Shown here: one piece after another, positions 1 to 64,000 of the stretch
Numbering within the stretch: the first letter of the stretch is position 1
Layout: every line of letters starts with the position of its first letter
Sequence record: MW749006.1
DNA length: 64,000 bases
Reading direction: 5' to 3' (one strand)
The notes under the pieces: model-generated
Told to the model about the DNA's origin: nothing
Databases searched by the model: none
Seen by the model: only the letters and a program-made list of their open reading frames with translations
Program-made: the position numbers and the translations under genes

Positions 1-1432
1 TAGTAACCCCTTCCTTCAGGAAGGGGGGGGGGGGAGGAATTGGAGTAGATAGATAATACTCTATCTACTCGGTTAACTTACATATTACCTAGCAACGAGT
101 TCCTAACTAAGTATCTATTGTAGCGCCTAGCGTTCTTCTCCTTCTTACAAGTACGTAGTCTATCTACTAGTAACCAAGGTGAATGAGCTATGAGTTGTAA
201 GTCTGTTAGTTTAGCATACTTAGTCAAACGTCTAGCAGTGTGATTAGAATGTAAACTAACTCTATCTACTCCATTGTTACCACCTATTAGACATTTACCG
301 TGCTTAACATGCTCTACTAGAGTACCTCTCTGAATACCTAGAGACATAGTGCCACCATACCTATTTCTAGTACCTCCTTTCTTGAATTTAAGTCGGTGTA
401 GCTGTCTCCTAGTATGAGTAAGTGGTTTGAGTTCTAGTACGTGAATCATGTCAGGTTTCGGTTGGTTACCCAAAACCTCGTTAGCTAACACCCAGGAATC
501 TACGCAGTGAGAATCAAACAACTTAGAAGCTTTGTTCGTAGTCTTAAACAAACCTAAACGTCTTCTGAAGGATGCTGTTTGACTTCCTTTGAAAGTGTTA
601 AGAGTAAAACCCAGCTCAGTTATTCTACCGTATAACCAATTCTTACCAGCTTGAATAGCTGAGAATCTTAGATTACGTCTACTACCACCTTTCTCAGTAG
701 CGACGTTGACATCCTCTACAACCACGTCTGTAACTGGATATAACCTAGCAAACCACTTCAGAATGTTAAGTTTAAGTTGCCACCTAGCTTTAGTAGAGGG
801 TGGAACCCACCCTTTACTTCTGGAACGATTCATTTTGTTAGCTCGGTACGGTGTCTTACGATATCGTCTAGCTCTCCTAGAGTTACTTCTGGCCTCCATA
901 ATCTTCTTTATGTGCTTAGCATTAGCAGCTAGTGAGTTGACGTTTAAGAAAGTACGAGTAGCTGACTTAACCGTGTATCCTTCAAAGCTACTTCCTGGAT
1001 CTATACCAACCGCAACGGATTGAACATCACCATCACTTCTATCCGTTAGTTTGATGTAAAACAAACCTTTAAGGTGTCTAGGTATAGCTTTACCTTTGGA
1101 CATTAGTTTCCTAGCTCTCTTGGGAGAGCAAGGCATCAAGGGTTTACCTGTGGAAGACACCACAGGAACCCATCTTTGTTTTGCAGAGTCACTGGAGTTC
1201 AACATGTGAACACCTCCATAAATTAGTCCCTTACGGGATCTTGATAACAAGTTAGGGTCTCTTCGCCACTTTCTACCATAGAGGTCCGAACTAGAGAAGT
1301 ATTCGAGACGTATTCCTGTGACTACCACGTCGCTGTAGCTAAGTTACAAACCGGCTAGTACAACTGTTTAGTCTCGCTGGAGTAGTTTGGCTACTCTTCA
1401 CAAGCCCCTTCCTTCAGGGAGGGGTAGTTGAC
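1..1432 (-). mobile_element. Non-autonomous IS200/IS605-superfamily (OMEGA) element carrying isrB and its omegaRNA; distal end truncated by or lying at the window edge
   Basis: Near-identical subterminal hairpins ccccttccttcaggaagggg (7-26) and ccccttccttcagggagggg (1405-1424), 19/20 identical, bracket the omegaRNA and isrB. No TnpA ORF lies between them. Confidence 0.8.
78..1205 (-). CDS. isrB: IsrB RNA-guided RuvC nickase (IscB family lacking HNH), 375 aa
   Basis: PLMP motif (GKPLMPC), RuvC-I GIDPG, Arg-rich bridge helix RSNSRRARRYRK, RuvC-II VVVEDV, RuvC-III SHCVDSW; no HNH. ATG at 1205 with SD GGAGG upstream; the longer ORF-track start runs into the omegaRNA. Confidence 0.85.
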   Translation of the reverse strand: MLNSSDSAKQRWVPVVSSTGKPLMPCSPKRARKLMSKGKAIPRHLKGLFYIKLTDRSDGDVQSVAVGIDPGSSFEGYTVKSATRTFLNVNSLAANAKHIKKIMEARSNSRRARRYRKTPYRANKMNRSRSKGWVPPSTKARWQLKLNILKWFARLYPVTDVVVEDVNVATEKGGSRRNLRFSAIQAGKNWLYGRITELGFTLNTFKGSQTASFRRRLGLFKTTNKASKLFDSHCVDSWVLANEVLGNQPKPDMIHVLELKPLTHTRRQLHRLKFKKGGTRNRYGGTMSLGIQRGTLVEHVKHGKCLIGGNNGVDRVSLHSNHTARRLTKYAKLTDLQLIAHSPWLLVDRLRTCKKEKNARRYNRYLVRNSLLGNM

Positions 1433-1452
1433 TGATTTAACCTTTCTGTGGT
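1215..1452 (-). ncRNA. omegaRNA (HEARO-like): scaffold ~1432-1215 plus 5' guide ~1452-1433
   Basis: The minus strand begins GTCAACTACCCC-hairpin-GGGGCTTG. It then shows a gagtag/ctactc stem, AGACTAA, CTAC..GTAG, CGAA-TACTTCTCTAG-TTCG, CTCTA, TGGCGAAGAGAC and a tccc-GTAA-ggga hairpin, the typical order upstream of iscB/isrB. Confidence 0.75.
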
Positions 1453-2105
1453 TGTATGTGCATTGAGATTAGATAAGTCTTTAGTGTCTTAGTAGACTCT
1501 ACTCCAGTTGAATACGTGGATAGTGACTTAAGATCTACTGTGCCGTATCTACCCATCATAGCGTTGTAAGCATTGAACCCACCTTTATCACCACCGCGAA
1601 ACTGAGTGAGTTCAGTGATAGTCTTATCTAGTCCCATACCCATTAGTACTTGTAGTTCAGGATAAGAGATCTTAGCGCCCTTAGAAGCTCCTGTGGGTTG
1701 GAAGGTGAGTTCATCTATAGTCTTGTTGTCATCTGGTAATGAAATCTTTTTATAGAGAGTCTGAGACTGTCTACGAAACGGTAGGTCAATCACTAAGTAC
1801 TTGTTAGGAGTCATGTGATCTGGTTTATCTGGATCGTTCTCTATCTTAAGACGTTCGAAGAATTCTACACCATACTTCTTAGCTATCTTTAGATTGTTCT
1901 CTACAGTTACACCATTGGCCTTGTACATAGGTTTGAAAAATACAATTGACTGGGTACCTTCTTGTATTTTTTTCATCCAGTTATCGAAATCTTTATCTGA
2001 CATCTGTTTAAAGATAGTGTTGTACTGTTCTACGTTATATCCAGTTGGTTCTATATCTTTAAGAAATTCAAGTATGAAGGCTTCAGCTTTCTTTCTGTTT
2101 GACAT
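1437..2105 (-). CDS. Virion RNA polymerase beta subunit, C-terminal part (phiKZ gp149-like)
   Basis: ASKGAKISYPELQVLMGMG resembles the RpoB C-terminal GGQRFGEMEVWAL motif. Start MSNRKK at 2105; jumbo-phage context. Confidence 0.7.
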   Translation of the reverse strand: MSNRKKAEAFILEFLKDIEPTGYNVEQYNTIFKQMSDKDFDNWMKKIQEGTQSIVFFKPMYKANGVTVENNLKIAKKYGVEFFERLKIENDPDKPDHMTPNKYLVIDLPFRRQSQTLYKKISLPDDNKTIDELTFQPTGASKGAKISYPELQVLMGMGLDKTITELTQFRGGDKGGFNAYNAMMGRYGTVDLKSLSTYSTGVESTKTLKTYLISMHIQPQKG

Positions 2106-2226
2106 GAGGGGAATCCTTCTATAGGGAAATGTAGTCAAAACATAGCTTGGGGTGTAGGAATTGAATTTCAATACAGTGACTGGTTTTTGGACCTAAGTAG
2201 GTTTATTTCTGAGTGAGGAGCAAGAC

Positions 2227-4074
2227 ATGCGAATTAAAACACATAGACAAGGTGGACATGAGTCAGGTGGATTGTCTCTAGGTGGCGGTAAGATGGCTGG
2301 TCCATTGACACTGTTTAGAGATCCCATTGAAGAACTAGAAGCCGTGACAAAACAATATGTAGATACATTAGGTACTCGTTTAGACGCAAGTTCTATCAAG
2401 ACTGGTATTCTACCTGATCGTTTGTTAGGTGGATGGCAGGGTGATGTTACTACTGACGTAGGTAGTCGAGTTACTACAGTTGGTGGTGTTGTTACTCCAG
2501 GTGAGTATACAAGTGTGGAAGTAAGTGATACAGGTCGCGTGGTTGATGGTGGTTTGATAACCGCTAACGATGTACCTGGTTTAGATTGGACTAAGTTTAC
2601 TAAAGATATGCCAAGTGACTTAGCCGGGTACGGTATCACTGACGGTATTAGTACTCGCGGTGATACATTAGAAGGTTACTTGATCCTGGAAGATCATCCT
2701 TCTATAGACAATGAGATCTCTAGTAAACAACACACCGATAGTTTGTTTCCTATTGAAGATAAAGATCGCGTTAAAGTTGGTGATGTTATTCGTAAGACTA
2801 CGGATGTTACTCCTCCAGGTTTCTTAAAGTGTAATGGTTCTATTGTAGATAAAACTATGTACGCTAATTTATACGCTTCTGTTGGTAATAAGTTTAATAA
2901 TAACATATCTAAAGGAAACGGAACTCCATGGTTCCAACAGTATGAAATAAATTCGGAACCCACTACCCCGACTTTTAATTGGACTGTAGGTTCTTCTATG
3001 CCAGTTTCTGGAGGGGGTGCAAGATCTAATATTCTAGTTACTAAAAATAGAGTTTATATCTTAGGTAATACTGCTAGTTCAGCGATATTGTCTGCTCCTA
3101 TATTACCAAACGGCGATGTAGGAACATGGACGGTAGTTGGGGATATAAATTATATTAACCCCATCACTAGTAAAAAACAAACCATGTGGTATTCAAGTGG
3201 AGTTGTAGTTTATAATAATGTTGTTTACCTTATAGGTGGTGGGGGGTTTAACTTTGCTTGTTTTAAAGCCACTATAAACCCCGATGGCACTATTGGATCT
3301 TTCACACTTTTACCCAATCCTTTAATTGAGGTAAATCGAAACTTTAGTCACTTTGTTTTAGGTAATAAAATTTATGTGGTTGGTGGTTACAAAGATACGT
3401 TACCTGGTTTAGATTCTTTGCCAGGTGGTCATGTATATAACACTTATTCTTGTTATATAAACACGGACGGAAGTTTAACTCCATGGACATTAGAACCTCA
3501 CTTAGTATGTCCTCCTGAAAATTCTCCAGAACGAGGTATAGCTGTAGTTACTAAAAATAGAGTTTATATGGTAGGATTAGAATCTCTAAACTCTAAAAAC
3601 GTGTTAATGTCTGAAATAAAAGAAGATTTATCTTTAACTCCTTGGGTAATTTTAAAAGATTATTTACCACAAAAAATAGTTGAGTGTAGAGGTGTGGTTA
3701 CAAATAAATCAGTTTATTTATTTGGTGGCGCTAATCATACAACATCACCTTCCGTATTATCTAACGATATAAATAAAGCCACTATTAATTTAGATGGAAC
3801 TTTATCTAAATTTGAAACTATTGGACAAGTTCCAAGTTTACCCTTCACCGATTCAAGATCAATAATTGTAAATAATAAATTACATCTATTCGGTATGAAG
3901 GATTCGGAAGATTTAAACTACATTACTATGAGTACTCCATTTCCGGGAGGAAGTAATGACTACTCTGAGTATTATAACGGTAGTCATTTAAATTTAGTTT
4001 ATTCTAATAAATTTACTTTACCTAATTTAAATTTCCAAACTAACAACCAATATAACTACTACATCAAGTACTAA
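2227..4074 (+). CDS. Tail fibre protein with collar-domain motifs and six Kelch-like repeats
   Basis: N-terminal EAVTKQYVD motif shared with the ORF at 63364. Collar motif TPPGFLKCNGS...YANLYASVG; repeats VTKNRVYILG, VYNNVVYLIGG, VLGNKIYVVGG, VTKNRVYMVG, VTNKSVYLFGG, IVNNKLHLFG; terminal FTLPNL. Confidence 0.75.
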   Translation: MRIKTHRQGGHESGGLSLGGGKMAGPLTLFRDPIEELEAVTKQYVDTLGTRLDASSIKTGILPDRLLGGWQGDVTTDVGSRVTTVGGVVTPGEYTSVEVSDTGRVVDGGLITANDVPGLDWTKFTKDMPSDLAGYGITDGISTRGDTLEGYLILEDHPSIDNEISSKQHTDSLFPIEDKDRVKVGDVIRKTTDVTPPGFLKCNGSIVDKTMYANLYASVGNKFNNNISKGNGTPWFQQYEINSEPTTPTFNWTVGSSMPVSGGGARSNILVTKNRVYILGNTASSAILSAPILPNGDVGTWTVVGDINYINPITSKKQTMWYSSGVVVYNNVVYLIGGGGFNFACFKATINPDGTIGSFTLLPNPLIEVNRNFSHFVLGNKIYVVGGYKDTLPGLDSLPGGHVYNTYSCYINTDGSLTPWTLEPHLVCPPENSPERGIAVVTKNRVYMVGLESLNSKNVLMSEIKEDLSLTPWVILKDYLPQKIVECRGVVTNKSVYLFGGANHTTSPSVLSNDINKATINLDGTLSKFETIGQVPSLPFTDSRSIIVNNKLHLFGMKDSEDLNYITMSTPFPGGSNDYSEYYNGSHLNLVYSNKFTLPNLNFQTNNQYNYYIKY

Positions 4075-4087
4075 CAAACACTAACTA

Positions 4088-4121
4088 ACCACCAAGGGAG
4101 CCTCTCGGTTCCCTTGGTGGT
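4088..4121. terminator. Bidirectional hairpin between convergent genes
   Basis: accaccaagggagcc-tctc-ggttcccttggtggt, 15-bp stem. Confidence 0.65.
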
Positions 4122-4142
4122 ATTCTATTATACTCAACACCA

Positions 4143-4457
4143 CTAAAAGAAGTATTCTTCGTTCTCTTTCAAGAATGGTAATATAACTAACTTAACATCA
4201 TCTAACCAACCTTCTGATCCATTAGCTATATTCAAAGCCATACGAATCTGTTTAGGTACTGCACTCTCTTTAGTGGAGTTCATAAACAAACCATGAAACA
4301 ACATAGTTAAGTAAGTGCGCTGTACATTCATAGCTTTATCATAAGCCATAGCAAAGTTACCGTTACCGGTTACCTTCTGAATACTCTCTTCTTTAAAACC
4401 CATTCGTCGCATTTCTTCTACAACAATACTACATAGATTAATATCCACATCGACCAC
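4143..4457 (-). CDS. Hypothetical protein
   Basis: 104-aa ORF filling the gap between a terminator and the next gene; start uncertain. Confidence 0.6.
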   Translation of the reverse strand: MVDVDINLCSIVVEEMRRMGFKEESIQKVTGNGNFAMAYDKAMNVQRTYLTMLFHGLFMNSTKESAVPKQIRMALNIANGSEGWLDDVKLVILPFLKENEEYFF

Positions 4458-4519
4458 CCATTTCTAAATTAATTATATCCGATATACTTTAGACCAGACA
4501 CACAGTAGGACTTCACCGT

Positions 4520-4930
4520 ATGTTCAAAATAATTAAAAAACTCTTTACTAAGAAAGAGTCTCCAGATAAACCTAAAGAAGTTCCTGTAGAGACGCACAAC
4601 TATGATCTCATTAATATCATAACAAACATAATACACAGTGATGACTTTGAACACATCTACTTTAAACCAGTGAGTAAGATCTATCTCATTACTGTATATA
4701 GTATGTCACTCTCAGATCTCTTAGATAACATAACTAATAAGAACTTCAACAGAAGTATCTCAGCTGTTAGTCTACATAACTATCTAGAAGACTCTCACCA
4801 TGACCTACAGCGACAGTTCTTTCGTATCTTGAAGATACTACCCAGTTACAAACTATCACCTCTCATAGAACATGACCTTATAGAGTTCTGTGATGCGTAT
4901 TCTTATTTGAAAGAACTTGGAGTGAAGTAA
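4520..4930 (+). CDS. Hypothetical protein
   Basis: 136-aa ORF, stop overlaps the next start (TAATG). Confidence 0.7.
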   Translation: MFKIIKKLFTKKESPDKPKEVPVETHNYDLINIITNIIHSDDFEHIYFKPVSKIYLITVYSMSLSDLLDNITNKNFNRSISAVSLHNYLEDSHHDLQRQFFRILKILPSYKLSPLIEHDLIEFCDAYSYLKELGVK

Positions 4931-5751
4931 TGGAATCCAAACTTAAACCTTATTCTCTTGGTATAGTAGTTGAACATAAACCAAGAGGTAGTTCAACCGT
5001 ACTAGTTTCACCTGTAGAGACACTTAACCTACAAGGTGAAGGAAGTATGAGAGAAGCTTCTAAGTCCTTTAAAGGAGCTATCCCGGACTCTACTAACTCT
5101 TCCTTTAAGACAGAACAAACATCTACTAACTACATACGTGCTAAATGGTTACCTTTAGGTACGTCTAATAGAACAACACCACCTGACGTTAGAGCCGGTG
5201 AGACTATTCTTATCTATAAGTTTGCTAACGTAGAAGAGTATTTCTGGGAAGACGCTATGACCGAACCTGAGTTACGTCGTTTAGAGGATGTTCTCTATTC
5301 GTATTCTAACTTAGCTGGTGGTGGTGCTCCCCATGACTTAGAGTCTAGTTACTGGGTACGTGTTAATACTAAAGATAAGTACATACACTTACACACCACT
5401 ACCTCAGATGGTGAACCTTTTGAGTATGATATCAAGATAGACACTGCTTTAGGTAACATCAAGATTAATGATAGTGTTGGGAATGATATTAAATTAGATT
5501 CTCCTACCAATACAGTAGAGATAAACACTCAACACGAATGTAATATTACAACAGCAACTAACATCAACTTAACAACTGGTAGCACTGTTAAGATTGTAGC
5601 TGGTTCATTAGCACAGGTGGTAGCTCCTAACATAACGTTAGATGGTGATACTACAGTAACTAAGTCCTTAACAATACAAGGACCAACTAAAGCTATGAAA
5701 GTAATAGACGTTAATGATGTTGTGTTAGCTAGAAACTTTGTACAGAAATAA
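4930..5751 (+). CDS. Baseplate central spike protein (phiKZ gp164-like)
   Basis: N-terminal OB-fold-like segment (SLGIVVEHK...AKWLP...TPPDVRAGETILIY) followed by short beta-helix-like repeats (IKIDT..GNIKIND..GNDIKLDS). Confidence 0.6.
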   Translation: MESKLKPYSLGIVVEHKPRGSSTVLVSPVETLNLQGEGSMREASKSFKGAIPDSTNSSFKTEQTSTNYIRAKWLPLGTSNRTTPPDVRAGETILIYKFANVEEYFWEDAMTEPELRRLEDVLYSYSNLAGGGAPHDLESSYWVRVNTKDKYIHLHTTTSDGEPFEYDIKIDTALGNIKINDSVGNDIKLDSPTNTVEINTQHECNITTATNINLTTGSTVKIVAGSLAQVVAPNITLDGDTTVTKSLTIQGPTKAMKVIDVNDVVLARNFVQK

Positions 5752-5772
5752 ACAACTTGGAGATACCGATAC

Positions 5773-7230
5773 ATGAAACTTCTTTTTCAGAAAAAACCAG
5801 AGTTTACCGAAGTAGATCCGTATAAAATGTTGATAAACATAGGTTGCCTAATGGATATACCAGTAGGTTCTTATGTTCGTGGTCAGAAAGGTGAGAACTT
5901 AATGAATGGTGGTTTCTCTAACCTAGTAGCTATTGCTGGTAAGGGTAACACGTTCAAGAGTACTATTGCGCATTACATGTTCTTATCTGCTGCTAGTAAA
6001 ATGGCTGCTTCTGGTTTGATGCCTTACCTGAACACCTATGATACTGAAATGAACATTAGTTTAGATCGTCTTAATCGCTTTGCTCAGATCTTTCCTGAGT
6101 TTGAAGGTTTTGATCTACATAAGGAAGGAGTTTGGTCAGTTACAGATAAGACTCTTCACTTAGGTAATGAATGGTTTAAGATTCTTAAAGATTTCTTACG
6201 TGAAACTAAAGTAAAGAACAAGAAGAGTTATACCTTCGAAACACCGTTTGTTGACAAAGACGGTAAACCTATTCATATGTTGTTCCCTACCTTTGGTGAA
6301 GTAGATAGTATCTCAGAGTTTGAGACTGCTGACATTGAAGAGATGCAGAATAAGAATGAGATTGGTACCTCAGGTGGTAACACTATCCATATGCGAGCTG
6401 GTCTTGCTAAGACTCGTCTGTTAATGGAACTACCGGGACTGTGTAACACCACAGGACACTACATGATCATGACTGCTCACGTAGGTAAAGAAGGTCCTGA
6501 CATGAACGCTAGTCCTATGAGTCGACCCACTAAGACTCTACAACACATGAAGTCAGGTGAAGCTATTAAAGGTGTTACTGGTAAGTTCTTTTTCTTACCC
6601 ACCGCTGTGTGGCAAACTGCTTCTTCTACTCTTCTTAATAACCAAGGAACTAAAGGTCCTGAGTATCCTCGTTTACGTGATGATCCAGATCCGAACTCTT
6701 CAGATCTTAACATCGTAACCATTCGTATGTTACGTAGTAAGTTTGGTCCCTCTGGTGTTAACCTTAAAGTGATTGTTTCTCAGACTGAAGGTGTTCTTCC
6801 TTCTTTAACTGAATTCCATTTCCTTAAAGAAGATTGTGGTCGTTATGGTATCGAAGGTTCTTTACAGAACTACAACATGGTTCTATATCCAGACGTTAAG
6901 TTACAACGTACAACCGTTCGTAATTTAATTGACACTGATCCATTATTACGTCGTGCTATTAAGATTACTGCTGACTTAGCACAGATTGCTACGTTCTATA
7001 AAACTCTACCGTTTGCTATTCCACCGATTGAAGACCTTTACAAGAAACTTGAAGAAGAATACGGTTGGGGTATCTTACTACAAACAAGAGACTTCTGGAC
7101 TTTCAATCACTACGACCACCCAGTACCATATTTAAGCAGTCTGGATCTACTTGAGATGTACTATGGAACCTACATCCCATACTGGTGGGATCCTAAGACC
7201 AAGACTGTTAAATCACCTAAGAAGAAATAA
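5773..7230 (+). CDS. uvsX: UvsX/RecA-like recombinase ATPase (phiKZ gp152-like)
   Basis: Variant Walker A GKGNTFKST, YDTE motif, Walker-B-like EVDSISE, and a RecA-like MIMTAHV strand. Confidence 0.65.
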   Translation: MKLLFQKKPEFTEVDPYKMLINIGCLMDIPVGSYVRGQKGENLMNGGFSNLVAIAGKGNTFKSTIAHYMFLSAASKMAASGLMPYLNTYDTEMNISLDRLNRFAQIFPEFEGFDLHKEGVWSVTDKTLHLGNEWFKILKDFLRETKVKNKKSYTFETPFVDKDGKPIHMLFPTFGEVDSISEFETADIEEMQNKNEIGTSGGNTIHMRAGLAKTRLLMELPGLCNTTGHYMIMTAHVGKEGPDMNASPMSRPTKTLQHMKSGEAIKGVTGKFFFLPTAVWQTASSTLLNNQGTKGPEYPRLRDDPDPNSSDLNIVTIRMLRSKFGPSGVNLKVIVSQTEGVLPSLTEFHFLKEDCGRYGIEGSLQNYNMVLYPDVKLQRTTVRNLIDTDPLLRRAIKITADLAQIATFYKTLPFAIPPIEDLYKKLEEEYGWGILLQTRDFWTFNHYDHPVPYLSSLDLLEMYYGTYIPYWWDPKTKTVKSPKKK

Positions 7231-7232
7231 TC

Positions 7233-7775
7233 ATGGACTCAGCTCAAACTCAAAGACCTTTTTACAGTGGTCTTCTTGGAGGTAAAGATATGTCTGATAA
7301 TAATCAAGTACTACCACTACCAACAACACCTATCTCTAGTGAGATCTTAGCTCTCTTAGGTCAGCAGACAGATAACTTTATCTCTCTACAACACCTATCC
7401 AAGACACAAGACTACAATCCAGCAGCTATCTTCTTAGCTCAGACTCTTACTTACATTGAAGGTGAGATGGGTCGTAATCCTAGTCTAGTAGCTGAGTGTA
7501 TGACTTACTTAGATATGATGGCGGTGTATTCACTAACTACTAGTGGACAACCATCTCATCTATTTGACTCTATGGTAGATGTAATTATTCATAGTCGAAC
7601 TGTACCTAGTGATGAATTAGAAGGTAAGGTGTTAGCGTTAACTGCTTTATCAGACTTCCTGTTTGATGGATCAGATGCACTTAGAACCTTCTTGAACCAC
7701 AATAAGTACTTAGTGGCTATGTATACCTACACATTAATAGGTCGTATCTCACTAGCTTTCCACGAAGAAGAATAA
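7233..7775 (+). CDS. Hypothetical protein
   Basis: 180-aa ORF in an operon with uvsX, followed by a terminator. Confidence 0.7.
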   Translation: MDSAQTQRPFYSGLLGGKDMSDNNQVLPLPTTPISSEILALLGQQTDNFISLQHLSKTQDYNPAAIFLAQTLTYIEGEMGRNPSLVAECMTYLDMMAVYSLTTSGQPSHLFDSMVDVIIHSRTVPSDELEGKVLALTALSDFLFDGSDALRTFLNHNKYLVAMYTYTLIGRISLAFHEEE

Positions 7776-7787
7776 CCTCAATTAACG

Positions 7788-7816
7788 GAGTCTCTAGTCT
7801 AACTGGCTAGAGACTC
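7788..7816 (+). terminator. Intrinsic terminator-like hairpin
   Basis: gagtctctagtc-taact-ggctagagactc with a T-run nearby. Confidence 0.55.
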
Positions 7817-7850
7817 TCCCCATTTTTTGAATATACACAGGGGTTAGCTA

Positions 7851-8687
7851 ATGAACACTTTAACTTATGTAATCAATGAGATCAAACAACGTATACCGTT
7901 TGAACTCCTCCATGCTGGATTAACGTTCGATGAAACACCAGAGACAGTTAACTTAACTTCTCTAGAAGACAAACTACTTCGTAAAGTAATACGTTCCCGT
8001 GTAATGGTTGACGCTAACATCGTTGGTGGTGTTGAGATGTTGATTCCTCTTAGTGGAGTCTATCCTAGCTACTATGAAGACAACTACACGGTTTACAACA
8101 TACCGCCTGAGTTAACTAACAACCGAGAGATTATCTCAGCTCTTAGTATGATGCCAATGCCAATCAGTGGTCATGGTGGTGGTCGTTTTACTGGTACGAT
8201 GGGAGCTACTCGTGGTGGTGGTGGATTTGGTTCTACATCTCAAGCAGTCAATGGTGTAGCTGACCGTATAGGGAACGCAGCGTCCTCCTCAGCACCGATT
8301 GGACACACACACATAGAACTAGTAGCCTACAACACAATCGTTGTCTACGCACACTACACACAGATCTCCTCTATGGGTTTACGTGTTCTATTAGAGAACG
8401 ATAATAACCTTAACAATATACAACCAAGAAGTTATAATAATCTTGCTATGTTATCTATGCTTGCTACTAAAGCTTATTTGTATAACAAGTTAATCATTCC
8501 TATTAATAGCGGTTACTTAATGGGTGGTCAAGACTTAGGAGTATTCAAGAGTTTGTTAGAAGACTTCAACGGAGCTGAGGAAGAGTATCAGATCTACTTA
8601 AGAGAAGTATGGTCTCCAGTAGCCTATATGAACGATACTACAAGACACAATCGTTTCATTAGTAGCATGCTTGCACCTGACTTATAA
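7851..8687 (+). CDS. Putative virion structural protein (possibly neck/head-completion)
   Basis: 278-aa ORF with a Gly-rich internal loop; resembles conserved phiKZ-like virion proteins found next to uvsX (recollection). Confidence 0.45.
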   Translation: MNTLTYVINEIKQRIPFELLHAGLTFDETPETVNLTSLEDKLLRKVIRSRVMVDANIVGGVEMLIPLSGVYPSYYEDNYTVYNIPPELTNNREIISALSMMPMPISGHGGGRFTGTMGATRGGGGFGSTSQAVNGVADRIGNAASSSAPIGHTHIELVAYNTIVVYAHYTQISSMGLRVLLENDNNLNNIQPRSYNNLAMLSMLATKAYLYNKLIIPINSGYLMGGQDLGVFKSLLEDFNGAEEEYQIYLREVWSPVAYMNDTTRHNRFISSMLAPDL

Positions 8688-8691
8688 ACTC

Positions 8692-8719
8692 AACTAGGTT
8701 GCCTCTGGGTAGCCTAGTT
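8692..8719 (+). terminator. Terminator hairpin
   Basis: aactaggttgcc-tctg-ggtagcctagtt followed by tgtttatgttgtttttt. Confidence 0.6.
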
Positions 8720-8801
8720 TGTTTATGTTGTTTTTTAAATACACGTTGAATATAGTAGTAGACTAATACTAACCCCATATATAGTTACCAGGAGCACTAC
8801 A

Positions 8802-9380
8802 ATGTCTAAGAAATTTAATCCCGAGAAAAAGAAGTTGGCTAAAGTTGTTAAAAGTGTTGTTGATAACGAAGAAGTAATCATTGACATTGAAGATGACGAA
8901 ACGTTCCTAGCTAACAACCCAGTTGACTGGAATGATCTTAACAAGTTGAAAGATGATCTAGGTAATACGATTCTAAACTTTGTTGGTCAAATCAAATCAA
9001 CCATTGAGAACCCACAGGTAGTTAATAACTTAGGTGATCGTGCTGATGAGTTCAAGAAGTTAGTTACTTTGTTCTTCTCTGACATCAGTGATTTCAGTAG
9101 CCAAGTCAAAACAACCCGTGGTGAACATGAACATCGTAGTGGTCGTATTACTTCACTAGAAGACTATAACACTTACAATCGCTTAGCAATCACTTACCAC
9201 AATCTTTACATGGAGTTAATCTCTTTAACTTCACCAACTATGTCTAGTATTGTAATGTTGATCTCAGACATTACAGCTGACATGGATATTAAAGCTAAGA
9301 AAGAAGCTGAAGAAGCAATCGCTGAAACAGCAGAAGTTATTGAAGTTGAAGCCAATCAGGAGAACGTTAAAAATGACTGA
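8802..9380 (+). CDS. Hypothetical helical protein
   Basis: 192-aa ORF with SD AGGAG, overlapping the next gene. Confidence 0.75.
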   Translation: MSKKFNPEKKKLAKVVKSVVDNEEVIIDIEDDETFLANNPVDWNDLNKLKDDLGNTILNFVGQIKSTIENPQVVNNLGDRADEFKKLVTLFFSDISDFSSQVKTTRGEHEHRSGRITSLEDYNTYNRLAITYHNLYMELISLTSPTMSSIVMLISDITADMDIKAKKEAEEAIAETAEVIEVEANQENVKND

Positions 9381-11076
9381 TCAGAAGAACGATGAAAAAC
9401 CACTTAACATTGATGACATTACTAAGGAAGATTTGATAGTTCCTGAAAGTACATCACCTACGGGTAAGATCCTTAACCACGGTTATGAGACTACAATAAC
9501 TGAAGAAGAAGAACCTGTTCTTGATTTGAACGATGATGAGTTAGATGAAGTTGAAGAAGAAGACACTTCATTAGACACTATGTTTGATCAAGATCAACCT
9601 GAAGTGATTGTAGAGGCACCTAAGGTAGAAGAGAAGGTAGAAGAGAAGCGTAAACCTAACGCGCGTGTAGAACAATCTATTACTTCTTCTGAACCCTTTG
9701 AGAAAGGTCACACGGTAAACCTTCCTTCAGTTGGTTTAACTGAGTTTAACGAAAAGATTCAACAGTTCAATAAAGTAGACATTGAAAACTTAACTGATGA
9801 ACTAACTGCGTGGCGTGAAGTAAGTGAAGGTGCTGTTGAGTTCTATACTCCTAACGACACTTACTCTGAGCGTTTTACAGATCCTACTTCTGAATTCCGT
9901 CAAGGTATCGAAGATAAAGAAGGTAATCTTTCTGGTATCGCTCCCGTTAAGTTCCGTAGCGGTGGTGGTGAGCTTAAAGGTAACGCTGCTGTATTGAAAG
10001 TATCTCGTATGTTAGGTTTAGGTGATGTTATTAATATCCCTTTACCACACTCAGGTATCTGGGTAACGATTAAACCAGCTACAGAGAAAGACTTAATTGA
10101 CTTCTACAACTCTATCTTTAGAGAGAAGATCATGCTTGGTCGTTCTACTTATGGTTTAACTTTAACTAACTTCTCTACGTACGTTAACAAACGCTTGTTT
10201 GAGTTCATTGTTAACAAACACGTCCATGCGGTTAACTATGATAAAGAAGCTATTCCAAAAGAGAAACTACAAGACTATATCCTCATCCATGATTACCATG
10301 TTCTTGTGTGGGGTTTTATCTGCAGTCTTTATCCTAATGGGTATAATTATAGTCGCGTCTGTGTTAATGACATTGAGAAGTGTACCGCTAAAGAAGAAGC
10401 TAAACTAAACTTAGCTAAACTACTTTGGATTGATAACAAGTCTTTGTCTGAAGTACAGAAGAATATTCTTTATGAAGTTCGTCCAGGTAAACTGAACTCT
10501 GAACATTATAAGAAGTTCATCAGTGAACATACTCGTGTGTCTTCCACTGTACTTACTCTTAAGCAAGGTATCAAAGTTACTTTCAAAGTACCTACCTTTG
10601 CTGAACATATTGAAGACGGTATGAGTTGGATCACTACCATCAACAATAAGATCGAGAGTGAGATCATTGATGCTGACTTGAGCGATGATAAAGAAGAAGA
10701 AGCTAAGAATGAACTACTGACTCAGTATGTTAAGTCATCTGCGTTACGTAGTATCAGTCACTTCATCGACTACATTGAGTTTACTGAAGATAAAGAGATT
10801 GTAACTGATCGTCGTAGTATCAGTCAGATCTTAGAGACTATCTCTGGTGATGACGATGTACGTGAGAAGATCACTGAAGCTGTTCTTAAGTTCCAGTCAG
10901 ATACTACCATTGCTCTTATTGGTATTCCTGAGTACACATGTAAGTCATGTAACTCACCACAGAACACCGATCCTTACAACGAGCGTTTCTCTTCGGTGAT
11001 TCCTCTTGATGTATTGGGTCTGGTTTTTTTACTCCTAACTTCGAAGATCTGGAAAATCCTGGAACGGGAAGTTTAG
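9373..11076 (+). CDS. Conserved jumbo-phage protein, 567 aa (putative tail/baseplate assembly chaperone, unshifted product)
   Basis: ATG 9373 with SD AGGAG; acidic N-terminus; C-terminal CKSC motif; slippery T TTT TTA at 11025-11031. Confidence 0.7.
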   Translation: MTDQKNDEKPLNIDDITKEDLIVPESTSPTGKILNHGYETTITEEEEPVLDLNDDELDEVEEEDTSLDTMFDQDQPEVIVEAPKVEEKVEEKRKPNARVEQSITSSEPFEKGHTVNLPSVGLTEFNEKIQQFNKVDIENLTDELTAWREVSEGAVEFYTPNDTYSERFTDPTSEFRQGIEDKEGNLSGIAPVKFRSGGGELKGNAAVLKVSRMLGLGDVINIPLPHSGIWVTIKPATEKDLIDFYNSIFREKIMLGRSTYGLTLTNFSTYVNKRLFEFIVNKHVHAVNYDKEAIPKEKLQDYILIHDYHVLVWGFICSLYPNGYNYSRVCVNDIEKCTAKEEAKLNLAKLLWIDNKSLSEVQKNILYEVRPGKLNSEHYKKFISEHTRVSSTVLTLKQGIKVTFKVPTFAEHIEDGMSWITTINNKIESEIIDADLSDDKEEEAKNELLTQYVKSSALRSISHFIDYIEFTEDKEIVTDRRSISQILETISGDDDVREKITEAVLKFQSDTTIALIGIPEYTCKSCNSPQNTDPYNERFSSVIPLDVLGLVFLLLTSKIWKILEREV

Positions 11077-11525
11077 GTTATATAGCTAACCAGTGGTTCG
11101 GTTACGATATAGGCTTCGAAGGGTATTTAGAATTAGTAAAGGAAGCTCTTACAAAGTTCAAGCTAAGTAAGAACTACCTTTACAACAAACAACTACTAAT
11201 AGAACTGTACGAGACTAAGTTCGGTATACGTGATCACATTAACCATGGTGGTGGATTAGCTTCTGTTTCGTTTAACGATTCTGAGAAGTATATGCACAAC
11301 TACTTATACGAGAAATACTTAAGTAGTTTCATGTACCGAAACATAGGAACAAAGCTTAACATAAGTTTTGATGATTATATAGATAGACCAAGATACGATA
11401 TAGAGACGATCAATAGACTAGCTGACAAGATGGATCAAGAGAAGATTAAAGCTAACTCAGACACTCTAGGAGATCTTGAGAAGAGTTATAAAGATCCAGG
11501 TAAGAAAGACTCAATGTTAATGTAA
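11031..11525 (+). CDS. -1 frame extension (probable programmed-frameshift product, ~717 aa in total)
   Basis: The -1 frame is open from 11010 to TAA 11523-11525, with no ATG/GTG/TTG until 11292. It reads FTPNFEDLENPGTGSLGYIANQWFGYD...YMHNYLYEKY... Confidence 0.6.
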   Translation, partial: TPNFEDLENPGTGSLGYIANQWFGYDIGFEGYLELVKEALTKFKLSKNYLYNKQLLIELYETKFGIRDHINHGGGLASVSFNDSEKYMHNYLYEKYLSSFMYRNIGTKLNISFDDYIDRPRYDIETINRLADKMDQEKIKANSDTLGDLEKSYKDPGKKDSMLM

Positions 11526-11527
11526 CT

Positions 11528-11557
11528 CTACCACCTAGGAGCAATCCTGGGTGGTAG
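11528..11557 (+). terminator. Hairpin with GCAA tetraloop
   Basis: ctaccacctagga-gcaa-tcctgggtggtag; related to 38666-38691. Confidence 0.6.
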
Positions 11558-11577
11558 ACATTGGATTGTTTTATAGC

Positions 11578-11594
11578 TACATATATAGTAAGTA
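11578..11594 (+). promoter_or_regulatory. Candidate phage RNAP promoter (ACATATATA motif)
   Basis: tACATATATAgtaag directly after a terminator and before a + strand gene; one of five intergenic copies. Confidence 0.5.
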
Positions 11595-11664
11595 TACAAG
11601 TACTGTATTCTTACAGTGCTATTACTTAGTTGTACACACAGTACATTATAACTGGAGAACTAAA

Positions 11665-12519
11665 ATGTATAGCGAACTAAACATATTAAGAGATTCAAAA
11701 AGATTCGACGTTGGAAATTTCATCAAGAAGAAAAGTTTGGAGAAACAATCTGGCGAGAACTTCACCTTTGGTAGTGTTACTATAGACTGTGATTTAAGGA
11801 AGGGACTGGACGACTTAACAATAAGTACCGTTACATACACAGAAGGTAATCAAGTTAACGTTTATCTACTAGACGGTTACCTTCCCGAGAATAATTCTAA
11901 ACTAGATCTTATCCAGACTGTATCTAAGTTGAAGCCCAACCACGGTTATAAGATAGAGATAGTTATAACTAACTCTGAGTTGTCTTTACTACAACTACTG
12001 TTTAAGAAATTACAAACAGTTGAAGTAGACTTTATATCTTCTTGGAATTTACAATTTCTAGTAGACAAAACAACAGACACTCTAGATAACTTAAAAAAGG
12101 AACCTGGAGAACTCTTTGACGATAACTTATATCACAAGTGGAGTATTAAAGAACGAAACCCAAGGGATGGAGCGAGACTTTTAGCTCCTCACCAGCGTTG
12201 GATTGAGTTAGCATTTGACAATAGAAGTTTGATGTTATGTTCTATGCAAGTTTATAGTCAACTACGTTCTCACCTAACGCTAGATAGTTATAGTATATCT
12301 AATGTTTTAAAGAAAGAGTCTGTTAGTTCTGGAGACTTTACAGGATACGGAAAAGTTGACACTAAAACAGGTATAAATTGGCATATCGAAATGCAGGAAC
12401 AATATCCTTTAGACTATTTAGCTATCCATGTGGTAGATGCTATTGATGAAAGTAATCTAAACAAACACACTCAAGACTTTAGTGTAAACTTACCTAACCT
12501 ATATTTAAAGGAAGATTAA
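11665..12519 (+). CDS. Hypothetical protein, 284 aa
   Basis: ATG 11665 with SD GGAG; the ORF-track extension overlaps the terminator and promoter. Confidence 0.7.
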   Translation: MYSELNILRDSKRFDVGNFIKKKSLEKQSGENFTFGSVTIDCDLRKGLDDLTISTVTYTEGNQVNVYLLDGYLPENNSKLDLIQTVSKLKPNHGYKIEIVITNSELSLLQLLFKKLQTVEVDFISSWNLQFLVDKTTDTLDNLKKEPGELFDDNLYHKWSIKERNPRDGARLLAPHQRWIELAFDNRSLMLCSMQVYSQLRSHLTLDSYSISNVLKKESVSSGDFTGYGKVDTKTGINWHIEMQEQYPLDYLAIHVVDAIDESNLNKHTQDFSVNLPNLYLKED

Positions 12520-12520
12520 A

Positions 12521-13291
12521 ATGCCTAAACTAATAGTTGAACAACTGAACATCACACAAGTAACTGGTAAACTAGTAAATCTAACAGTCACACAACACCC
12601 ACGTCTTTTGAAGTTAATTGAAATGCTAAAGTTGGACATAGAAGATGTTAGTGTTGCTCTTAAGACTATAAAAGTTCTATGGGGCGCTAAGTGTCTTGAA
12701 AAGGAACATCGAATCTTAATGGGTGTAGTAGATAAAAGGGGTATCATTCATACGGTTATGTTAAAGACTGATGATCATGTTGAGTTTTACGGTAACTAGT
12801 ACGGATACCCTAAGTGTTGTATTGACGAGTTTAAAGTCAGAAGCATTAAAGGTAAAGAAGCTAATGTGTTTGACGGTACAGGTTATGTAGCTTGTCCTGA
12901 ATGTAGGAAAAAAGACCCTAGTGAAATAGTAGAGTACATCACCAACAATAGACTAGCCTCGTTTCCCTTTAATCTTCGTAACAACGCTATAAGTGAAATA
13001 TTGGATGTGATTATGCATTATAACTTCATTAGCGAGATGCAGGAAAAACATAAGGAAATCAATCTCTCTGTAAGTACCTCAACTGACGAAATTACCTTAA
13101 TGCAATTTAGTAAATTAGTTAAAGGTATAGAAAGTTGTGAGAACACTCGACCAGAACTGAAAAAAGAATTAATTGCTCTACGTGAAGAAGTGAATCAAAT
13201 TCTATACAATTTTGAAAACGGAGAAGATCAACCAGAAAACTCTATATCCTTAACGTTTGATAAGATACAGCAATACAAGAAATACTTCTAA
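12521..13291 (+). pseudogene. Single 256-codon gene interrupted by an in-frame TAG (12797-12799); Cys-motif protein YGYPKCC...GTGYVACPEC
   Basis: ORFs 12521-12799 and 12866-13291 are in the same frame, separated only by TAG. The sequence reads FYGN*YGYPKCCIDEF...FDGTGYVACPEC. Confidence 0.6.
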
Positions 13292-13299
13292 GAGTAACT

Positions 13300-13340
13300 A
13301 CCACTACCCGGCTTTCGCTAGGTAGTGGTTTCTTTTTTCT
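13300..13340 (+). terminator. Terminator of the dispersed ACCACTACC hairpin family
   Basis: accactacccggctttcgctaggtagtggt plus ttctttttt; 27/30 identical to 60638-60667. Confidence 0.7.
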
Positions 13341-13365
13341 ATAATTACATTTGAAATTTCTACAG

Positions 13366-13391
13366 TTACATATATAATAAGTATAGAGACT
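13366..13391 (+). promoter_or_regulatory. Candidate phage RNAP promoter
   Basis: TTACATATATAAtaagtaTAGAGACT, matching the layout at 42685-42708. Confidence 0.55.
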
Positions 13392-13464
13392 GTAGTAATC
13401 TTTACTCAGTCATTCTTTTAGCTATCTCGAATACATCGAGTAGCCCAACGACCTGGAGGTCAAC

Positions 13465-13971
13465 ATGAAAAAGATTGAAGATATGATGTTTTTGCAAGTA
13501 GCTCATGGGGGTTACCCAGCGGGCACTCCCGTGGTGGAGGCTGAGAAGAGCTCAGCACACTACCAAGCCACCGCCATGTTAGGCGGTCGGCAGGTGCCGA
13601 CCATCTATTGCAAACTGGCCGGCGCGGAGGGACCAGCCACCCTCGCCATCCCTCGCTTTGAGGGACTGGTTGGGGATAAACATCCCACCGACCCCGAAGT
13701 AGTGGGACCGTTTGTATGTACGGGCCTTGGCCGCGTGGCGGAGGATAAACTCCCACCGGAGTACGCGGCGTACATTGCCGTGGGTTATGATTACCCATAC
13801 GCTAAGTTCGATGTGTGTGTCAACACCGTGACGGACAGCGGTAAGGTCCGCGTAGAGTTACCAAAACACCCAGTCGTAAACTTTCGGGAGGAAGTTGAGA
13901 AGTACCTAGAGGAACTCAAATCTAAAGGAAAGGAACTGGAGGTCGAGTACAAAGACTACGGTACTTACTAG
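13465..13971 (+). CDS. Hypothetical protein, GC-rich accessory gene
   Basis: SD GGAGG; hand count 75/120 GC at 13561-13680 versus 19/60 at 13201-13260. Confidence 0.75.
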   Translation: MKKIEDMMFLQVAHGGYPAGTPVVEAEKSSAHYQATAMLGGRQVPTIYCKLAGAEGPATLAIPRFEGLVGDKHPTDPEVVGPFVCTGLGRVAEDKLPPEYAAYIAVGYDYPYAKFDVCVNTVTDSGKVRVELPKHPVVNFREEVEKYLEELKSKGKELEVEYKDYGTY

Positions 13972-13983
13972 TACCCCAGTATT

Positions 13984-14014
13984 AAGAGAGCCCATTATGG
14001 GTTCTCTTTTTTTC
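13984..14014 (+). terminator. Intrinsic terminator
   Basis: aagagagccca-tta-tgggttctctt plus a T-run. Confidence 0.7.
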
Positions 14015-14131
14015 TTTATTTACTCTAAGCTTCTTTAAAGGATAGTATCTCTACCCTTACCTAAGTTACTACTTAACAAACATAACCCTCCCTAGAGACC
14101 TACAGAGGCTCTAGGGAGGATAGTTTCACTC

Positions 14132-16276
14132 TTACTGTTGTGTTAGCTTATCTTGTTCTATCTTAAACAACTCACCTACTGTAAAGTTGTCATCAAGTAT
14201 CACTCCTAAAGAAGCTAAAATGATTCTTTGTTGACTAGTAGTATCTAGAATGATTCGTTTGATATCAATGACTCTTAGAATCTCATCTGGTATACCACTA
14301 CCTTGAATGTAAGTTTCGTTGATGTACATAGTTGGTAAGTCTTTCTTGTTGTGATCTTCTAACCACAAACCAAACCTTTCAGCTAAAGCTCTATCTTCAA
14401 TACCATCTAACCAATCCTTAAGTTTAGTTCTACTTGTTATAGTAGTAGGTATCTTGATGCAGTCATAAGGAGGAGCTTGCCACTCACCGTACTTAGGAGC
14501 AAAAACGTTTTGCCATAGAGTGTGTCGTTGGTAAGGAGATCTCTTCTCGTCTTGAGAGTACGAGTCTGGAGTATTTACTTTACTTTTACGTAAGTACATA
14601 GCCTCTCCACGGTTAACACTATCAATGATGTCTGTCTCAATACCAACTATATCTCTGATGACATCGTTGAGTTTAATCTTCTTGTTGTTACTAACTGACT
14701 CTAAGATATAATCCATTAACTTATATCCACGCTCAATCACGTGTGTTGGTATAGCAGAAGACTGTAACCCAACCCCTTTAATCTCAACGTCAGGTTTACG
14801 GAAAACGTTACCTTCTTGAATTACGGTCTGTGCAAAGTAATGTTTACTAAGTTCAGTTGTAATGTGAGTTAACCACAAGTACTCGTTCTTCATAGCTAAA
14901 GTGTGTAGGAACTCTTTATCTACGTTCATGTTACTGGACAAGATAGCTAACTTGTTTACAATCGCTTGTGATGCTATATAAGACACTACACCAGCTAGTC
15001 CGATAGTTTCATCAGTTACAATGTAATCTCCTTTATACCAAGTGATCCACTCGTCTAGCGTAAAGCAAGTTGAGTCAGTGTCACTAAGAACAACACAGCG
15101 ACGTAACATGTTCTTTAAACGGAACGAGTTAACTGGCATCTTGTCGTTCATAAAGAAAGTGTTGAAGAACAACTGGTACTTATACAACGTAGAGATAAAC
15201 TGTTCTGCTGTCTTGTGTAAAGAAGAAGCTAACGAAGTCTTGTTCATCTCAGCGTAATCTTTACCTTTACCTTTAACATCAGTAAAGAAGATAGTATGTA
15301 CGCAGTTCATTACAGATTCATCTATTGTGTATAACACAGAAGGATCATCCATAACCTCGTCACTAGTAACCTTAACTAATAACTCAGATAACAAGTTACG
15401 TAAGAAACCATCGTTAAACTTTCTAAGGTGGTATAGGTCACCAGAATAACAAATCATAGCTAGTTGATATGAGTTTAAGTTATTAAGGAAAGGAATAATT
15501 CTAGTAGCATAATAGTTGTTATCTGAAAAGTAAAGATCTGTAGAGAACTTAAGAACTTCTACAGTGTCTTCTACGGTTGGTAAGTGTAAGTTGAACTTAG
15601 CTACAGTTTGTTGTATAGCTTCTAAGTCAATTTCAGTAGTCATGTAGACCATGTAGTTAAGAACGTCTTCAGGAGAAGGAAGGTAACGGTTACCTGCTAT
15701 CAAGTGCTCGTTACTTGCGTTACTTAAACTAGTGATGGTTCTAGTAATAGATGTTAACGTGTTATGTGCTGTTGGGTTATGAAGCACACAAGCTCTGCTA
15801 CTAAACACTCCAGATAAGGAGTTGTTACGAATCTTCATGGTGTTTTGTTGATAGTTCTTAGCAACAGATAGTTCCATGTTTCCATCAGCTTTAGCTTTCT
15901 GACTTTCTTTCTTTGCTATAGCACGCTTACGTACGTTTTGAAAAATGAACTCTGACAGAATACTTTTCTTCACACTCATATTAACATAAGAAGTAAAGGT
16001 AGGTACTAAGATATTCTTACTAGCTAAGTTCTCTTTTATATAAGTCATCAGAGTAGAGTCTTTAACTACCCTGTCTCCGTTCTCTTCCCTATGGAAATGT
16101 TTGATGTTCTTATCTTTAAAATGTGTCTTTACTAATGTAATGGCCTTCTCTCTTGCTACACTCAACGGTAGTTGTTTACTAGTAGAGATGTAGTGAGTCA
16201 ACTGTTTTACGTATTCGTTAATAGGATTAAGCTGACTGTTATATTCAGTTTTATCTTTGAAGAAAATGTCTTTCAT
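14132..16276 (-). CDS. Split family-B DNA polymerase, palm motif B/C subunit (phiKZ gp50-like)
   Basis: Motif B QQNTMKIRNNSLSG, motif C LSDTDSTCF, later K-x-Y-like SKHYF and KGV elements. Confidence 0.8.
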   Translation of the reverse strand: MKDIFFKDKTEYNSQLNPINEYVKQLTHYISTSKQLPLSVAREKAITLVKTHFKDKNIKHFHREENGDRVVKDSTLMTYIKENLASKNILVPTFTSYVNMSVKKSILSEFIFQNVRKRAIAKKESQKAKADGNMELSVAKNYQQNTMKIRNNSLSGVFSSRACVLHNPTAHNTLTSITRTITSLSNASNEHLIAGNRYLPSPEDVLNYMVYMTTEIDLEAIQQTVAKFNLHLPTVEDTVEVLKFSTDLYFSDNNYYATRIIPFLNNLNSYQLAMICYSGDLYHLRKFNDGFLRNLLSELLVKVTSDEVMDDPSVLYTIDESVMNCVHTIFFTDVKGKGKDYAEMNKTSLASSLHKTAEQFISTLYKYQLFFNTFFMNDKMPVNSFRLKNMLRRCVVLSDTDSTCFTLDEWITWYKGDYIVTDETIGLAGVVSYIASQAIVNKLAILSSNMNVDKEFLHTLAMKNEYLWLTHITTELSKHYFAQTVIQEGNVFRKPDVEIKGVGLQSSAIPTHVIERGYKLMDYILESVSNNKKIKLNDVIRDIVGIETDIIDSVNRGEAMYLRKSKVNTPDSYSQDEKRSPYQRHTLWQNVFAPKYGEWQAPPYDCIKIPTTITSRTKLKDWLDGIEDRALAERFGLWLEDHNKKDLPTMYINETYIQGSGIPDEILRVIDIKRIILDTTSQQRIILASLGVILDDNFTVGELFKIEQDKLTQQ

Positions 16277-16365
16277 ATCGACCTCCAGTGATCAACCCAT
16301 ATATCTTTTTGTTTTATTAGAATAGCGTTATCCAAAATCCTTTGATATTTAACAGGAGACTACCC

Positions 16366-16581
16366 ATGTCTAACGATAATCCAGAAGAAATTGTAACACA
16401 AGTTAAAGTACAACGAGTAATGGCTAACGCTATTCCCCTCAGCAACATCTTAGAACTTAGCGTCTCTGTAATCAAGAAGTTAGCTGGTTCTGACATGGCA
16501 GATACTATCGGTGAACAAACACTCACTCGTGAAGTATTAACTAACTTAGTAGCTAACCGAATTAAAGAAAAACTTCTGTAG
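16366..16581 (+). CDS. Hypothetical protein, 71 aa
   Basis: ATG 16366 with SD AGGAG, divergent from the polymerase gene. Confidence 0.65.
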   Translation: MSNDNPEEIVTQVKVQRVMANAIPLSNILELSVSVIKKLAGSDMADTIGEQTLTREVLTNLVANRIKEKLL

Positions 16582-16593
16582 GAGAAAGTAGTA

Positions 16594-18042
16594 ATGATTA
16601 ATAAAGCATCCGCACAGATAGCTACTAACCTTGGAACTATCTTAGCTGAAAAGGAGTTAAAGATTGTTCCTAAATCAGGTACTCTTCTTTCAAACTTAAC
16701 TGCAAGCATTCAAGCTAACTTGTATTCAGGATCTAACTCAGTTGAAATGATTCCTGAGATGATTGAGATGGCTGCTGGTGGAGTTATTCGTAACTCTAGC
16801 TATACAGCTTCCGAACATGACTCTTACATGGATAACTTAATTGAAGATCTATCTAAATTAGTTTCTTCTTACATCTCCATGATTCGTGGCACGGTTAATC
16901 CAGTAGTTACTAAGTTCACTGATCGTTTAGTTGATGTAATGAATCAACACAAGTACCGTGCCGCTGAAGAGTTCTTTAATATAGAATACTTCAAACCACA
17001 CACAGTCTTCACAACTCCGTTGGTTACTTCTGAAGTTAAAGGTTATGACAACTTCACTAAGAGTACTTTTAAAGAACATCTCAACCTTGAAATTATTCGT
17101 GGTGAAGAGTTTGGTCTTTTAGATTACTTAATGACTGGAGATCACTCTCAAGACTTAGAAATTCGTAACTGGTTCTCTGGTGTAGAAAACTTAGCTAAGA
17201 GTTACATCACTGATGATGTTCCTGAATACACTATGTCTGTTCGTAATCTACTTAGTTACGGTTTGTTGAACTATCTGTTCTATCGTAACTTAGCTGAGAA
17301 GACTGATATCGAAACAGGTGATAGTATCACTGAGCTTCGTAATAAAGCAGCTAGTAACCGTGATTATTATGGTCGTCAATTAGCTACTTCTATTGGTTAC
17401 TACGAGAAAGCTATTCGCACTGGTAAGTTACTTTCTTCTGTATCTGATAACACTTTCTCTTACATGGGTAACGATTCAGTTGACTTAGTTATCTATGAAG
17501 ATAGTTTTGCTTCCTTCGCTAAAGACGGTGGTGATATTGAAGTTCTGTTTGGTTACCTCGCTACTAACCAACCAACTCTATATCTAGAAAGTTCTGCTTT
17601 ACTTAAGCAAGCTGACTTCTATCGTGAGAAATGGAATATCACTCGTAACTCGTATCTGATGTTCTTAAATAACTCTAAGTTGAATTCCTTCAAGAACTTG
17701 TTAACTCAAGTGTTTGATAGTTCTTTACTAGAGACTGTTGAACATGAAGCTATGCAGAAACATATTACTAGTGATCCTGGTTACCTGGAAAAGACTCGTC
17801 AGTTAGGCTATGCTTTCATTGATGACTTAGATGTTTCTGATATGGATAACTTAGATAAAATTGTTCTAGTTCTAGTGGCTAAGATTCGTTTCCGTTTCAC
17901 TAACGCTTATTTACTGTTACGTGATATGCAAGAATGTATGGCTATGTCAGAAGACATGACTCCAATGGAAGCATCTTTGTATGCGTCTGTTCGTTATGTT
18001 ACTGACTATATGTTAGAGCAAGCTGATTTAGTAACAGGTTAA
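16594..18042 (+). CDS. Conserved jumbo-phage protein, function unknown
   Basis: 482-aa ORF with SD GGAG and core-gene codon usage. Confidence 0.75.
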   Translation: MINKASAQIATNLGTILAEKELKIVPKSGTLLSNLTASIQANLYSGSNSVEMIPEMIEMAAGGVIRNSSYTASEHDSYMDNLIEDLSKLVSSYISMIRGTVNPVVTKFTDRLVDVMNQHKYRAAEEFFNIEYFKPHTVFTTPLVTSEVKGYDNFTKSTFKEHLNLEIIRGEEFGLLDYLMTGDHSQDLEIRNWFSGVENLAKSYITDDVPEYTMSVRNLLSYGLLNYLFYRNLAEKTDIETGDSITELRNKAASNRDYYGRQLATSIGYYEKAIRTGKLLSSVSDNTFSYMGNDSVDLVIYEDSFASFAKDGGDIEVLFGYLATNQPTLYLESSALLKQADFYREKWNITRNSYLMFLNNSKLNSFKNLLTQVFDSSLLETVEHEAMQKHITSDPGYLEKTRQLGYAFIDDLDVSDMDNLDKIVLVLVAKIRFRFTNAYLLLRDMQECMAMSEDMTPMEASLYASVRYVTDYMLEQADLVTG

Positions 18043-18220
18043 AAATAAATAAAATGTAATACTGTGGAAAAATACACGACAACAGCAGAAGCGATGTGTC
18101 TAGTGTAATGTCAACTTAACTTGTTAATTTCAATTACCCTTATTACATATCTTTGAAATTACAGTAAGCAATGCGTTAGTTCTAGATACAATTGTGTTTT
18201 TTCTTATTGTAGTTAGGGAC

Positions 18221-18250
18221 AGAGGATACCTGCTCACGCGGGTATCCTCT
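18221..18250 (+). terminator. Hairpin/terminator
   Basis: agaggatacctgc-tcac-gcgggtatcctct, 13-bp stem. Confidence 0.55.
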
Positions 18251-18324
18251 AGTTCTTACACGCATATTGTTTTTTCATTCCTAATTAGATACCATGAATA
18301 GACATTATCGGTTAGTAGTAATCT

Positions 18325-18441
18325 ATGGACAATAAAAAAACCACATCAAAGAGTTTCGATATAGTATCGTTAACCATAGGTAATATCCTTGTAGGTATAA
18401 TTACTTTAGGGTATGTGTTATATAGTTTAATGTATCCCTAG
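18325..18441 (+). CDS. Small membrane protein, 38 aa (not in ORF track)
   Basis: MDNKKTTSKSFDIVSLTIGNILVGIITLGYVLYSLMYP*; one hydrophobic helix; stop overlaps the SD of the next ORF. Confidence 0.45.
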   Translation: MDNKKTTSKSFDIVSLTIGNILVGIITLGYVLYSLMYP

Positions 18442-18449
18442 GAGGATAT

Positions 18450-18626
18450 ATGCCTAAAAGACTAGAAGAGTGTGAAGTTAGATTAAAGTTAGTTACAGAA
18501 GAATTAGAACAAACTAAATCAGATTTAACTAAATTAAAAACATCTATTAAAAGAGTAATGTTTAGAACCATGGTTGTAACTGTAATAGCGACAGTTTCGA
18601 TTGCAATTTGGTTATATTACTTATAG
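18450..18626 (+). CDS. Small coiled-coil plus C-terminal TM protein, 58 aa (not in ORF track)
   Basis: SD GGAGG; MPKRLEECEVRLKLVTEELEQTKSDLTKLKTSIKRVMFRTMVVTVIATVSIAIWLYYL*. Confidence 0.6.
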   Translation: MPKRLEECEVRLKLVTEELEQTKSDLTKLKTSIKRVMFRTMVVTVIATVSIAIWLYYL

Positions 18627-18642
18627 ATCAAATGGAGACAAC

Positions 18643-20355
18643 ATGTCAACTGAAAAAGTTGTTAAGAGTGAAGTAAGGTTTGCTTGGCATTTACCTAAGA
18701 ACGACTATCGTCCTGACTTACATTACATTCGAGAGGATTTGACGTACGCAGATGGTTTTGTTAAACCTAACATACGACTAGTGAAAGACTACGAACGTCC
18801 AGTGTGGGTAACTACACAAGCTTTCAGAGACCATAAAGATAAGAAAGAGTATGAGTACATTGATCGGTTAAACATCATTAGAACTACACAGTCAGATATG
18901 ACTTCTAATGTTGCTAAATTATTAGGTCAAGGACATTTAGCTAACAACCCTAAAGCTGTTAAAGATAGTCCTTATGTATATGGATTAGATGTTACTTCTA
19001 CTTCGTTAATTAAGTTAGCTAGTTTGAAACGTAACGACTACACACATACACCTTCAACTGTAGCTACCTTTGATATTGAAACTCAGATTGGTCACAACGG
19101 TGAGATCCTTATGGCTACTATAGCTATGAAGGGAAAGACTCACACTGCAATCATGAAGAGTTTCTTACCAGGTATACCTGACCCTGAAGCTCGCATCAAG
19201 AAAGCATTCAAATATTACTTACCTCAGTATGAAGACTTAAACACTATGTTTAGTTTTCATGACGATGAGATTAGTATGTTGAGACATATCTTTCGTATAG
19301 CTAACGAATGGTCTCCAGTATTCTTAGCTATCTGGAATATGGACTTTGATATTCCTAAAGTGTTAGAACGAATTAAAGCTAAGAACGGTAATCAAGCTGA
19401 GATCATTTGTGATCCAAACATTCCAGCTTACGCTAGAACTTGTAGATATCGTCAAGGTCCTTCTAAAAAGACAACTCAGTCAGGAAAGGTCACACCCATT
19501 CACCCAGCGCTTCGCTGGCACACTCTTACAACTAGCTCTACTTTCTATGTAATCGACGCCATGTGCGTCTACAGACAGCTTAGAATGGCTGATGCTGCTT
19601 TACCTAGCTATAGTTTAGATTATGTTCTCACTAACGTACTAGGAACAGGTAAACTTAAGTTCACAGAAGCAGATGCTTACGGTGGTGCTAAGTGGCATAC
19701 TTTTATGCAAGAGAACTATCCGGTAGAATATATCGTATATAACATCTATGACTGTTTAAGTATGTTGGAGTTAGAAGAGAAGACTGGTGATCTAAGTAAG
19801 TCACTTCCTTTCTTTGCTGAGATTACAGACTTTCAAAAGTTCAATAGTCAAGTGCGTAAAGTAACAGATGCTGCTTTCTTGTTTGGTCTAGAACATAACC
19901 GAGTAATTGGCACTGTTGGTAATGTCGATTACGACGAAGCGGAGGAAGTTGAGTTACCTGAAGAAGAAGATCTCTTAGGTGAAGACGGTGAATATGATCC
20001 TGAGAAGTTTAAGACTTTAGACTTACGAGATTGGATTCAGCTATTACCACAAAACCAATTGTTGAAAGGTGGTCTTAAGTGTTTAGAAGACTACCCTGAC
20101 GTAGTAACTAACGTTAGAGGTATTACCTGTGACTTAGATGCTACTTCTTCTTATCCTTCGTGTACGTTAGTTGGTAACGTATCTAAAGAGACTTGTGTAG
20201 ATGAGTTGATTGAGATTGAAGGTATTAGAGAGAACGTGTTCAGGGAACAAAACTTAAGCATTTGTTTAGGTGGAGTTAATACCTTAGAATACTTTAATAA
20301 AATGTTTGGCTTACCTACACTAGAAGAGATAGATAAGCTATTTGAAACTATGTAG
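18643..20355 (+). CDS. Split family-B DNA polymerase, 3'-5' exonuclease plus motif A subunit (phiKZ gp82-like)
   Basis: ExoI FDIET, ExoII WNMDFD, ExoIII YNIYD, and polymerase motif A DLDATSSYPS. Confidence 0.8.
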   Translation: MSTEKVVKSEVRFAWHLPKNDYRPDLHYIREDLTYADGFVKPNIRLVKDYERPVWVTTQAFRDHKDKKEYEYIDRLNIIRTTQSDMTSNVAKLLGQGHLANNPKAVKDSPYVYGLDVTSTSLIKLASLKRNDYTHTPSTVATFDIETQIGHNGEILMATIAMKGKTHTAIMKSFLPGIPDPEARIKKAFKYYLPQYEDLNTMFSFHDDEISMLRHIFRIANEWSPVFLAIWNMDFDIPKVLERIKAKNGNQAEIICDPNIPAYARTCRYRQGPSKKTTQSGKVTPIHPALRWHTLTTSSTFYVIDAMCVYRQLRMADAALPSYSLDYVLTNVLGTGKLKFTEADAYGGAKWHTFMQENYPVEYIVYNIYDCLSMLELEEKTGDLSKSLPFFAEITDFQKFNSQVRKVTDAAFLFGLEHNRVIGTVGNVDYDEAEEVELPEEEDLLGEDGEYDPEKFKTLDLRDWIQLLPQNQLLKGGLKCLEDYPDVVTNVRGITCDLDATSSYPSCTLVGNVSKETCVDELIEIEGIRENVFREQNLSICLGGVNTLEYFNKMFGLPTLEEIDKLFETM

Positions 20356-20364
20356 AGGTGTGTT

Positions 20365-20856
20365 ATGGGTATCTATGTAATATCTGCCTTCCCTGGTTTA
20401 GGGAAAACCTACGCTACGCAAAAGTTAGTGGAAGAAGGATTCAATGTTAGTGACTCAGATAGTAGTCATTTTAATAAAGAACATTTCCCTGGTAACTATG
20501 TAGAACATATTAAGTCTAAGATACAAGACTATAGAGACATGAACACTAGCAGTGCTAAGTTCATTTTTGTATCTACTCATAAAGAAGTGAGGGATGCTTT
20601 AATAGAGAACGGTATTAAGTTTGTTATCTTCTACCCTGACGTTGGTTCTAAGGATGATATCTTTAAACGTTATGAGGAAAGAGGAAGTAACGAAGCTTTC
20701 ATTAAACATCTAGAAACTAATTACGACAGTTGGATAGAAGAAATTAAAGAAGATGTAGCTATTGAAAACAAATACCCTGTTACTAACGGAGTGTTTCTTT
20801 ACGATGTAGTTCGATCTACTTTCATTGACAACGAGAGTGTATCTGGATTAGTGTAG
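20365..20856 (+). CDS. Small P-loop protein (nucleotide-kinase-like)
   Basis: N-terminal Walker A VISAFPGLGKT. Confidence 0.6.
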   Translation: MGIYVISAFPGLGKTYATQKLVEEGFNVSDSDSSHFNKEHFPGNYVEHIKSKIQDYRDMNTSSAKFIFVSTHKEVRDALIENGIKFVIFYPDVGSKDDIFKRYEERGSNEAFIKHLETNYDSWIEEIKEDVAIENKYPVTNGVFLYDVVRSTFIDNESVSGLV

Positions 20857-20957
20857 TATCTTGTGGACATTCTAGTTACTAACGGTCGCTACACTCTAGA
20901 GTTGTACCGAGTACATAACTGTTGGCTTTCGGTTAATGTACGGGCTATCTCCTGTTT

Positions 20958-20994
20958 GGTCGCCAGTAGGGTTTCCTACTGGTGGCCATTTTTT
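20958..20994 (+). terminator. Intrinsic terminator
   Basis: ggtcgccagtagg-gttt-cctactggtggcc plus atttttt. Confidence 0.65.
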
Positions 20995-21017
20995 GAATTA
21001 CATCTTTAGGAGCTGTC

Positions 21018-22352
21018 ATGCGACACATCTCTCTTGAACTCATTGACTATCAGAATAGTGACTCTTTTCCTGATCAGCTAACTTCATTAATAGAAGAAGC
21101 TCTTTCAGATATAGACAATAAGAAATATAAAACCAACGAAGAACTATTAAAGAAATCTAAACACGTTAGTAACATCATTAGACTGATTAAGAAACGTTTC
21201 AATATGAACATTGTTTTTGATCCGACGTTATCTAACTTTATGCCTGCTGCAATTATTCCTTTTGAATCTGATTACTTAACTTCAGGTGATCAATTTAACG
21301 GTATATCTAAATCTGACTTTATGAGTATGTTTCAGGGTAGAGGTTTATACAAACATATTCGTAATGTAGAAATAGAAAGAAAAACTCTTCGTAAATCTTT
21401 ACATGATAAAACTGGGTACATTAATCTTAAAGGCGCTAGATTAGGTGGATACCTTTCAGAGGCTAAACACTACCTTATCATTAACTTCTTTAGTCTTAAG
21501 ATGTTAGGTATGTCAGCAAGAGAAATAACTGCTGTTATTCTCCATGAAGTAGGTCATGCTTTTACTGGTTTAGAAACACACCATCGGTTAAGTACTACAA
21601 ACTCCACTATCATGGATATAATGGATAAGCTAAACAAACATCAAATAGATGAAGCAGAGTACCTTTACAAACATCACTTCACTGCTGAAGACGTTAAAGA
21701 CGCTGAACATCATAACAACGATCCTATAGTTAACTTCTATGGTAAGTTAGCTCGCAGTTATGTTAAGGAATTAGATTCACAGTTACTTGATGGTAAGTAT
21801 GATGAAACTAACTTTGAGAATTTAGCTGATAGTTTTGCAGGTAGATTTAATCTTAGTGATGCTCTTGTAACTGGTTTAGATAAGTTACATTCAAGACACG
21901 GGAATACTTACAGTGGTAATAGTGGTAGAATGATTTACTTTACTGCTCTTTTACTCAATGTGTTTATTTTGTTATTCCTGTTAGCATCTCAGATGTATAT
22001 GTCCTTTACCTTTCTTATGTTGGTTGCTGTTCTGTTCTTTGGAACTAAAGATAGTATACTTACCTATGATAATCCTAAAGAACGTTACAACCGCATTCGT
22101 AATGGTATCACCAACAACCTCAAGAACACTGAACTACCAGATGACATGGTTAAGATGTTATTAGAACAGTGGGTTAAAATAACTGAGATTTTAGATGCAG
22201 TGATTAACAACAAGATCTTACCTGAGGTTATAGCTGATTCATTTATACCTAGTAACAGATCTATAACTAAGAACATTGAAGTTCAACAGTTAGTAGAGAA
22301 TAGTCTCAACAACATCCTTTTCGTTAAATCTGCCCAAGTACGGGTATCTTAA
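21018..22352 (+). CDS. Putative virion protein with zincin HExxH motif and hydrophobic helices
   Basis: VILHEVGH, downstream ENLADSFA, and hydrophobic segment IYFTALLLNVFILLFLLASQMYMSFTFLMLVAVLFF. Confidence 0.6.
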   Translation: MRHISLELIDYQNSDSFPDQLTSLIEEALSDIDNKKYKTNEELLKKSKHVSNIIRLIKKRFNMNIVFDPTLSNFMPAAIIPFESDYLTSGDQFNGISKSDFMSMFQGRGLYKHIRNVEIERKTLRKSLHDKTGYINLKGARLGGYLSEAKHYLIINFFSLKMLGMSAREITAVILHEVGHAFTGLETHHRLSTTNSTIMDIMDKLNKHQIDEAEYLYKHHFTAEDVKDAEHHNNDPIVNFYGKLARSYVKELDSQLLDGKYDETNFENLADSFAGRFNLSDALVTGLDKLHSRHGNTYSGNSGRMIYFTALLLNVFILLFLLASQMYMSFTFLMLVAVLFFGTKDSILTYDNPKERYNRIRNGITNNLKNTELPDDMVKMLLEQWVKITEILDAVINNKILPEVIADSFIPSNRSITKNIEVQQLVENSLNNILFVKSAQVRVS

Positions 22353-22366
22353 TCTGGAGTATCAAA

Positions 22367-22822
22367 ATGGCTACATTACCTAAAGAACTTACAAACAAAC
22401 TCTATAGCTTCCAGCAACGTAAACTTACTTCAGGTGAGACTGTTCTATTAGCTAAAGCTTTAACTGACGCTATAGATCTACCTTCACCAAAAATTGAAAG
22501 TGTTAAACAATACATCATTGGAAAGAAAACTCTGATTAATAACGTAATGGATGTGTTGTGTAAATACGTTTACGGTGACAGTGATTTAGAAGATCAACTC
22601 ACTAACCTAATGTCTGGGTTTATGAGCTGGCGTGTAAGTGTTGCATATCGTCCTAGTCGTGTTATCTTCAGTGGTGACAGTAACAACGTAGTTGATGACT
22701 TAACTACTATGTTACGTTATGTTGATTGTGCACGTTTAGCTACTATCGGTGATAACATCGAAAACGCTAACCTTACGTTCTCTATTTTTGCTGATGTCAT
22801 TGACTGTGTTAAGAGAGGTTGA
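22367..22822 (+). CDS. Hypothetical (probable virion) protein
   Basis: 151-aa ORF with SD GGAG in the structural operon. Confidence 0.65.
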   Translation: MATLPKELTNKLYSFQQRKLTSGETVLLAKALTDAIDLPSPKIESVKQYIIGKKTLINNVMDVLCKYVYGDSDLEDQLTNLMSGFMSWRVSVAYRPSRVIFSGDSNNVVDDLTTMLRYVDCARLATIGDNIENANLTFSIFADVIDCVKRG

Positions 22823-22824
22823 GT

Positions 22825-23961
22825 ATGAGCTTATCTGATCATTTAGATGACATAATGGATGACGTTTTACCTAACGGTGAAATCTCTACCGAATCACTAG
22901 ACGTGAAGCGAGTGACTATGGATATCATTCGTGATAGTTCAAAGACTAGAACTGTTGTTAAACTAGATAAGAACTTCTCTAAGAAACTTAACATGTTATA
23001 CGACACCATTCGAATCAAAGCTTCTTTAGAAAATCAGGAAGTTCTTGATTACAATATGGCTCTAGAAGCTATGGCTGGTATGGATGATCCCGTAACCATA
23101 CGTGCTAAGCTAACCAAGACCCCGTCACGCCTCAATAAAGCTTTAGTAGTATCTGAGTTAGAGTCTACGTCAGATGTACTTCCTGCGGAGTACGAGGAGC
23201 GTCTGTACGAGCTATGGCAGCTATATGAAGAGACTAAGGAAGATCGTTCTGACCTGAAGAGTTCTTTACAACAGCTAATGGCTCATTACGTAACTGAGAT
23301 GGATCGTTTAGTTGATTATCCTCCTATGGTTATTTGTAACGGAGAAAGTTTTAATCTATACACTCACCCGCTAGTAAACATTATTGGTATTGATGATACT
23401 AAATTAATGTACGATAAGTACAGCGGTGTGTTAGTTAAGAAATTTGAATGGTTGCATACTAGTGATGATTTAGCTTCTTTGTTACGTTCCGGAGACACTA
23501 ACACTTTAGATGTTTCATCTGAAGCTGAGAAGGACATTGATTTAGATGTTACTGAAGAAGAAGAAAACATTGCTTCTAAGTTAGCCTCTAAAATTGATAT
23601 GACAGAAGACCCTGAAGTAGTCACGGAAGATCACAATGCAAATCCAGTAACGCTTGTTAAAGTTGAAAGTAAAAGTTTAGAAAGTATAGTTCAAGAAGTA
23701 CATAGTTCTATGTATATTCTACTAGAAAGTCTTAATGAAGTAGCTAACTGTGAAGATCGAGTTAATTGTTTAGTTAAAGCTATTCAGACTAACAAGGAAG
23801 ATAAACAACCAACTAGTTTAACTAGTGAAGTTCATTTCACTGTAAACCAACTTCCTAATTCCTATAAGCAACTTACACACATAGCTGATGTATGTGATCT
23901 GTTAGCTACTAAGGATAATCCGTTTGACATTCTATTGGAATTACTAAAGTTTATAGACTAA
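22825..23961 (+). CDS. Putative head protein
   Basis: S/A-x-E processing-like motifs (ISTES, ASLEN, ALEAMA); ATG 22825 with SD GAGG. Confidence 0.6.
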   Translation: MSLSDHLDDIMDDVLPNGEISTESLDVKRVTMDIIRDSSKTRTVVKLDKNFSKKLNMLYDTIRIKASLENQEVLDYNMALEAMAGMDDPVTIRAKLTKTPSRLNKALVVSELESTSDVLPAEYEERLYELWQLYEETKEDRSDLKSSLQQLMAHYVTEMDRLVDYPPMVICNGESFNLYTHPLVNIIGIDDTKLMYDKYSGVLVKKFEWLHTSDDLASLLRSGDTNTLDVSSEAEKDIDLDVTEEEENIASKLASKIDMTEDPEVVTEDHNANPVTLVKVESKSLESIVQEVHSSMYILLESLNEVANCEDRVNCLVKAIQTNKEDKQPTSLTSEVHFTVNQLPNSYKQLTHIADVCDLLATKDNPFDILLELLKFID

Positions 23962-23967
23962 GTATAA

Positions 23968-24004
23968 AAACATCCACCTAGCTATTACGGCTAGGTGGAT
24001 GTTT
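23968..24004. terminator. Bidirectional hairpin between convergent genes
   Basis: aaacatccacctagct-atta-cggctaggtggatgttt. Confidence 0.65.
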
Positions 24005-24006
24005 AC

Positions 24007-26883
24007 TTACACGAGTTGGAACGTAATGTTAATGTCGTCTACCAGGTTATAACCACCTGGTTCTATTACTAGTTTCTTTCTAAGACTTAGTCGTCCGTTG
24101 TTATCTAGAAGTTCTATGTACTCTGAATTGGTTTCAGTAAACTTACTAATAGACACACTTTCAACAAACTCCTTTAGTTCTCCATAGAGAAGTTCTAGTA
24201 GTTCTGTCTTCTTCAAGATAGTAGAGTTGTACAAATACTGATCAGTTGCTTTCACAACAATACTAGTAATGTCATCTCGAATGTCTTTATCAGAGTAAAC
24301 TCTCTCAGTTACAAACACTTCTACGTTTAATGTTTGACTAGAAGGGATAGTTGTAATACCACCATCTCGTCTTACTGTAACGTAGTCTAGGTTCTTAGGA
24401 ACAACCACAAAGGCTTCTGTGTTCTCTAACAACTGAGATTGTATTTCATTAGCACCGTTAACTATCTTATCGGTAATATAGTTTCTTACCATATTCTTAT
24501 ATTCTACAACTTCTTTATTATTAGCTAATACTAACTTATGATCCACCACCATCAAGTTAAAATAACGCTCTAATTCTAGTTCCTTTACTTTAGTTGGTTT
24601 ACCATTTTCATCTAAGATGAAATCTCCTTTAAGGAATTGGTATATAGGATTACCTTCTGCATCTAGAACGATATCATTTTTATAATGTATAATTGCATTA
24701 CTGTTATCATACACGTCATGTTTATATCGCATAGGTAGATGTTCAGTGTAAGTAGCGTATTGATCTAAACCAACGCTGGTGTGTACACGAGTAAACAATC
24801 TCTCTAGATGAGATCCAAAGTACAGATCTAATTCCTCTAAACTAACTACAGCGTTACTAGCTGCTAAATAAGTACCTTGAACGTATTGATCTAACTCACT
24901 ACCTATAAATCCATCTGGAATGTAATTAGTCAAGTAGATTAATTCTATCTTAGATTCTAATCCAATATGAAGATCTATAAGGTTACCAGAGCTATCTCGG
25001 AAGTTCCTTACACGTATCTTGTTGTTCTTATCTATATAGTAGTTGGAGTCTAAATCAAAACGATATACTGGAGTAGTATCACTCTGTGCTGCTAGATTAC
25101 CTTCTAAATAGAAACGTGTTCTATCACCATCAGTGTAGACTAGGTAAGGAGTAATGTTAGTTGCATTCAACTCTTCACTATACTTCTTAAAGTTAACTAA
25201 GACATCTAAACGAAATCCGTTAACAAACTTATACAAGTTAGTAGTAGTAGTGTTTATCCCTACTCGTGTAGTTGGATTGTAAGACTTAAAGTTAATACGC
25301 ATTACTTCAGAAGCACTAATATCATAAGCTCTTAACTCAGTACGATCTTCAGTAGTATCTAACACGTAGTGATAAAAGGTAGACACATAACTCTTAGTGT
25401 TCATTTCCATAGTTAACAAAGAACTAGAGAGTGAATTCAACCTGTCTACTTCAAGAGTATCTAATAGATACAAACCGTTTGGTGTAATGTTAAACACAGT
25501 ACCTTCAGGAATAATAACGATGTCGTCACTAACACCGACTATACCGTTTTTACCTTTTAACAAATCACTCACCGGAGTTCTGTACTCAATAATGTCTAAG
25601 TTGAACTTAGTTAGAATATAACGAGAAGCAGGTTCCGGTATAGGACACTCTAGTAGGAAAGTTCTATTGGTAACTATGTCAACATCTTTAATGATTCTAA
25701 AGTTGTTCTTGGAAGTATAGAACTCCATCTGCTTGTTTGTAATTGGAATACCACGATCACCAACACTGTTACTGATTACGTTGTTCTTGAGTTCTTCAAA
25801 ACCCATAGCAGCTTTACCACCAACCACCGAACCACGAATGTAAACTACTTTGTTTATCAACTGTAAAGGAGCAGTATCTCCATCTAACTCTAAGTCAGGG
25901 AAGATATCCCCATACTCTACAGAGAAATCACTAACAATGTACTCTGAGAAGTTTACGTTAATAGGTCCTTTAGTTGTGTAGATTACAAACTTTACTTTAC
26001 TACCTAACTTATTACCGTTAATATAAACAGGAGGGATAAAGTATTCTATAGAGTTCTTATTCTTAATAACCTTAACAACACAAGTCGGTGTTTCAATATC
26101 ATAAACTTGTTCTGTATGAGTAACCAACATCTCATTCCACTTACCGTCTTTCATGTGGTAAGCACGGAAGTAATGGAATTCTCTATTAGGTTTAAAGGTT
26201 AAGTAGTTCTTAAACAGTTTAGATTTCTCTACCGGAATCTCTACAGCTTCCACATCTACTTCAGGTAGTCTAAGTTCAAACGTTAAGTAAGTCTCATCGT
26301 TATCTACTTTGAAAGTGTTGAAGTTAATGTAGTTAGTTCCTTGATCAAACATAACGTCTGTAGCTACTATATCAAACTTAACGTCCATGATACCTGTTTC
26401 AGTTAAACGAATAATAACTGCTGTAGGTATTAGGAAAACATAGTCATCAATAGTAACTTTACTGTTACGTGGTATCTTTAGAACATAGTCACCAGAACGA
26501 GGATCAAAGTTAGCCTTCTCTTTGAAGTCGTTAATAAGGATATTAAAATGTACGTTAGTGTATGCTGGTTCTGCAAATCTACCTAAGTAATCAAAATCTG
26601 ACATATGTAGATATAGATCTTCTTCAGTATTAGCTAAACGAGGATATAACTTACGAGTTAACAAAGTGTGTTCTTGTATAGCAAAAGCTGTATTCAAAGA
26701 ACTAGTTTCTAGTAAGTAGATGAATGGGTTACTAGGATCAACGATTTCTACTTTACCATCTAACATGTCTTGTAGACGGTTAAGACTTTTATTTAGAATA
26801 CCGTTTGGGTGATGTTTGTATAGTCTCAAGTCTTGTAATTCTTTCTTGATATCTATACCTTTACTTGGTTGTATATCTGACAT
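24007..26883 (-). CDS. Putative baseplate wedge protein (phiKZ gp87-like)
   Basis: ~958 aa from ATG 26883 (SD GGAG). The N-terminus DPSNPFIYLLE...KLYPRLA resembles wedge proteins; minus-strand position in the structural block. Confidence 0.55.
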   Translation of the reverse strand: MSDIQPSKGIDIKKELQDLRLYKHHPNGILNKSLNRLQDMLDGKVEIVDPSNPFIYLLETSSLNTAFAIQEHTLLTRKLYPRLANTEEDLYLHMSDFDYLGRFAEPAYTNVHFNILINDFKEKANFDPRSGDYVLKIPRNSKVTIDDYVFLIPTAVIIRLTETGIMDVKFDIVATDVMFDQGTNYINFNTFKVDNDETYLTFELRLPEVDVEAVEIPVEKSKLFKNYLTFKPNREFHYFRAYHMKDGKWNEMLVTHTEQVYDIETPTCVVKVIKNKNSIEYFIPPVYINGNKLGSKVKFVIYTTKGPINVNFSEYIVSDFSVEYGDIFPDLELDGDTAPLQLINKVVYIRGSVVGGKAAMGFEELKNNVISNSVGDRGIPITNKQMEFYTSKNNFRIIKDVDIVTNRTFLLECPIPEPASRYILTKFNLDIIEYRTPVSDLLKGKNGIVGVSDDIVIIPEGTVFNITPNGLYLLDTLEVDRLNSLSSSLLTMEMNTKSYVSTFYHYVLDTTEDRTELRAYDISASEVMRINFKSYNPTTRVGINTTTTNLYKFVNGFRLDVLVNFKKYSEELNATNITPYLVYTDGDRTRFYLEGNLAAQSDTTPVYRFDLDSNYYIDKNNKIRVRNFRDSSGNLIDLHIGLESKIELIYLTNYIPDGFIGSELDQYVQGTYLAASNAVVSLEELDLYFGSHLERLFTRVHTSVGLDQYATYTEHLPMRYKHDVYDNSNAIIHYKNDIVLDAEGNPIYQFLKGDFILDENGKPTKVKELELERYFNLMVVDHKLVLANNKEVVEYKNMVRNYITDKIVNGANEIQSQLLENTEAFVVVPKNLDYVTVRRDGGITTIPSSQTLNVEVFVTERVYSDKDIRDDITSIVVKATDQYLYNSTILKKTELLELLYGELKEFVESVSISKFTETNSEYIELLDNNGRLSLRKKLVIEPGGYNLVDDINITFQLV

Positions 26884-26968
26884 GTTCTTCTCCGAAAACA
26901 TTAAACGTTTGTAGGATATAATCTTTAAATACAGGAGTGACAATTAGAAGGAGTATACGGACATTTTA

Positions 26969-28180
26969 CTACCCTTTAAAACGGTTAGAATCAGTCCAGA
27001 GCTCTAATTCATTTGTAACAAGATTTATATAAGGATAGCATCTGTGGTTAAGACTTATACCTGCTGAGCCTACATCATACATATCTCCACCCATAGCCAC
27101 ACTGTGAGGAACCTTGACATAAGAAGATCCATGAACTCTATGTAACATAGTCTCACTTTCACGAGCTACTGCTTCTTGGTTAAGGTTATTGAAGTCTGAC
27201 TTTAGGATAGCTCTCATGTTAGGATTAAAGATAGCCATGGTCTGGTTGAACTTGAGTTTAAGTATATCTTCGAACGCAATGAAACCAAAACTTCTGAAGC
27301 GAATACTAATTTCTTCGTTCTTAGTGTTGTACGGTGTGTCTGTTGAGAAGTCGAAGATACTACCGGTTGGTACGTTCAATGGAAAACTAGCACCAGTTGA
27401 TCCTATGTAAGTAACATACTTCTTATTCTGATCTAATATCAATCTGTAGATACGAGTGTTGTAATCTATCTCGTTTTCAGTAATCATATCTAGATAGGGA
27501 TTTAAAACACCTTCAAACACTAAGGTTGCATACTTAACCCACACATGGAAGAAGTATATAAGAGGATTACCTTTGAAGTTCTTGAAAGAAACGTCTAAGT
27601 CAAAACTCTCATAGTGGTTAGTTACTCCATCTACGAAACCAGACTCTTGACCGTACAATCCAGTTTCAGTTGTATATGTAGGCACAGAGATATCTGGCCA
27701 TCCACTTACACTAGTAACGTTGTTAGTTAGTAATGGGATGAATGGATTGAGTGGGTCTACAAACGGAGATGTAGCTCCTTGTTCTTTGCTACTAACAATT
27801 CTTGGATCTAACATTAACCTTGTGTACTTCTGATAACTCATATCGTTATCAGTCATCATACTGTAGAATCCTCTGTAGTTAGAGAGATTCATTTTAGTTA
27901 GGTTAAGTTGAGGACGTGTAAAGAAAGTGAAGCCATACATATCTTTACTACGAGGAACTGGGTTACCTGTTTGTTTGTGATTAATACCGTAGAGATTGTT
28001 ACCGATAGCTTTAGCTATACTACCTACTGGTAGATTCTCTAAGTACTGATCTACACTTGCATCTAGAACTATCTCTTGTGGTTTTGTACCAGCTGTTGCT
28101 TGTTGTGGTCGTCCAGTAACGGGGTCAGCACTACCCCCGTTAGCACCTCCACCGCCTATACCTGTAGGTTTATTACTCAT
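26969..28180 (-). CDS. Putative baseplate/tube-initiator virion protein (phiKZ gp88-like)
   Basis: 403 aa; FFTRPQLNL and SVSGWPD motifs of tube-like proteins; synteny. Confidence 0.5.
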   Translation of the reverse strand: MSNKPTGIGGGGANGGSADPVTGRPQQATAGTKPQEIVLDASVDQYLENLPVGSIAKAIGNNLYGINHKQTGNPVPRSKDMYGFTFFTRPQLNLTKMNLSNYRGFYSMMTDNDMSYQKYTRLMLDPRIVSSKEQGATSPFVDPLNPFIPLLTNNVTSVSGWPDISVPTYTTETGLYGQESGFVDGVTNHYESFDLDVSFKNFKGNPLIYFFHVWVKYATLVFEGVLNPYLDMITENEIDYNTRIYRLILDQNKKYVTYIGSTGASFPLNVPTGSIFDFSTDTPYNTKNEEISIRFRSFGFIAFEDILKLKFNQTMAIFNPNMRAILKSDFNNLNQEAVARESETMLHRVHGSSYVKVPHSVAMGGDMYDVGSAGISLNHRCYPYINLVTNELELWTDSNRFKG

Positions 28181-28289
28181 GTTGTTTACCTCTACCTAAC
28201 AATGTAGGTTTAATTTACTCAAAATAGTATGACCACCCGATGACAACTGTGTTTTTATTTGAAAACATCATCTTTAAAGGAACTTTATA

Positions 28290-29480
28290 ATGGCTACAGT
28301 AAACTCTTCAGGGAACACTAGCTTCCTAACTCACATCAGAAACGCTATAGTGACCTACAAGGGAACTGTAGGTGATCCTGTATCTATTGCTGACGTATCT
28401 AAGATCGCTCGTGTAGAACCTATCACCTTAGTGTCTTCTGACCTAGCTGGTATCAAAGACTTATACCACGTCATGCACGGTATTTTAAACATCTATGCTG
28501 CTTATTATCTGCAAGCTGTTAGTATTCTTTCTGCTGAACTAATTGATATTCGTATCCTTAAGATCTTAGATAAGACTAACCCTGACCGTGACCTTAAGAC
28601 TTTCTTAGCTGCTGGCTATCATGCTCTAGAGTCAGCTGGTGTACAGATTGACGGTAACGTTCGTGAACACTTACGCACTATTAGTTTAGAAGGTTGTGAG
28701 TTTGGTTTACCTATGCTCAAATCTGATAAAGAGAATGGTTTAAATATAGCTAGTGAGTCTTTCATTAATGAGAATGACGAACATGCGTTATCTACTTCTA
28801 TCTCTAAGTTAGAAACATTTGAGAAAGTTGGTTATGCTGTTGGTAAAGTATTGAACGTTAACTTTAAGTTAGACTCATTACAGAACGATCGTGAAAGTGC
28901 TCGTGAAGTTAGTATGCCTGTAGTGATTCGTTTGGACACTATGATCTTACCTAATGACATTATCCGTAGTTTGTCTACTGCTAACTCTGAAGAGATTACT
29001 ATTGGTAGTCGTTTCAAAGATGCTTTAGCTGGTCGTATTGGTTTCATTAAAGACTTTATTCTTGCTAGTGATTTAATTAAGTCACAGAAGAAGTCAATGA
29101 TTAAAGATCCAACTGGCTACTACAGTAACATGTTGAAACGTATTAACAACTCACGTATCTATTCTGCGTTGTCTGGTAACATCTCTTTAGCTGGTGTATC
29201 TAGCATCATGATTATGTCTGAAGACGATGAAGCTGAGATCCAACGTAAGATTGGTGGTAAGTTAACTAACAAAGCAACTCGTGATATGGTGTTTAATAAC
29301 ACTAGTATGATGATGATTGTTGTGATTAGTCAGTCATGGGAACGTGTATCTATTTACGTTCGTGATATTGATGGTTTCTCACAGAACAGCTTCAATGACT
29401 TCCGTCAGATGAATGACAATGATTCTTCGATTTCTGATGTACTTAAAGCCTTCCAACTTAACCAAGCACCATCGTTCTAA
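28290..29480 (+). CDS. Inner-head/inner-body protein (phiKZ gp89-like)
   Basis: 396 aa; ALES, SLEG and ASES processing-like motifs; synteny. Confidence 0.55.
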   Translation: MATVNSSGNTSFLTHIRNAIVTYKGTVGDPVSIADVSKIARVEPITLVSSDLAGIKDLYHVMHGILNIYAAYYLQAVSILSAELIDIRILKILDKTNPDRDLKTFLAAGYHALESAGVQIDGNVREHLRTISLEGCEFGLPMLKSDKENGLNIASESFINENDEHALSTSISKLETFEKVGYAVGKVLNVNFKLDSLQNDRESAREVSMPVVIRLDTMILPNDIIRSLSTANSEEITIGSRFKDALAGRIGFIKDFILASDLIKSQKKSMIKDPTGYYSNMLKRINNSRIYSALSGNISLAGVSSIMIMSEDDEAEIQRKIGGKLTNKATRDMVFNNTSMMMIVVISQSWERVSIYVRDIDGFSQNSFNDFRQMNDNDSSISDVLKAFQLNQAPSF

Positions 29481-29491
29481 GGAGTTTAGAA

Positions 29492-30421
29492 ATGTCCATT
29501 AATATCGTTGGTTTCGTTAAGAAACTATTACCAAGCTTCAGTAAGTCAGATCTAGAAGCTGACATGCAAGCTTCCTTAGATGCAATCGGTGTAGTGTTGA
29601 CTACATTCCACAACCTTGGTGAAGTGAATGAAGGTGCTGGTCTTTCTTCTAAAGAGAACAAAGAACTAGTTAAGAACTTCTACAAAGAACTAGGTAACAA
29701 TCCAAAAACTAAAGTGCGTTTGTTGAACCGTGATAAGATCGGTAAAGACATGGTTACTTTGTTTAGTAACGTTCAGACTAATGGTGAGTACTTACTCCGT
29801 GAGATAGATGATGCTCTTAACGATGTAATTGTATCTCACGCGTTGACAGCTTACAAAGCTAACATCATGCGTACTCCAGCTCACTTCTACTTCATGTCTA
29901 AGTTTGCTTTAGATATGGCTAACTATATCTATGTTAACGAAGCACTAGCTGCTGGTCTTAAAGTAGATGGTGATTACAAACTCAATAAGAAACAAATTGA
30001 GATGGTAGAGAAGAATCTTTGGATCTTCGTTAAGTTAGTTAATGTCTACGGTGACGAACCTAAACACTTTAAAGAGAACTTAGATCGTGTTGGTAACATC
30101 ACTCTAAGTAAAGATGGTGCTGAAGACGCTGTGACTGCGTTTAACACTGATGAGTTAGATATCACTAGTACAGTACCTAATGGCTTCATCGGCTCACCTA
30201 TCTACTCTATACGTCTAGTATTTGCACAATGGGAAGCAGATCGTTACCGCGTATTGAAAGACCGTAAGAAGTTACTGGAATTACGTAAACTACATTTAGA
30301 AGTATTACGTAGTCAAGGTCAATCTGATCTTTCTATTGAGAAAGACATTAACTATCTTCAAAAGCGAATTACTGATATTGATTACTCTTTAAGTAAGATT
30401 GAGGATAGTATAAATGCATAA
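29492..30421 (+). CDS. Inner-head protein (phiKZ gp90-like)
   Basis: 309 aa helical protein; synteny. Confidence 0.5.
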   Translation: MSINIVGFVKKLLPSFSKSDLEADMQASLDAIGVVLTTFHNLGEVNEGAGLSSKENKELVKNFYKELGNNPKTKVRLLNRDKIGKDMVTLFSNVQTNGEYLLREIDDALNDVIVSHALTAYKANIMRTPAHFYFMSKFALDMANYIYVNEALAAGLKVDGDYKLNKKQIEMVEKNLWIFVKLVNVYGDEPKHFKENLDRVGNITLSKDGAEDAVTAFNTDELDITSTVPNGFIGSPIYSIRLVFAQWEADRYRVLKDRKKLLELRKLHLEVLRSQGQSDLSIEKDINYLQKRITDIDYSLSKIEDSINA

Positions 30422-30938
30422 TGATTATAGTCGTTTATTAACCACTGGTTTTGTCTTACGTGAAGACACACCAAAGATGTTGGTTGCTGAAGATTTTATT
30501 GACAAACATAACTTAGGTTTTGATGTCTATAGAGTTGAAGGTATTAAGGAACTCTATTCAGAGTACTTAAGTAATCCTATTCATGAGAACTACATGTCTT
30601 TAGTGGATGTTGTGTCTAGTGTTATAGGACATCTCACTGTTGAAGAGTTCTTTATTAAAGGACAAGCTAACAACACAACAATCACTCCTTTAACTACTTG
30701 TCTGATTGAAGATGTTTTACGTGGTACTTACCACAAGACTCATTTGAAATACGCAGTAGCTACAAGTGGTTTGAAGTTATGTCTATTAGCTAATTTAACT
30801 AACGGTGTTAAGTTAGAGAAGCAATTCAAAGACGCTTGGGAGTCTAATGGTAAACCTTCGATGGTTAACTTACTCAGTGGTATCATTGCAGAGAAAGAAG
30901 TCTTTGTATCGTTCCTTAGATATGTCTTCGTTGACTAG
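30414..30938 (+). CDS. Hypothetical virion-operon protein
   Basis: 174-aa ORF overlapping the upstream stop. Confidence 0.65.
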   Translation: MHNDYSRLLTTGFVLREDTPKMLVAEDFIDKHNLGFDVYRVEGIKELYSEYLSNPIHENYMSLVDVVSSVIGHLTVEEFFIKGQANNTTITPLTTCLIEDVLRGTYHKTHLKYAVATSGLKLCLLANLTNGVKLEKQFKDAWESNGKPSMVNLLSGIIAEKEVFVSFLRYVFVD

Positions 30939-30946
30939 GAGGTACT

Positions 30947-32443
30947 GTGTTTAAACTTTTCTCTATGGAGGACTCTAACACGGAGTCCTCTAATGACTTG
31001 TTGATAGATAAGATCATTAAACAAACTAAACAACCTGAAAATCCTTTATCATTAACTACAGATATTCTTAAACAACGTCAACAGTTAGAAGTACAGATTA
31101 GTGAGCAATTACAGAAGAGTCCTGACTCTGAAGAATCTGACACTACTAACGACGAAGATGATTCTGGTGATGAGGATACTAATGAGGATACTAGCGATGA
31201 AGGATCTGACAGTGACGACTCTGACTCGGAAGACTCAGAAGAGAGTGAAGATGAATCCGAGACTGATGAGGTTGACGATGGTGACTCTGAAGAGACTGAT
31301 GATGAAGATGATGAAAAGGACGAAGTAGAGAAAGATGAGGACGACACTTCTGATGCTGAAGAAGAAGACTCTCTTAACGATTTAATCGGTTCTGCTTTAA
31401 ATGAAAAGGACGACTCTAAGGATAAGAAAGAAGACAAGAAGAAAGAAGTTGCTAAAGAATCCTTCAAGTCTCCTGTTCCTAAGAAGAAGAAACATTTGAA
31501 GGATATCTTTACTCCTATCGTTAAAGAGTATGAAAACTACTTGAAGGGTATGAGTCAGTATGGTATGGAGAGTGAAGCCACGCCTATTGAGAAGCAACCT
31601 ATAGTCTATGTCAAGGAATCAGTCCTAGAGTCCTTAGACAACCTTGTAGAAGCTTCTAGAGTGTATGTTGAGAACAACGTTAACTTTGTTAACACCGCTA
31701 GCACTGCAAGTAAAGAACTCAACGAACGTTTGACTATCTTTAGTCAGTATGTAGAAGCTGAGAAGTATCACTTTACACATCAACTGGTAGATGATAAAGA
31801 TATCTTAGGTATGGTTGCTAACACTAGTACTGCTGAACCAAGAGACACTGTAAAGGTTCTTTTGAAGTATGTGGACAATGTCAACCAGGCTATTATCTAT
31901 GCTCTCGGTAATAGTTATGATAATCTTGCTAGTAGTTTTGGTAATTCTGACTTTGAATTGAAAGGTGATGACTTAGTATATAAAACTATGTTACCTGGTT
32001 TCAATACAGTTCAAGTTCATTTGGAAGAATACCGTAACTATTTATCTACTAATGTTCAAGAATTCGAGTTCTATAAACTCAAGGTTATGAAGACTGAGGA
32101 TCTCTACAATCTTAAATCTATCGGGTTGACTGAAGATAAGGATTTAGTGTATCTAGTTGATTCTATGAATAAACTGTTTGGACGATTGATTTCTACAGTA
32201 GATAATGTCAGTGATGTCACTACTAACTTCAATAAGTTAATAGATGAGGTTAAGGTTATTCGTTATGATGTTGAGAAAGGTAACGGTAACGATCTAACTC
32301 AAATTGGTATTGATGCTAAAGTTCAAGACTTCATTCGGTTTAAATTAGCGATAGAAGCATTCTATATTAACTACAATTTAATGAGCGATTATTTAGTCGG
32401 ATTATTTAGTGTGCTTAATATAGTGGTAGACCTTAAAGAATAG
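30947..32443 (+). CDS. Head protein with a long Asp/Glu-rich propeptide
   Basis: N-terminal KLFSMED, ~90-aa D/E/S tract, AKES and GMES motifs. Confidence 0.65.
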   Translation: MFKLFSMEDSNTESSNDLLIDKIIKQTKQPENPLSLTTDILKQRQQLEVQISEQLQKSPDSEESDTTNDEDDSGDEDTNEDTSDEGSDSDDSDSEDSEESEDESETDEVDDGDSEETDDEDDEKDEVEKDEDDTSDAEEEDSLNDLIGSALNEKDDSKDKKEDKKKEVAKESFKSPVPKKKKHLKDIFTPIVKEYENYLKGMSQYGMESEATPIEKQPIVYVKESVLESLDNLVEASRVYVENNVNFVNTASTASKELNERLTIFSQYVEAEKYHFTHQLVDDKDILGMVANTSTAEPRDTVKVLLKYVDNVNQAIIYALGNSYDNLASSFGNSDFELKGDDLVYKTMLPGFNTVQVHLEEYRNYLSTNVQEFEFYKLKVMKTEDLYNLKSIGLTEDKDLVYLVDSMNKLFGRLISTVDNVSDVTTNFNKLIDEVKVIRYDVEKGNGNDLTQIGIDAKVQDFIRFKLAIEAFYINYNLMSDYLVGLFSVLNIVVDLKE

Positions 32444-32587
32444 TTAAGTGTTCGTTTTGGTTTAAAAAGAATCTATTCCAGGTGGGATAGTACATCCGTT
32501 AACTTTGAGAGCTCTTAAAAGAAGACGGGTGTTCGGTTACATTAAGTAACTATACGTATAGTTTTTTAACGTTTTGAGGAATATAGC

Positions 32588-33844
32588 ATGTCTAAGAAGT
32601 TATTTGCAATGGAAGAAATGGACAACGAAATCTCTGATGTAGAATTAGAAGTTGGTCCAGAAGAAGGCGAAGTTGCTGACGTTCAAGCTGAAATGGAAGC
32701 TGAAATTGCTGACGTTGCTAGCGATGCTGACGGTATTGAAAACGCTGAAGAAGCTGGTGATCAACTAGCTGAAGTTGGTGAGTTAGTACAAGGTGCTGGT
32801 GAAGAAGGCGAAGGTCTTGATCCAGTTGCTGCTGAAGCTGTTCGTATCGCTGTTGAAGCTATCTGTGCTCGTGTTGGTGCTGATCCTAAGAAAATGGGTA
32901 TGTACCACCTGTACGCTACTGAGAACTTTGCTTCTACTTCTTCACGTAAAGCAAACACTCAGATCGCTCTTGAAGGTATCAAAGACTTCCTGAAAGAACT
33001 GTGGGCTAAAATCAAATCAGCAGTTTCTAACCTTTGGAAGAAAGTAACTGATTTCTGGAACAAGCACTTGTCTTCACTTGGTCGTATTCAGAAAGCTCTT
33101 GAGTCTATGAAGAAGAAAGTTGCTGCATCTAAAGGTGAGTTCAAAGGCACTAGCATCATCGAGAAAGCTCCTAGTGGTTTAGTAAGCTTGTTCCCTGGTG
33201 AAGGTAACTTGAGCCATGGTCGTATCTCAACCATGATCAAATCTCACGAAGAAGCGCACACTGCTTTTGGTAAGGTTGCTAACTCTACCTCTAAGTTGGG
33301 TGATGATTTAATCAAAGCACTGAACGCAGCTACTCCAGACGAAGCTAGCATCACTGCAGAACTCGCTAAACTAAGCGTAAGTACTGATGCTGTTGATTTT
33401 GGTACTGAAGCATCTCCTTTGGTTGGTGGTGTTCATTACAAGTACGAGTTCGTTAAAGACGACGAAAACGGTAAAGTAACTGTTACTGTAAGCACTGACA
33501 AAGTTGAAGCTGGCGATGCTGAACCAAAAATGACTGCTGGTGGTAAAGATGATCTTAAAACTATCATCGACTCAACCTTAGCTGTTATTAAGACTGCTTC
33601 TAAAGTTCGTGTTGAACTTGACAAGTCTGGCAAAGAGTTTGACAAGGTTATGAGTTCTATCCAGAAGTACATTAGTAAGCTGGATGAAACTGGTCAGACT
33701 AGCGTTTCTAATGCTCTTACCACTATCCGTGGTGTTAACACTAACCTGTTGACCTTCTCTACTAAGTTGATTGGTGGTGATGTTCGCTTGGCTAAAGGTG
33801 TTATTGGTTACGCAAGCGCTTCTATGAAGCTGTACAAAGCTTAA
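32588..33844 (+). CDS. Inner-head (ejection) protein, paralog 1 (phiKZ gp93-97 family)
   Basis: Acidic propeptide, ATEN/ALEG processing motifs, IKDFLKELWAKIK helix. Confidence 0.7.
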   Translation: MSKKLFAMEEMDNEISDVELEVGPEEGEVADVQAEMEAEIADVASDADGIENAEEAGDQLAEVGELVQGAGEEGEGLDPVAAEAVRIAVEAICARVGADPKKMGMYHLYATENFASTSSRKANTQIALEGIKDFLKELWAKIKSAVSNLWKKVTDFWNKHLSSLGRIQKALESMKKKVAASKGEFKGTSIIEKAPSGLVSLFPGEGNLSHGRISTMIKSHEEAHTAFGKVANSTSKLGDDLIKALNAATPDEASITAELAKLSVSTDAVDFGTEASPLVGGVHYKYEFVKDDENGKVTVTVSTDKVEAGDAEPKMTAGGKDDLKTIIDSTLAVIKTASKVRVELDKSGKEFDKVMSSIQKYISKLDETGQTSVSNALTTIRGVNTNLLTFSTKLIGGDVRLAKGVIGYASASMKLYKA

Positions 33845-33859
33845 GTAGTAACTTGATTA

Positions 33860-33894
33860 GAAACTACCGGGATAAAACCTGGTAGTTTCTTTTC
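33860..33894 (+). terminator. Intrinsic terminator
   Basis: gaaactaccggg-ataaaa-cctggtagtttc plus ttttt. Confidence 0.7.
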
Positions 33895-33937
33895 TACATG
33901 TTCGAATTGTTTGGTATTTATCAATTAGGAGCCTATC

Positions 33938-35194
33938 ATGGCTAAGAAGTTATTTGCACTAGAAGACTTAGAAAACGAAATCTCTGACGTAGAAATGGAA
34001 GTGTCTCCTGAAGAAGGTGAGATTGCTGACGTTCAAGCTGAAGTAGAATCAGAGATGGGTGATATCATTAGCACTGGTGATGGTATTGAAGACGCTGCTG
34101 AAGCTGGTGATCAACTTGAAGAAGTTGGTGAGTTAGTAGAAGGCGCTGAAGAAGGTCTTGATCCAGTTGCTGCTGAAGCTGTTCGTATCGCTGTTGAAGC
34201 TATCTGTTCTCGTCTTGGAGCTGATCCAAAACAAATGGGTATGTACCACTTGTACGCTACTGAGAACTTCCAATCTAGTTCTTCACGTAAAGCAAACACT
34301 CAGATCGCTCTTGAAGGTATCAAAGACTTCTTGAAAGAACTGTGGGAAAAGATCAAGAACGCAGTTAAGTCTCTCTGGAAGAAAGTAACTGATTTCTGGG
34401 CTAAGCATTTGTCTTCACTTGGTCGTATCAAGAAAGCTCTAGAAGCTATGAAGAAGAAAGTTGCTTCTTCTAAAGGTACTTTTAAAGGTACTAGTATCCT
34501 CGATAAAGCACCAAGTGGTTTAGTGTCAGCTTTTGCTGGTAAGAAAACTATCAACGCTGAAGTAGTTACTAGTTATATTGCTAGTCATTCTGCTGTTAGT
34601 GGTGTGTTCCAAGGTGTTATCAATAAGACTTCTGATACACAGTTAATCGTTATTAAGAATTCTGAAGCTGGCGCTGGTGTGTTCAAGAACATCCGTGATA
34701 AAGTAGCTGGTGAAGCTGCGGAGTTCGGTTCTAAAGATGCTCCTCTGATCGGTGGTGTTTACTACAAGTATGAGTTTGAAGTAGAAGAAGATAAAGTTAC
34801 TACTAACGTAACTACTGAAACTATTGATGACGTAGAAACCGAACTTAAAATGATCGCTGGTGGTAAAGAAGATCTTTCTTCTGTTATCGCTAAGACTTTA
34901 GTAGTGATTGATAACACTATCAAAGTTAAAGGTTCTATGGATAAAGCTGGTAAAGAGTTTGATAACCACACTTCAGCTATTGAGCAGTTGATTAACAAAC
35001 GTGAAGGTAATAAAGCGTTTGAAGGTCAGACAGCTCAAGAAGTAACTAAAGAGTTGCGTGATAAACTAAACGTTATTCGTAGCGTTAACGTTGGTCTATT
35101 GACGTTCTCTACTAAGTTAGTTTCTGCTGATGTTAAGTTAGCTAAAGCAGTACTTGGTTTCTGTGCTACTTCAATGAAGTTGTACAAAGATTAA
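33938..35194 (+). CDS. Inner-head (ejection) protein, paralog 2
   Basis: Close paralog of 32588-33844, sharing identical 57-nt and 52-nt DNA blocks. Confidence 0.7.
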   Translation: MAKKLFALEDLENEISDVEMEVSPEEGEIADVQAEVESEMGDIISTGDGIEDAAEAGDQLEEVGELVEGAEEGLDPVAAEAVRIAVEAICSRLGADPKQMGMYHLYATENFQSSSSRKANTQIALEGIKDFLKELWEKIKNAVKSLWKKVTDFWAKHLSSLGRIKKALEAMKKKVASSKGTFKGTSILDKAPSGLVSAFAGKKTINAEVVTSYIASHSAVSGVFQGVINKTSDTQLIVIKNSEAGAGVFKNIRDKVAGEAAEFGSKDAPLIGGVYYKYEFEVEEDKVTTNVTTETIDDVETELKMIAGGKEDLSSVIAKTLVVIDNTIKVKGSMDKAGKEFDNHTSAIEQLINKREGNKAFEGQTAQEVTKELRDKLNVIRSVNVGLLTFSTKLVSADVKLAKAVLGFCATSMKLYKD

Positions 35195-35208
35195 ATTGTG
35201 ACCTGAAT

Positions 35209-35245
35209 GAACCACCGGGGGATTACCTCCGGTGGTTCTTCCTTT
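35209..35245 (+). terminator. Intrinsic terminator
   Basis: gaaccaccggggg-atta-cctccggtggttc plus ttccttt. Confidence 0.65.
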
Positions 35246-35289
35246 ATTATGTAGTCCAAGAATTCTGTGATTAAAATAAGGAGCTTATC

Positions 35290-36705
35290 ATGGCTAAGTT
35301 GTTATACGATAAAGAACCACGTGAGGAAATCATTCCTTCACTCACTCGAAACGGTGTTACTATTTCCGAAGAAGAGATGTGTCAATTAGACGATGACTTC
35401 GTTAGTCTTGAGAATTACACTGAATCTTACATCAGTGTCTCCACTGTCTATGAACATTTAGTTGACAAACCAATTAACTTTCTAGATTCAGGTAACTTTG
35501 TACTTTACAACGAATACATTAAGAACATCACTAAGAACTTAGACACAAAGTCTCCTGTGTTGTTTATCTCTCAAGAAGCAATAGATCATATGCCTTCTGT
35601 TGTACTTAACCGTAAGCTTGCTCTAGAAGGCTTTGTAGCTGACATGTGGGCTAAGATCAAAGAACTCTTCAAACGCATCTATGAAGCTGTTAAGAAGTTC
35701 TTTGCGGACATCTTTACTCGTATGGGTAGAATGAAGAAGAAGCTTAAGAACCTAGAGAAAGTTTTGGGTAGCACTAACAAAGACATTAAGACTATTCACT
35801 TAGATAAGATACCTGGTGGTTTAGCTAGTTCTTATCCGGTAAGTGGTTCTGTTAATTACAATGCTGTAATGGAAGTCTTTGCTAACACAACTTTAGGAAC
35901 TACTGCTTTAGTTAAGATTAACGCTGAAGCTAAGAAGTTAGCTGGTGAAGATATACTAGATTCTAGTTTTGTTGCAGATATTAAAGCTTTGAAATCTAAG
36001 TCTGCTGCATTAAAACAAGAAACAGGTAATCAACCTACAGACACAACTAAACCTTCAGAAGGAGGTTCGTTAACTGATGCTTCTAAGTCTATAGATGCTC
36101 CTGTTAATAAAGCTGAGAGTGATGCTATAGAGATAGGTAGTAAAGTTGAGAACGAAGGTATTACTAATAGTGATAGTGATACTGAAGGTGAGAACAAAGC
36201 ACTCGCTAGCTTTAAATTGTTCTCTAAGAATGTAGCTGATACCTTAGAACCATTGAAAGGTAAGAAGTTAATCAAAGGTAAGATTATATCTGAGATTGAA
36301 GTAGATGCTGAAAGTTCTCTTAAGTTCGTTATAACTACTGAGAAAGATAAACCAGATGGTATTAACTTAGGTGATAAAACTGAGTTAATTAAATTGATCT
36401 CTGCTAGTAATAAGATCTTTGAAGGGATGGAATCTGTTGCTAAAACTTTTAGTGAAGTTAATGACTCTATCTTTAAGAACTTAGACGCAGTAGATAAGAT
36501 CACTAAAGACATTGACGCTATTCAAATAGAGTCTTTAGGTAAGTATCGTGCTGTTCTTCAGAAGAAGATCAAGACTCGTCTTAACTTGATGAAGAACTTC
36601 TTTAAAGGTTACAATGAAGTTAATAAGAATATGTTCAGTATGACTATTGACGCTATTGATGGTAACATTAATTACACTGTGTTATCACTTAAGTATTTCG
36701 GTTAG
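35290..36705 (+). CDS. Inner-head protein paralog
   Basis: ALEGFVADMWAKIKELFKRI motif like the neighbouring paralogs. Confidence 0.65.
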   Translation: MAKLLYDKEPREEIIPSLTRNGVTISEEEMCQLDDDFVSLENYTESYISVSTVYEHLVDKPINFLDSGNFVLYNEYIKNITKNLDTKSPVLFISQEAIDHMPSVVLNRKLALEGFVADMWAKIKELFKRIYEAVKKFFADIFTRMGRMKKKLKNLEKVLGSTNKDIKTIHLDKIPGGLASSYPVSGSVNYNAVMEVFANTTLGTTALVKINAEAKKLAGEDILDSSFVADIKALKSKSAALKQETGNQPTDTTKPSEGGSLTDASKSIDAPVNKAESDAIEIGSKVENEGITNSDSDTEGENKALASFKLFSKNVADTLEPLKGKKLIKGKIISEIEVDAESSLKFVITTEKDKPDGINLGDKTELIKLISASNKIFEGMESVAKTFSEVNDSIFKNLDAVDKITKDIDAIQIESLGKYRAVLQKKIKTRLNLMKNFFKGYNEVNKNMFSMTIDAIDGNINYTVLSLKYFG

Positions 36706-36715
36706 GAGTAGATGT

Positions 36716-38656
36716 ATGAATAAGTTATTCTCTATGGAGGAATACTCTAAAGAAGAAGATGTTCCTGTGTTAGATAATAAGACTGTAGACATGGGTGCAG
36801 TTTTACAAGGTACTGATTTCTCTGAAGAGATTGAAGATGTAGATATCCTTGGTGAAATGGTTACTGAGTCTATTCAGATGTGTTCTAGTCAAATGTCTTT
36901 AGCTAGTGAAGCTGCTAACGATCTTAAGAATCGCAGGTTAGGTAGTGTAGACTATCTAGTGTCGGTTGAGAACTATAAACTAATCACTGATGTTCTAGCT
37001 AGTAACTTAGGTGTCAAACCTTTTGTTCCTTCATTAGAAGACTTTGGTAGTAAGTTTGCTTTAGAAGCTTCTCATCAGGTAGCTATGGAAGGCTTCCTTA
37101 ACTTCATTAAGAAGATGTGGGATAAGATCAAGAAGTTCTTCCTAGAGTTCTTTAAGAAGGTAGGACAGTTCATCAAACGTATCTCAGGTGCTAACCTAGA
37201 AATAGACACTTATGAGAAGTATGTTGATGACATCATCCGTAAGATCAAACGTAAACAATTAGTTCTAAGTGACAACACTGTTAAATTAGAGAGTCGTCTT
37301 CCTTCTTTAGTGGCAGAGTTAACCACTAGTGAATTCAACGATGATAGTGAAGTTCTTAATAAAACTGAGAACAAGTTGAATCGTTTAGCTTATGAACTTA
37401 AGAGTATGTACGATCCTGTTAAACTAAGGAACACAGAAAGTTCTCTTAAAGACGTTAGAAGTAATTTAGATGATATCTTAAAGGAAGCCGTTTCTTCTTC
37501 TCCAGATGTTAATCTCCTAAATGACAAATTATCTACAGTAGTACAACAACTTGTTGGTGTAGTTAGTGCTTACTATTTACCTGAAGATTTGAGTAGTAAC
37601 GATGTTCCATCTGAAGTCTACGAAAACATCTTACGTGTAAGTGAGAATGTTAATATCGCAGACATAAAGATTCGTTCTATGGTTAAACCAGGTGATGGTA
37701 AACATTCATTACCTAAACAGTTTAACACTTACTTAGCTTTAGGTGTAGATAAAGGCACTTACATTAAAACTAGTACTGAACTCAACACTTATGTGTCTAG
37801 TAAGATTCCACCAATCGGCACTATAGATAACATAGAGAAGTTCTATAAGACATATAAAGAGTTTGTTAAGTCTTATAATGTTAAAGATAGTAGTAACATC
37901 CTTAACCGTATGAATAAAGATGTTTCTGAATTAATCGGTTATATGGAATCCAAATATAGTAACGTTGTTAACACAGTGAACAACACTGTTTATGTTCAAG
38001 AAAGAATGGAACCTTTCTACGGTAGTGAAACAGAACAACAAATAAGATATATTCTTAGTTTCCCTGAGAAGATGACTAGAAACATCACTGACAAGAAAAT
38101 CAGAGAACAGATGTTTAGTGATATGAAAACGTTATACACTCCAGAGTTTGGAGAAATAATGGACATATTAAAACAAGCCTCTGAGATCTTTGCAGGTATA
38201 GGTAAAGGTACTGTTCCTTTCCTTAATAGTGTAAACTATGATTCTTATCGGGAATGTGAAGAAATCATTTACGGTTTAATCTCGGCAGAATTCTTGAAGG
38301 GTTCAGATAAAGCTAGAGTAGAGAGTGATCTTAAAGATCCTCATTTCTTAAGTGGTTATGTTACCTATGTTAGATGGTTCATGCAGGAAGATAAGAATGT
38401 TGCTAATGACATTACTGCTAATCTACAAGCCATTATCTTGAAGTTAAACAAATACTTAGAAGATAACTTAGCTAGCGTTGGTAATCCAACTGAGATACTT
38501 GAGATTCTTAAAACTATCCAGGAAGCAGTTATTCCTTTCTTAAACACTTACAAGAGTCACGTTACTTCTGTAGCTACTGACTTAAGTGCTATCTACACAG
38601 AAACGCGTGGCGCTGCTATTAAATATATCTATGACTCAGCTCGACTATACCACTAG
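36716..38656 (+). CDS. Inner-head protein paralog
   Basis: ATG 36716 (SD AGGAG); MNKLFSMEE; AMEGFLNFIKKMWDKIK. Confidence 0.65.
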   Translation: MNKLFSMEEYSKEEDVPVLDNKTVDMGAVLQGTDFSEEIEDVDILGEMVTESIQMCSSQMSLASEAANDLKNRRLGSVDYLVSVENYKLITDVLASNLGVKPFVPSLEDFGSKFALEASHQVAMEGFLNFIKKMWDKIKKFFLEFFKKVGQFIKRISGANLEIDTYEKYVDDIIRKIKRKQLVLSDNTVKLESRLPSLVAELTTSEFNDDSEVLNKTENKLNRLAYELKSMYDPVKLRNTESSLKDVRSNLDDILKEAVSSSPDVNLLNDKLSTVVQQLVGVVSAYYLPEDLSSNDVPSEVYENILRVSENVNIADIKIRSMVKPGDGKHSLPKQFNTYLALGVDKGTYIKTSTELNTYVSSKIPPIGTIDNIEKFYKTYKEFVKSYNVKDSSNILNRMNKDVSELIGYMESKYSNVVNTVNNTVYVQERMEPFYGSETEQQIRYILSFPEKMTRNITDKKIREQMFSDMKTLYTPEFGEIMDILKQASEIFAGIGKGTVPFLNSVNYDSYRECEEIIYGLISAEFLKGSDKARVESDLKDPHFLSGYVTYVRWFMQEDKNVANDITANLQAIILKLNKYLEDNLASVGNPTEILEILKTIQEAVIPFLNTYKSHVTSVATDLSAIYTETRGAAIKYIYDSARLYH

Positions 38657-38665
38657 TCGATCACA

Positions 38666-38691
38666 CTCACCCAGGAGCAATCTTGGGTGGG
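38666..38691 (+). terminator. Hairpin with GCAA tetraloop
   Basis: ctcacccagga-gcaa-tcttgggtggg; related to 11528-11557. Confidence 0.5.
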
Positions 38692-38713
38692 TATCTTATC
38701 ACTAGGAGGTTGT

Positions 38714-40519
38714 ATGCCTGTTGTTAGCGTAATCTTGGATGAAGTGGATAAGTCTATTCACACTAAGATAGAAGGTAAGATAATAAACGATATAGCTTCT
38801 AAGATCAAACTACCGGATGATATCCTTCTCATCAAACACGGTGGTAATGATTTAGTTATTACAGATGCTAAGGGTAACCGTTCTATAAACGAAGACCCTA
38901 ACACCCCTACAACGTCGTCTAAGAAGCGTATGCTTGTTACCGTGAGTAATGAGTACGAGGAAGACGATGTAGCCTCTGCTGCGATTCACCAACGTTCTGC
39001 GTATCCTATCTTTCTAGATAACGATATAGGTTTACAGATATACCCTATCTATGTTCGTAACGTTTTAAAGATTGAGTTCTCTTATATAACTAACTCTATG
39101 TCTGAAGCTAAACGTATTAGAGATTACATTCGATTAGGATTAACTCAAACTCGTAACGTTATAATGCATGATGTTGACTACACGGTCATCATTCCTAAAG
39201 TAGTCGAAGATTTGATAGCTGATGTGTATGATTTAAAGTCTAGATTACATCCGGAACCACTAGAGAACTACTTCAATCAACACGCAACTAAAAGAATGCA
39301 TCTCATTACTGATATGGCTAATGAGAATAACAAACGTTTGGCTATAGATGAGAAACAAACTCGTATCATAGGTAGATTTGAGTTCAACCCTATACCTGAG
39401 AAGGTAGAAGACGATATGGATACAAGTAACTATAAGTTATCTTTTAACTATGAAGTTACTATGGATATCCCTCGCGCTATTGTAATGCGTTACCCTGTTA
39501 TGATCTGTAACAATTTGATGCCGGATAAATACCTAGGTTGGATCTCCGATCATAAGCGTAATAGTTACATTGAAAAGAACAGACCTCATAACTACACTAG
39601 TATTCATAACTACAATCTCTCCATGTTAGAATCTCACCAAGAAGCTGAGAAGTACGCTGATCTCGAGTTACCTATAGTCATACCTGACTTTGATGATTTT
39701 GAACCTACGTACGGACATAAAGGTTATGCTCTTCTAACTAGTCTTCTGTCCACTGTAGATGAAGGAGATAAGCGTGGATTGTTTAACCTGAAAGATTTAG
39801 GTGATGACTACCATATCAGTAAAGAGATTATAGACTATCTAATTAACGTAGAATACAAGTACATAACGAAACCATATGCCTCTTTCCTATATATGGGGTT
39901 ATGGCAAGATGATAGATTCTACGATGCTAGTGTCTTGTCTATGGATAAAGATCTTAACATAGTAGCTACTCGTGATCTAGAGTTAACAAGACCAGTAAGA
40001 GTTACTCTTGGGTTGTGTGTTGATTTAGCTCACTTGAACGAAGGTGCTATTAAAAGGTTGTTAGAGTATCATTTCCTTAAACTAGAAGAATACAATAACA
40101 CTATACCTAAACCTGATTATCCTTTTAAGTCTATAATAGAAATAGTTATTAGTGAGTATATTAGCATTCAAAACGCGGTAAAGTATAACTTGAATGTTAA
40201 CAGTATTCCTGGTCGTATCACTACTGATATGTTAGTGGAGTTAATAAGAATTCTATTAATAAGAGGTGATATCGAAACAGCTACTAAATTACTAGACATC
40301 ATTAAGAATTCCCCTGGAGTTACTTATAATAGGGTAGTGATTCATTTACATGAATTTTATCCTAGTGTCTATATAGATTTAATTAAACAAGGTTTGTTAC
40401 CTAACATAGATCCTTCTAAAGTAAGTCACTCTGACATTAAACATGTTGGTGATAAGAACAAGAAGATTCCGTGGGGTTGGCCTTCATGGATTATCATTCC
40501 TATAAGTAACATTAATTAA
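38714..40519 (+). CDS. Putative virion structural protein
   Basis: ~601 aa from ATG 38714 (SD GGAGG); structural block. Confidence 0.6.
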   Translation: MPVVSVILDEVDKSIHTKIEGKIINDIASKIKLPDDILLIKHGGNDLVITDAKGNRSINEDPNTPTTSSKKRMLVTVSNEYEEDDVASAAIHQRSAYPIFLDNDIGLQIYPIYVRNVLKIEFSYITNSMSEAKRIRDYIRLGLTQTRNVIMHDVDYTVIIPKVVEDLIADVYDLKSRLHPEPLENYFNQHATKRMHLITDMANENNKRLAIDEKQTRIIGRFEFNPIPEKVEDDMDTSNYKLSFNYEVTMDIPRAIVMRYPVMICNNLMPDKYLGWISDHKRNSYIEKNRPHNYTSIHNYNLSMLESHQEAEKYADLELPIVIPDFDDFEPTYGHKGYALLTSLLSTVDEGDKRGLFNLKDLGDDYHISKEIIDYLINVEYKYITKPYASFLYMGLWQDDRFYDASVLSMDKDLNIVATRDLELTRPVRVTLGLCVDLAHLNEGAIKRLLEYHFLKLEEYNNTIPKPDYPFKSIIEIVISEYISIQNAVKYNLNVNSIPGRITTDMLVELIRILLIRGDIETATKLLDIIKNSPGVTYNRVVIHLHEFYPSVYIDLIKQGLLPNIDPSKVSHSDIKHVGDKNKKIPWGWPSWIIIPISNIN

Positions 40520-40525
40520 ACAGTA

Positions 40526-40556
40526 ACTCTCCTCCTGGTCACCCAAGGAGGAGAGT
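40526..40556 (+). terminator. Hairpin, related to 41997-42026
   Basis: actctcctcctgg-tcacc-caaggaggagagt. Confidence 0.55.
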
Positions 40557-40599
40557 CTTTAAGGGATGTTTTGATTAGAAACTTTAGAGGGTAGTCGCT

Positions 40600-41985
40600 A
40601 TGGCTATAGTAAGACGCAAACCAGATGTTGAATTACCAATTGAAACAACTATACCTACAGTGACGCCTAACTCACATCAGAGTAATTTCACTGATCTAGT
40701 TCCTGTATCTCGTATAGAATCTTTACTTAAGTACGTTGAAGGATATCCTTGGACAGTTGATTACTTTGGTATCATTAGAGCAGCTGGCAATACAATAGAA
40801 CACTTTGATCCGGGTACTCCTAACTTGATTCAGTCTTACTACAAGGTGAATCAGTTAATCATGCATGTTAGTTCACCACTTAGTTCTTCTTACGATCAGA
40901 ACACAGGTATAACAACTATCAACGGTACTTCACTGATGCCGTTTGGGGTTACTCCTAACGTAGGTGATTTATTCTTAGCTAACGTAGATACAGGTGAAGA
41001 TGCTTACTTCCATGTTACTTCAGTTAGTCGTAAACAATATACTAAGAACTCTCTATATGAGATTAACTATAACTTACACATCTATAACTCTGACGATGAG
41101 TCTTTTGGAGCTACTCTCAATGCTAGAGTAAATAGTGATTACTTCTTTAATAAAGACAGTGATCATTTCAACCGTGACTTACTAATCAAACCTTCTGTTA
41201 AAGAAGCTATGGATAGACTCAAAGTCTTTATGGTCGAGAGTCAGGACTATTACTTCAGAACCTTCCCACAGAACAGAACTGGTACTATCTTAATACCTGG
41301 TGTTAAGAACACTTTGTTTGATCCTCTGTTAGTTGAGTTCATTAGTAAGATAGTTTCCTATGATCGTTTAGGTAATAGTCGAGTCTATAGTCACGCTCAC
41401 AATGACAAGTATGTTAGTCAGACTTCTATATGGGATATGTTAGTTACTCGAAGTTTAAGTATGTTACCAGTTACTCATAAGAAACACCATTTCATTAGAA
41501 CTGGTTTACTTAAGAGTAGTGCTCGTTTAGGCACTGTAGTTCATACTGGTGTTGAGTATATATTATATCCTGTTGATCCGGATGTGGGAACTAATGTAGG
41601 TAGAGATAGAGATCCTATTCTAGACCCTTCAGAAGCTCCTGTAGCGCTCTCTGACACTAATTACTTTATAGATGACAGTCATGTGTTAGAAACTACTAAC
41701 AACGACGCAGTGTACGCTAAGAGACTTCTACATCCACTCTTTGAAAACGACTACTATGTGGTTAGTGAAGGATTCTATAAGTACTTAGAAGATAAGTCAG
41801 AGTTTGATTCAGTTAGTTTCGTTGAGTTGTTAATGTATAAGTTCTTGAAAGGTGAAGCTATAGCTAGAGAGGATCTTGCTTTAGCTATACAGAACTATCC
41901 TAGTTGGTCTTTACTTCATCAGTTGTACTTACTACCAGTGATGTGGTTACTAACTAAGACTCAGTTAAACAGTATGAGATTGTAA
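40600..41985 (+). CDS. Putative virion structural protein (neck/head-tail region)
   Basis: 461 aa; YVEGYPWTVDYF and PNVGDLF motifs typical of phiKZ-like virion proteins (recollection). Confidence 0.5.
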   Translation: MAIVRRKPDVELPIETTIPTVTPNSHQSNFTDLVPVSRIESLLKYVEGYPWTVDYFGIIRAAGNTIEHFDPGTPNLIQSYYKVNQLIMHVSSPLSSSYDQNTGITTINGTSLMPFGVTPNVGDLFLANVDTGEDAYFHVTSVSRKQYTKNSLYEINYNLHIYNSDDESFGATLNARVNSDYFFNKDSDHFNRDLLIKPSVKEAMDRLKVFMVESQDYYFRTFPQNRTGTILIPGVKNTLFDPLLVEFISKIVSYDRLGNSRVYSHAHNDKYVSQTSIWDMLVTRSLSMLPVTHKKHHFIRTGLLKSSARLGTVVHTGVEYILYPVDPDVGTNVGRDRDPILDPSEAPVALSDTNYFIDDSHVLETTNNDAVYAKRLLHPLFENDYYVVSEGFYKYLEDKSEFDSVSFVELLMYKFLKGEAIAREDLALAIQNYPSWSLLHQLYLLPVMWLLTKTQLNSMRL

Positions 41986-41996
41986 ACATGTTGTAA

Positions 41997-42026
41997 CTCT
42001 CCTCCTGGATCAAACCGGGAGGAGAG
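41997..42026 (+). terminator. Hairpin, related to 40526-40556
   Basis: ctctcctcctgg-atcaaa-ccgggaggagag. Confidence 0.55.
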
Positions 42027-42083
42027 GTATGTTTATTCAACTTAAGTGAAATCTCTTGATAGGATACATCACAGGAGGCTTCT

Positions 42084-42629
42084 ATGTCATTTTCCAGTCA
42101 GTACGCTGATAGAATCTGGAACAAACTATACAAAGTAAAAATACCAGATCAAGCAAGTCTATCTCCGGAGTACATTAGAAGGTATGGTGTCTATACTTCT
42201 AATATTCCTGAAATAAAGCAAATGATGGAAACTAACTTCATTGACGTTATGATTCCAACTAGTAAAGTGTTAGAATACTATATGGATGGTTTAGAGATAC
42301 AGATTCCGTGTAGAGAAGATATGATCACTATGCATAAAGATATTGAGTTGTATCTTGCAGAGTGGAGATATCACTTAAAGATGGAGATAAACGTTTCTAC
42401 TGATAAAAGTAAAGACTTATTACTTGCATTAGAGAGATTGTCTAAGTACATCTACGAGAAAGCTAAACCAAGAGAAGTAATTGATAACTTGTTCGTTAAG
42501 AAACAGTTTGGACTAATGAGTCCGATACAAGCGAGTATTGATGAGCGTAAGGAAGTTAGCAAACCTGACTACCACGGTATCAGTGACTTGGTGAGAAGTA
42601 AGAGAAGTAAACCAGTAAGTAGATTCTAA
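42084..42629 (+). CDS. Conserved hypothetical protein
   Basis: 181 aa, SD AGGAGG. Confidence 0.7.
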   Translation: MSFSSQYADRIWNKLYKVKIPDQASLSPEYIRRYGVYTSNIPEIKQMMETNFIDVMIPTSKVLEYYMDGLEIQIPCREDMITMHKDIELYLAEWRYHLKMEINVSTDKSKDLLLALERLSKYIYEKAKPREVIDNLFVKKQFGLMSPIQASIDERKEVSKPDYHGISDLVRSKRSKPVSRF

Positions 42630-42632
42630 AAG

Positions 42633-42664
42633 AGAACCTCTAGGATTGAGTTCCTGGAGGTTCT
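42633..42664 (+). terminator. Terminator hairpin
   Basis: agaacctctagga-ttgagt-tcctggaggttct. Confidence 0.6.
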
Positions 42665-42684
42665 TGTATTGGGTTGTACTTTAC

Positions 42685-42708
42685 TTACATATATAACACT
42701 TAGAGACT
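42685..42708 (+). promoter_or_regulatory. Candidate phage RNAP promoter
   Basis: TTACATATATAAcactTAGAGACT. Confidence 0.55.
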
Positions 42709-42752
42709 ATTCAGAATACATCTGATAGTCAATTACCAACTGAGGAAATATC

Positions 42753-43151
42753 ATGCAAACTATTGATAAAGAACCGATGGAAATGTTAAAAGCTATCTTT
42801 GAATCTACAGACGGACAAATCATTCCGATGGATGAATGGGATAACGGAACAGGTTATCTTGATAATGCTGTTAAAGGAGATTATGCGCCTATACTTAAAG
42901 TAGGACAATCGTGTAGTTCAGTGGTGTCCTTAGGACGTTTAGCTGTAATGGTTGGAACTGTATATGGTAACATCGTAGTGTTCCAACGTTACCCTGGAGA
43001 TGTTAGACCTTATGTAGTGTCCAACGTACCCAGTGAGTTAAAAGGAACTTTCACTAATCCTTTAACCGGAGATAGTTTAGAGTTACTATCTAAAATCATC
43101 TTAGATAAGACTGGTCTTATTGTAGAGAAGTTAGCAGGAGTACACGTATAA
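42753..43151 (+). CDS. Hypothetical accessory protein
   Basis: 132 aa, SD GAGG. Confidence 0.7.
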   Translation: MQTIDKEPMEMLKAIFESTDGQIIPMDEWDNGTGYLDNAVKGDYAPILKVGQSCSSVVSLGRLAVMVGTVYGNIVVFQRYPGDVRPYVVSNVPSELKGTFTNPLTGDSLELLSKIILDKTGLIVEKLAGVHV

Positions 43152-43366
43152 TGTCTGATACATATTTAAAGTGTGACGATTGTGGTAAAACTAAACACAC
43201 TTCTGTTTGGTATCCACATAACCACAGTACAGCTACTGAAGACTTTTCAGTGAACATCTGTATGGAATGTGAGAACGAACCAACTCACCGTGGTCGTGTT
43301 ATCTGGGATCGAGAAGACGCCGATAGCGAAGAACAGTGTCGTCAACACGACCGAGAACTAGACTAA
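43151..43366 (+). CDS. Small Zn-ribbon protein
   Basis: CDDC...CMEC. Confidence 0.6.
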   Translation: MSDTYLKCDDCGKTKHTSVWYPHNHSTATEDFSVNICMECENEPTHRGRVIWDREDADSEEQCRQHDRELD

Positions 43367-43401
43367 TAAAAATACTACCCCTACTACAGAGTAAAAAATC
43401 T

Positions 43402-43803
43402 ATGACTAATATAACTTACGGTAATACCTCTAATCTTTCTACGTATGAATTAGAGTGTGCTGACCATTGTGAACACGTAGAGGAAGATCAATCCTTAGGT
43501 GTGAAGTACAGTATGGAATCTGATTCCTTTGGTCCTGTTGGTGTCTACATTCAATGTGAAGAATGTTTCGAACGCACTAAAGAACAAGACAGACATAACA
43601 CTTGTTATGATTGTGGTGAGGATAAGAAGACTACTCAGTGGAAGTGGTATGATTTCTATGCAGCTCAAGGCGATGAAGCTCTAGAAATATGTGATGATTG
43701 TTGGTCTGAACCTAAACACACTCAACGTAGACAGAAAGATTCCTACGATGAAGATCAAGAAAACAATTATCAAGCTGAACAAGACGACGAGTTTGACGAT
43801 TAA
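43402..43803 (+). CDS. Cys-rich multi-Zn-finger protein with acidic tail
   Basis: CADHC, CEEC, CYDC, CDDC; ATG 43402. Confidence 0.6.
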   Translation: MTNITYGNTSNLSTYELECADHCEHVEEDQSLGVKYSMESDSFGPVGVYIQCEECFERTKEQDRHNTCYDCGEDKKTTQWKWYDFYAAQGDEALEICDDCWSEPKHTQRRQKDSYDEDQENNYQAEQDDEFDD

Positions 43804-43851
43804 CTAATTACCCGGAACACATAGTTCCGGGTTTCTTAAGGAGTAACACCA

Positions 43852-44061
43852 ATGCCATTCCAAGTAATAGAACAAGGTAACTTAGAGAATTCAGATGTAT
43901 ATCTTTTCTTTAAGGATAGCAACGAACCCTCTCACACTTACTTAGTAACTTCAATTAGTGGAGAAATTACTCTAACCGGGTTTGATGAAACAGGTCATGT
44001 TGACTGTGATTTAGAAGAAGAACACATCGAACTTCTAGAGAGCCACTTTGATGGACTATAG
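43852..44061 (+). CDS. Hypothetical protein
   Basis: 69 aa, SD AGGAG. Confidence 0.65.
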   Translation: MPFQVIEQGNLENSDVYLFFKDSNEPSHTYLVTSISGEITLTGFDETGHVDCDLEEEHIELLESHFDGL

Positions 44062-44069
44062 GTACTATC

Positions 44070-44348
44070 ATGACCTTCTATTCCAAGAAAGATGTTTATG
44101 TTGTTAGTGTTAACAATGTAAATAGTTGGACTTATTTGATGTATCAGGAAAGCACTGGTCTACTTTTCTACGCTATCTTAGTATACGGTAAAGGTGTTAG
44201 AGTTCATCCTTATAAACCAGTAGGTGGTAACCTAACCATGATAGTTACTGAGAAAGTATCTAACGAAACTTACAACAAGGTTTTAGAGGCTATACCTTTT
44301 GCTATCTTGAAACTAAATAAACTGAACATAGAGACTCTGTACAGATAA
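44070..44348 (+). CDS. Hypothetical protein
   Basis: 92 aa ORF in the same run. Confidence 0.6.
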   Translation: MTFYSKKDVYVVSVNNVNSWTYLMYQESTGLLFYAILVYGKGVRVHPYKPVGGNLTMIVTEKVSNETYNKVLEAIPFAILKLNKLNIETLYR

Positions 44349-45012
44349 ATGTAATACCTAAAAGGGAGAGCTAACTACTCTCCTTCCTTTTTTTCTTCCA
44401 TTCCAATACTACATTGTTTTTTAATATGGCTACAATCTTTTGAAAAACGTTGTTCTTGATCTTAACTACTCTTAACACTGTGGTTACTAGTAGAGTTTGC
44501 GAAGCATAGAAACTCTACGATTGTATATGCCCTAGGGAATACCCCCCAAAGCGATATTATAATACTCTCTTTTTCCTTCTATAGACTTAATTGTCTATAG
44601 TTGGATATATTACGTTAACTTTCTTAAAGAGAATATAAGACACTTAGAACTAAAAGAATACACAACTCTCATAACTCTATAGTTTACTACGTATAAAAGA
44701 ATGTTTACAGCTAACAGAGTTTATATTAATTCAAAGTAAAGACTGAAAGAAAGAAGATACACTTAAACTAATATACCGATAGGTAAGTAAGCTCTTAAGC
44801 TTATTTGGTAACCAGCGATTTGGTTGCGTGGCGCGGTGCTTAATAGTTCTCTTAAATATCATTCAGGAATACGTCTATAACTCCCTACAATGCGTTTAGA
44901 GAAGAGTTTAGTATATCACACATACAAAGTTCCATCTAAAAGAAATAAACCTCTTAGAACGTATTACGGTAAAGAACAAGAGAAGAGACCGAAGTCCCTT
45001 CCCTTAGTCTAT

Positions 45013-45579
45013 TTAGTCGTTACCATAACCATCGAAAGGATTACAAGTTGAAACGAATTGAAAGAAACCTTGCTCTTCAGCATTACGACTCTTAACCTTC
45101 CAACCCCAACGAATCCTTAAGTTACGTTTCTTACTCCATGGTTTAACCATATAGAAACCAAACGCAACTAAGTTACCTTTCTTATCCCAAGCTTTAGTCA
45201 TTAATGTACCAGGGATTTTATACTTATCACTGATATCCGAATTACCTTCTTGAGTGATAGTGTAACTAGCATCCCATGCTATCCCTAAGTAACGAGCTAA
45301 GTTGTAAAGTGGATTACGTATCATCCACATCACACGGTTGATATATCCTTTAATTCCTTCTAACTCATTAGGGAATAAACAACGTTTCTTAACATACCCT
45401 TCATCACCTTGTGGTGGGTTATCAAACGTTCCATAGATACCACCCCAACGATAACGAACTTTATCGTGGACGTCTGGTTTAGTGTTTATGGAGATAATGA
45501 TAGCTGCGAAAGGAACAGTTATTAGAAGTAGAATTTTAATAATAAATGAGAGTGTATGACGAGCAATTAGTTTGAACAT
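45013..45579 (-). CDS. Membrane-anchored hypothetical protein
   Basis: N-terminal TM helix; WMIRNPLYN motif; SD AGGAG. Confidence 0.65.
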   Translation of the reverse strand: MFKLIARHTLSFIIKILLLITVPFAAIIISINTKPDVHDKVRYRWGGIYGTFDNPPQGDEGYVKKRCLFPNELEGIKGYINRVMWMIRNPLYNLARYLGIAWDASYTITQEGNSDISDKYKIPGTLMTKAWDKKGNLVAFGFYMVKPWSKKRNLRIRWGWKVKSRNAEEQGFFQFVSTCNPFDGYGND

Positions 45580-45700
45580 ATAGAACTCCTTTAGTTCAGT
45601 TATAGAGTATACTCACCGCATAACCAAACTACCACCACCCTTAGTTAAATAAAACTAAAAGAGACATGGAATGGATGACCTACCGTGGATTAACTTAGAG

Positions 45701-45715
45701 TTACATATATAGAAT
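45701..45715 (+). promoter_or_regulatory. Candidate phage RNAP promoter
   Basis: TTACATATATAgaat upstream of the + strand accessory run. Confidence 0.5.
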
Positions 45716-45764
45716 CTATGATTGGGTAATCAAATTAAGGGGTCTATTTTTAGGAGTTTAAGTA

Positions 45765-46088
45765 ATGGCTACAAAGTTTGAGTTTTTAAAGATGTTAGCT
45801 CCTTTCAAAGACAATCAAGTAGTTATCTGTATGGATAGTTCTGGTAGTTGGGATAACATCATTGAAGTAGTTAAAGACGGTGGACAGATAGCCATACGGT
45901 TTGGTTCTAGTTCTAGACGTTTCTCTAAGTTAGACCTCATTAAAAGTTTAGAACCTTTCCACGAAGACTCTTGTGTTATCTGTAAACGAGAGAACGATGG
46001 TTGGGATAACGTAGAGGAACTAGGTGAGATTGACGGTATGACTGTTATTCATTTTGGAGGAGGTTCTCCTTTTAGTTCAGAAAGGTAA
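45765..46088 (+). CDS. Hypothetical protein made of two ~50-aa repeats
   Basis: KFEFLKMLAPF..NQVVIC..SGSWDNIIEV..GGQIAIRFG versus KLDLIKSLEPF..SCVIC..NDGWDNVEEL..DGMTVIHFG. Confidence 0.7.
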   Translation: MATKFEFLKMLAPFKDNQVVICMDSSGSWDNIIEVVKDGGQIAIRFGSSSRRFSKLDLIKSLEPFHEDSCVICKRENDGWDNVEELGEIDGMTVIHFGGGSPFSSER

Positions 46089-46093
46089 TTAGT

Positions 46094-46807
46094 ATGTCTA
46101 ATGTAATAGTAGGAAAGAAGTGGGATAAGGGAGCAATCTACATTGGTAGAGGATCTGTCTTAGGTAATCCTTTTGCTATGAAAGATATGTCCGATGAAAC
46201 TCGTGATGAAGTTTGCGATCAATACGAAGATTACTTCTACGAACAGATTGAGAACGATCCTAAGTTTCTAGCTACGGTAGAGAGTTTAATACTGAAAGCA
46301 GAAAAGGGTAAAGTTATACTAGGTTGTTACTGCGCACCTAAACGTTGTCACGGTGATACTATCAAAGATTACATTGATGGACACTTACAGGAAATACCTG
46401 TAAACATCTATATGGGAACGAATGAGAATCCTAACCTAAGTAATCTAGCTCCTAGAAAGTTTAAAGATAAAACTAGTAAGTTGGTTTTCTTTTCAGTTGA
46501 ACATGCTTACCAGTCTTTAAAGAGTGGTTCTTTAGACCAAGAGACTTATGACAAATATCAGGAAGGGAAGAGTTATAAGATCCCTGGTACTTTAGGAACA
46601 CTAACTAACAGTGGTTGGAACCTTAAGTTGATGGAAAGTCTTATCATGCAGTCCTTTGAACAGAACAAAGAAGCTAGAGAAGAATTACTAGCTACAGGTA
46701 CCAGAGAGTTAACGCATACTCAAGAGAAAGGTATATGGAAAAAAGAATTTCCACGTATTCTTATGGAAGTAAGAGATAAACTTAGTTTACGAAATATGAG
46801 TCTATAG
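46094..46807 (+). CDS. DUF4326 - NADAR-like fusion protein
   Basis: N-terminal YIGRGSVLGNPF...LGCYCAPKRCHGD (DUF4326); C-terminal FSVEHAYQSLK...FEQN...LLATG...ILMEVRD (NADAR/YbiA-like). Confidence 0.65.
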   Translation: MSNVIVGKKWDKGAIYIGRGSVLGNPFAMKDMSDETRDEVCDQYEDYFYEQIENDPKFLATVESLILKAEKGKVILGCYCAPKRCHGDTIKDYIDGHLQEIPVNIYMGTNENPNLSNLAPRKFKDKTSKLVFFSVEHAYQSLKSGSLDQETYDKYQEGKSYKIPGTLGTLTNSGWNLKLMESLIMQSFEQNKEAREELLATGTRELTHTQEKGIWKKEFPRILMEVRDKLSLRNMSL

Positions 46808-46868
46808 TTCAATAGTAGAACACCATGCTTTTAACTTGGAGATAGAGGTTCAAATCCTCTTAGACTTA
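46798..46868 (+). tRNA. trnK: tRNA-Lys(UUU), atypical
   Basis: GAGTCTA/TAGACTT acceptor, GTTC/GAAC D-stem, CCATG-CT TTT AA-CTTGG anticodon arm (U-U mismatch), AGAGG-TTCAAAT-CCTCT T-arm; no encoded CCA. Confidence 0.65.
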
Positions 46869-46888
46869 CCTTACACATACATTAATAA

Positions 46889-46964
46889 GCGCCCTTAACT
46901 CAGCGGATAGAGTACCTTCCTTCTAAGAAGGTGGTCGCAGGTTCGAATCCTGCAGGGCGCACCA
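46889..46964 (+). tRNA. trnR: tRNA-Arg(UCU)
   Basis: Canonical cloverleaf: GCGCCCT/AGGGCGC, ACTC/GAGT, CCTTC-CT TCT AA-GAAGG, GCAGG-TTCGAAT-CCTGC, ending ACCA. Confidence 0.95.
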
Positions 46965-46982
46965 TACATTATAGAGGTCTTT

Positions 46983-47594
46983 ATGACACAAGAAGAAGTT
47001 TACTTTGATATAGTAAAACGATACGAGCAAACTTCCGAAGAAGAGCTCTTAAAAGAATTAACACGAGTAGCTAACCATATTAAAGAATACAGAAACATGT
47101 TCTCTAAAGTAATAGCTAGTAAGTTATCTATGCACCTGCTAGCTACCTTGAGTCCGTTGTTAGATGACAGTCAACGAGATGATTTGGTTCGAGACCAGAC
47201 AGCGCTTAAATACTTACTCTACACTGAACTAGTAGTTAGAGTGGCTATGGGTGCAGAAGACTATGTTACTCTGTCTCCTGTAGGTAGAATGGTTTGTATT
47301 CTTATGTCACAAAGAACTACACGAGTTACAGATAGAAACACTAGACTAAGAAGGATGTTAGAGTTAGTTAATTTAAATTCATTCAGTGATTATATGGAAG
47401 AACAATACAATGAAAGCGTGCTTGAATTAAACTATGATGTACCAACGGAACATGTAGTCCTTAAGAAGATAACTAGTAATGGAAGTATTAAAGTAAATAG
47501 ATTGGACTTAGATCCTAACAAACTACTTGACTTCCACACAGTTAAAATGTTTAAAGACATAGAGACATTCCTTAAACTCGAGTCCTCCAGGTAG
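46983..47594 (+). CDS. Hypothetical helical protein
   Basis: 203 aa, SD GAGG. Confidence 0.7.
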   Translation: MTQEEVYFDIVKRYEQTSEEELLKELTRVANHIKEYRNMFSKVIASKLSMHLLATLSPLLDDSQRDDLVRDQTALKYLLYTELVVRVAMGAEDYVTLSPVGRMVCILMSQRTTRVTDRNTRLRRMLELVNLNSFSDYMEEQYNESVLELNYDVPTEHVVLKKITSNGSIKVNRLDLDPNKLLDFHTVKMFKDIETFLKLESSR

Positions 47595-47608
47595 AGTTTT
47601 AGGAGTTA

Positions 47609-47920
47609 GTTATAGTGGTTCGCTAAAGTTATTAAATACACTTAAACAATTTTTGACTTAGTTATTTAATAGCTTCCACTATAACGACCGTAGGGTATCC
47701 GGCTTCCTAAGAGTGATGTTGTTGCCTCCAAGTTACTCCTGTCGTTACTCTTAGGATAAGTCTAGCACTGCTAGAGAGTTAGTTATTGTTTAGTGCAGCT
47801 CATACCCAAGTGGGACTAGCCCAACCTTAATACCTCGACGTTCTCTTTACGAGGTGGGCCTAATTTCCTCCGGGTAGTGCTAGCAGCTTCGGCTGCTAGT
47901 GCTATTTCTTTTTCTTTTTT
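47609..47920 (+). ncRNA. Unassigned structured RNA / attenuator-like leader ending in a UUCG-loop terminator
   Basis: ORF-free interval with nested stems (47609-18/47676-85, 47627-38/47663-74, 47706-18/47743-55, 47696-702/47870-76, 47819-37/47850-59). It ends in a 13-bp terminator at 47875-47904 plus a U-tract. Confidence 0.55.
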
Positions 47921-47961
47921 CCTCTTTCAATCCAATGACACTATAACAGGAGTTCTCTAAT

Positions 47962-48999
47962 ATGAAAGTCCCAATTCTTGGTATATCACCAAACATAAAC
48001 ATAACTACCGATAAAGGGGTTGTGGAAGTTCGTAACTTAGCTTGTGCTATAGAAGTAGGAGTTAAAGTTAAACCTATTACACCGTACAAATTAAAGAACA
48101 GTTCTGGTGAGTGGGTTAACGTCGTAAGTGTAACTAACCTTGGAACACAATACGTAAGAGACTTTATTGTAGAAGACGGTAGATGTTTTGTAGTTGGTGA
48201 TAATCAACGAGTGTTAACTAATAAAGGATTGTTGTCTGGAGATAATATAAAGACGGATATCGAGATTACTTTACAAGCCGAAGGTGATATAGACTATCCT
48301 CCTGTGGAGTGGGTAGAAGGGTTTCCTTCGTTTCCTTTAGACACTAACTCACTAAGTACTTTAAAGTTATTAGGAATGATCACAGCCTTCGGTAGAGTGA
48401 TACCTGAGTTAGGTGTGATTGGTTTAGAAGATGTTCAGTCTAGAACTGTAGTGGACTTCACTAACTTAATGGAAACAGTTTTCCATTTAGCGCCAGAAGA
48501 CATGGTAAAAACAAAACAGACTACCAACAAAGTTTCAGTACACTACACTCATGTAGGTTTAGCTAGATGGTTAAATGGTCTACTGAATCGAGGTATTCCT
48601 TGTGAAGTAATGAGAGCATCAAAAGAACAAATTCTGATGTTTCTTAAAGGAATGTACGATCAAAGATACAGTCAAACTCAGACTCCTATTAAAGGAGCTA
48701 AGTATGTGTACTACGGTAATAAACCTGTGGTTGCTAGACAAGTGTTTAGTTTGTTGAAAGTTCTAGGTTATTCTCCAAGACTATTAAACGAACAAGATCA
48801 CAAGTACTCTGTTCTGACTACTGGTGTTAATATCCATGAAGATAGTAAGTTAAGATCTAATCTCTATAAAGATGTAACTACTAAAACAGTTAGAGTTAAA
48901 GAAGTTTGTGGGTATCTAGATGAAGTTTACCTTATAGAGATTGATCAAGGTAATAATTATATTGCCGATGGTTTAGTTATTAACACTGGAGTTATATAA
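47962..48999 (+). CDS. Free-standing degenerate intein-like protein (Hint plus LAGLIDADG-like domains, catalytic residues lost)
   Basis: Block A GISPNINITTDKG, block B VGDNQRVLT, LAGLIDADG-like LLGMITAFG and FLKGMYDQRY, blocks F/G EVYLIEIDQGNNYIADGLVINT. Own SD AGGAG; no exteins. Confidence 0.7.
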   Translation: MKVPILGISPNINITTDKGVVEVRNLACAIEVGVKVKPITPYKLKNSSGEWVNVVSVTNLGTQYVRDFIVEDGRCFVVGDNQRVLTNKGLLSGDNIKTDIEITLQAEGDIDYPPVEWVEGFPSFPLDTNSLSTLKLLGMITAFGRVIPELGVIGLEDVQSRTVVDFTNLMETVFHLAPEDMVKTKQTTNKVSVHYTHVGLARWLNGLLNRGIPCEVMRASKEQILMFLKGMYDQRYSQTQTPIKGAKYVYYGNKPVVARQVFSLLKVLGYSPRLLNEQDHKYSVLTTGVNIHEDSKLRSNLYKDVTTKTVRVKEVCGYLDEVYLIEIDQGNNYIADGLVINTGVI

Positions 49000-49001
49000 A
49001 T

Positions 49002-49277
49002 ATGTTTATTGTAAGTAGTTTAGGTTATTGGGTTAGTTTGATAGTTTATGTTACGTTATTGTCAACACTAATAACAACTTATCCTAAGAAAAGAAACCGA
49101 CACATTGATTCTCGTATAGAAGAATCTTTCTTTATTAGAACTGATCTAATGGGTAAGATGACTTATTATGACTTTAAAAACACTGTCTACGTTTTCTTAT
49201 TTGTTATAGCTTTAATACCAGTAATCAACCTTATAGGTATTGGTTACTTACTATGGATGTTATTTACGGAGGACTAA
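49002..49277 (+). CDS. Small two-TM membrane protein
   Basis: Hydrophobic N- and C-terminal helices. Confidence 0.6.
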   Translation: MFIVSSLGYWVSLIVYVTLLSTLITTYPKKRNRHIDSRIEESFFIRTDLMGKMTYYDFKNTVYVFLFVIALIPVINLIGIGYLLWMLFTED

Positions 49278-49279
49278 AG

Positions 49280-50689
49280 ATGTCAGCGCACACAACAGAC
49301 ACCTCCGCTACATACCTAGATATTAAAGATATAATAGCTAACCACAGCGAACCTTACAGTAGTACTTTCACTATGGAAGTTCAACTACACACAGTGGATA
49401 AGGATCTTAGTAATCTAGATCACATTACTGTTGTGGAGATGTCGGTTCTTAGAGACTATGTACTTAACATGAGTGACTACATTGAAATCACTCTACTGGT
49501 TCCTATAGGTACTTTCGTCTATGACATTTACCCTTACTTAAATAACATAGAAGTTACCTTAGTCACTAATAAACAACTAAGTAAAGATGGTAAAGTTCAA
49601 AAGGTAATGGAGCGTTACAAAGCAGTTTACTTGTTAGATAAGAACAAGAACAAACCAACTATGAGTAGTGCTTCAAAACAAGACCTTAACCAAGAACTAC
49701 CAACTACCCTAACACTACAGTTATTAGATAGAGCTGTAGAGGTTCTCAGAATTAAGACAACTCAAGGAAGTTTTGATCACCGTGTTAGTTCTAATAAGAA
49801 TCTTACTGTCGAGAATTTCATTAGAAGTGTTGTTAGTGAAGAAGCTAACAAAATACTCATTGAGAATAAACCAGTATTAGAACACATCAACATAGAACCT
49901 GTAGATAATAAAGAACCTCTATCTGGTCTAGTAATACCTTCTAACACCCGAGTAGTTGATGTAGTAGACTTCTTACAAGTAAAAGGTAAAGGTGTTTACA
50001 ATGCTGGTGTGGGTAGTTATATACAGAACTATGGTATAGATCCTCATCAAACTAGCAAAGGTTACTATGCTTATTCGTTATATAAACCTTCTAAGTATAT
50101 TAAAGCTAAGAATAAGATAATCATATACTCTCCACTAACGTCTAATCTATCTATGACAGATATTACGTATAAGTATGAAGAGGGATTACTTAAGATAGTT
50201 TCACACGCAATACCTAACATTGACGATCTAAAAGAATCGAATCTAATGTCTACAGGTGTTGGTTACCGGATGGCTAACGCTGCTTCCTTTATGAAGAAAC
50301 CAGTTGTTATAACTGAAGATGGTCCGGTGTTTGATAGAGCAAGACAGAATACTGAGATCATATCTAAAGACAGAGCAGATGGTGTTAACTATGCCCCTAA
50401 CAAAGGTATCAGTTCTAATCACTTTGTACACACTAGCGAGATCCTAGAGAAAAGTGGTAGCTACATTACTGTTGAGATAAGTAACTTAGATCATGAGTTC
50501 ATCTATCCAGCAGCACCTGTGAAGATTGTTTATAACGGTAAAAATAATAAAGTAGAAGAACTTTATGGAGTCATTCACAAAGCCGCTATCAAATACTCAA
50601 CTCCTAACTTAGACGTAGTTAGTAACATTAGTAAGGGTGCGGTTGGTTTAGGTTCCTTTGTAGTATTATATATTTTTGTAGAGGTATAA
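49280..50689 (+). CDS. Putative baseplate hub protein (phiKZ gp101-like)
   Basis: ~469 aa from ATG 49280 (SD GGAGG); GVYNAGVGSYIQ motif; synteny. Confidence 0.5.
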   Translation: MSAHTTDTSATYLDIKDIIANHSEPYSSTFTMEVQLHTVDKDLSNLDHITVVEMSVLRDYVLNMSDYIEITLLVPIGTFVYDIYPYLNNIEVTLVTNKQLSKDGKVQKVMERYKAVYLLDKNKNKPTMSSASKQDLNQELPTTLTLQLLDRAVEVLRIKTTQGSFDHRVSSNKNLTVENFIRSVVSEEANKILIENKPVLEHINIEPVDNKEPLSGLVIPSNTRVVDVVDFLQVKGKGVYNAGVGSYIQNYGIDPHQTSKGYYAYSLYKPSKYIKAKNKIIIYSPLTSNLSMTDITYKYEEGLLKIVSHAIPNIDDLKESNLMSTGVGYRMANAASFMKKPVVITEDGPVFDRARQNTEIISKDRADGVNYAPNKGISSNHFVHTSEILEKSGSYITVEISNLDHEFIYPAAPVKIVYNGKNNKVEELYGVIHKAAIKYSTPNLDVVSNISKGAVGLGSFVVLYIFVEV

Positions 50690-51115
50690 ATGTTGGAAAA
50701 GATTAAAGATGCTTTTAAGAACTTAACTATTAAAAAACATAGTAGTACTTTGGATGACGACACTGGATCTAGTGAAGATGTTCTAAAGTCTCAGGTGAAA
50801 AAGTTAATACGTAAAAGTCAAAAAAGAACACCGTTTACGTTAGAAGACATTAACTTTCTACTAAACTACTGCTTCGGTGAACCTAGGTTAAAGACTACCA
50901 CGTTTAAATTCCATGACTCACTAGCTAGACATATGGTTTTTGCTATCAGTAGTGTTTATATAATTGCAGACACTGATGACCATGTAACTGGATTACGTTT
51001 TGGTATGCGTGAGATATTATTAGGTAAGACTGTTAATTTAGACGTATCTCTTAGTGATCTTAACGAACTGATGGTTCCTGTCTCTATTAAGATTGATTCT
51101 AAAAACTTACATTAA
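50690..51115 (+). CDS. Hypothetical protein
   Basis: 141 aa, contiguous operon. Confidence 0.65.
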   Translation: MLEKIKDAFKNLTIKKHSSTLDDDTGSSEDVLKSQVKKLIRKSQKRTPFTLEDINFLLNYCFGEPRLKTTTFKFHDSLARHMVFAISSVYIIADTDDHVTGLRFGMREILLGKTVNLDVSLSDLNELMVPVSIKIDSKNLH

Positions 51116-51131
51116 CCGGAGTACATTCCCA

Positions 51132-51596
51132 ATGACAAAAGTTGAATTAGTACAACTTCTTAAAGATAACTTAGCTGACAACAGATTGGTTGCTGTTAAG
51201 TTATTCTTAGAAGATCTAATCTCCAGAAACACACACGGTAGCGGTATTGGACAATACAGAATGTATACTACTACTCCTTCCGTTGTTCCTGGACAAGAAC
51301 CAACAAAGAACTACATTACTAGTGTAGATGATTTCTTAACTAAGTTAGATTCGGAAGAATTAACTGCAGAGTTTATGTACGGTTCTTTCAAAGCAACCGG
51401 TCGAGTAACACCACCGATTTCTACCACACCTACTAATATAGTAGTAGAGTTAGATCATCACTCCGAAGAAGATAACTTATATTTCCGGTACTGGGGTGGA
51501 TCTACTATTAAGAAGCAGATTAGTTTTACTTTGTCTTATATGAATGATAACGATAAAGAATTACCTATCAAAATTGTTAACGTAGCTCTGGGGTAA
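51132..51596 (+). CDS. Hypothetical protein
   Basis: ATG 51132 with SD GGAG. Confidence 0.6.
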   Translation: MTKVELVQLLKDNLADNRLVAVKLFLEDLISRNTHGSGIGQYRMYTTTPSVVPGQEPTKNYITSVDDFLTKLDSEELTAEFMYGSFKATGRVTPPISTTPTNIVVELDHHSEEDNLYFRYWGGSTIKKQISFTLSYMNDNDKELPIKIVNVALG

Positions 51597-51599
51597 TTT

Positions 51600-51983
51600 A
51601 TGACTATCCTTCACATTAACAAACACTATAGTTTCTCTGTATATGCAAACTCTATTCTAGGTACTAACTATAAGAATGCTAAGTTAGTTGCTATTCTAGA
51701 TTATAGAACTGCATTACGGTTTGAGAACATAGATTTAGTACACAAACAAATATACCCCTACTTACCACCTAGCACTTTGATTGATCATACTAAGTATACC
51801 TTCTACTTGTTTACAGTAGACGATAAATCTGTTGTTATTGCAGACACTTGGATTAATCAAAATAGCATTGAGGAGACTACTGGTCAATCTTACACTGTTA
51901 AGTTGAACAACGTAACCACTCATCAGTTGAATATCATTAGAGATCAACTGAGACTCATTGGAGTGTCGTTTGACATCAGTTAG
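51600..51983 (+). CDS. Conserved hypothetical (possible virion) protein
   Basis: 127 aa in the operon before the capsid gene. Confidence 0.65.
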   Translation: MTILHINKHYSFSVYANSILGTNYKNAKLVAILDYRTALRFENIDLVHKQIYPYLPPSTLIDHTKYTFYLFTVDDKSVVIADTWINQNSIEETTGQSYTVKLNNVTTHQLNIIRDQLRLIGVSFDIS

Positions 51984-51994
51984 GAGCAGGAGTC

Positions 51995-52648
51995 ATGAAT
52001 ACCCCAACACTTTTAGAGAAACCAGAAACCATTACTAAGATGACTACTGTAGAAGCATTTACTACAGCACCAGGTCTAAATCCTTTCTTCTTTTTAACAA
52101 GACAGACTTACAGAACTTTTAAAGATCTTAACATTGACATTAATGAATCTTTAGATACTCGTAAAGTTAGTGATCGTCTTAAAGCAGAAATAAGATTACT
52201 AAATAACAATGTATTATCTAGCTTACTTTTTGATAAGATCCTTTACGATGAGTTTGCTAATCTAACTAAAGAAGAGTTATCTGGTATTAGATTAGAGGTC
52301 AATGATTACCTGTTAGCTGAATGTAGTGGTGAAATACATAATAATTGTAGTCACGATTTCAATCCAGAATCACGTTCAAATTGTCCATTAGAAAAATACT
52401 ATGAAATTACCCCTTTAAATACAAACAGCGGGACCATTTTACTCGTTGTGGTTGATGAGGGATTCCTAAGGAAAGTAACTGGATCAAAAGAAAGTTTCTC
52501 TGAGTTTCTTTCAGACATCCTAGATTACATGTATTCCATTAAATCATTACCTACTAATATACAGCAGATAGTTCAAAGCTACCTGCGGATAAATAATAAT
52601 GAAGATCTCTTGACTAGGATCAAAGTCTCCCTGAGATCAACCAAATAG
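51995..52648 (+). CDS. Conserved protein upstream of the major capsid gene
   Basis: 217 aa, SD AGGAG; synteny with phiKZ gp119. Confidence 0.6.
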   Translation: MNTPTLLEKPETITKMTTVEAFTTAPGLNPFFFLTRQTYRTFKDLNIDINESLDTRKVSDRLKAEIRLLNNNVLSSLLFDKILYDEFANLTKEELSGIRLEVNDYLLAECSGEIHNNCSHDFNPESRSNCPLEKYYEITPLNTNSGTILLVVVDEGFLRKVTGSKESFSEFLSDILDYMYSIKSLPTNIQQIVQSYLRINNNEDLLTRIKVSLRSTK

Positions 52649-52693
52649 AAACATTGATCAATTTTTCTTTCCTTTTAATGATGGAGCAACAAT

Positions 52694-54844
52694 ATGTCTT
52701 TTAGCAAACTTCTACCGGGTCGTAAGCATAGCACTTTCAATCCAATTGGCGAATTGTCCGAAAAAGTATCCCAGGTAACTGCTTCACGTTCAATGAACGA
52801 CAACGCTGTTGGTACTATGGCTATCGCTTCTGAGTCTATGGATTCACAAAGCCAACAACAACTGTCTAGCTTCTACGGTAACATGGAATCATCTATCCGT
52901 GCTATCGCTGAAGATTTTGATATTGCTGTTGAATCACACCAAATCGAAGCAGCTACTATGGCTGGTGTATTTGGTACTAACCCTAAAGGTTTCATGACCA
53001 CTAAACTTCGTAACCCACAGCAAGGTGCTGTAATGGTTCAGAGTTCAGTAGTTGATGGTCATCCTGAGCGTCCAGTTCTTTCTACTGAAGCTTACGACGA
53101 GCGCGCTAACCGTAACGCACAGATGCAGTCAATCGTTTATAACTTATTGGCTTCACGTCAAGATGAGTTCGGTGAGACTTTCTTCCCAACTATTAACATC
53201 AACCCAACTGAAGTTGGTATCACTCTGTCAGTAAACTTGTTCTATGTTTACAATGACTTCAAACGTGATGTAACTGGTTCACTTGCTAACTACGCTCGTA
53301 AGAACGTAATCCGTGCATACGCTGACTCAGAAATTCTGAAGAACGAATTGACTCGTGTTGTTCCAGTTCGTCGTACTGGCGGTGGTGCTGATGATAACCA
53401 AGCAGTGTTCGCTGCTGATGCTGGTAACTGGTCAGTAGACCTAGGTACTGGTATTGTTGTTCCTACTGGTGCTCTGAAAGTAGACACTAAAGTTGATCTG
53501 TTGGGTATCTCTCAGACTAACGAATTGTTGAACAGCGGTATCATGGGTCCTTCTGATAACCTAGATGCTCACATCAAACTTGAGTCTATCTTCGTTAAGT
53601 TGACCAAAGGTGGTGATTCTGAAGTTGTTCAGATCTTCACTGATAACCTACCTGCTTCTACTTTCACATACGCTCCACAAGGCAACACTCGTCGTATGTT
53701 GTTGAGCATGGATACTGACTCAGTAGTTCTTGATAAGAACCTGAAGACTGTAGCTGGTATTGCTCCTACCGTTCTTCCTGAACTAGCATCTAACAGTGTT
53801 CGTGTTCAGTTGACTGTAAGTGGTTCTGTTGTACTTGATAAAGGTGATTCAATCCTTAACCGTGGTAGCTTGACTCTTACTACTATGCGTAATGCTGGTG
53901 GTGCTCTGGTTACTGGTACTGGTTTTGATGACGTTGCAGCTGTAATTGATACTGCAGAGATCATTGGTTACACCTTGACTGCATTCCGTGCTAACAGCAA
54001 CATCCGTCAACGTGGTCAGTTGTTAGATGGTCAGTCTGAGTACCGTGTAATTACTGTTCCTTACCGTTCACCTATCGCAGCTATCATGCCAGTTAACGGT
54101 GGTGCTAACGATACTTCACCTCTACAGAACCTGGTTACTACTACAGCTATCCGTACTTCTAACGATGCAGTTCATGCACTGTTGAAAGCAGCTGCTGTAT
54201 TGAAAGGTTATGCTCCTATTGCTAACGCAGATGGTAGCTTGCCAGAGATGGAATTCATCGGTCATCACTACGTTAAACCAGTGTTCTTTGAAGAGACCTT
54301 GGATCTGTCTAAAGTAGTTGATAGCTTGAGCTCACACGAGCGTGCTAAAGATATCCGTGCTGCCCTAGTTGAGAAAGTTCGTTTCTACGCTAACGGTATG
54401 TATCGTGAGTCTGAGTACAAAGCAGCAGCAACAGTTCTAACTGGTAGCAAAGACTTCAAACCAACTGTAATCATTGGTACTGATCCAGTTCTTGCTAACT
54501 ACATCCAACACGATGGCGACCTTCGTACTCTGGGTGAGAACTTTGATGTTAAAGTTGTATCTACAATCGACAGTCGTATGAAAGGCAAACTGATGATTTC
54601 ATTCGGTGTCTTTGATGCTTCACGTAACACTGTTGTAAACCCATTGAACTTTGGTAACATGTTCTACTCTCCTGAGTTGACCTTACAGTTGCCAGCTGTT
54701 TCACGTGACGGTGCAGTATCTGAAGAGCTGATCGTTTCTCCTCGTTACCTACACAGCGTTTCACTGCCAATCATGACAGTGCTGACTGTAGAGAACCTGG
54801 CTGACGTTACTTCTAAAGTTACTCGCTTCACTAAAGAGCAGTAA
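52694..54844 (+). CDS. Major capsid protein precursor (phiKZ gp120-like)
   Basis: 716 aa with strongly biased highly-expressed codon usage; processing motifs ASES/STEA; YNLLASRQDEFGETFFPT and LNFGNMFYSPEL motifs. Confidence 0.85.
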   Translation: MSFSKLLPGRKHSTFNPIGELSEKVSQVTASRSMNDNAVGTMAIASESMDSQSQQQLSSFYGNMESSIRAIAEDFDIAVESHQIEAATMAGVFGTNPKGFMTTKLRNPQQGAVMVQSSVVDGHPERPVLSTEAYDERANRNAQMQSIVYNLLASRQDEFGETFFPTININPTEVGITLSVNLFYVYNDFKRDVTGSLANYARKNVIRAYADSEILKNELTRVVPVRRTGGGADDNQAVFAADAGNWSVDLGTGIVVPTGALKVDTKVDLLGISQTNELLNSGIMGPSDNLDAHIKLESIFVKLTKGGDSEVVQIFTDNLPASTFTYAPQGNTRRMLLSMDTDSVVLDKNLKTVAGIAPTVLPELASNSVRVQLTVSGSVVLDKGDSILNRGSLTLTTMRNAGGALVTGTGFDDVAAVIDTAEIIGYTLTAFRANSNIRQRGQLLDGQSEYRVITVPYRSPIAAIMPVNGGANDTSPLQNLVTTTAIRTSNDAVHALLKAAAVLKGYAPIANADGSLPEMEFIGHHYVKPVFFEETLDLSKVVDSLSSHERAKDIRAALVEKVRFYANGMYRESEYKAAATVLTGSKDFKPTVIIGTDPVLANYIQHDGDLRTLGENFDVKVVSTIDSRMKGKLMISFGVFDASRNTVVNPLNFGNMFYSPELTLQLPAVSRDGAVSEELIVSPRYLHSVSLPIMTVLTVENLADVTSKVTRFTKEQ

Positions 54845-54863
54845 GTTGTAATGTGATGTAAAT

Positions 54864-54896
54864 AGAACCAGGTGGCTAATGTCACCTGGTTCTTTC
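54864..54896 (+). terminator. Terminator after the capsid gene
   Basis: agaaccaggtggc-taat-gtcacctggttct. Confidence 0.65.
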
Positions 54897-54959
54897 ACGC
54901 ATTGTATAAATTAATACCATGGTAATATAGTAGAGACAACAACCCAACAGGAAGATAAC

Positions 54960-55469
54960 ATGCTAGATAAAATAATCAACCATTATGTTGAAAGTAAAAA
55001 CACTCAAGAAAACATCAATGTGTTTGTAGAAATCAATAAACGTTTCATTAAAGAAGTACAAGAACGTTACGCTGTAGTCATTGTAGAGTTCATGCAGAAT
55101 TTTGTATTTGAACAGCAGGGTAAGATTGTTCTGACTGTTAATGTACATAAAGCTAAAGAGTTAGGGATGAAAACAGATATCCTAGACCTAACCGCTAACA
55201 CTACTCGTTCTATCGCTCTAGAACCCACTACAGGGGTGTTTTCTTTTGATATTAGTATCAATGGGAAGGGTGGGGTCTATAAGTTCAACTCTAAGGACCT
55301 AGAGACTATTGACGTAGTAGTTTTAAATGACGACGATGAAGTAGAACATATCCCTTTAGAGTTAGTTCTAACTACTATCCATGAAAAGATCATGGCACCT
55401 AAAGAGAATGTACAAGTAGTACCTGAAGACTTACCTGCTAACGTAGTGCGTGGTAACTTTGGTAAATAG
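54960..55469 (+). CDS. Hypothetical protein, possibly SspB-like ClpXP adaptor
   Basis: GKIVLTV...FSFDISINGKGGVYKF..LETI resembles the SspB core; flexible tail ending NVVRGNFGK. Confidence 0.4.
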   Translation: MLDKIINHYVESKNTQENINVFVEINKRFIKEVQERYAVVIVEFMQNFVFEQQGKIVLTVNVHKAKELGMKTDILDLTANTTRSIALEPTTGVFSFDISINGKGGVYKFNSKDLETIDVVVLNDDDEVEHIPLELVLTTIHEKIMAPKENVQVVPEDLPANVVRGNFGK

Positions 55470-55477
55470 ACAACAAT

Positions 55478-55509
55478 AGACCTAGGTAGCTTGATTGCTA
55501 CCTAGGTCT
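55478..55509 (+). terminator. Terminator hairpin
   Basis: agacctaggtagc-ttgatt-gctacctaggtct. Confidence 0.6.
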
Positions 55510-55536
55510 TTACACGTATTGGAAGAGAACATAACA

Positions 55537-55555
55537 ACATATATACTAACTATAG
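55537..55555 (+). promoter_or_regulatory. Candidate phage RNAP promoter
   Basis: ACATATATActaactatag upstream of the operon containing the nvRNAP subunit. Confidence 0.5.
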
Positions 55556-55620
55556 AAGGTAGTGTATTCTTTACTTGGAGTACCTCTAAACATTAACTCT
55601 CTCTTGAAAGGAGATAAGTC

Positions 55621-57171
55621 TTGAAAGACATTACATTAAAATCTAGAATACTTGGAGCCTACTCCTTAGAGGGAACTGGTAACATGTCAAGGACGGAGAA
55701 AAGGTTTCAAGCTACTGCTGGTATGAGTGGTTATTTACCTATTCTAAAGTTAATCAAATTCAACCAACAAGAAGAAGTACGTTTAACCAACGGTAGACAA
55801 ACAACACAAGACATAGCTACTTACAATAAGAATAGAGGTAATCAAAACCTATCCCAGGAAGTTATTGAAACAAAGAAAATAGATATAACTGAGAACGATA
55901 TTATCTGCTCACCTGTTTCTGTTGCGTTCAACTTTACTAGTAGCGATATTAGTATGAGTTTACCCAATGGTTTTCGTAAGACATTTAATCCACTTTCTAG
56001 TAATAACTTCAGGGAACATATTGGTAACTTAATTATACTAACTGTTTATTACTTTAACATCCCTTCATATATCAAAGAGAAAACACAACAAGGTAATTAC
56101 TTTAAGGAACTAGCTAAAGAAACTGTTAACGATAAAGCTTCTCATAGTGAGATCATGAGAGACATATATCACTACCTTGCTAATAACACTCAGCTCTACG
56201 ATGAAGATAGTTTCATTAAAGAAGATTCATGTATGCGAGTAGTCACTATAACTGAGTTGAATGAAGCTGACTTAACTGACGGAGATTGCTTTGATCTAAA
56301 CACAGGTAACACCTATAGTAAAGAAACTCTCTTAGGGATGGATGCAAACCCTTTACGTGATGATGAATTACACCATAGGAAAAGTGTGTTTGATCACTTA
56401 GAACCTAGTCAAGTGTGTGTCTTTATAAATGACTACGAAGACATACTACCACCACAGTACATTAATATTGGTGGTGAAGTCATACAGGTAACTAAAACTA
56501 GAAATAAGTATAACTTCCAAGGTCTTATATTAATGACTAAAGAAGAAGGAAAGAAACCAGTACAGATTCAAGTTCCACTAGAAGAGCTAGGTAACAACAA
56601 ATATGTTTATTCTAGTAGAGCTGAAGCAAACACCGGTGCTAACCTTAAAGAAGCTAGAAGCGTAGAGATAGAACAGTTAAAACATAAGTTTGATATGGAG
56701 AGAAGAGAGAAAGAAGCTTTACATCGTGAGAAGATGCAAGAGATTGAAGTGATAAACAAAAGACTAGAAGCTACTCTGTTAAAGGAAAGAGAAGAACACA
56801 AAATCAAAGTGTCAAGAGAACAGGCTATGTTTGATCAAGCTAACAACGAGAAACGATTAGCTTTAGAAGCTGAGAGAGATGCGTTAGTTACCAAGCAAAA
56901 AGAGTTTGATCTGGAAGTAGCTAAAACTAAAGCTGCGTTAGCTATTGAGCAAGAAGAACTAAAGACTAAAGCAGCTGTAGAAACTATAGAAGCTAAGAAA
57001 AGCTATGAGGAGTATCTACACGAAGCTAATCGTTATAGCGTAGCTTCTAAGAACAACTATGAGACTGGTAAGTATCACAGAGACTCCACATTAGAAACTA
57101 TCAAGACCATAGGTTCTGTAGTAGCAGCGGGTGCTGGTATTGTGTTCTTGTACAGTAAGTTTGCTAAATAG
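55621..57171 (+). CDS. Conserved protein with long C-terminal coiled coil and hydrophobic tail (phiKZ gp122-like position)
   Basis: TTG start with SD AGGAG; E/K-rich coiled coil; ends VVAAGAGIVFLYSKFAK. Confidence 0.65.
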   Translation: MKDITLKSRILGAYSLEGTGNMSRTEKRFQATAGMSGYLPILKLIKFNQQEEVRLTNGRQTTQDIATYNKNRGNQNLSQEVIETKKIDITENDIICSPVSVAFNFTSSDISMSLPNGFRKTFNPLSSNNFREHIGNLIILTVYYFNIPSYIKEKTQQGNYFKELAKETVNDKASHSEIMRDIYHYLANNTQLYDEDSFIKEDSCMRVVTITELNEADLTDGDCFDLNTGNTYSKETLLGMDANPLRDDELHHRKSVFDHLEPSQVCVFINDYEDILPPQYINIGGEVIQVTKTRNKYNFQGLILMTKEEGKKPVQIQVPLEELGNNKYVYSSRAEANTGANLKEARSVEIEQLKHKFDMERREKEALHREKMQEIEVINKRLEATLLKEREEHKIKVSREQAMFDQANNEKRLALEAERDALVTKQKEFDLEVAKTKAALAIEQEELKTKAAVETIEAKKSYEEYLHEANRYSVASKNNYETGKYHRDSTLETIKTIGSVVAAGAGIVFLYSKFAK

Positions 57172-57225
57172 TTTAATAAAATTGTAGGAGGAATCTAGTG
57201 CAACACACACCTGGAGGAAACAAAC

Positions 57226-58935
57226 ATGCAGTCGTTAGCTAGTTTCATAAAAGAAAGAACCCCTAAATTCAATAAGCAATTAGTAGAAGGATTGTGTTAC
57301 CATCGTCTTAAAGACGCTATTAGTTACATTGATCAGTTCATACGTTACAGTTGTGAACAGAAAACAGATACCAACTTACGGTACTTAGGTTTTAAAGAAG
57401 TAACACCGCAAGAAGAGTTGAAGTTCCTGTTCAATAAAAGCAATCGAGTTACGTATGATATTGCTCGTAATGACATCTACTTAGTTAAGTTCATATTTCA
57501 GTATGGAGAAGAAGAAGAGATTCGTGAATCTTACTTCTATATGCCCTTCCTAGAGAAGGGTAACTCTATGCATATGAGTGGTAATAAGTTCTTGATCTCA
57601 CCTGTACTCGCCGATAAGGTTATTAGTATAGGTGAACAGATCATCTTTATTAACATCCTTACCGCTAAGTATAGTTTTAACCGACTACACCACAACGTTT
57701 CCGTTGACGGTGCGTTCCGAAGAGTTCCTCTTGTGCTTGGGGAGTTGTATAAAAATCAGGTAAAGAAACTCCAAGATACCACAAAAGCAAAACCTACTAT
57801 CATGCATTACTTGTTAGCTAACTACGGCTACACTAAGACAATGCAAATGTTACTTGGATTTGTTCCAACACCAGTCTATGATTACACTGGAAGTGATAAG
57901 GTAGTTATTGCTAGTACAGGTTTAAAACCACGTGGGTATATTAAAGATGCTAGCATTTATGAACCTACTAAGATTAAGTTCTTAATAGATCATAGTCAGT
58001 ATAATGAAGAAGTACTTTATTGTATTGGTAATCTTTACTATGTCTTGGATAATTTCCCTGATCGTATTTCTATTGAAGAGTTAGATAACACAACTATCTG
58101 GAGATGGTTGCTTAGTGAGATTATTCACACAGGCTTACATAGTCTTAGTTATTTGAACGAAAAGATCAACGCGCACTTTAATGATCTTAGTAGTGACTTT
58201 GATATTGTTACACGTAAGAAACTTAAAGACATTGATGTAGATGTAACTAACTTAATCGAGTTGTTACTAGTGATCTTTAAGAACTTCAACAGTTGGATGT
58301 TGACTTCTAACGACCGTAACCTTTATCATAGTAAAACTTATGAAGTAGAGTCTTACGTTCTAAGCTATCTAACCTCACGTATTACACGAGCAGTGTTAGA
58401 TATTAACAAAGAAGAGATGCGCACTCAAGGTGGTCTTCTAGAAAGTAAGACTGTAGACAAGATCTTTAAGAAGTACTTTGGATTGCGTTCAGTCTTTGGT
58501 ATTCGTAAAGAGACTACTTTTGTTAGTACTGTTAACTACAGTGGAGATCACTTGTACTTTAAGAGAACTTCTATTGTATCTGAACAAGAATCTGACTTTG
58601 TAAACGTAGGAGTGAAAGAAACTAACACTTCAGAGCGTAAGAAGATTGTTGCTAGCATGGCAACTATAGGTAGTATCCTTGGTTTGTCTAAGAAGAACCC
58701 TACACCACTTATCCATTTAAACCCGTACTGTAATATAGACTATAACTCAGGAACAGTTCTACCTCATCCGCAGTATGATAACATTATTGAGTCTACAGAT
58801 AAACTGTTAGCTAACATTGGTGTTATAGATGAGATAGAAGATTTAGACACATTAGATTCTAGCTTCATGAATGAGTTTGAAGACGATGAACTAGATGATG
58901 AGTTTGAAGACGAACTTGACGAAATATCTGACTGA
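57226..58935 (+). CDS. Non-virion RNA polymerase beta subunit, N-terminal part (phiKZ gp123-like)
   Basis: YMPFL...SGNKFLISPVLAD resembles RpoB region I; synteny three genes after the capsid gene. Confidence 0.75.
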   Translation: MQSLASFIKERTPKFNKQLVEGLCYHRLKDAISYIDQFIRYSCEQKTDTNLRYLGFKEVTPQEELKFLFNKSNRVTYDIARNDIYLVKFIFQYGEEEEIRESYFYMPFLEKGNSMHMSGNKFLISPVLADKVISIGEQIIFINILTAKYSFNRLHHNVSVDGAFRRVPLVLGELYKNQVKKLQDTTKAKPTIMHYLLANYGYTKTMQMLLGFVPTPVYDYTGSDKVVIASTGLKPRGYIKDASIYEPTKIKFLIDHSQYNEEVLYCIGNLYYVLDNFPDRISIEELDNTTIWRWLLSEIIHTGLHSLSYLNEKINAHFNDLSSDFDIVTRKKLKDIDVDVTNLIELLLVIFKNFNSWMLTSNDRNLYHSKTYEVESYVLSYLTSRITRAVLDINKEEMRTQGGLLESKTVDKIFKKYFGLRSVFGIRKETTFVSTVNYSGDHLYFKRTSIVSEQESDFVNVGVKETNTSERKKIVASMATIGSILGLSKKNPTPLIHLNPYCNIDYNSGTVLPHPQYDNIIESTDKLLANIGVIDEIEDLDTLDSSFMNEFEDDELDDEFEDELDEISD

Positions 58936-58956
58936 TAAATAACTGGAGGCAACACA

Positions 58957-60339
58957 ATGTATCAGAACCCACACACTGGCATCCCAGCTCACCCACAACA
59001 GCAACAAAGACAACCAATGACACAGCAACAACAGCAACAGTGGTTACAGCAACAACAATGGATGCAGCAGCAACAAATGCAACAAATGCAAGGTCAGCAG
59101 TTTCCGCAACAAATGTATGGTCAACAACCGATGAATCCACAACAACAGTGGATGTTACAACAACAACAAATGCAGCGTCAGCAATACCCACAGCAGTTTC
59201 CACAACAAGGTCAACATGGACAACAGTTCATGCAACCAGGACAACAGCAGTTTGCTAATCAGTTTCAACAGCAACAACAATTCGCTAATCAAGAAGTGAC
59301 TGGACGCTTTGGTCAACCGACACACGGTTTCCAAGACACACCCTTAAATAAACCTACAGCTAATCGCTTTGGGTCTGGAGGCAATCAAATGCAATCACAA
59401 CAACAACAACCGATTCCACAATTCCAACCTGCACAGCAACCAATGCAGACTCAACCGCAACAACAAGTTATGTCTGCTCCTTTGAGTAATCAAAGTAACT
59501 CGTTAGTGGTAGTTCCTATGAAACACAAACGTTCTGTAAACTCTAAGTTAGTCTTTACAACTAACGTACATCAAGTTACAGAGAAAGACATGAACGCTAC
59601 TAGTTTAGATGAACCATACATTATGGAAGAATCTTTACCAGCTATCCACTCTTTCTTAACTGAGAAAGTGTATGACGAAGAGTTTGATGTCAAACCAGTT
59701 AACGTGTTTGCAGCATTACACCGTACTGTGTTTGTAGATAAGACTTTAGTAGAAATCATTGACATTCACTTCAATAAGTTAATTGAACAGTTCTATAAAG
59801 AGTTCCGTAAGTTGTTCGACTCTACAGAGACTCGTTACTCTTATGCAGTTCTTGAGTATATTGATGATCGTCTTACAGTTGAAACTAACGAGTACTTATC
59901 TATCAATAGTAAAGCAGGTGTCACTATTGATAGTTTCGTTGCTGACTTCAATGATCTAATCAAACTCTTAGCTGAGAATGACGAGAAACTTAACGAGTCT
60001 TATATTGAACACATGAGTGAGTTCCTAGAAGACTTCCGAGCTGGTAAAGATCTAGTTGCTGAAGTAGAAAAAGATATCCCTAAAGAAGATAAGCAAACTT
60101 CAGTTAGTGAAGTAGTGGTAGTTGCTTACTTAGATCGTCATGTACTTGAAACAGGTTTAGATGAAGTAGGTACTGAGTTAACTCGTATCGAGAAACATCC
60201 TAGCAATCTGTTCTTGTTAAGTATTGTGGAATTAGTAGGTGAGAAAGATGCACTTACTTTTAACTTGATGACTATGGATGGCTGTATCTTCTACGTCACT
60301 CACAGTGAACAAGGTGAAGTATACATTAAACGTGTATAA
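58957..60339 (+). CDS. Protein with Gln-rich low-complexity N-terminus
   Basis: First ~170 aa are Q/P/M/F-rich (QQQQQWLQQQQWMQQQQMQQMQ...); acidic globular C-terminus. Confidence 0.75.
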   Translation: MYQNPHTGIPAHPQQQQRQPMTQQQQQQWLQQQQWMQQQQMQQMQGQQFPQQMYGQQPMNPQQQWMLQQQQMQRQQYPQQFPQQGQHGQQFMQPGQQQFANQFQQQQQFANQEVTGRFGQPTHGFQDTPLNKPTANRFGSGGNQMQSQQQQPIPQFQPAQQPMQTQPQQQVMSAPLSNQSNSLVVVPMKHKRSVNSKLVFTTNVHQVTEKDMNATSLDEPYIMEESLPAIHSFLTEKVYDEEFDVKPVNVFAALHRTVFVDKTLVEIIDIHFNKLIEQFYKEFRKLFDSTETRYSYAVLEYIDDRLTVETNEYLSINSKAGVTIDSFVADFNDLIKLLAENDEKLNESYIEHMSEFLEDFRAGKDLVAEVEKDIPKEDKQTSVSEVVVVAYLDRHVLETGLDEVGTELTRIEKHPSNLFLLSIVELVGEKDALTFNLMTMDGCIFYVTHSEQGEVYIKRV

Positions 60340-60348
60340 CTAAAGACA

Positions 60349-60382
60349 TACACACCACCCGGCTAACGCTAGGTGGTGTGTA
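60349..60382 (+). repeat. Dispersed hairpin family member
   Basis: tacacaccacccggctaacgctaggtggtgtgta; core shared with 13300 and 60638. Confidence 0.6.
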
Positions 60383-60400
60383 CTATTGGAGTTTAAGATT

Positions 60401-60628
60401 ATGTTAGAAACAAAGATAGTTACTGTAGAACAATTAGGTGTGGATGTTAAGATTCTCACAGACGGAAAGAAAGTTCGTTTCTGGTTAAACAGTAAAGTAG
60501 GTAGTGTTCCTTCATACAGTACACCTCTAAAGAAACGCCACGACGATAAAATAGCTTACTGTTATTTCTACTGTGATAAAGGAATAGAGATAAGAGTGTA
60601 CCAAGACGGTGAAGTAATTTCTACTTAA
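60401..60628 (+). CDS. Small hypothetical protein flanked by related hairpins
   Basis: ATG 60401 with SD GGAG; 75 aa. Confidence 0.55.
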   Translation: MLETKIVTVEQLGVDVKILTDGKKVRFWLNSKVGSVPSYSTPLKKRHDDKIAYCYFYCDKGIEIRVYQDGEVIST

Positions 60629-60637
60629 CTAATAAGA

Positions 60638-60680
60638 ACCACTACCCAGCTAACGCTAGGTAGTGGTTTCTTTTTTTCTT
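60638..60680 (+). terminator. Terminator of the dispersed ACCACTACC hairpin family
   Basis: accactacccagctaacgctaggtagtggt plus a T-run. Confidence 0.7.
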
Positions 60681-60694
60681 TTCTTACAAGTAAC

Positions 60695-63244
60695 TTACCA
60701 GTTTAGATCAGCTTCGTTTTCATCAAGATCGCCTTCCTCACCACTATCATCTGTAGTGGATGTGTCTGTTGATCCCTCACCACTAACTCCACCTTCACCA
60801 TCCTGAGCTATACGAGCTAAGTCAGTGTCAGTAGCTAACTTATACTTACTCATCAAGTCTAACAACTTAGTAGAGTTACGCATAGTGCTAGATAAGTGAC
60901 CTGTGATGATGTTAAGGATAGGTTCTACCTCCTCTTCTAACTCACTAGTAATGTCCAATGCTTCAGGGAAGAAGTTGTTATCTGACATCCACTTACGTAA
61001 CAAGTAGTTCTTATAGATACTTCTAACAGAATCAATCTTACCTGATATCTCACCAGCCACTTCTGATGGGAATAACTCAGGAGAAATAATAGACTCTATT
61101 ACCTTATCCAAACCATCACGATACACTTCAAACTCCATCGACAAGTTAGCGATGTTAGTGTTATCTGGTTTAGGTAATGAGATCTCCAAGTTATCAGCAA
61201 TCACGTCAATGTAGTACTCTAAGAAAGCTTCCTTATCCTTAGCTAACAACTGCTTCTCTTCTTCCTCTAAACCTTCACCTAAACGAGCTAAGTTATCAAC
61301 CAACATCTCTTTAATCTCACCACGTAACTCTTCATCATTAAAGGTTACTATATTGATGAACTTGTGTAGATGTTTACTTAGTTTATTTTGGTAGATAGAA
61401 ATGCGTTTAGATAATAGGATATTGTTATTAACTACAGTAGTAGCAAAGTCAGGAGTAAACCCACTATCAATAGTCTCCGGTGATAAACCTAATGCAATAA
61501 TAGTTTGTTTACGTAAGTCATCTTCTAACTCTGAACTAGGTACAGTGTGTGAAAGGTTAGCGTTCTCAAAGTCTAACTTGAGGTTAGGTAGTCTTGGGTT
61601 GTTATCGTAACTAAACTGTAGACCAGCTCTCTGAATCCAGTTAACGAGGTCTACTGGGTTATTGATACCTAAGGGTAGGAAGTTCTGACGAAGCTTAAGA
61701 ACAGAGTCCTGGACCTGTTCAATGGTCTTCTCAGGATCAGGATCATTAGGATCTAACGATACGTTTACTTTAGTTACATCAATAGACTGTTTAGCGTGTG
61801 CCATGATCTTAGAGAATAGTAAGATAGCACGTAAGCTAGATAGAACAGATAGATCTTCTAACAAAGACTTACCAGTACCAATGTCTGTATATTGAAACGC
61901 ATAGTAAACAACTAACTCTCGTGGTACATATAACAAGCTAGTACGTTGATCGGCTAAAGCTCGCATAAACATTAGAAAGTAAATGTCATTCTTGTTAGCA
62001 ATCTCTACGTCAGTTCCATATAAACTAGACTTAATAGAACCATAGATCTCCTTCTCAAGAACATCCTTATACATATCAAACAAACCATTAACATCTAGGT
62101 TAGAGTTCTGATCAGATACAAGGTTGTTGTAAGCCTTCTGAGTGGGAGTTAAGCTAGCACCTGGGTTCATACTCATCATAGTGTTAACTTGCTTAAGAGA
62201 GTTATCACCAGCCTCTAGGTTAAGAGGACGACCTGACTCATCTAACAAAACAAAGTAACCTAAATGTTCAGCACGATCACCTGGAACAAACACTGGAATG
62301 ATAGACTCAGTGGGAATCTTCATTACCATAGGACGACCCATAGACTTACGAGCAGTAGCGTCTTTCTGTTTAATGAACTCAATCGACTTACCAGAAGGAG
62401 TAGATTGTTTATTACGGAAGATATCTAAGTACTGGATCTTGTCACGTGTCTCCATAGACACTCCAACACCACCACGCATTGAGTTACGAATCAATTTAGA
62501 GTTGATGTCATCTCGTATACAACTAAAACGTAAGATGTTAGTGTTGTCAGTTACATGGATCAGTTTGTTAGATACTAAGTTATTACAAATACCTTCAAAT
62601 GAGACTTCTGGTTTATCAACACCGTTCTTAATAATACTAGTCATGTTAATAGGGCTAACTAGATTACGAACTAACTGTTCAGCCCGGTTGTTGAAGTCTT
62701 CAGTTGAGTAGGTAGTAACTAAGTCAGAGTTAATGACTTCATCTACAGAGGCTTCAGGGATGATTACCTGTACATAAGCTCCTGAGTCAAACAACGCCTC
62801 ACGAATGATATCAGGGAGTTTATCCTCTAACTCATAGTGATCATTAGCGTGGTTCTTAATCGTCTCTAGAACGTCTGCTAAGATAGCTGGATCATTCTTA
62901 AAGTCTTTACTTAGTTTGTAGTTGAGTTGAATGTCAGTCATCTTCTTAGGTGAAAGAATAGAACTCACAATAACCTGAATAGCTAATTCGATATCAGGGA
63001 ACAACTTAATAATGTTCTTATTGTTTTCCTTGAGGGATTTAATTCTAAGATGAATATCCTCCAAGATACTACGATTAATCTCAAAGTTATCTTCTTCAAT
63101 GTTAGAAGCAACTTCAGGACGGGATGTTAACTTAGAAATAACCGGAATAGCCTTTGGGTTACTCTCGATGATCTTCTTAGCTGCAACGCGTTTACTTTTG
63201 TTCTTACCGATGATATCTATAAGACTATTGGGGTTAATAGGCAT
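60695..63244 (-). CDS. Portal protein (phiKZ gp129-like)
   Basis: 849 aa; LFPDIELAIQVIVSSILSP and YFVLLDESGRP motifs; acidic tail; synteny. Confidence 0.75.
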   Translation of the reverse strand: MPINPNSLIDIIGKNKSKRVAAKKIIESNPKAIPVISKLTSRPEVASNIEEDNFEINRSILEDIHLRIKSLKENNKNIIKLFPDIELAIQVIVSSILSPKKMTDIQLNYKLSKDFKNDPAILADVLETIKNHANDHYELEDKLPDIIREALFDSGAYVQVIIPEASVDEVINSDLVTTYSTEDFNNRAEQLVRNLVSPINMTSIIKNGVDKPEVSFEGICNNLVSNKLIHVTDNTNILRFSCIRDDINSKLIRNSMRGGVGVSMETRDKIQYLDIFRNKQSTPSGKSIEFIKQKDATARKSMGRPMVMKIPTESIIPVFVPGDRAEHLGYFVLLDESGRPLNLEAGDNSLKQVNTMMSMNPGASLTPTQKAYNNLVSDQNSNLDVNGLFDMYKDVLEKEIYGSIKSSLYGTDVEIANKNDIYFLMFMRALADQRTSLLYVPRELVVYYAFQYTDIGTGKSLLEDLSVLSSLRAILLFSKIMAHAKQSIDVTKVNVSLDPNDPDPEKTIEQVQDSVLKLRQNFLPLGINNPVDLVNWIQRAGLQFSYDNNPRLPNLKLDFENANLSHTVPSSELEDDLRKQTIIALGLSPETIDSGFTPDFATTVVNNNILLSKRISIYQNKLSKHLHKFINIVTFNDEELRGEIKEMLVDNLARLGEGLEEEEKQLLAKDKEAFLEYYIDVIADNLEISLPKPDNTNIANLSMEFEVYRDGLDKVIESIISPELFPSEVAGEISGKIDSVRSIYKNYLLRKWMSDNNFFPEALDITSELEEEVEPILNIITGHLSSTMRNSTKLLDLMSKYKLATDTDLARIAQDGEGGVSGEGSTDTSTTDDSGEEGDLDENEADLNW

Positions 63245-63363
63245 CTGTTTTACTCCTGTTGAGTTTCAAACGATTTTAGGTATAGTTTAAAAGCAATACT
63301 AGGGAATTGAATTTAGTGGTTACTAGAATACCTATTTGGTTAAGAGTTTTAGGAGAACGAATC

Positions 63364-64000
63364 ATGCGTATTAAAAGTTATGTAGACGGTGGACATGCCG
63401 GACAAGGTATCTTCACTTCACAAGGTGCAAGTCTTACTGGTCCATTGATTCTAGCTGGTGATCCAGTAGAACCTATGGAAGCTACTAGTAAGCAATATGT
63501 AGATCAGAACAATCAAGATTTAATTAGTCAAGGTGTTACTGCTGAGGGTTTTGTTAAAGGTGGAGTTGCACCTGCTGTGTTACCAGCGTTTAGTGGTGAT
63601 GTAAGTAACGTTCAAGGTAGTAATGTATTTAACTTACCTGAGTCAGGTGTTATGTCTGGCACTTATCCTAAGGTAGAAGTTAATGCTAAAGGTTTAGTTG
63701 TTGATGGTGGTTCTTTACTTGAGACTGATATCCCTACGTTACCTTGGGGTAAGATCACAAGTGGTCGTCCTACCAGTGTTAGTGGTTTAGGTATTGAAGA
63801 CTTACTTGGTTATGAAGGTGGTGAGCTAACAGGATTGATGGAAGCACATGCTGATCCAGTGAGCCCTAAGAACCCAAGTACTGTTGGTTACATTCGTGGT
63901 AAAGCTGAAACCTATCCTGATATTTTACAAGTAGGAGATATTATTGAGAAACCAACTATCGTGACTCCGTTTGGGTTTTTGAAAGCTAATGGTGGTTTAG
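63364..64000 (+). CDS. Tail fibre protein, paralog of 2227-4074 (3'-truncated by the window)
   Basis: MRIKSYVDGGHAG...LTGPLILAGDPVEPMEATSKQYVD...; collar start VGDIIEKP...TPFGFLKANG at the window end. Confidence 0.7.
   Translation, partial: MRIKSYVDGGHAGQGIFTSQGASLTGPLILAGDPVEPMEATSKQYVDQNNQDLISQGVTAEGFVKGGVAPAVLPAFSGDVSNVQGSNVFNLPESGVMSGTYPKVEVNAKGLVVDGGSLLETDIPTLPWGKITSGRPTSVSGLGIEDLLGYEGGELTGLMEAHADPVSPKNPSTVGYIRGKAETYPDILQVGDIIEKPTIVTPFGFLKANGGL

Follow-up and report, generated by a model that had tools for sequence, protein, structure and literature searches.

Chimalliviruses, the nucleus-forming jumbo phages, are known to shield their DNA from Cas9, from restriction enzymes and even from the endonucleases of rival phages. 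What, then, does an apparently intact IsrB/omegaRNA element, which would encode an RNA-guided nickase, do in the genome of such a phage, and why does its presumed guide match the end of a virion RNA polymerase (RNAP) gene? The window analyzed here, a stretch of 64,000 nt, is the start of the 200,233-bp genome of Bacillus phage vB_BspM_AgentSmith (record MW749006.1). By gene content, AgentSmith is a Chimalliviridae-type nucleus-forming phage, with matches to chimallin (phrog_4795, "nuclear shell protein," 3.3e-66) and PhuZ tubulin (phrog_4733, 1.7e-61) and several annotated RNAP beta/beta' pieces, indicative of split multisubunit RNAPs. Thus, the jumbo phage host proposed by an earlier reading of the same DNA without database searches (the sequence-only reading) is supported by a 200-kb genome with chimallin and PhuZ. 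AgentSmith also encodes a UvsX-type recombinase (5773-7230). Near and distant DNA searches of the phage collection returned AgentSmith itself only, and therefore no close relative appears to be deposited there.

The element lies on the minus strand and is 1,445 nt long: 1,432 nt fall in the window (1-1432), and the last 13 nt (TGGAGTAATATTG, record positions 200221-200233) lie across the circular junction, outside the window. Its limits follow from the sharp ends of similarity among full copies, in which the shared sequence begins abruptly at GTCAAC and continues to a GGAGTAA tail, and from comparison with the empty site of a relative, L011, which sets both ends and places the element between genes, not inside one. 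The sequence-only reading had given the span as 1-1452; its guide coordinates and its 4-nt spacing stand, but its end at position 1 does not, as the record opens inside the element. The matching end hairpins that it described were recovered: the 5' subterminal hairpin (CCCCTCCCTGAAGGAAGGGG, 1405-1424, minus strand), which is also the first, SL1-like stem-loop of the omegaRNA, and the 3' terminal hairpin (CCCCTTCCTGAAGGAAGGGG, 7-26, minus strand) are direct repeats with 19/20 identical positions. A second small hairpin (GAGTAGCCAAACTACTC, 1380-1396, minus strand) has arms similar to those of a further 3' hairpin with an 11-bp stem (GAGTAGATAGAG..CTATCTACTC, 43-70, minus strand), which is identical in the second copy of the element in AgentSmith, and the 80-nt end region bearing the 3' hairpins folds with z = -5.7.

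Like IS200/IS605 (ISC1-type) elements, the element has a subterminal hairpin at either end and lacks inverted repeats and a target-site duplication. Unlike those elements, every insertion of this family stands directly in front of a start codon, derivatives reduced to a solo hairpin occur, and no TnpA was found in the phage. TnpA was found neither within the element nor beside any fetched copy, and a scan of the 85 annotated AgentSmith proteins with a length of 100-290 aa returned no Y1_Tnp or serine recombinase (resolvase). Because TnpA is lacking in the element and among the scanned proteins, we regard the element as non-autonomous, as most ISC elements are (review PMC13565253). It is a non-autonomous ISC/IS200-IS605-type OMEGA element, made up of isrB, an omegaRNA and hairpin ends without a transposase. 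No intron family, group I intron or IStron, was found in window positions 1-3000 at E <= 1.

The isrB gene (78-1205, minus strand) encodes 375 aa with a PLMP domain, a split RuvC domain (D69, E164, H233 and D236) and a TAM-interacting C-terminal part. RRXRR was the sole Pfam match at E <= 0.01 (2.7e-39, residues 54-213 of the 416-aa extended ORF), and no HNH domain was detected in the isrB product. In an alignment of 21 homologues (35-86% identity), D69 (GIDPG), E164 (VVVEDV) and H233 and D236 (SHCVDS) are invariant columns that align with DtIsrB of Desulfovirgula thermocuniculi (PDB 8DMB), and P22-L23-M24-P25 is conserved, with M24 and P25 present in 21/21. Three intact RuvC motifs without HNH, as read from the letters alone, are therefore corroborated by these invariant residues and the RRXRR-only match. 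DtIsrB is the best solved relative (1e-42, residues 7-309) and shares the PLMP domain, to which the PLMP region of AgentSmith IsrB aligns, the split RuvC with bridge helix, the absence of HNH and the TI domain, all in the same order, whereas the C terminus of AgentSmith IsrB is ~20 aa longer; IscB chains align only to the N-terminal ~120-160 residues. The dN/dS of isrB is 0.18-0.23, both against copy 2 and against L009, in copies that differ by 13% in nucleotides, and judged by these ratios isrB is under purifying selection.

Directly upstream of isrB lies the 227-nt omegaRNA scaffold (1206-1432, minus strand). The whole Rfam HEARO model (RF02033, positions 1-211) matches 1251-1432 on the minus strand, immediately upstream of the nuclease ORF as is typical of HEARO RNA, with 46.4 bits and E = 1.2e-7; this is below the gathering score of 83, and most loci underlying the model are those of HNH-containing IscB. 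Approximately 45 model positions and one helix are missing from the AgentSmith scaffold. The same match was found at the same position upstream of 11 further isrB genes at other loci, and RNAalifold with seq­uences from 7 copies revealed two-sided changes in 19 of the 42 consensus pairs. Because the single-sequence fold of guide plus scaffold was no more stable than shuffles (z = -0.7), we take the evidence for structure from the covariance model and the alignment, which together bear out the complete omegaRNA claimed previously, at a sub-gathering score. The Shine-Dalgarno sequence of isrB (GGAGG, 1213-1217) lies within the 3' part of the scaffold. Similarly, the omegaRNA of DtIsrB lies upstream, its 5' guide is external to the transposon end and its last hairpin holds the isrB Shine-Dalgarno sequence, but the DtIsrB scaffold is longer (262 nt). 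SL1 of the DtIsrB omegaRNA is dispensable for nicking and has a suggested role in transposition (PMC9581776). According to the sequence-only reading, the guide RNA would be processed from RNAP readthrough transcripts; a sigma-70 scan, inapplicable to the phage's own polymerases, returned no minus-strand promoter or terminator.

The presumed guide (ACCACAGAAAGGTTAAATCA, 1433-1452, minus strand) is the left flank of the element, directly 5' of HEARO model position 1; its length of 20 nt is borrowed from DtIsrB (PMC9581776). It consists of the last 13 coding nt of the RNAP beta-C gene, its TAA and a 4-nt spacer, and also contains the native Shine-Dalgarno sequence (AAAGG) of the downstream gene. 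Both the 4-nt distance between that TAA (1437-1439) and the scaffold start (1432) and the identity of the guide with the 3' end of the virion RNAP gene agree with the sequence-only reading, the latter following from the former, because a scaffold that starts 4 nt past a stop codon has the end of that gene as its guide. On the 5' side of the guide/scaffold junction, the copies share no similarity and their flanks are unrelated. No other target of the guides of the AgentSmith copies was found in the genome.

The guide donor and left neighbor of the element, AGENTSMITH_2 (1437-2105, minus strand), is the gene for the virion RNAP beta-subunit C-region (phiKZ gp149 type; phrog_3233, 3e-75) and has homologues in 292 phage records (chimallivirus). 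It is orthologous to RSL2 ORF048 and RP31 ORF051. RSL2 ORF48 shares the virion-RNAP beta C-region column with phiKZ ORF149 (Table 1, PMC5468394), and RP31 ORF51 is named a virion-RNAP beta subunit and was found in the virion (PMC5468394), in keeping with the identity proposed for this gene earlier. A PDB sequence search with the protein gave spurious repeat-protein matches only and its AlphaFold2 model was poor (pLDDT 49), so the identity rests on orthology and published annotation; an IMG/VR scan with the same protein returned no match.

The element is inserted after the stop codon of this gene plus 4 nt and exactly 5' of the ATG of the next gene, to which its 3' tail (GGAG-N8) brings a new Shine-Dalgarno sequence, a feature that sets it apart from DtIsrB. 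ATG adjoins 9/9 independent full sites and 3/3 solo sites, and the fourth base after the junction at these 12 sites is A (8 sites), T (3 sites) or G (1 site). DtIsrB uses the target-adjacent motif (TAM) NTGA with a 20-nt guide and nicks 8-11 nt upstream of the TAM (PMC9581776). ATG(A/T/G), with ATGA/ATGT resembling NTGA, may therefore be the TAM of the AgentSmith family; selection favoring insertion at the starts of genes would explain it equally well, and the ATG beside every copy could instead mark selection for harmless insertions. A stop codon 1-4 nt upstream as part of the target was dropped once more copies were compared, and insertion into a generic phage intergenic hairpin was ruled out by empty sites without a hairpin. 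L034, taken initially for a site with a degraded tail, is a decayed, intragenic copy that has lost its 3' hairpins, and it does not enter the TAM count.

The sequence-only reading had staked its proposal of RNA-guided homing or phage-phage interference beforehand on empty-site alleles in related phages, and such alleles were found in L011 (97% aa identity) and in L012-L015. The L011 site matches 18/20 guide nt and continues directly with ATGT. Its mismatches are at guide position -17 and at position -2, and because the latter is next to the TAM, this nearest empty allele may resist the AgentSmith guide. Clean empty/occupied pairs without target-site duplication were obtained for three comparisons (AgentSmith versus L011, L033 versus AgentSmith and L041 versus AgentSmith), and in these close pairs the flanks differ at one position only in the 15 nt nearest the junction, namely guide position -2. 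Sites vacant in AgentSmith are filled in its relatives and vice versa; for example, at the start of gene 34 (35245-35314, plus strand) AgentSmith has an empty site for the same element family, ...AAGGAGCTTATC before and ATGGCTAAG after the junction, that is occupied in the related contig L033.

AgentSmith carries a second full copy, 13% diverged from the first, and three ~50-nt solo remnants in which a hairpin and a GGAG tail precede start codons. In related chimalliviruses, copies that share 81% identity or more are found at different start-codon sites, in front of genes for DNA polymerase, internal head proteins, RuvC and hypothetical proteins, and the genomic contexts are those of chimalliviruses (chimallin, phiKZ_IP, RNAP subunits and DUF7193). 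The AgentSmith element thus belongs to a lineage living in nucleus-forming jumbo phages. Pattern scans of IMG/VR for full and solo ends returned only one contig, which was already known. Metagenomic relatives are represented in samples SRR33579971, ERZ926043 and SRR11702755. That the element is present in some near-identical relatives and absent from others points to recent mobility.

Our preferred reading, to which we give a probability of roughly 0.65, is that in this non-autonomous OMEGA element IsrB-omegaRNA nicks the empty site and recombination then restores or homes the element. The omegaRNA would be transcribed from upstream, so that its 5' ~20 nt would be the end of the RNAP gene, and the complex would recognize a guide match only if ATG(A/T/G) follows directly, an arrangement expected only at the element-free site. 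IsrB would then nick the non-target strand, and, in phage DNA that is replicating, recombination with a genome bearing the element would mend the nick, either restoring the element after excision or copying it into the empty allele of a co-infecting relative (homing). The Shine-Dalgarno sequence in the tail would replace the one separated from the downstream ATG, and the operon would still work. Movement to new sites would need a Y1 transposase in trans with the target CAT on the opposite strand; with no Y1 transposase or serine recombinase detected among the scanned proteins, the mechanism does not account for spread to new sites, which counts against it. Furthermore, DNA-targeting enzymes, even the intron endonuclease of a related phage, are reportedly kept out of the phage nucleus (PMC12908238), so the ribonucleoprotein (RNP) may never reach replicating phage DNA. 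A more far-reaching version, which we put forward tentatively and do not expect to hold in full, is that this IsrB-omegaRNA lineage is adapted to nucleus-forming phages, its RNP being imported or acting before or at nucleus formation, with homing between co-infecting phages, start codons used as TAM, a replacement ribosome-binding site carried along and the -2 mismatches as the trace of an arms race.

Many different occupied sites in related phages, two copies in one genome that are 13% diverged, and IS200/IS605-typical ends with a constant adjacent 3-nt motif and no target-site duplication would also be expected if the element only transposes, with TnpA supplied by the host or another element. 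IsrB would then be a passenger or would serve only restorative repair once the element has excised, the guide would match the RNAP gene by accident and no phage-to-phage homing would occur. We consider this possible but unlikely, as no TnpA was found among the scanned AgentSmith proteins or beside the fetched copies.

Alternatively, the element could be a weapon rather than, or as well as, a parasite: by nicking a co-infecting, element-free competitor in the 3' end of its virion RNAP gene, it would lower the yield of that competitor, and the phage would keep the element as beneficial. The target gene is a conserved one (292 chimallivirus records), purifying selection acts on isrB, the -2 difference in the three close empty/occupied pairs is the pattern expected from targeting escape, and there is the precedent of an intron endonuclease acting on the virion RNAP gene (PMC12908238; PMC11620839). 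However, the family is also found ahead of many genes of other kinds (those for DNA polymerase, internal head proteins and RuvC, besides hypothetical genes), so that the RNAP target is not special, and a single nick is a mild lesion; such interference therefore seems to us rather improbable. That the element is an immobile, domesticated intergenic cassette, whose hairpins and portable Shine-Dalgarno sequence shape the stability or translation of the downstream mRNA while IsrB is inactive on DNA, would suit the three solo remnants that keep just the hairpin and GGAG tail before start codons and the lack of a minus-strand terminator inside the element in the sigma-70 scan (inapplicable to phage polymerases), but is very improbable given the intact catalytic residues, a dN/dS of ~0.2, the presence/absence polymorphism among near-identical relatives and the relatives that do without the cassette at the same junction.

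RNA-guided nicking of the empty site followed by recombination has counterparts in known systems, and the AgentSmith element is a new instance of the known IsrB/OMEGA type in a notable setting. As in the "restorative homing" of IS200/IS605 elements with TnpB or IscB, insertion is beside a short fixed motif that would double as the TAM, and the guide derives from the flank, so that only the empty site would be recognized (PMC13565253). In contrast to that scheme, the likely repair partner here is a co-infecting genome; repair of this kind has been called "non-restorative homing" and is treated mainly as theory (PMC13565253). Unlike that of DtIsrB, the host is not a bacterium but a virulent phage that, by gene content, forms a nucleus. 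The closest parallel among chimalliviruses is PhiPA3 gp210, an intron-encoded nicking endonuclease that targets the PhiKZ virion RNAP gene: each is the nuclease of a mobile element and has its target in a virion RNAP gene of related phages, each acts by nicking (predicted for AgentSmith IsrB), and access to the nucleus decides the outcome (PMC12908238). However, gp210 recognizes DNA via protein and belongs to a self-splicing intron inside the gene, whereas the AgentSmith element would be RNA-guided and lies between genes.

No mention of IscB, IsrB or TnpB was found in two recent jumbo-phage reviews. A recently mobile, multi-copy RNA-guided nickase would imply that the RNP reaches phage DNA or that this DNA is exposed for some period, and either answer would inform on protein or RNA import. 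If the RNP is imported, a programmable nickase would offer a natural editing tool for phages that are hard to engineer; if adaptation to nucleus-forming phages proves true, no earlier natural RNA-guided DNA nuclease would be known to act on the genomes of chimalliviruses. Because close relatives keep the empty site, RNA-guided homing between such phages is now directly testable, and the occupied and natural empty alleles, the guide, the candidate TAM and the possible escape variants make a ready-made system for "non-restorative" OMEGA homing. Finally, start-codon insertion with a portable Shine-Dalgarno sequence illustrates a way for a transposon to persist in a gene-dense virus and avoid polar damage.

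Among the related loci, L016 and L042 share one insertion site, and their flanks there are 94-96% identical, which is compatible with inheritance or homing and does not decide between homing and transposition alone. In AgentSmith, the C run that precedes the 3' terminal hairpin on the minus strand is extended, with 12 G at 23-34 on the plus strand compared with 4 in other copies.

The isrB open reading frame at window 78-1205 (minus strand) encodes a protein of 375 residues, whose sole Pfam match is RRXRR (2.7e-39) and whose best solved relative is the Desulfovirgula thermocuniculi IsrB nickase (DtIsrB; 8DMB, 1e-42, residues 7-309); IscB chains align to its N-terminal part only. In an alignment with 20 homologues of 35-86% identity, the PLMP motif and residues D69, E164, H233 and D236 (RuvC I, II and III) were conserved, in agreement with the sequence-only reading of an HNH-less IsrB with three intact RuvC motifs. 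Upstream of isrB, a search with the Rfam HEARO model matched the whole model at window 1251-1432 (minus strand; E=1.2e-7), which upholds the complete omegaRNA claimed there, although the score of 46 bits lies under the curated 83. Similarly, a sub-threshold, full-length HEARO match was detected at the same place 5' of 11 further isrB genes, from relatives at 88% to ~42% protein identity, and a consensus fold of seven sequences revealed two-sided changes in 19 of 42 pairs, mostly contrasting two clades and thus representing few independent events. The end hairpins (window 1405-1424 and 7-26), already noticed as matching, are direct repeats identical at 19 of 20 positions. In DtIsrB, the first stem-loop of the omegaRNA, SL1, is dispensable for nicking, and a role in transposition has been proposed for it (PMC9581776); its equivalent in the AgentSmith element is the hairpin that is repeated at the other end. 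Searches for a Y1 transposase or serine recombinase gave no match, either adjoining any copy or among 85 AgentSmith proteins of 100-290 residues. Overall, this is a bona fide, non-autonomous IsrB/omegaRNA OMEGA element of the IS200/IS605 kind.

The boundaries of the element were taken from an alignment of this copy (copy 1) with the AGENTSMITH_73 copy and copies from metagenomes. Similarity sets in abruptly at GTCAACTACCCC, corresponding to HEARO model position 1, and spans isrB and both 3' hairpins, ending in ...ATGGAGTAATATTG. The last 13 nt of copy 1 are the final 13 nt of the AgentSmith record, so the deposited record is, on sequence grounds, a circular permutation whose opening point falls within the element. 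This is supported by synteny: AGENTSMITH_215, the gene past the junction, has homologues in RAY (gp156) and Goslar (gp198), both located shortly downstream of the gp149-type gene of their phage. The annotated start of AGENTSMITH_215 is a TTG inside the element tail (record 200221-200223; 12222-12224 of stretch L002); the ATG one codon further on agrees with the 266-residue homologues on empty-site contigs and seems the likelier start. Just inside the 3' hairpin, at window 23-34, copy 1 carries 12 consecutive G (C on the element strand), compared with 4 in other copies; lying ~20 nt from the opening point of the record, it may be a real expansion or an assembly or sequencing effect.

The scaffold starts at 1432, 4 nt past the TAA (1437-1439) of the upstream gene, exactly as first described, and the identity of that gene as virion RNA polymerase (vRNAP) beta-C is likewise sustained, by a match to phrog_3233 'RNA polymerase beta subunit' (3e-75) and by orthology to RSL2 ORF048 and RP31 ORF051. 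RSL2 ORF48 is placed, as is phiKZ ORF149, in the virion-RNAP beta C-region column of a published table, and RP31 ORF51, detected in the virion, is named as a beta subunit of virion RNAP (PMC5468394, Table 1 and text, respectively). Homologues of the gene occur in 292 phage records; the predicted structure of its product is poor (pLDDT 49) and adds nothing to the identity. A sigma-70 scan, which is not applicable to the phage's own polymerases, gave no minus-strand promoter or terminator in window 1-2400, and this is compatible with co-transcription of the element with the RNAP gene.

The sequence-only reading implied empty-site alleles in related phages, and these were found. A protein search with RNAP beta-C identified metagenomic relatives at 97, 90 and 87% identity, on whose contigs the AGENTSMITH_215 homologue follows the RNAP beta-C gene after 3-6 nt with no element between. 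The empty allele of one such contig, L011, reads ...ACAACCGCAGAAAGGTTAAATGA|ATGTCTGAAACA..., and the occupied AgentSmith allele reads ...ACAACCACAGAAAGGTTAAATCA|[1,445 nt]|ATGTCTGAAACA...; there is no target-site duplication. The insertion point is exactly 5' of the start codon of the downstream gene, whose native Shine-Dalgarno (AAAGG) is left on the far side of the element, within the guide region, and the element tail, GGAG-TAATATTG, supplies a replacement at a distance of 8 nt from the ATG. The same geometry was observed where relatives are occupied and AgentSmith is empty, namely between internal-head-protein paralogues (L033; window 35290) and after the RuvC resolvase gene (L041; record 68976).

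In all three close empty/occupied pairs, the two alleles differ, within 15 nt of the junction, only at position -2 of the left flank (C/G at window 1434, C/T at window 35288 and A/G at record 68974), the second guide nucleotide counted from the target-adjacent motif (TAM). These differences may mark surviving empty alleles that are resistant to the guide, having escaped RNA-guided targeting, or may have arisen by chance; with three pairs in non-coding spacers and roughly p = 0.02 by a conservative count, the pattern is only suggestive. Neither AgentSmith guide has another match in the AgentSmith genome.

The second full copy (AGENTSMITH_73), outside the window at record ~71782-73217 (L004 9782-11217), is 87% identical to copy 1 in nucleotides and 86% in protein, has a guide of its own, TAGTAAGTAGAATAGCTAAT, and is immediately followed by the ATG of gene 74. 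Further, metagenomes contain ~30 protein clusters at 81-88% identity, and the copies fetched occupy nine independent sites, several of them empty in AgentSmith, with neighbours including chimallin, RNAP subunits, phiKZ internal head proteins, B-family DNA polymerase, RuvC and DUF7193; on two contigs (L016 and L042) the element occupies a common site, flanked by chimallin and an RNAP beta'-like gene. Three ~50-nt remnants (solos) lie just before start codons in AgentSmith, at record 101888-101933 (L004 39888), 148750-148797 and 151093-151140 (L005 36750 and 39093). An ATG directly follows the junction at 9/9 sites and 3/3 solos, and the fourth base past the junction is A in eight, T in three and G in one. 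Each solo consists of the element's 5' 8 nt (GTCAACTA), one hairpin and the GGAG tail, exactly the structure that recombination between the two hairpin repeats would yield, and the solos look like deletions of this kind. The first solo has a G/C run similar to that of copy 1, and its tail mini-ORF ATG-GAG-TAA now reads ATG-GAG-TAC, which forms the annotated start of gene 100; the third provides the last six codons and stop of gene 144. The element has 42% G+C compared with 37% for the genome, and dN/dS between isrB copies differing by ~13% in nucleotides is 0.18-0.23. Judged from its sequence, the element appears functional and recently mobile.

Its mode of working is most likely the known OMEGA logic, under which the guide would be drawn from the flank, the TAM would be the transposase target (CAT, or ATG as seen on the guide strand), recognition would be limited to the empty site, and the nick would be repaired via recombination from an element-bearing copy. 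Because the natural repair partner in a lytic phage is a co-infecting genome, homing between phages would be the expected outcome, provided that the IsrB-omegaRNA complex gains access to DNA within the chimallin shell; a review terms this 'non-restorative homing' and handles it mainly as theory (PMC13565253). Interference with competitors, for which a PhiPA3 intron endonuclease nicking the PhiKZ vRNAP gene offers a precedent (PMC12908238), is a possibility with less support, as the gene starts targeted by the family are many and varied.

The element is of a known kind, and what is noteworthy is its insertion at start codons, its portable Shine-Dalgarno, its solo derivatives and also its host lineage. 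Over positions 1-6000, the window shows 100% identity to the same interval of Bacillus phage vB_BspM_AgentSmith (MW749006.1, a 200,233-bp record submitted as linear). This phage has genes for a nuclear shell protein of the chimallin type (phrog_4795, 3.3e-66) and a PhuZ tubulin (1.7e-61), besides numerous split RNAP beta/beta' genes, and so, by gene content, belongs to the nucleus-forming jumbo phages. In the gene adjoining the element, the closest relatives on deposit reach only ~44% protein identity. Two recent reviews covering jumbo and nucleus-forming phages make no mention of IscB, IsrB or TnpB, and full-text literature searches gave no account of such elements in phages of this type.

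Distant IsrB homologues (33-53% identity) also lie in phage or phage-like contexts, in a GCA_974444005.1 contig (L036), where HEARO again matched, in LR745208.1, a 485-kb uncultured phage (L030), and in Microcystis phage Ma-LMM01 (L029); the occurrence of IsrB in phages therefore extends beyond this clade. Contig L031 contains, 1.7 kb downstream of its first element, another scaffold-like 5' end of greater divergence (GTCAACTACCCCTCGCTAACTAAAGGGGCTTGTGAAGAG; 5703-5750), which is followed by ORFs without a Pfam match. Elsewhere in AgentSmith, outside the window, AGENTSMITH_137 (record 146262-147050; L005 34262-35050) matches Pfam Acb3, a CBASS inhibitor (1.2e-10). Further mobile nucleases, which may be homing endonucleases of the intron or free-standing type, are encoded there as well: gene 120 (within record 126145-128226, L005), an I-HmuI/NUMOD-type endonuclease between the 'lytic transglycosylase' fragments of genes 119 and 121, and gene 132 (record 139159-139989, L005), a GIY-YIG nuclease just 5' of two RNAP beta genes.

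Follow-up and report, generated by a model that had tools for sequence, protein, structure and literature searches.

The frameshift of lambda G/GT-type tail assembly chaperones is reportedly conserved in tailed phages, and the capsid gene 10A/10B of phage T7 is likewise said to be frameshifted. RNA polymerase can also change the frame of a message: programmed transcriptional slippage reportedly occurs on A/T runs, and runs of about 7-9 A or T drive it in Thermus dnaX, Shigella mxiE and some IS elements. Here we describe a gene of the nucleus-forming jumbo phages, cg18 (the phiKZ gp077 family), which, judged by comparison of related loci, is very probably read in two frames by way of a conserved slippery T run, giving a short and a long protein.

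The locus would share with lambda G/GT a -1 slip near the end of the upstream ORF that adds a C-terminal extension, the conservation of this slip across a large phage group despite divergence of the proteins, and the lack of any observed fused ORF, which points to a fixed ratio between short and long form. The initial annotation had pointed to this chaperone system, and as an analogy of mechanism the link holds; membership of the lambda G/GT family is not supported, as the gene does not lie upstream of a tape-measure gene and matches no chaperone family. The two systems are not related in sequence or fold as far as Pfam, NCBIfam, PHROGs, PDB and BFVD can tell, the upstream product of cg18 is 4-5 times larger, its heptamer is a U run whereas that of lambda is G GGA AAG, and a cg18 homologue was detected early in infection. 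No tape-measure gene is annotated nearby, in agreement with what had been noted before. With T7 10A/10B the locus would share a -1 shift at a U-rich site near the stop of a phage gene, leading to a minor, C-terminally extended form; unlike the T7 gene, cg18 belongs to another protein family, its extension of ~160 residues is a conserved domain, and the arrangement is conserved across a jumbo-phage family. In the literature we found no frameshift, slippage or trans-frame protein for the cg18 gene, but our coverage was incomplete and a description elsewhere is not excluded.

Identity and layout of the locus

The window, by which we mean the whole stretch of 64,000 nucleotides that was analysed, is from Bacillus phage vB_BspM_AgentSmith (MW749006.1). 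The features discussed below are the following:

8802..9380, plus strand: upstream neighbour AGENTSMITH_10, 192 aa, in the position that PHIKZ078 has in phiKZ
9373..11525, plus strand: whole proposed two-frame gene, cg18 / phiKZ gp077 family with its -1-frame extension, in GenBank AGENTSMITH_11 plus AGENTSMITH_12
9373..11076, plus strand: zero-frame ORF, AGENTSMITH_11, 567 aa, the short product
11010..11525, plus strand: open -1-frame stretch up to its own stop, encoding a conserved helical extension (phrog_7580 / phrog_12109)
11010..11076, plus strand: overlap of the end of the zero-frame ORF with the open -1 frame, with the slippery T run inside it
11292..11525, plus strand: AGENTSMITH_12 as annotated, 77 aa, a truncated call from the first ATG of the -1 frame
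11527..11558, plus strand: strong hairpin directly 3′ of the -1-frame stop, overlapping the annotated GTG start of AGENTSMITH_13

The AgentSmith record itself opens with a run of 12 G that resembles a sequencing artefact.

AGENTSMITH_11 is a member of the Chimalliviridae core gene cg18, the phiKZ gp077 family. It matches phrog_4585 (E 4e-85), and a tblastn search matched 201 phage records, PHIKZ077 among them. The core-gene table of Prichard et al. (2023) gives cg18 as Goslar gp081, phiKZ gp077 and RAY gp267; AGENTSMITH_11 is a direct homologue of these and shares their neighbourhood. In that table cg18 comprises the large ORF only, labelled 'hypothetical protein', and the downstream frame and the shift are not mentioned. 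AgentSmith and its relatives have the same gene order, a 278-aa DUF7484 gene followed by a gene of ~190 aa and then the large gene, and a comparable layout, with gp078- and gp079-like genes upstream, is found in phiKZ, Goslar and RAY. The neighbours of the AgentSmith locus are annotated in GenBank as hypothetical proteins and pieces of DNA polymerase, and in relatives the neighbours are a helicase and RNA polymerase subunits. Because of this neighbourhood the nuclear import factor PicA/Imp1 (phiKZ gp069) was suspected as the identity of the large protein, and it was rejected, as the phiKZ homologue of the large protein is PHIKZ077.

The slippery run and the -1 frame in AgentSmith and related loci

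In AgentSmith, seven consecutive T within the 567-aa ORF make up an X XXY YYZ heptamer that is in phase with the zero frame, at 11025-11031 and shortly 5′ of the stop, where it had been reported; in the mRNA it reads U UUU UUA. The -1 frame stays open between 11010 and 11525, 164 codons past the run, and contains no ATG, GTG or TTG before 11292, that is, for 87 codons, both as previously described. Since the -1 frame across the body of AGENTSMITH_11 has 99 stops in 550 codons, the chance of an open overlap in AgentSmith alone is ~0.06. Over 37 related loci the naive product of this chance is ~1e-36, a figure that treats these loci as independent, which they are not. Runs of seven T are few, with only five in the 64-kb window.

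We compared 45 distinct related loci, which included phiKZ, Goslar, SPN3US, RAY, close relatives from four independent assemblies, six divergent out-of-sample picks and others. A run of 5-9 T within the two-frame overlap is present in all 45, with a length of 7-9 in 38 of them and of 5-6 in the other seven, and the -1 frame, which in the gene body consists of stop codons to 13%, is in every locus already open at the run and extends 150-181 codons beyond it. All sites are pure T homopolymers, without a single mixed X XXY YYZ heptamer. The canonical heptamer T TTT TTN stands in zero-frame phase in 40/45 loci and is absent in five; one of the loci (L031) has seven T out of the canonical phase, and two (L016 and L047) keep the canonical heptamer with six T only. 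The six divergent picks served as a prospective check, and all six had the arrangement; the run length, phase and frames of AgentSmith recur in the four independent assemblies at 73-92% identity. The coincidence of T run and open frame exceeds chance, and conservation in homologous loci, which the initial annotation had put forward as a check, was met by the run and the open frame throughout and by the exact heptamer in most cases. This distribution is best explained if the common ancestor of the entire cg18 / phiKZ gp077 family in nucleus-forming jumbo phages already had the arrangement. Twelve diverse large proteins, once aligned, had diverged too far for use as a query, and the LucasX protein had no match in IMG/VR.

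The conservation extends to the codons. Two aligned Phe codons read TTT TTT throughout, the second being TTA or TTC in some lineages, while elsewhere in the same genes TTT makes up only about half of the Phe codons; the naive probability of such fixation is 1e-21. The third position preceding the Phe codons is also fixed as T, against local codon usage.

By the pattern of its variation, the -1 stretch is coding: it usually lacks an early start, it is conserved as protein, and it varies mainly at its own third positions. Between the zero-frame stop and the first ATG, AgentSmith and four close relatives vary at 48/72 third positions of the -1 frame, as opposed to 18/71 and 7/72 at the other two, and the annotated AGENTSMITH_12 part follows the same pattern. 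Both the zero frame and the -1 frame are under purifying selection in AgentSmith and its close relatives. The earlier impression of a plausible protein sequence is borne out by this variation and by a conserved protein alignment. No start position is conserved in that alignment, in which 25 of the 32 aligned members have their first Met past column 80; counted from the run, the median distance to the first canonical start is 51 codons (87 in AgentSmith, 84 in phiKZ). In some lineages a start codon follows soon after the run (for instance 6-12 codons in L058, L049 and L003), and there independent initiation may coexist.

The long product is absent from every genome annotation that we examined; GenBank has only the 77-aa AGENTSMITH_12, as had been foreseen. 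Gene callers hardly ever report the small protein, with three calls of at least 90 aa among 5.8 billion proteins. The family of the large protein counts at least 1,640 representative clusters (50% identity). A fused version in a single ORF was found neither among 138 homologues, which are 465-568 aa long and end at the zero-frame tail, nor among the 150 best of the 1,640 representative clusters, all of which end no more than about 10 residues from the end of the profile.

Possible routes from one frame to the other

Our favoured explanation, held with some reserve, is a -1 ribosomal frameshift on a U-rich heptamer, by which AGENTSMITH_11 and the frame of AGENTSMITH_12 would be one gene with two proteins. 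The majority of ribosomes would stay in the zero frame and terminate at its stop, yielding the protein of 567 aa, in which a predicted C-terminal helix is completed by the final residues. A minority would slip back by one base on U UUU UUA (U UUU UUN across the family) and continue in the -1 frame, so that the end of the helix would be replaced by a helical extension of ~164 residues, giving a protein of ~717 aa. These two sizes had been inferred at the outset, and the comparison, in which all 45 loci keep the run and the open frame, strongly supports the shift that would give them; the support is comparative and not experimental, and the trans-frame protein itself lacks direct evidence. How efficient the slip is, its placement on the ribosome and what the two forms do are inferred. 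Since no lineage has a plain fused ORF, we also infer that a fixed ratio of the two forms is under selection, by analogy with other phage frameshift pairs.

A hairpin had been proposed after the heptamer, and it does exist in AgentSmith (-13.5 kcal/mol), but it is no better than those of shuffled sequences (z = 0.17; 109/200 shuffles fold at least as well). RNAalifold gave no consensus for a conserved stimulatory structure at the frameshift site, a hairpin specific to one clade is paired to just 70% and shows weak covariation, and no Shine-Dalgarno-like element upstream of the heptamer was evident by eye. The hairpin at 11527..11558 is strong (-25.6 kcal/mol, z = -5.0, 0/200 shuffles as good). 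It lies directly 3′ of the -1-frame stop, not of the zero-frame stop, which we count in favour of a single two-frame gene, and it is likely the end of the transcription unit.

A serious rival, although we think it rather unlikely, is programmed transcriptional slippage, in which RNA polymerase, probably a multisubunit enzyme of the phage itself, would stutter on the template A run, and the fraction of mRNA with a changed run length would carry the long form as a single frame. The resulting pair of proteins would be identical to that of ribosomal frameshifting, and sequence alone cannot separate the two mechanisms. As in Thermus dnaX, Shigella mxiE and the IS elements, a homopolymer of 7-9 lies where two otherwise unconnected frames meet, and a length of about seven or more A/T at the junction, as expected of such sites, is reached in the 38 loci with the longer runs. 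The uniform use of pure T, the L031 run outside the canonical phase and the lack of a conserved stimulatory RNA structure also speak for slippage of the polymerase. The cg18 runs differ from those examples in that most also stand in the phase of a ribosomal heptamer, though the conserved zero-frame Phe-Phe would yield much of this phasing anyway, and in that some comprise no more than 5-6 T, few for a polymerase to stutter on efficiently. In L016 and L047 such a short run keeps the canonical heptamer, and a ribosomal signal fits these two better than a run-length signal. The polymerase would here be phage-encoded, and nothing is known of slippage by these enzymes.

It is improbable, in our assessment, that the locus encodes two separate proteins, with a downstream frame that is translated from a non-canonical start, or by ribosomes that re-initiate past the zero-frame stop, and with a T run kept only for its Phe-Phe. 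All public annotations do have separate genes, some lineages have the in-frame start soon past the run, a conserved Ile/Leu codon follows a purine-rich stretch just 3′ of the zero-frame stop, and an internal AUU start occurs in T4 gene 26. However, two proteins would not account for a -1 frame that stays open as far back as the run in every locus, given the frequency of stops in the gene body, nor for the fixation of T in the Phe codons and at the preceding third position. The starts are scattered, usually inside the conserved protein, and AgentSmith has none for its first 87 codons, so that a separate downstream gene, which would have refuted the frameshift, is found in annotations only. That the homopolymer length was miscalled when AgentSmith was assembled, or that this isolate carries the gene as a broken pseudogene, can be dismissed: homopolymers are error-prone and the record begins with an artefact-like G run, but the same run length, phase and frames in the four independent assemblies from different samples and the arrangement in all family loci, reference genomes included, exclude an indel error, and purifying selection on both frames argues against decay.

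Protein features and significance for the family

Residues 1-90 of AGENTSMITH_11 are predicted to be disordered and residues 91-567 to be folded, with a C-terminal helix predicted at 547-566 that includes the zero-frame tail; four Cys of the large protein (C330, C337, C523 and C526) are invariant. The two pieces were searched separately throughout, and the trans-frame product was not used as a query. Neither piece matched Pfam or NCBIfam, the alignment of the small piece against Pfam gave nothing useful, PDB had no match by sequence or by profile, and a PDB fold search with the large protein returned nothing below E 0.8. The AlphaFold2 model of the small piece was poor (pLDDT 41, from only three usable homologues) and was kept out of the fold search.

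The one hint of function is a remote likeness of the large protein to T4 gp26-type baseplate hub proteins (PF12322, T4_baseplate). In BFVD, a set of predicted viral structures, gp26-type proteins were matched with E 1e-4 to 1e-2, at a target TM of 0.4-0.55 and with about half of the query covered. PF12322 was touched weakly by 8/55 clade members (best E 1e-4), and the AgentSmith protein itself did not match the model at E <= 1; this likeness is likely the source of the GenBank product name. In contrast to gp26-type proteins, the cg18 protein is about twice as long and no solved structure matches it, and we know of no frameshift in gp26. The view of cg18 as a morphogenesis gene can thus be kept only so far as this remote likeness reaches; the Churi homologue was detected early in infection, and gp81 and gp82 go unmentioned in the Goslar virion paper. 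Doubtful as we hold it to be, one reading is that the two forms are the counterpart, in contractile-tail jumbo phages, of lambda G/GT, a gp26-like hub-assembly protein of which an ancient frameshift would produce the long form in a low and fixed proportion. If true, this would identify a missing assembly-chaperone pair in the phiKZ-like phages, and T4 gp26-type proteins would be tied to the chaperones that other tailed phages make by frameshifting.

The core genes by which nucleus-forming jumbo phages are defined include cg18 / gp077, a gene of unknown function. Should the shift prove real, each genome of the family, that of phiKZ too, hides a conserved domain of 150-180 residues fused to cg18, and the 'small hypothetical proteins' annotated downstream are truncated artefacts. 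With at least 1,640 clusters at 50% identity, the site would therefore rank, tail-chaperone genes aside, with the phage recoding sites of widest conservation, and the cg18 locus is a clear case for recovery by gene callers and frameshift predictors.

The overlapping frames at the end of AGENTSMITH_11

The window agrees in every base (100% identity), with unchanged coordinates, with the record of Bacillus phage vB_BspM_AgentSmith (MW749006.1, 200,233 bp). The open reading frames at this locus, and the hairpin that follows them, are listed below.

Features at the AGENTSMITH_11 locus (window coordinates)
9373..11076, + strand: AGENTSMITH_11, 567 aa, 'putative baseplate hub assembly protein' (GenBank)
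11010..11525, + strand: open -1 frame, without ATG, GTG or TTG before 11292
11292..11525, + strand: AGENTSMITH_12, 77 aa, hypothetical (GenBank), separated from AGENTSMITH_11 by an annotation gap
11527..11558: hairpin of 14 bp, -25.6 kcal/mol, z = -5.0, directly 3′ of the -1-frame stop

In the window sequence, a run of seven T forms an X XXY YYZ heptamer in zero-frame phase, where the two frames briefly overlap. Both the heptamer and the startless open frame lie exactly where the initial annotation, which proposed a programmed -1 frameshift from the sequence alone, had placed them. The hairpin past the -1-frame stop fits a single transcription unit ending beyond the extension. It has a weak T tail and is not a textbook terminator. 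The hairpin and the GTG annotated as the start of AGENTSMITH_13 (11551) overlap, and this start call may therefore be wrong.

The large ORF matched phrog_4585 (E 4e-85) and the -1 piece phrog_7580 and phrog_12109, all of unknown function in PHROGs; neither had a match in Pfam or NCBIfam. The phage records with a tblastn hit to the large protein number 201 and belong without exception to phiKZ-like jumbo phages; the phiKZ counterpart is PHIKZ077. The family is Chimalliviridae core gene cg18 (Goslar gp081, phiKZ gp077, RAY gp267), a 'hypothetical protein' in the supplementary core-gene table of Prichard et al. (2023), who also mention one chimallin-encoding phage of Gram-positive Bacillus. A profile search of 1.84 billion representatives found at least 1,640 metagenomic clusters at 50% identity, 1,053 of them at E ≤ 1e-30. 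Some AgentSmith-clade relatives (L024, L029, L031) lie on metagenome contigs with only 21-26% G+C, and therefore very AT-rich, unidentified hosts seem to be infected by chimallivirus-like phages.

Two other features of the window were noted. A run of 12 G at 23-34, almost at the record's first base, seems to have no biological meaning and to have arisen in sequencing or assembly at the end of the contig. Two T4-like DNA polymerase annotations, at 14132-16276 (-) and 18643-20355 (+), lie on opposite strands with three other genes between them, which suggests that the DNA polymerase is split in AgentSmith.

Conservation of the T run and the -1 frame

We surveyed loci from IMG/VR, JGI metagenomes, close relatives from four independent assemblies (reached via the protein database) and six divergent representatives, the last picked afterwards as an out-of-sample test. 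Conservation, which the initial annotation had named as a check, was complete for the T run and the open -1 frame: a T run lay in the overlap at all 45 distinct loci (8 T in 23, 7 T in 14, 6 T in 6, and 5 T and 9 T in one each), and at all 45 the -1 frame was already open at the run, continuing for 150-181 codons (median 160), with a median of 51 codons from the run to the first canonical start. The form T TTT TTN in zero-frame phase was found at 40 loci. At L002 (Vibrio phage pVp-JHP1101), L018, L031, L050 and L051 the run is shortened or out of phase (5-7 T) and the frame is still open; these lineages may have a lower shift efficiency or may have shifted towards independent initiation.

GenBank calls the downstream piece a separate small gene in pVp-JHP1101, Wellington, LucasX, phiKZ, Goslar, SPN3US, RAY and PCH45; in phiKZ (locus L010, NC_004629.1, 69439-75512) it is PHIKZ076.4, of 80 aa, 219 nt after the large gene. 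At first sight this fulfils a condition named initially as refuting the frameshift, but it does so in the annotations only: reading the DNA directly, we found in every one of these genomes that the small gene lies in the -1 frame of the large gene, that this frame stays open upstream as far as the last part of the large ORF, and that the overlap contains a T run. The annotated starts are dispersed (ATG, GTG or TTG, 12 to 84 codons past the run, or upstream of it in the case of RAY), and PHIKZ076.4, Goslar_00082, SPN3US gp226, RAY gp266 and Wellington gp52 have unrelated start positions in the same -1 frame. Apparently these small genes are calls of one and the same conserved extension, truncated or arbitrarily lengthened. 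In the AgentSmith clade only three proteins of at least 90 aa resembling the -1 piece were called.

Four close relatives (73-92% identity) from different samples agree with AgentSmith in run length, phase and frames, which excludes an assembly error, the indel that would have undone the initial reading, as well as a private mutation. No longer single-ORF form was found among the 138 homologues of the large protein, all of 465-568 aa, nor a fused form in the best 150 of the 1,640 clusters, where each match stops within about 10 residues of the protein end.

Stop codons make up 13% of the -1 frame in the body of the large gene (18% in AgentSmith), and in AgentSmith the overlap would be open by chance with a probability of about 0.06. 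Multiplied naively over 37 loci, such probabilities come to 1e-36, a figure that overstates independence as the loci are related. TTT accounts for only about half of the Phe codons elsewhere in the same genes; the aligned Phe-Phe is TTT TTT, apart from a few lineages whose second codon is TTA or TTC, an outcome with a naive probability of 1e-21. A protein alignment could be made of the -1 pieces from 32 loci; it has conserved motifs well upstream of the first Met, which lies past column 80 of 218 in 25 of the 32.

Among AgentSmith and the four close relatives, the 215 nt between the zero-frame stop and the first ATG varied at 48/72 third, 18/71 first and 7/72 second positions of the -1 frame, the same pattern as in the annotated 77-aa part (45, 21 and 10, respectively). 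Upstream of the overlap, variation tracked the zero frame (61/95 at its third position), and the overlap itself was less variable (12/67 sites). The zero-frame tail is kept as protein across the family and belongs to a confident C-terminal helix (residues 547-566) of the AlphaFold2 model. Since this tail is conserved and helical and the -1 frame shows a coding pattern, both products appear to be under selection.

Origin of the proposed long form

A programmed -1 ribosomal frameshift on U UUU UUN explains these observations best: zero-frame reading would yield the 567-aa protein, and a slip, as the less frequent event, a product of about 717 aa. In this longer product a helical extension would substitute for the end of the C-terminal helix, an inference from secondary structure alone, the small piece having only a poor model (pLDDT 41). 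RNA structure analyses of the locus found no conserved stimulator of the shift; the hairpin initially noted after the run is present, but its energy, -13.5 kcal/mol, does not differ from what shuffled sequence gives (z = 0.17).

Transcriptional slippage on the T run would lead to identical products and has to be taken seriously as a rival, as every site is an uninterrupted homopolymer, in most cases of 7-9 T; however, the run is in ribosomal phase at 40/45 loci, and a canonical heptamer is retained at two six-T sites. Independent initiation of the downstream frame leaves unexplained both the frame open back to the run and the fixed synonymous positions.

The cg18 protein and known frameshift devices

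For the zero-frame protein the model is of good quality from residue 91 onwards (pLDDT 78, pTM 0.78). Residues 1-90 or so (9373-9642) are acidic, of low complexity and predicted disordered (pLDDT 30-45), and differ in length between relatives. A fold search gave no match among solved structures; among predicted viral structures chimallivirus homologues came first (E 1e-34), followed by 'baseplate hub assembly protein, T4-like' and 'baseplate hub subunit' (E 1e-4 to 1e-2), and weak hits to Pfam T4_baseplate were obtained for 8 of 55 clade members. This likeness is remote, yet it accounts for the GenBank product name. Given so distant a likeness, no mention of gp81 or gp82 in the paper on the Goslar virion structure, and the Churi homologue of gp077 among those proteins that were detected early in infection, a 'morphogenesis' role remains unproven. 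Four cysteines (C330, C337, C523 and C526, the last two forming a CxxC) are invariant in the whole family, from Bacillus to Pseudomonas phages, suggesting a putative structural metal site, an inference from sequence conservation.

In the literature searched in full text, with incomplete coverage, we found no description of a frameshift at the cg18 (gp077) gene. Lambda G/GT and T7 10A/10B are frameshift devices, and that proposed for cg18 would work like both. The analogy with lambda drawn initially holds for the device but not for membership of the chaperone family, from which the cg18 gene differs in gene position, sequence and fold. On this reading, the cg18 site adds a new gene family to those with a recoding site.

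Follow-up and report, generated by a model that had tools for sequence, protein, structure and literature searches.

A conserved structured RNA downstream of gene 49 in Bacillus jumbo phage AgentSmith

The gap between gene 49 and gene 50 of Bacillus phage vB_BspM_AgentSmith (367 nt, positions 47595-47961, + strand) very probably holds a functional, independently selected structured RNA. It represents a family not described before, within the known kind of phage-encoded structured RNAs of unexplained function. A first-pass annotation of the DNA had proposed a novel phage ncRNA here, and this proposal was borne out by the strong covariation of its helices, its conserved motifs, the absence of an Rfam match, and the extension of the family to a remote relative, in which the neighbouring protein retains only 34% identity. 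We regard a stable non-coding RNA that acts in trans or as an RNA-protein particle as a reasonably probable reading, and the alternatives are weighed below where the evidence bears on them.

The window analyzed here is the first 64 kb of the AgentSmith genome (MW749006.1, 200,233 bp), with identical numbering in window and record. AgentSmith is a phiKZ-like jumbo phage, a Gram-positive member of the group. This assignment is based on the product of gene 52, a distant homologue of phiKZ gp101, and on the several RNA polymerase beta-type subunits and the tubulin-like protein in the genome annotation. Gene 52 matched 170 other phage records, all <60% identical; most belong to phages with Gram-negative hosts, including many phiKZ-like ones. 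The nucleus-forming phiKZ-like group as a whole has hardly been explored for its RNA biology. New RNA biochemistry may be sought among structured phage ncRNAs that comparison supports strongly and that fall into no known family, and the availability of a cultured phage makes this RNA directly testable.

Fold, relatives, and covariation of the RNA

The gap contained no + strand ORF of at least 40 aa, and its GC content at 47700-47899 was 0.485, compared with about 0.30-0.41 in the flanking windows. The predicted + strand fold had a free energy of -107.1 kcal/mol (z = -4.5), and none of 100 shuffled sequences folded as well; the fold of the opposite strand had a z of -3.7. We placed the RNA on the + strand because its frequent G-U pairs and the T run fit this strand only. 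Together with the covariation described below, these results confirmed the earlier description of an ORF-free, locally GC-richer interval with multiple helices. The UUCG-loop terminator that had been placed at its end was likewise recovered, with a stem of 16 pairs including G-U pairs and a T run after it. The coordinates of the RNA, its parts, and its neighbours are listed in Table 1.

Table 1. Features of the RNA locus in AgentSmith.
Feature	Position	Strand	Description
Promoter-like motif GTTACATATATAG	45700..45712	+	Nearest intergenic copy upstream of the RNA, before gene 45
tRNA-Lys(UUU) and tRNA-Arg(UCU)	46797..46964	+	Rfam 70.7 and 69.5 bits; ARAGORN
Gene 49	46983..47594	+	Orphan 203-aa protein, directly upstream of the RNA
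Hairpin H1	47609..47685	+	10-bp base stem 47609-47618/47676-47685
Multi-helix core	47688..47871	+	P1-P5 and tail
P1	47693-98/47802-07	+	Encloses P2, P3, and P4 (four-way junction)
P2	47705-18/47743-56	+	Large conserved apical loop: GCCUCC 47724-29, AGUUACUCCUGU 47731-42
P3	47761-66/47770-75	+	Small local hairpin
P4	47776-79/47798-801	+	Variable hairpin
Linker GGGACUAG with P5 bulge AACCUUAA	47812-47830	+	Single-stranded
P5	47819-22/47856-59 and 47832-37/47850-55	+	Bulged hairpin, AACCUUAA bulge
3' tail AUUUCCUCC	47863-71	+	3' end of core
Intrinsic terminator	47872..47918	+	Stem 47872-87/47892-907, UUCG loop, T run (terminator scan)
Spacer with gene 50 ribosome-binding site	47919..47961	+	Moderately conserved (CAATCCAATGA)
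Gene 50	47962-48999		Weak Intein_splicing match

The RNA consists of a 5' hairpin, a multi-helix core, and the terminator, which is its likely 3' end. Hairpin H1 carries a conserved asymmetric internal loop, UUCGCU (47619-47624), below a variable top. The linker between P1 and P5 is an 11-nt single-stranded stretch that contains GGGACUA. The base of P5, in which 47819-22 pairs with 47856-59, replaces a small GGG/CCC hairpin of the RNAalifold structure. Independent double changes maintain this pairing in two relatives, with A-U for G-C in contig L013 and U-A for C-G in contig L022.

Eleven metagenomic contigs showed the same order of tRNA(s), gene 49, and RNA. Three of the relatives were short Logan/ENA contigs retrieved by a word search with the gene 50 protein (84, 69, and 54% protein identity), and six more such contigs came from a word search with the gene 49 protein (74-89% identity); the gene 49 homologues in contigs L004 and L005 were 90% and 69% identical. 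An exhaustive profile search with the gene 49 alignment added one remote homologue (E = 3.7e-28, 34% identity), bringing the count among 1.8 billion representatives to twelve close homologues and one remote one. The remote contig, L022, is 1.8 kb long and carries tRNA-Arg(UCU) followed by the gene 49 homologue and by the RNA, and it stops before the terminator. Some of the sampled words of 47400-48200 occurred in sixteen public runs from 14 studies of wastewater, manure, seawater, landfill, food, and freshwater, the part present being determined for four of these runs.

Searches by blastn and tblastn against 50,697 phage records returned AgentSmith alone for the RNA, gene 49, and gene 50. Exact-pattern scans with the invariant blocks found none in IMG/VR or the JGI metagenomes, and protein-guided scans of IMG/VR with gene 50 and with the gene 49 alignment were likewise empty. 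Two pattern matches in Nocardia genomes were attributable to chance, as the covariance model matched neither. This model also gave no match in the Bacillus jumbo phages AR9 and PBS1 and found a single copy in the 200-kb AgentSmith genome. As far as can be seen, the RNA family is confined to AgentSmith-like Bacillus jumbo phages.

Ten sequences were aligned from H1 to the terminator, and the structure evaluated was that of RNAalifold with one correction (the P5 base). Nineteen of the 66 pairs were changed on both sides, compared with 6.7±1.5 in shuffles (none of 500 reached this count) and 1-5 in controls with slid partners; 98.3% of cells held a standard pair. In an alignment of the core of 11 sequences, which was fitted to the model and hence leans towards it, 27 of 56 pairs were changed on both sides, compared with 7.2±1.8 in shuffles (0/500) and 4-7 in slid-partner controls, and 98.5% of cells were paired; the L022 changes, however, are evident from its sequence alone. 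P4 alone among the helices was without such pairs in the 11-sequence set. These counts come from only about five clearly distinct sequence types, and the remote L022 drives much of the covariation of P1 and P5. Among the 10 sequences, the base stem of H1 had all cells paired and four of its 10 pairs changed on both sides, and L022 maintained this stem through two more swapped pairs while keeping UUCGCU. The terminator also had 100% of cells paired, with five of its 16 pairs changed on both sides, all from L013. The first-pass annotation had suggested building a covariance model from homologous loci, and the helices of that model covary beyond shuffles; it scored 258.9 bits in AgentSmith and 56.9-63.5 bits in L022 (E about 1e-18). 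A column-covariation search for unseen tertiary pairs was too noisy and was driven by one divergent sequence.

The core was 80-90% identical to AgentSmith in the closer relatives, compared with 60-78% at the third codon positions of gene 49 and 65-80% for the DNA of gene 50 and gene 51. Differences in the RNA sat mostly in stems, where they were compensated, and in three loops; several unpaired motifs were unchanged even in L022. This pattern of substitution suggests that the RNA is under strong purifying selection. A small peptide encoded in the P2 loop was considered and rejected, since the 12-codon ORF was broken by 1-nt indels among close relatives and absent in L005.

Genomic neighbours and transcription context

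The RNA followed gene 49 in every contig fetched. tRNA genes preceded gene 49 in 10 of the 11 relative contigs, the remaining one (L005) beginning too near gene 49 to tell. The set of these tRNAs varied between close relatives (window positions 46797-46964, L003, L004, L008-L013, and L022 compared), comprising Lys and Arg; Met, Leu, and Arg; Met and Arg; or Arg alone. A tRNA-like gene with a 2-nt anticodon call in L009 is possibly a damaged tRNA-Arg. In two contigs (L004:720-1244 and L010:278-778), but not in AgentSmith, an inserted HNH_3 homing-endonuclease gene separates gene 49 from the tRNA array; mobile endonucleases seem to use this junction as a point of entry.

On the other side, genes 50-52 lie downstream of the RNA in the same orientation, with gene 50 immediately adjoining. 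The first-pass annotation had regarded the RNA as a possible partner of, or riboswitch or attenuator for, this dead-intein gene and had suggested checking whether the two co-occur. Contig L010 contradicted both roles. Its RNA, terminator, spacer, and ribosome-binding site were intact, and gene 50 was internally deleted (L010:1950-2060), leaving 12 codons from the N-terminus and 19 from the C-terminus that are out of frame with each other, with the gene 51 homologue directly after. Gene 50, the 'domesticated intein' gene, is thus dispensable in at least one lineage, and because that lineage lost gene 50 yet kept the RNA, the RNA is neither switch nor partner of gene 50. The constant neighbours of the RNA were gene 49 and tRNA genes, not gene 50, and the picture of the adjoining orphan-intein gene is corrected to one with no RNA partner at the locus.

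We next consider how the RNA is transcribed. The most repeated 11-mers of the genome form the motif (G)TTACATATATA(G/A)TA, which occurs on the + strand only, in intergenic positions before genes; CATATATAGTA has 13 exact copies across the 200-kb genome, for example at 11578, 71754, 92575, 139091, and 191199. Its repetition and placement suggest that this motif is probably the early promoter of AgentSmith. No intergenic copy was found between 45712 and the RNA, the sole match with one mismatch (46404) being inside gene 46. Neither a sigma-70-like site in the gap upstream of the terminator nor the early motif between gene 49 and the RNA was detected. The copy before gene 45 is the likely start of the unit that ends in the RNA, and one early unit from about 45.70 kb would comprise gene 45, gene 46, the tRNAs, gene 49, the RNA, and the terminator.

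Public reads yielded three low-depth contigs on the RNA in all, two of which came from RNA or possibly RNA libraries. One, from a wastewater metatranscriptome (X6), was an identical 152-nt contig over 47571-47722; the other, from a possible RNA library (X16), was a 172-nt contig of the L003 type over 47749-47911. Both runs left the flanking genes uncovered, and DNA carry-over is possible.

The product of gene 46 (46094-46807), annotated as toprim-like, matched DUF4326 (E = 1.5e-17) and, below the Pfam cut-off, NADAR; these matches hint at reversal of ADP-ribosylation, a possible counter-defence function encoded alongside the RNA in its early unit. Several promoter copies were followed by a shared leader of 25-30 nt, ACTTAGAGACTAT.CAGAATACATCTG or the variant ...CTATACTGAATATATCAG, a conserved 5'UTR element found at 42700-42730, 166900-166930, 91970-92000, 92590-92620, and 93735-93765. 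At about 101,895-101,925 of the genome (locus L014), the start of gene 100 is closely preceded by a run of C and then G (cccctcccccccccc gggg), which could be slippage-prone or structure-forming.

The absence of a promoter motif between gene 49 and the RNA, together with the strict adjacency of the two in all 12 sequences, including the remote one, would also fit a 3' untranslated cis element of the gene 49 mRNA, serving message stability or as a site of gene 49 autoregulation, with no role in trans. The conserved, sequence-specific internal loop of H1, which resembles a protein site, points in the same direction. We consider this reading rather unlikely, since 300 nt with five helices and invariant loops far exceed what stability needs, and the gene 49 protein offers little that would suggest RNA binding. 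It has no recognisable RNA-binding family or domain, and its arginine-rich stretch was lost in the remote homologue. It had no relative in Pfam, PHROG, or PDB, including profile searches, and its AlphaFold model was confident for residues 120-203 only, with no Foldseek match at E<=0.001 and no VIA match at Z>=5. A language-model lead from a protein atlas weakly suggests a winged-helix-like, DNA-binding fold for the N-terminal half. A particle of the RNA and the gene 49 protein is possible but unsupported.

The terminator and known RNA classes

The first-pass annotation had described a terminator and a mutually exclusive antiterminator, the latter formed by 47762-47772 and 47873-47883. These segments are indeed complementary over 11 bp in AgentSmith, partly because both terminator arms contain AGUGCUAG, a consequence of two central G-U pairs in the stem. 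The pairing itself was not conserved. None of its pairs was changed on both sides, L010 lost one pair and L013 six of 11, and 98 of 500 shuffles reached the same paired-cell share and covariation score. What was kept instead was the local hairpin P3 (47761-47775), formed by the same segment: it was maintained through three different compensatory pair changes, its fifth pair being G-C, A-U, U-A, or C-G in different phages. The terminator of L013 (L013:1023-1056) has Watson-Crick pairs in place of both central G-U pairs and five further pairs exchanged, a classic example of compensation in a terminator stem. Because the alternative pairing was unmaintained where its sides vary, and P3 was conserved, there is no comparative support for a terminator/antiterminator switch.

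This result weighs on the reading of the RNA as a cis-acting attenuator or riboswitch, in which the core would be a sensor controlling whether transcription continues beyond the terminator, to gene 50/51 and to the virion genes. The position directly upstream of the co-oriented genes 50-52 would suit such a role, as would the invariant junction nucleotides set among variable stems, which are aptamer-like, and the ability of P3 to pair with the 5' arm of the terminator in eight of 10 sequences. However, this alternative pairing showed no compensatory change and was broken in L010 and L013, L022 altered both a stem pair and the loop of P3, and the competing hairpin was the structure that selection retained through three different pair types. 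Moreover, the RNA ends in a very strong terminator, the gene that comes first after it is dispensable, and with no sigma-70-like or early promoter motif just upstream the RNA would probably not be a 5' leader. No riboswitch or T-box model of Rfam matched. We therefore judge an attenuator or riboswitch to be distinctly improbable. The spacer motif CAATCCAATGA after the terminator was not repeated elsewhere in the AgentSmith genome and is not a repeated promoter-like word.

By analogy with HK022 put and Bacillus EAR, a structured element that immediately precedes a strong terminator and a long operon in the same orientation might also let polymerase read through the terminator into the virion-gene block. 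Such a processive antitermination RNA is very unlikely here, as the RNA showed no similarity to put or EAR in Rfam and is much larger than either.

Comparison with known families was performed with Rfam 15 (4227 models), using the gathering score for the whole window and E<=10 for 47400-48100. This Rfam scan, a check also suggested by the first-pass annotation, matched no known family: the two upstream tRNAs were the only matches in the window at the gathering score, and the permissive search of 47400-48100 gave three chance-level matches of 10-16 bits, compared with thresholds of 57-75. ARAGORN identified tRNA-Lys and tRNA-Arg only in 46000-48500, with no tmRNA or further tRNA, and the T-box model RF00230 gave no match at E<=10. 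The by-eye statement that the RNA resembles neither tmRNA, group I core, nor T-box thus agrees with Rfam and ARAGORN. A group I intron was rejected, since no model matched, gene 49 ends at a stop codon, and gene 50 is equipped with a separate start and ribosome-binding site. An omega RNA was rejected as well: the HEARO model had no match here, compared with 41.6 bits (E = 1e-6) for the true copy in the genome, which belongs to an IsrB element with a HEARO-type RNA. The RNA had no detectable likeness to this omega RNA of AgentSmith, and its neighbours are not IscB/IsrB. An rRNA mimic was also discarded. The family profile found nothing at E<=100 on the + strand of the E. coli rrnH operon and Nocardia 16S; a both-strand search gave a single rRNA row, with E = 17 and on the opposite strand, and local alignment at best scored lower than the shuffle mean. 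No SSU or LSU model matched, and a by-eye likeness to 16S helix 45 was not significant.

A relic or component of a mobile element, whether a group I intron from a lost ribonucleotide reductase gene or an omega/guide RNA, could be imagined from the intein-derived gene 50 (weak Intein_splicing match), the IsrB element with its HEARO-type RNA, and the HNH endonuclease genes nearby in L004 and L010, but it is largely refuted and scarcely credible, given the lack of any group I or HEARO match at E<=10 and of likeness to the omega RNA of the genome, the absence of a split host gene, the retention of the RNA where gene 50 was deleted, and the strong purifying selection, which speaks against a relic.

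Several known RNAs share individual properties with the one described here. GOLLD and ROOL typically adjoin tRNA genes. Like the AgentSmith RNA, they are phage-encoded and elaborately folded, with an unexplained biochemical role; the AgentSmith RNA likewise follows a tRNA array, but a protein gene intervenes, its length is 300 nt compared with 580-800 nt, it matches neither model, and it has been found in one phage clade only. The 5'UTR-derived sRNAs of phiKZ and 201phi2-1 (201phi2-1 sRNA005 and the phiKZ sRNA upstream of gp182), whose function is unexplained (PMC11512511), are also short, terminator-ended, intergenic, conserved in related giant phages, and located near virion genes (PMC11512511). 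Those sRNAs originate close behind a promoter and precede the gp182 tail-protein family (PMC11512511). The AgentSmith RNA is not preceded by a promoter motif, follows gene 49 in the vicinity of the phiKZ gp101 homologue, and is larger and more complex. HEARO/omega RNAs are also multi-helix RNAs of 200-300 nt beside a protein gene; in contrast to them, the RNA has no variable guide segment at either end. The phi29 pRNA is likewise a structured Bacillus phage RNA near morphogenesis genes, but Rfam gave no pRNA match, the phage type and packaging machinery differ, and the AgentSmith RNA lies in an early-type unit.

Proposed function of the RNA

We return to the favoured reading of a stable non-coding RNA that acts in trans or as an RNA-protein particle. 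In this model, the RNA would be made as the last element of the early transcription unit, and the terminator would define and protect its 3' end; the product would measure about 220-300 nt. The RNA would then act through its invariant single-stranded motifs, probably the C/U-rich loops. These conserved unpaired motifs most likely contact another molecule, because they have no conserved partner within the RNA, and the preservation of unpaired loops while the neighbouring protein falls to 34% identity indicates a specific molecular partner.

Three of the motifs are C/U-rich (CCUCC, CUCCU, and CCUCC), predicted to be unpaired and without a partner inside the RNA, and complementary to purine tracts of the Shine-Dalgarno type. 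Pairing with the ribosome-binding sites of mRNAs is therefore the specific mechanism that we prefer, tentatively and as one possibility suggested by the complementarity. Over 12 nt, the P2 loop perfectly complements the gene 133 ribosome-binding region. Candidate ribosome-binding sites were defined as GGAG located 5-11 nt ahead of the start codon of an ORF with at least 60 codons, and seven of the 127 matched the loop at 10 or more of 12 positions. These matches are suggestive at best, because any loop containing CUCC complements many such sites, and no long complementarity to the RNA stood out within the phage genome. The C/U-rich motifs were not all universal: L005 lacked the second, L012 and L013 had CUAC for the third, and L022 kept two of the three along with the tail motif. 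Regulatory sRNAs of the RsaE/RoxS and RNAIII type resemble the AgentSmith RNA in their repeated unpaired C/U-rich motifs, their terminator-defined ends, and their complementarity to GGAG-type sites; the AgentSmith RNA differs in being far more structured, with no similarity in sequence or model, and its pairing is predicted.

A more far-reaching and rather doubtful proposal is that the RNA is an early trans effector of a nucleus-forming jumbo phage. Its three 16S-like CCUCC/CUCCU loops might titrate Shine-Dalgarno sequences and so reprogram translation, which would mean host shut-off or timing of phage messages. Alternatively, the RNA might serve as a decoy against a host defence nuclease, an option raised by the NADAR-domain gene and the replacement tRNAs that share its early unit.

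Follow-up and report, generated by a model that had tools for sequence, protein, structure and literature searches.

A stand-alone, intein-derived gene without canonical splicing or endonuclease residues is conserved in Bacillus phage vB_BspM_AgentSmith and its relatives

AGENTSMITH_50 (gp50) of Bacillus phage vB_BspM_AgentSmith, annotated as a hypothetical protein, is an intein-derived protein encoded by a gene of its own and, as judged from its sequence, has no canonical catalytic residues either for splicing or for DNA cutting. On balance, we lean towards gp50 being an orphaned and domesticated intein of a ribonucleotide reductase (RNR) that most likely serves as a non-cleaving, sequence-specific nucleic-acid-binding protein. 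The gene occupies positions 47962..48999 (+) of the window, by which we mean the whole analysed stretch of 64,000 nucleotides of record MW749006.1.

The ORF starts with an ATG and runs unbroken for 345 codons plus the stop, whereas about 27 stop codons are expected by chance in a random frame of this length and composition. A Shine-Dalgarno sequence, AGGAG, is found 9 nt 5' of the ATG (47948..47952, +), and its GGAG core is present at 5/5 orthologous loci in the alignment of the upstream regions. A preliminary description of this DNA, made from its letters alone, had presented gp50 as a free-standing intein gene with its own Shine-Dalgarno sequence, an intact frame and essentially no exteins. 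All of this holds. No RNR sequence is present anywhere in the 200-kb genome of AgentSmith. Since the exteins are nowhere in the genome, gp50 cannot be a fragment of an intein-containing gene. A weak intein-like tblastn match at 34673-34828 (-) of the window is spurious, since it contains stops and lies on the strand opposite a phiKZ internal-head-protein gene.

Directly 5' of gp50 there is an intrinsic terminator with a 16-bp stem (47872-47907, +). A conserved short motif between this terminator and the ATG was considered as a repeated promoter-like element, which was not borne out within the window. The gene of the small hydrophobic protein gp51 (49002..49277, +) starts 2 nt past the gp50 stop codon and is followed by tightly packed genes from gp52 to the major capsid gene, so that gp50 stands at the head of a compact late/structural gene block. 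Its flanking genes, which are in different frames, bear no relation to RNR. Similarity between gp49 and the gene preceding the gp52 homologue in phiKZ-type phages was not found, and the IMG/VR search with gp52 returned no relatives. Furthermore, gp50 has no family in PHROGs and no additional copy among 50,697 GenBank phage records.

In Pfam, gp50 matches only the Intein_splicing model and does so weakly (E 0.0046). The profile of the gp50 family matches LAGLIDADG inteins of ~410 aa that occupy the SK|T site of RNRs with an E-value of 1e-25, a relationship that had been missed in the preliminary description. In the profile search, the segment homologous to gp50 was found as a ~410-aa insert in about 40 proteins. 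Seven of these were checked in Pfam and contained the Intein_splicing (7/7), ribonucleotide reductase barrel (6/7) and LAGLIDADG_3 (4/7) domains. On its own, the family profile matched no PDB sequence.

The AF2 model of gp50, built on a 29-sequence alignment, has a pLDDT of 87.6 versus 41.6 with a 4-sequence alignment. It matches the TliVMA intein with a Foldseek E-value of 2e-16 and a VIA-align Z-score of 28.4 over 321 residues, and in the structural alignment residues 7-342 superpose on this intein from its residue 1 through its final residue. This full-length residue mapping is in agreement with the complete intein architecture proposed earlier. The Hint part of the model resembles mini-inteins with Z-scores of 18-19, and the ESM Atlas single-sequence model of gp50 matches an RNR-intein cluster with a TM-score of 0.82.

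As in inteins, the Hint fold of the AF2 model is split around the endonuclease domain, and the intein alignment spans the whole 345 aa with no extra domain and no zinc finger. According to the alignment, residues 1-6 (47962..47979, +) comprise the start codon and a likely N-extein remnant; residue -1 is Lys in three of the five orthologs, as in the ...SK|C junction of RNR. The Hint N-terminal part (residues 7-110; 47980..48291, +) carries blocks A and B and is delineated by the alignment, the model and the structural alignment. The LAGLIDADG endonuclease-like domain (residues 129-292; 48346..48837, +) has an I-DmoI-like fold, and its structure matches include I-DmoI and I-Tsp061I. The secondary structure of the model and the alignment of blocks C and E show two alpha-beta-beta-alpha-beta-beta-alpha half-domains packed via two LAGLIDADG helices. 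The domain is followed by a short, low-confidence linker (residues 293-306; 48838..48879, +; pLDDT <50 at 298-302), which replaces a segment that is ~65 aa longer in the true, ~410-aa RNR inteins. The missing segment is in the same place as the accessory domain of the TliVMA intein (PMC8966425). The Hint C-terminal part (residues 307-342; 48880..48987, +), defined by the sequence and structural alignments, carries blocks F and G.

Catalytic positions were mapped by aligning gp50 with 23 true inteins and the five orthologs. All of them are substituted in gp50, and most of the substitutions are invariant among the orthologs. Position 1, which is Cys in 23/23 true inteins, is Gly in 5/5 orthologs (G7 in gp50). 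Block B reads (S/T/A)xxH in true inteins, with the His in 23/23, and has become an invariant GxxQ (G79, Q82) in the gp50 family. In block F, where the motif is YLIEI..N, the Asp of 23/23 true inteins is replaced by L324, the His by N331 (Asn or Asp across the orthologs), and position 4 is Leu and not the class 3 Cys. The changes at Cys1, block B and the block F Asp had thus been read correctly from gp50 alone. The C-terminus is more ambiguous: the orthologs have NT, KA, KV or NV, then G or E, and the replacement of the terminal HN by NT, as previously described, is only one of two alignments. In the other, a 4-residue deletion of SHNT is followed by an extein-like (I)N. His-Asn is missing under both, which is the part of the earlier reading that stands, and the +1 Thr is missing from gp50 as well.

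Both LAGLIDADG acids are likewise replaced, as had been claimed. LAGLIDADG-1 reads LGMITAFG, with F143 at the position of an Asp that is found in 22/23 true inteins; it is Phe in 5/5 orthologs. LAGLIDADG-2 reads FLKGMYDQRY, in which D233-Q234-R235 takes the place of L-D-G. At the Asp-Gly of this motif, 5/5 orthologs have Gln or Pro and then Arg, whereas the Asp is kept in 21/23 true inteins. A small doubt for motif 2 is introduced by D233, an invariant Asp one residue ahead of the canonical acid.

Five gp50 orthologs are known, all of them intact (342-345 aa) and all at the same, syntenic location. The dN/dS ratio is 0.10-0.37 in every pair, with a saturated dS of 1.1-1.8, and identity at fourfold sites is 38-58%, which is near saturation. 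For the Hint N-terminal, LAGLIDADG and Hint C-terminal parts, dN/dS is 0.26, 0.18 and 0.16, respectively, and the constraint on gp50 resembles that on its neighbours gp49 and gp51. Neutral decay is hence disfavoured, and with five intact orthologs and purifying selection on both the Hint halves and the LAGLIDADG domain, the exaptation suggested in the preliminary description is a fair reading. As only five orthologs are known, all of them syntenic, they offer no case of natural loss or gain that would shed light on function.

In the tree of gp50 and inteins, a long stem of 3.3 substitutions per site leads to a tight crown. In the LAGLIDADG domain, 44% of the residues are invariant in the five orthologs, and the predicted saddle strands carry family-specific invariant polar and aromatic residues (T184, Q186, H194, Y195, H197, K247, S283 and N290). 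Many family-specific invariant residues are found in Hint-N, too. The net charge of the LAGLIDADG domain is +4 to +7 (pI 9.2-9.7) in 5/5 orthologs, which is at the top of the range for the endonuclease domains of true inteins. The Hint part is acidic, and the entire protein is slightly acidic (pI 5.5-6.5). Degenerate stand-alone intein-like ORFs also occur singly elsewhere (P0019 and P0043). One origin for all such ORFs can be rejected, as the tree requires at least two, with P0019 nested among true inteins; its contig is unrelated to AgentSmith.

The closest true intein to gp50 (P0006) lies inside the RNR of a related phage, which also encodes a 719-aa protein with 57.6% identity to AgentSmith gp79. 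In outgroup phages, whose gp52 is ~50% identical, the same block of genes from gp52 to capsid is directly preceded by an RNR. The RNR of L018 and L020 has an empty site (...AISK|TVNIPADY). In L021, an RNR of the same type is truncated 27 residues past the SK|TVN site and ends 265 nt before gp52, and the RNR at this locus in L019 and L025 is of the class-I type. A relative with the intein still within RNR at the exact gp50 locus was not found. Given that AgentSmith is devoid of an RNR and its nearest relatives have one at the same locus, gp50 appears to be an intein orphaned in place, and from this synteny we infer its in situ origin from the RNR SK|T-site intein, an origin that is new to this analysis.

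The ancestor would have been a class-1 LAGLIDADG intein sitting in an RNR gene of the phage itself, at SK|T. Deletion of the RNR exteins in the AgentSmith clade would have left the intein coding sequence behind as a separate gene, served by its own ribosome-binding site. In this clade, the ORF starts 5-6 codons ahead of the former Cys1 and stops 1-3 codons past the former C-terminal residue; in AgentSmith gp50, the start is 6 codons before the equivalent of position 1, and the stop comes 3 codons past the final intein position. The residues for splicing would all have been replaced, as would the two endonuclease acids that bind metal, an accessory segment of ~65 aa would have been lost, and the Hint and LAGLIDADG fold would have been retained under purifying selection across a long divergence. 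In agreement with this scenario, gp50 shares with the class-1 LAGLIDADG inteins of the RNR SK|T(V/I)N site (e.g. P0006) sequence homology, the block order A, B, C, E, F, G, the Hint and LAGLIDADG fold, extein-like junction residues, the phage lineage and, by synteny, the locus. Unlike these inteins, it has no exteins and is translated separately, is shorter past the endonuclease domain, and is conserved for itself and not to rescue a host protein.

The most likely function of gp50, as predicted from its conserved basic LAGLIDADG domain, is nucleic-acid binding without cleavage. The basic and highly conserved LAGLIDADG beta-saddle would contact the ligand, DNA being more likely than RNA, and the expression of gp50 would accompany that of the late structural genes downstream. 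WhiA and the LAGLIDADG maturases are LAGLIDADG proteins that bind nucleic acids without cleaving them. The functional analogy that we favour is WhiA (DUF199, Gram-positive bacteria), a reused DNA-binding regulator with, like gp50, a LAGLIDADG scaffold without the catalytic acids. Unlike gp50, WhiA contains no Hint domain, has a C-terminal helix-turn-helix and is not derived from an intein; gp50 does not match the Pfam WhiA LAGLIDADG and HTH models, and its C-terminal part is the Hint C-half. The accessory domain aids DNA recognition in HEN inteins (PMC8966425), and as gp50 has lost a segment in its place, the affinity for DNA may be reduced. Also speaking against a nucleic-acid role are the slightly acidic character of the whole protein and the absence of an ancestral-type homing site from the AgentSmith genome, where only chance matches of <=13 nt were found. 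Furthermore, the Hint halves are constrained as strongly as the LAGLIDADG domain, which a role that does not involve nucleic acids fits too.

In such a role, which we consider unlikely, the Hint-LAGLIDADG scaffold would serve the head-gene block by binding proteins, taking part in assembly or associating with virions. The proximity of gp50 to gp51 at the head of the gp51-to-major-capsid block, the invariant residues of Hint-N and the acidic overall pI are all consistent with it. However, the outgroup phages have the same block without gp50, the LAGLIDADG domain has stayed basic in 5/5 orthologs, and we know of no precedent for this scaffold as an assembly or virion factor.

An RNA ligand is suggested by a conserved structured RNA upstream of gp50 (47596..47917, +), which ends in the intrinsic terminator. 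It is delineated by folding (z-score -5.08), covariation (compensatory changes in 13 of the 75 predicted pairs) and conservation: its core is 84-91% identical versus 38-58% at gp50 fourfold sites. No Rfam family, group I introns, T-boxes and riboswitches included, matched it up to an E-value of 10, and a tRNA or tmRNA can be ruled out. Exact patterns of the core are absent from the IMG/VR and JGI metagenome contigs searched, and no additional copy exists among the 50,697 GenBank phage records. The RNA is a candidate new family. Gp50 could be its maturase- or chaperone-like binder within an RNP, both possibly being remnants of self-splicing elements of RNR, but we find this rather doubtful. The RNA is under strong constraint and adjoins gp50 in 5/5 genomes, and both are missing at every outgroup locus examined; a related phage has RNR genes with several inteins and an unannotated, intron-like gap of ~220-390 nt between two RNR ORFs. 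LAGLIDADG maturases without DNase activity that bind RNA are established. The LAGLIDADG maturases of group I introns (e.g. yeast bI3 maturase and I-AniI), some of them devoid of DNase activity, bind a structured RNA encoded alongside them; unlike gp50, they lack a Hint domain and have their genes inside the very intron that they assist, and the RNA adjoining gp50, in contrast to their partners, is not recognisable as an intron. No homologue of it was found by nhmmer at the outgroup loci, nor within the intron-like gap. The proposed tie between the RNA and gp50 comes from their adjacency in five syntenic genomes, and co-occurrence in such close relatives carries no independent weight. The strong terminator at the end of the RNA means that it need not share a transcript with gp50, and no RNA-binding feature was identified in the protein. 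A more specific version, in which leftovers of RNR self-splicing (the intein and a possibly intron-derived RNA) have become a co-opted RNP in a phiKZ-like Bacillus jumbo phage, the now inactive LAGLIDADG domain being the dedicated binding protein of the RNA, would in our opinion be improbable.

We find it similarly improbable that gp50 still acts as a nuclease. As a free-standing endonuclease for homing or competition, or as a nickase, it would have rebuilt an active site of a non-canonical kind and would cut the RNR gene or another site in co-infecting relatives. The invariant D233 next to the motif 2 acid could belong to such an active site, and the relatives with empty SK|TVN sites are potential targets. 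The yeast HO and WHO genes, derived from a VDE-like intein, show that stand-alone genes of this kind can encode active endonucleases (eLife 2020, PMC7282813). Like gp50, they are independent genes with no exteins and no splicing, and HO is domesticated. However, the products of these eukaryotic nuclear genes have a LAGLIDADG endonuclease that is still active and end in a zinc finger at the C-terminus, whereas the phage protein has neither the active residues nor an added domain. The substitution of both acids in 5/5 orthologs argues against a nuclease, and of the VMA inteins, the one without these aspartates showed activity only after they had been reintroduced (PMC8966425). The PhoVMA intein (PDB 7qst, PMC8966425), to which the gp50 model aligns with a Z-score of 25.0, has also kept a folded LAGLIDADG domain after losing both active-site aspartates. 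Unlike gp50, it still splices and is maintained by the need for its host protein; gp50 has neither a host protein nor splicing residues. The fixed, syntenic place and vertical pattern of gp50 are also unlike those of a mobile endonuclease gene.

That gp50 is a decaying, functionless leftover of the lost RNR gene is disfavoured and very improbable: the loss of all catalytic residues, the long stem branch and the single degenerate ORFs elsewhere would suit it, but the frames are intact in 5/5 orthologs although fourfold sites are near saturation, a random frame of this composition would hold about 27 stops, and dN/dS is low in all pairs.

Inteins are usually viewed as parasites whose persistence depends solely on self-excision from an essential host protein, and decay of the endonuclease is expected once homing stops. 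For gp50, neither the host gene nor either enzymatic activity remains, but the protein is conserved past synonymous saturation. In a Bacillus jumbo phage, it seems that a selfish element has acquired a new use. As such, gp50 is a clear-cut natural example of a domesticated viral intein, and comparative genomics offers snapshots along the path: an RNR whose site is empty, then a truncated one, then an orphan intein without RNR. The sole well-studied parallel that we found is yeast HO/WHO, where the nuclease was kept. Gp50 offers a tractable system for studying the possible reuses of the Hint-LAGLIDADG scaffold, and the ~300-450-aa 'hypothetical' LAGLIDADG/Hint proteins, many of them in phage metagenomes, merit re-examination.

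The gp50 gene (AGENTSMITH_50; 47962..48999, plus strand) lies within the initial 64 kb, covered by the window, of the 200,233-bp genome of Bacillus phage vB_BspM_AgentSmith (MW749006.1) and encodes a 345-aa protein annotated as hypothetical. The 370-nt non-coding stretch before it is closed by a 16-bp GC-rich hairpin with a T-run (47872-47907), and an AGGAG sequence is found on the plus strand 9 nt 5' of the ATG start. The independent gene with its own Shine-Dalgarno sequence and intact frame that had been described earlier matches the annotated gene exactly. The gp51 start is 2 nt past the gp50 stop, and gp52-gp57 are packed closely after gp51. The 716-aa gp57 (52694-54844, plus strand), annotated as hypothetical, is the major capsid protein of phiKZ type (phrog_3231, E 3e-160); the record instead gives the name 'putative major capsid protein' to the 217-aa gp56 (51995-52648, plus strand). 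AgentSmith is a phiKZ-like jumbo phage. Among its genes are one for a tubulin-like protein and many split ones for RNA polymerase beta, and gp52 is common to ~170 phiKZ-type phages.

Several other features of the genome deserve mention. Two neighbouring paralogous 418-aa genes annotated as hypothetical (32588-35194, plus strand) encode phiKZ-like internal head proteins (PF12699, E 1e-33 to 1e-39). The tRNA-Lys(UUU) and tRNA-Arg(UCU) genes are located at 46798-46964 (plus strand), the former starting inside the final codons of gp46 (46094-46807, plus strand). The annotation of gp46 is 'toprim domain-containing', but it matches DUF4326 instead (E 1.5e-17), and the similarity of its C-terminal half to the NADAR domain stays below threshold (E 3e-6; 28 bits, with a cut-off of 35.1). 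A group I intron at the end of gp112 (~117384-117713 of MW749006.1, outside the window; 81.8 bits) is the sole one recognised by Rfam in the genome. The lytic transglycosylase gene is interrupted by an endonuclease ORF (gp119-gp121).

The only Pfam match of gp50 was to Intein_splicing, in its C-terminal part (E 0.0046), and it matched no PHROGs family. Large protein collections contain only four other full-length orthologues (84, 69, 54 and ~49% identity). When 1.84 billion protein representatives were searched with the gp50 family profile, 44 proteins were found, the matching segment in nearly all of them being a ~410-aa insert within a 600-1900-aa protein. Among seven of the best matches scanned, Pfam identified Intein_splicing in all seven, the ribonucleotide reductase (RNR) barrel domain in six and LAGLIDADG_3 in four. 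The aligned inserts share a single insertion site, ...(I/V)SK↓C ... SHN↓T(V/I)N.P, where the arrows mark the junctions.

The AF2 model of gp50 (pLDDT 87.6, pTM 0.87) takes the intein fold that had been proposed. The top Foldseek ranks were the TliVMA, PhoVMA, PI-PkoII, PI-SceI and PI-PfuI inteins (E 2e-16 to 1e-8), and the middle domain matched I-DmoI. VIA-align gave a Z of 28.4 across 321 residues for TliVMA and, for many entries, paired model residues 7..342 with intein residue 1 through the last. As the 29-sequence input alignment of the AF2 model was dominated by true inteins, the single-sequence ESM Atlas model provides a useful independent test; among structural neighbours, an RNR-intein cluster matches it best (TM 0.82).

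A column by column comparison of 23 true inteins of the RNR lineage with the five gp50 orthologues shows that the preliminary description mapped the replaced catalytic residues correctly. Position 1 is Cys in 23/23 true inteins and Gly in 5/5 gp50 proteins, and block B reads (S/T/A)xxH in the former (His in 23/23) and GxxQ in 5/5 of the latter. The acid of the first LAGLIDADG motif (Asp in 22/23) is Phe in all five orthologues, and the L-D-G of the second (Asp in 21/23) is D-(Q/P)-R. In block F, the Asp (23/23) is Leu in 5/5 and the His (23/23) is Asn or Asp. The C-terminal SHN↓T is replaced by I(N/K)(T/A/V) followed by G or E. This terminus can be aligned in two ways, with the His-Asn substituted, which is backed by the structural alignment, or with the four residues SHNT deleted and followed by an extein-like (I)N; either way, both the His-Asn and the +1 nucleophile are absent. 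Three of the five orthologues have Lys at position -1, as does the RNR junction. The sole caveat is the invariant D233, which is one residue ahead of the canonical motif 2 acid. Furthermore, ~65 residues present in true inteins between the endonuclease domain and block F are missing from the gp50 family. By position, they would correspond to the accessory domain of TliVMA, which modulates DNA recognition (PMC8966425).

Even so, the gene has been preserved. Each of the five orthologues has an intact frame of 342-345 aa, where ~27 stops are expected in a random frame of gp50 composition, and pairwise dN/dS (NG86) is 0.10-0.37 at a dS of 1.1-1.8, fourfold sites being just 38-58% identical. By part, dN/dS is 0.26 for Hint-N, 0.18 for the LAGLIDADG domain and 0.16 for Hint-C, with looser linkers. 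The constraint resembles that on the neighbours gp49 and gp51 and is weaker than that on the core structural protein gp52. In a maximum-likelihood tree, within which the placement of the family is unreliable due to long branches, gp50 proteins form a tight crown on a very long stem (3.3 substitutions per site). Such a pattern would be expected of a change of function followed by conservation. Hence, the exaptation suggested in the preliminary description is supported.

The main addition to that description is a putative origin: gp50 would descend from the intein of an RNR gene at the same locus. RNR genes are absent from AgentSmith, both in its annotation and by tblastn with two RNR classes. 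Proteins ~47-53% identical to gp52 define a large outgroup of related phages, of which we compared 14 gp52-homologue loci, judging the upstream gene where at least 5 kb of upstream sequence was present. The outgroup block consists of gp52, two small genes, an SH3-like gene, a ~200-aa gene and then the phiKZ capsid gene. An RNR large-subunit gene precedes it in loci L018/L020, L021, L019 and L025, but is missing from the 5 kb or more of sequence ahead of the block in L027 and L030. The L018 RNR has an empty site, ...DTAISK↓TVNIPADY, at the junction that is occupied by gp50-like inteins. The L021 RNR (L021 6079-7809), 71% identical to the L018 type, is truncated to 576 aa: it stops 27 residues past SK↓TVN, leaving 265 nt to the gp52 homologue, and is an apparent intermediate in RNR loss at the gp50 locus. 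The closest true intein to gp50, P0006, sits in the RNR of an AgentSmith-related contig, which also encodes a 719-aa protein 57.6% identical to gp79 and an RRXRR protein (50% identical). Among the relatives compared, no intermediate with the intein still within RNR at the gp50 locus was found. The simplest reading of the synteny and phylogenetic proximity is that gp50 is an intein orphaned in place: the AgentSmith lineage would once have carried an intein-bearing RNR at this locus, and the RNR exteins would then have been lost and the intein kept. In another related phage (L017 5521-11945), RNR is called as two ORFs with at least three intein-like inserts, and the gap of ~220-390 nt between the ORFs, which has no Rfam hit, is a candidate unrecognised intron.

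Between gp49 and gp50 lies a genuine, strongly constrained structured RNA of ~320 nt (47596-47917, plus strand), which is closed by a strong intrinsic terminator. It folds with a z-score of -5.08, 13 of its 75 predicted pairs show compensatory changes in five sequences, and core identity is 84-91%, against near-saturation at synonymous sites. It matched no Rfam family, and searches ruled out a tRNA or tmRNA. Similar to gp50, it was not found at the outgroup loci. One of its two CCUCC motifs is in a predicted single-stranded stretch right before the terminator. The RNA is a candidate new class. Since its association with gp50 is only positional, the two-component module that they may form is put forward as a hypothesis.

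WhiA, a LAGLIDADG protein that has been domesticated and lacks a Hint domain, and LAGLIDADG maturases are established precedents for reuse as non-cleaving nucleic-acid binders. Because of these precedents and the properties of its LAGLIDADG domain, we favour a similar role for gp50, via the LAGLIDADG saddle. The domain is consistently basic across the family (pI 9.2-9.7, net charge +4 to +7), at the upper end of the range of true endonuclease domains, and the Hint part is acidic. The LAGLIDADG domain is also the most conserved portion of the protein (72 of 164 residues invariant), and its predicted saddle strands bear Thr, Gln, His, Tyr, Lys, Ser and Asn residues that are invariant and specific to the family. 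However, the whole protein is slightly acidic, it has lost the accessory segment, its Hint halves are constrained equally to the LAGLIDADG domain, and no ancestral-type homing target was found in the AgentSmith genome, all of which count against such binding. In the late structural block, gp50 comes first, which points to late expression and is also compatible with an assembly or virion factor.

Stand-alone intein-derived genes are established in the yeast HO and WHO elements, whose endonuclease has stayed active and which retain a zinc finger (PMC7282813). Splicing-competent inteins, e.g. PhoVMA, are well known to include some with degenerated endonuclease domains (PMC8966425). In the full-text literature, including a 2025 survey of ~800 actinobacteriophage inteins, we found no description of a phage-conserved, stand-alone, doubly inactivated intein.

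The gp50 profile search also returned the stand-alone intein-like ORFs P0019 (L012 3183-4334), on a contig unrelated to AgentSmith, and P0043 (L015 10001-11038), adjoining dUTPase and NrdD genes. Neither has the canonical junctions of inteins at its N- and C-termini, and each is missing both LAGLIDADG acids; P0019 nests among true RNR inteins in the maximum-likelihood tree. P0033 and P0038 (L014 7749-11173; L016 1-3798) form a further small clade of degenerate, free-standing intein-like proteins. Each has a large ORF directly 5' of its gene, in L014 an FtsK/SpoIIIE plus Mrr-like protein, and the surrounding DNA looks bacterial. Viral clusters of 300-450-aa proteins that are annotated in part as LAGLIDADG or intein are numerous in the ESM Atlas. 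Since degenerate stand-alone relatives occur in unrelated settings, gp50 may be one case of a wider phenomenon.
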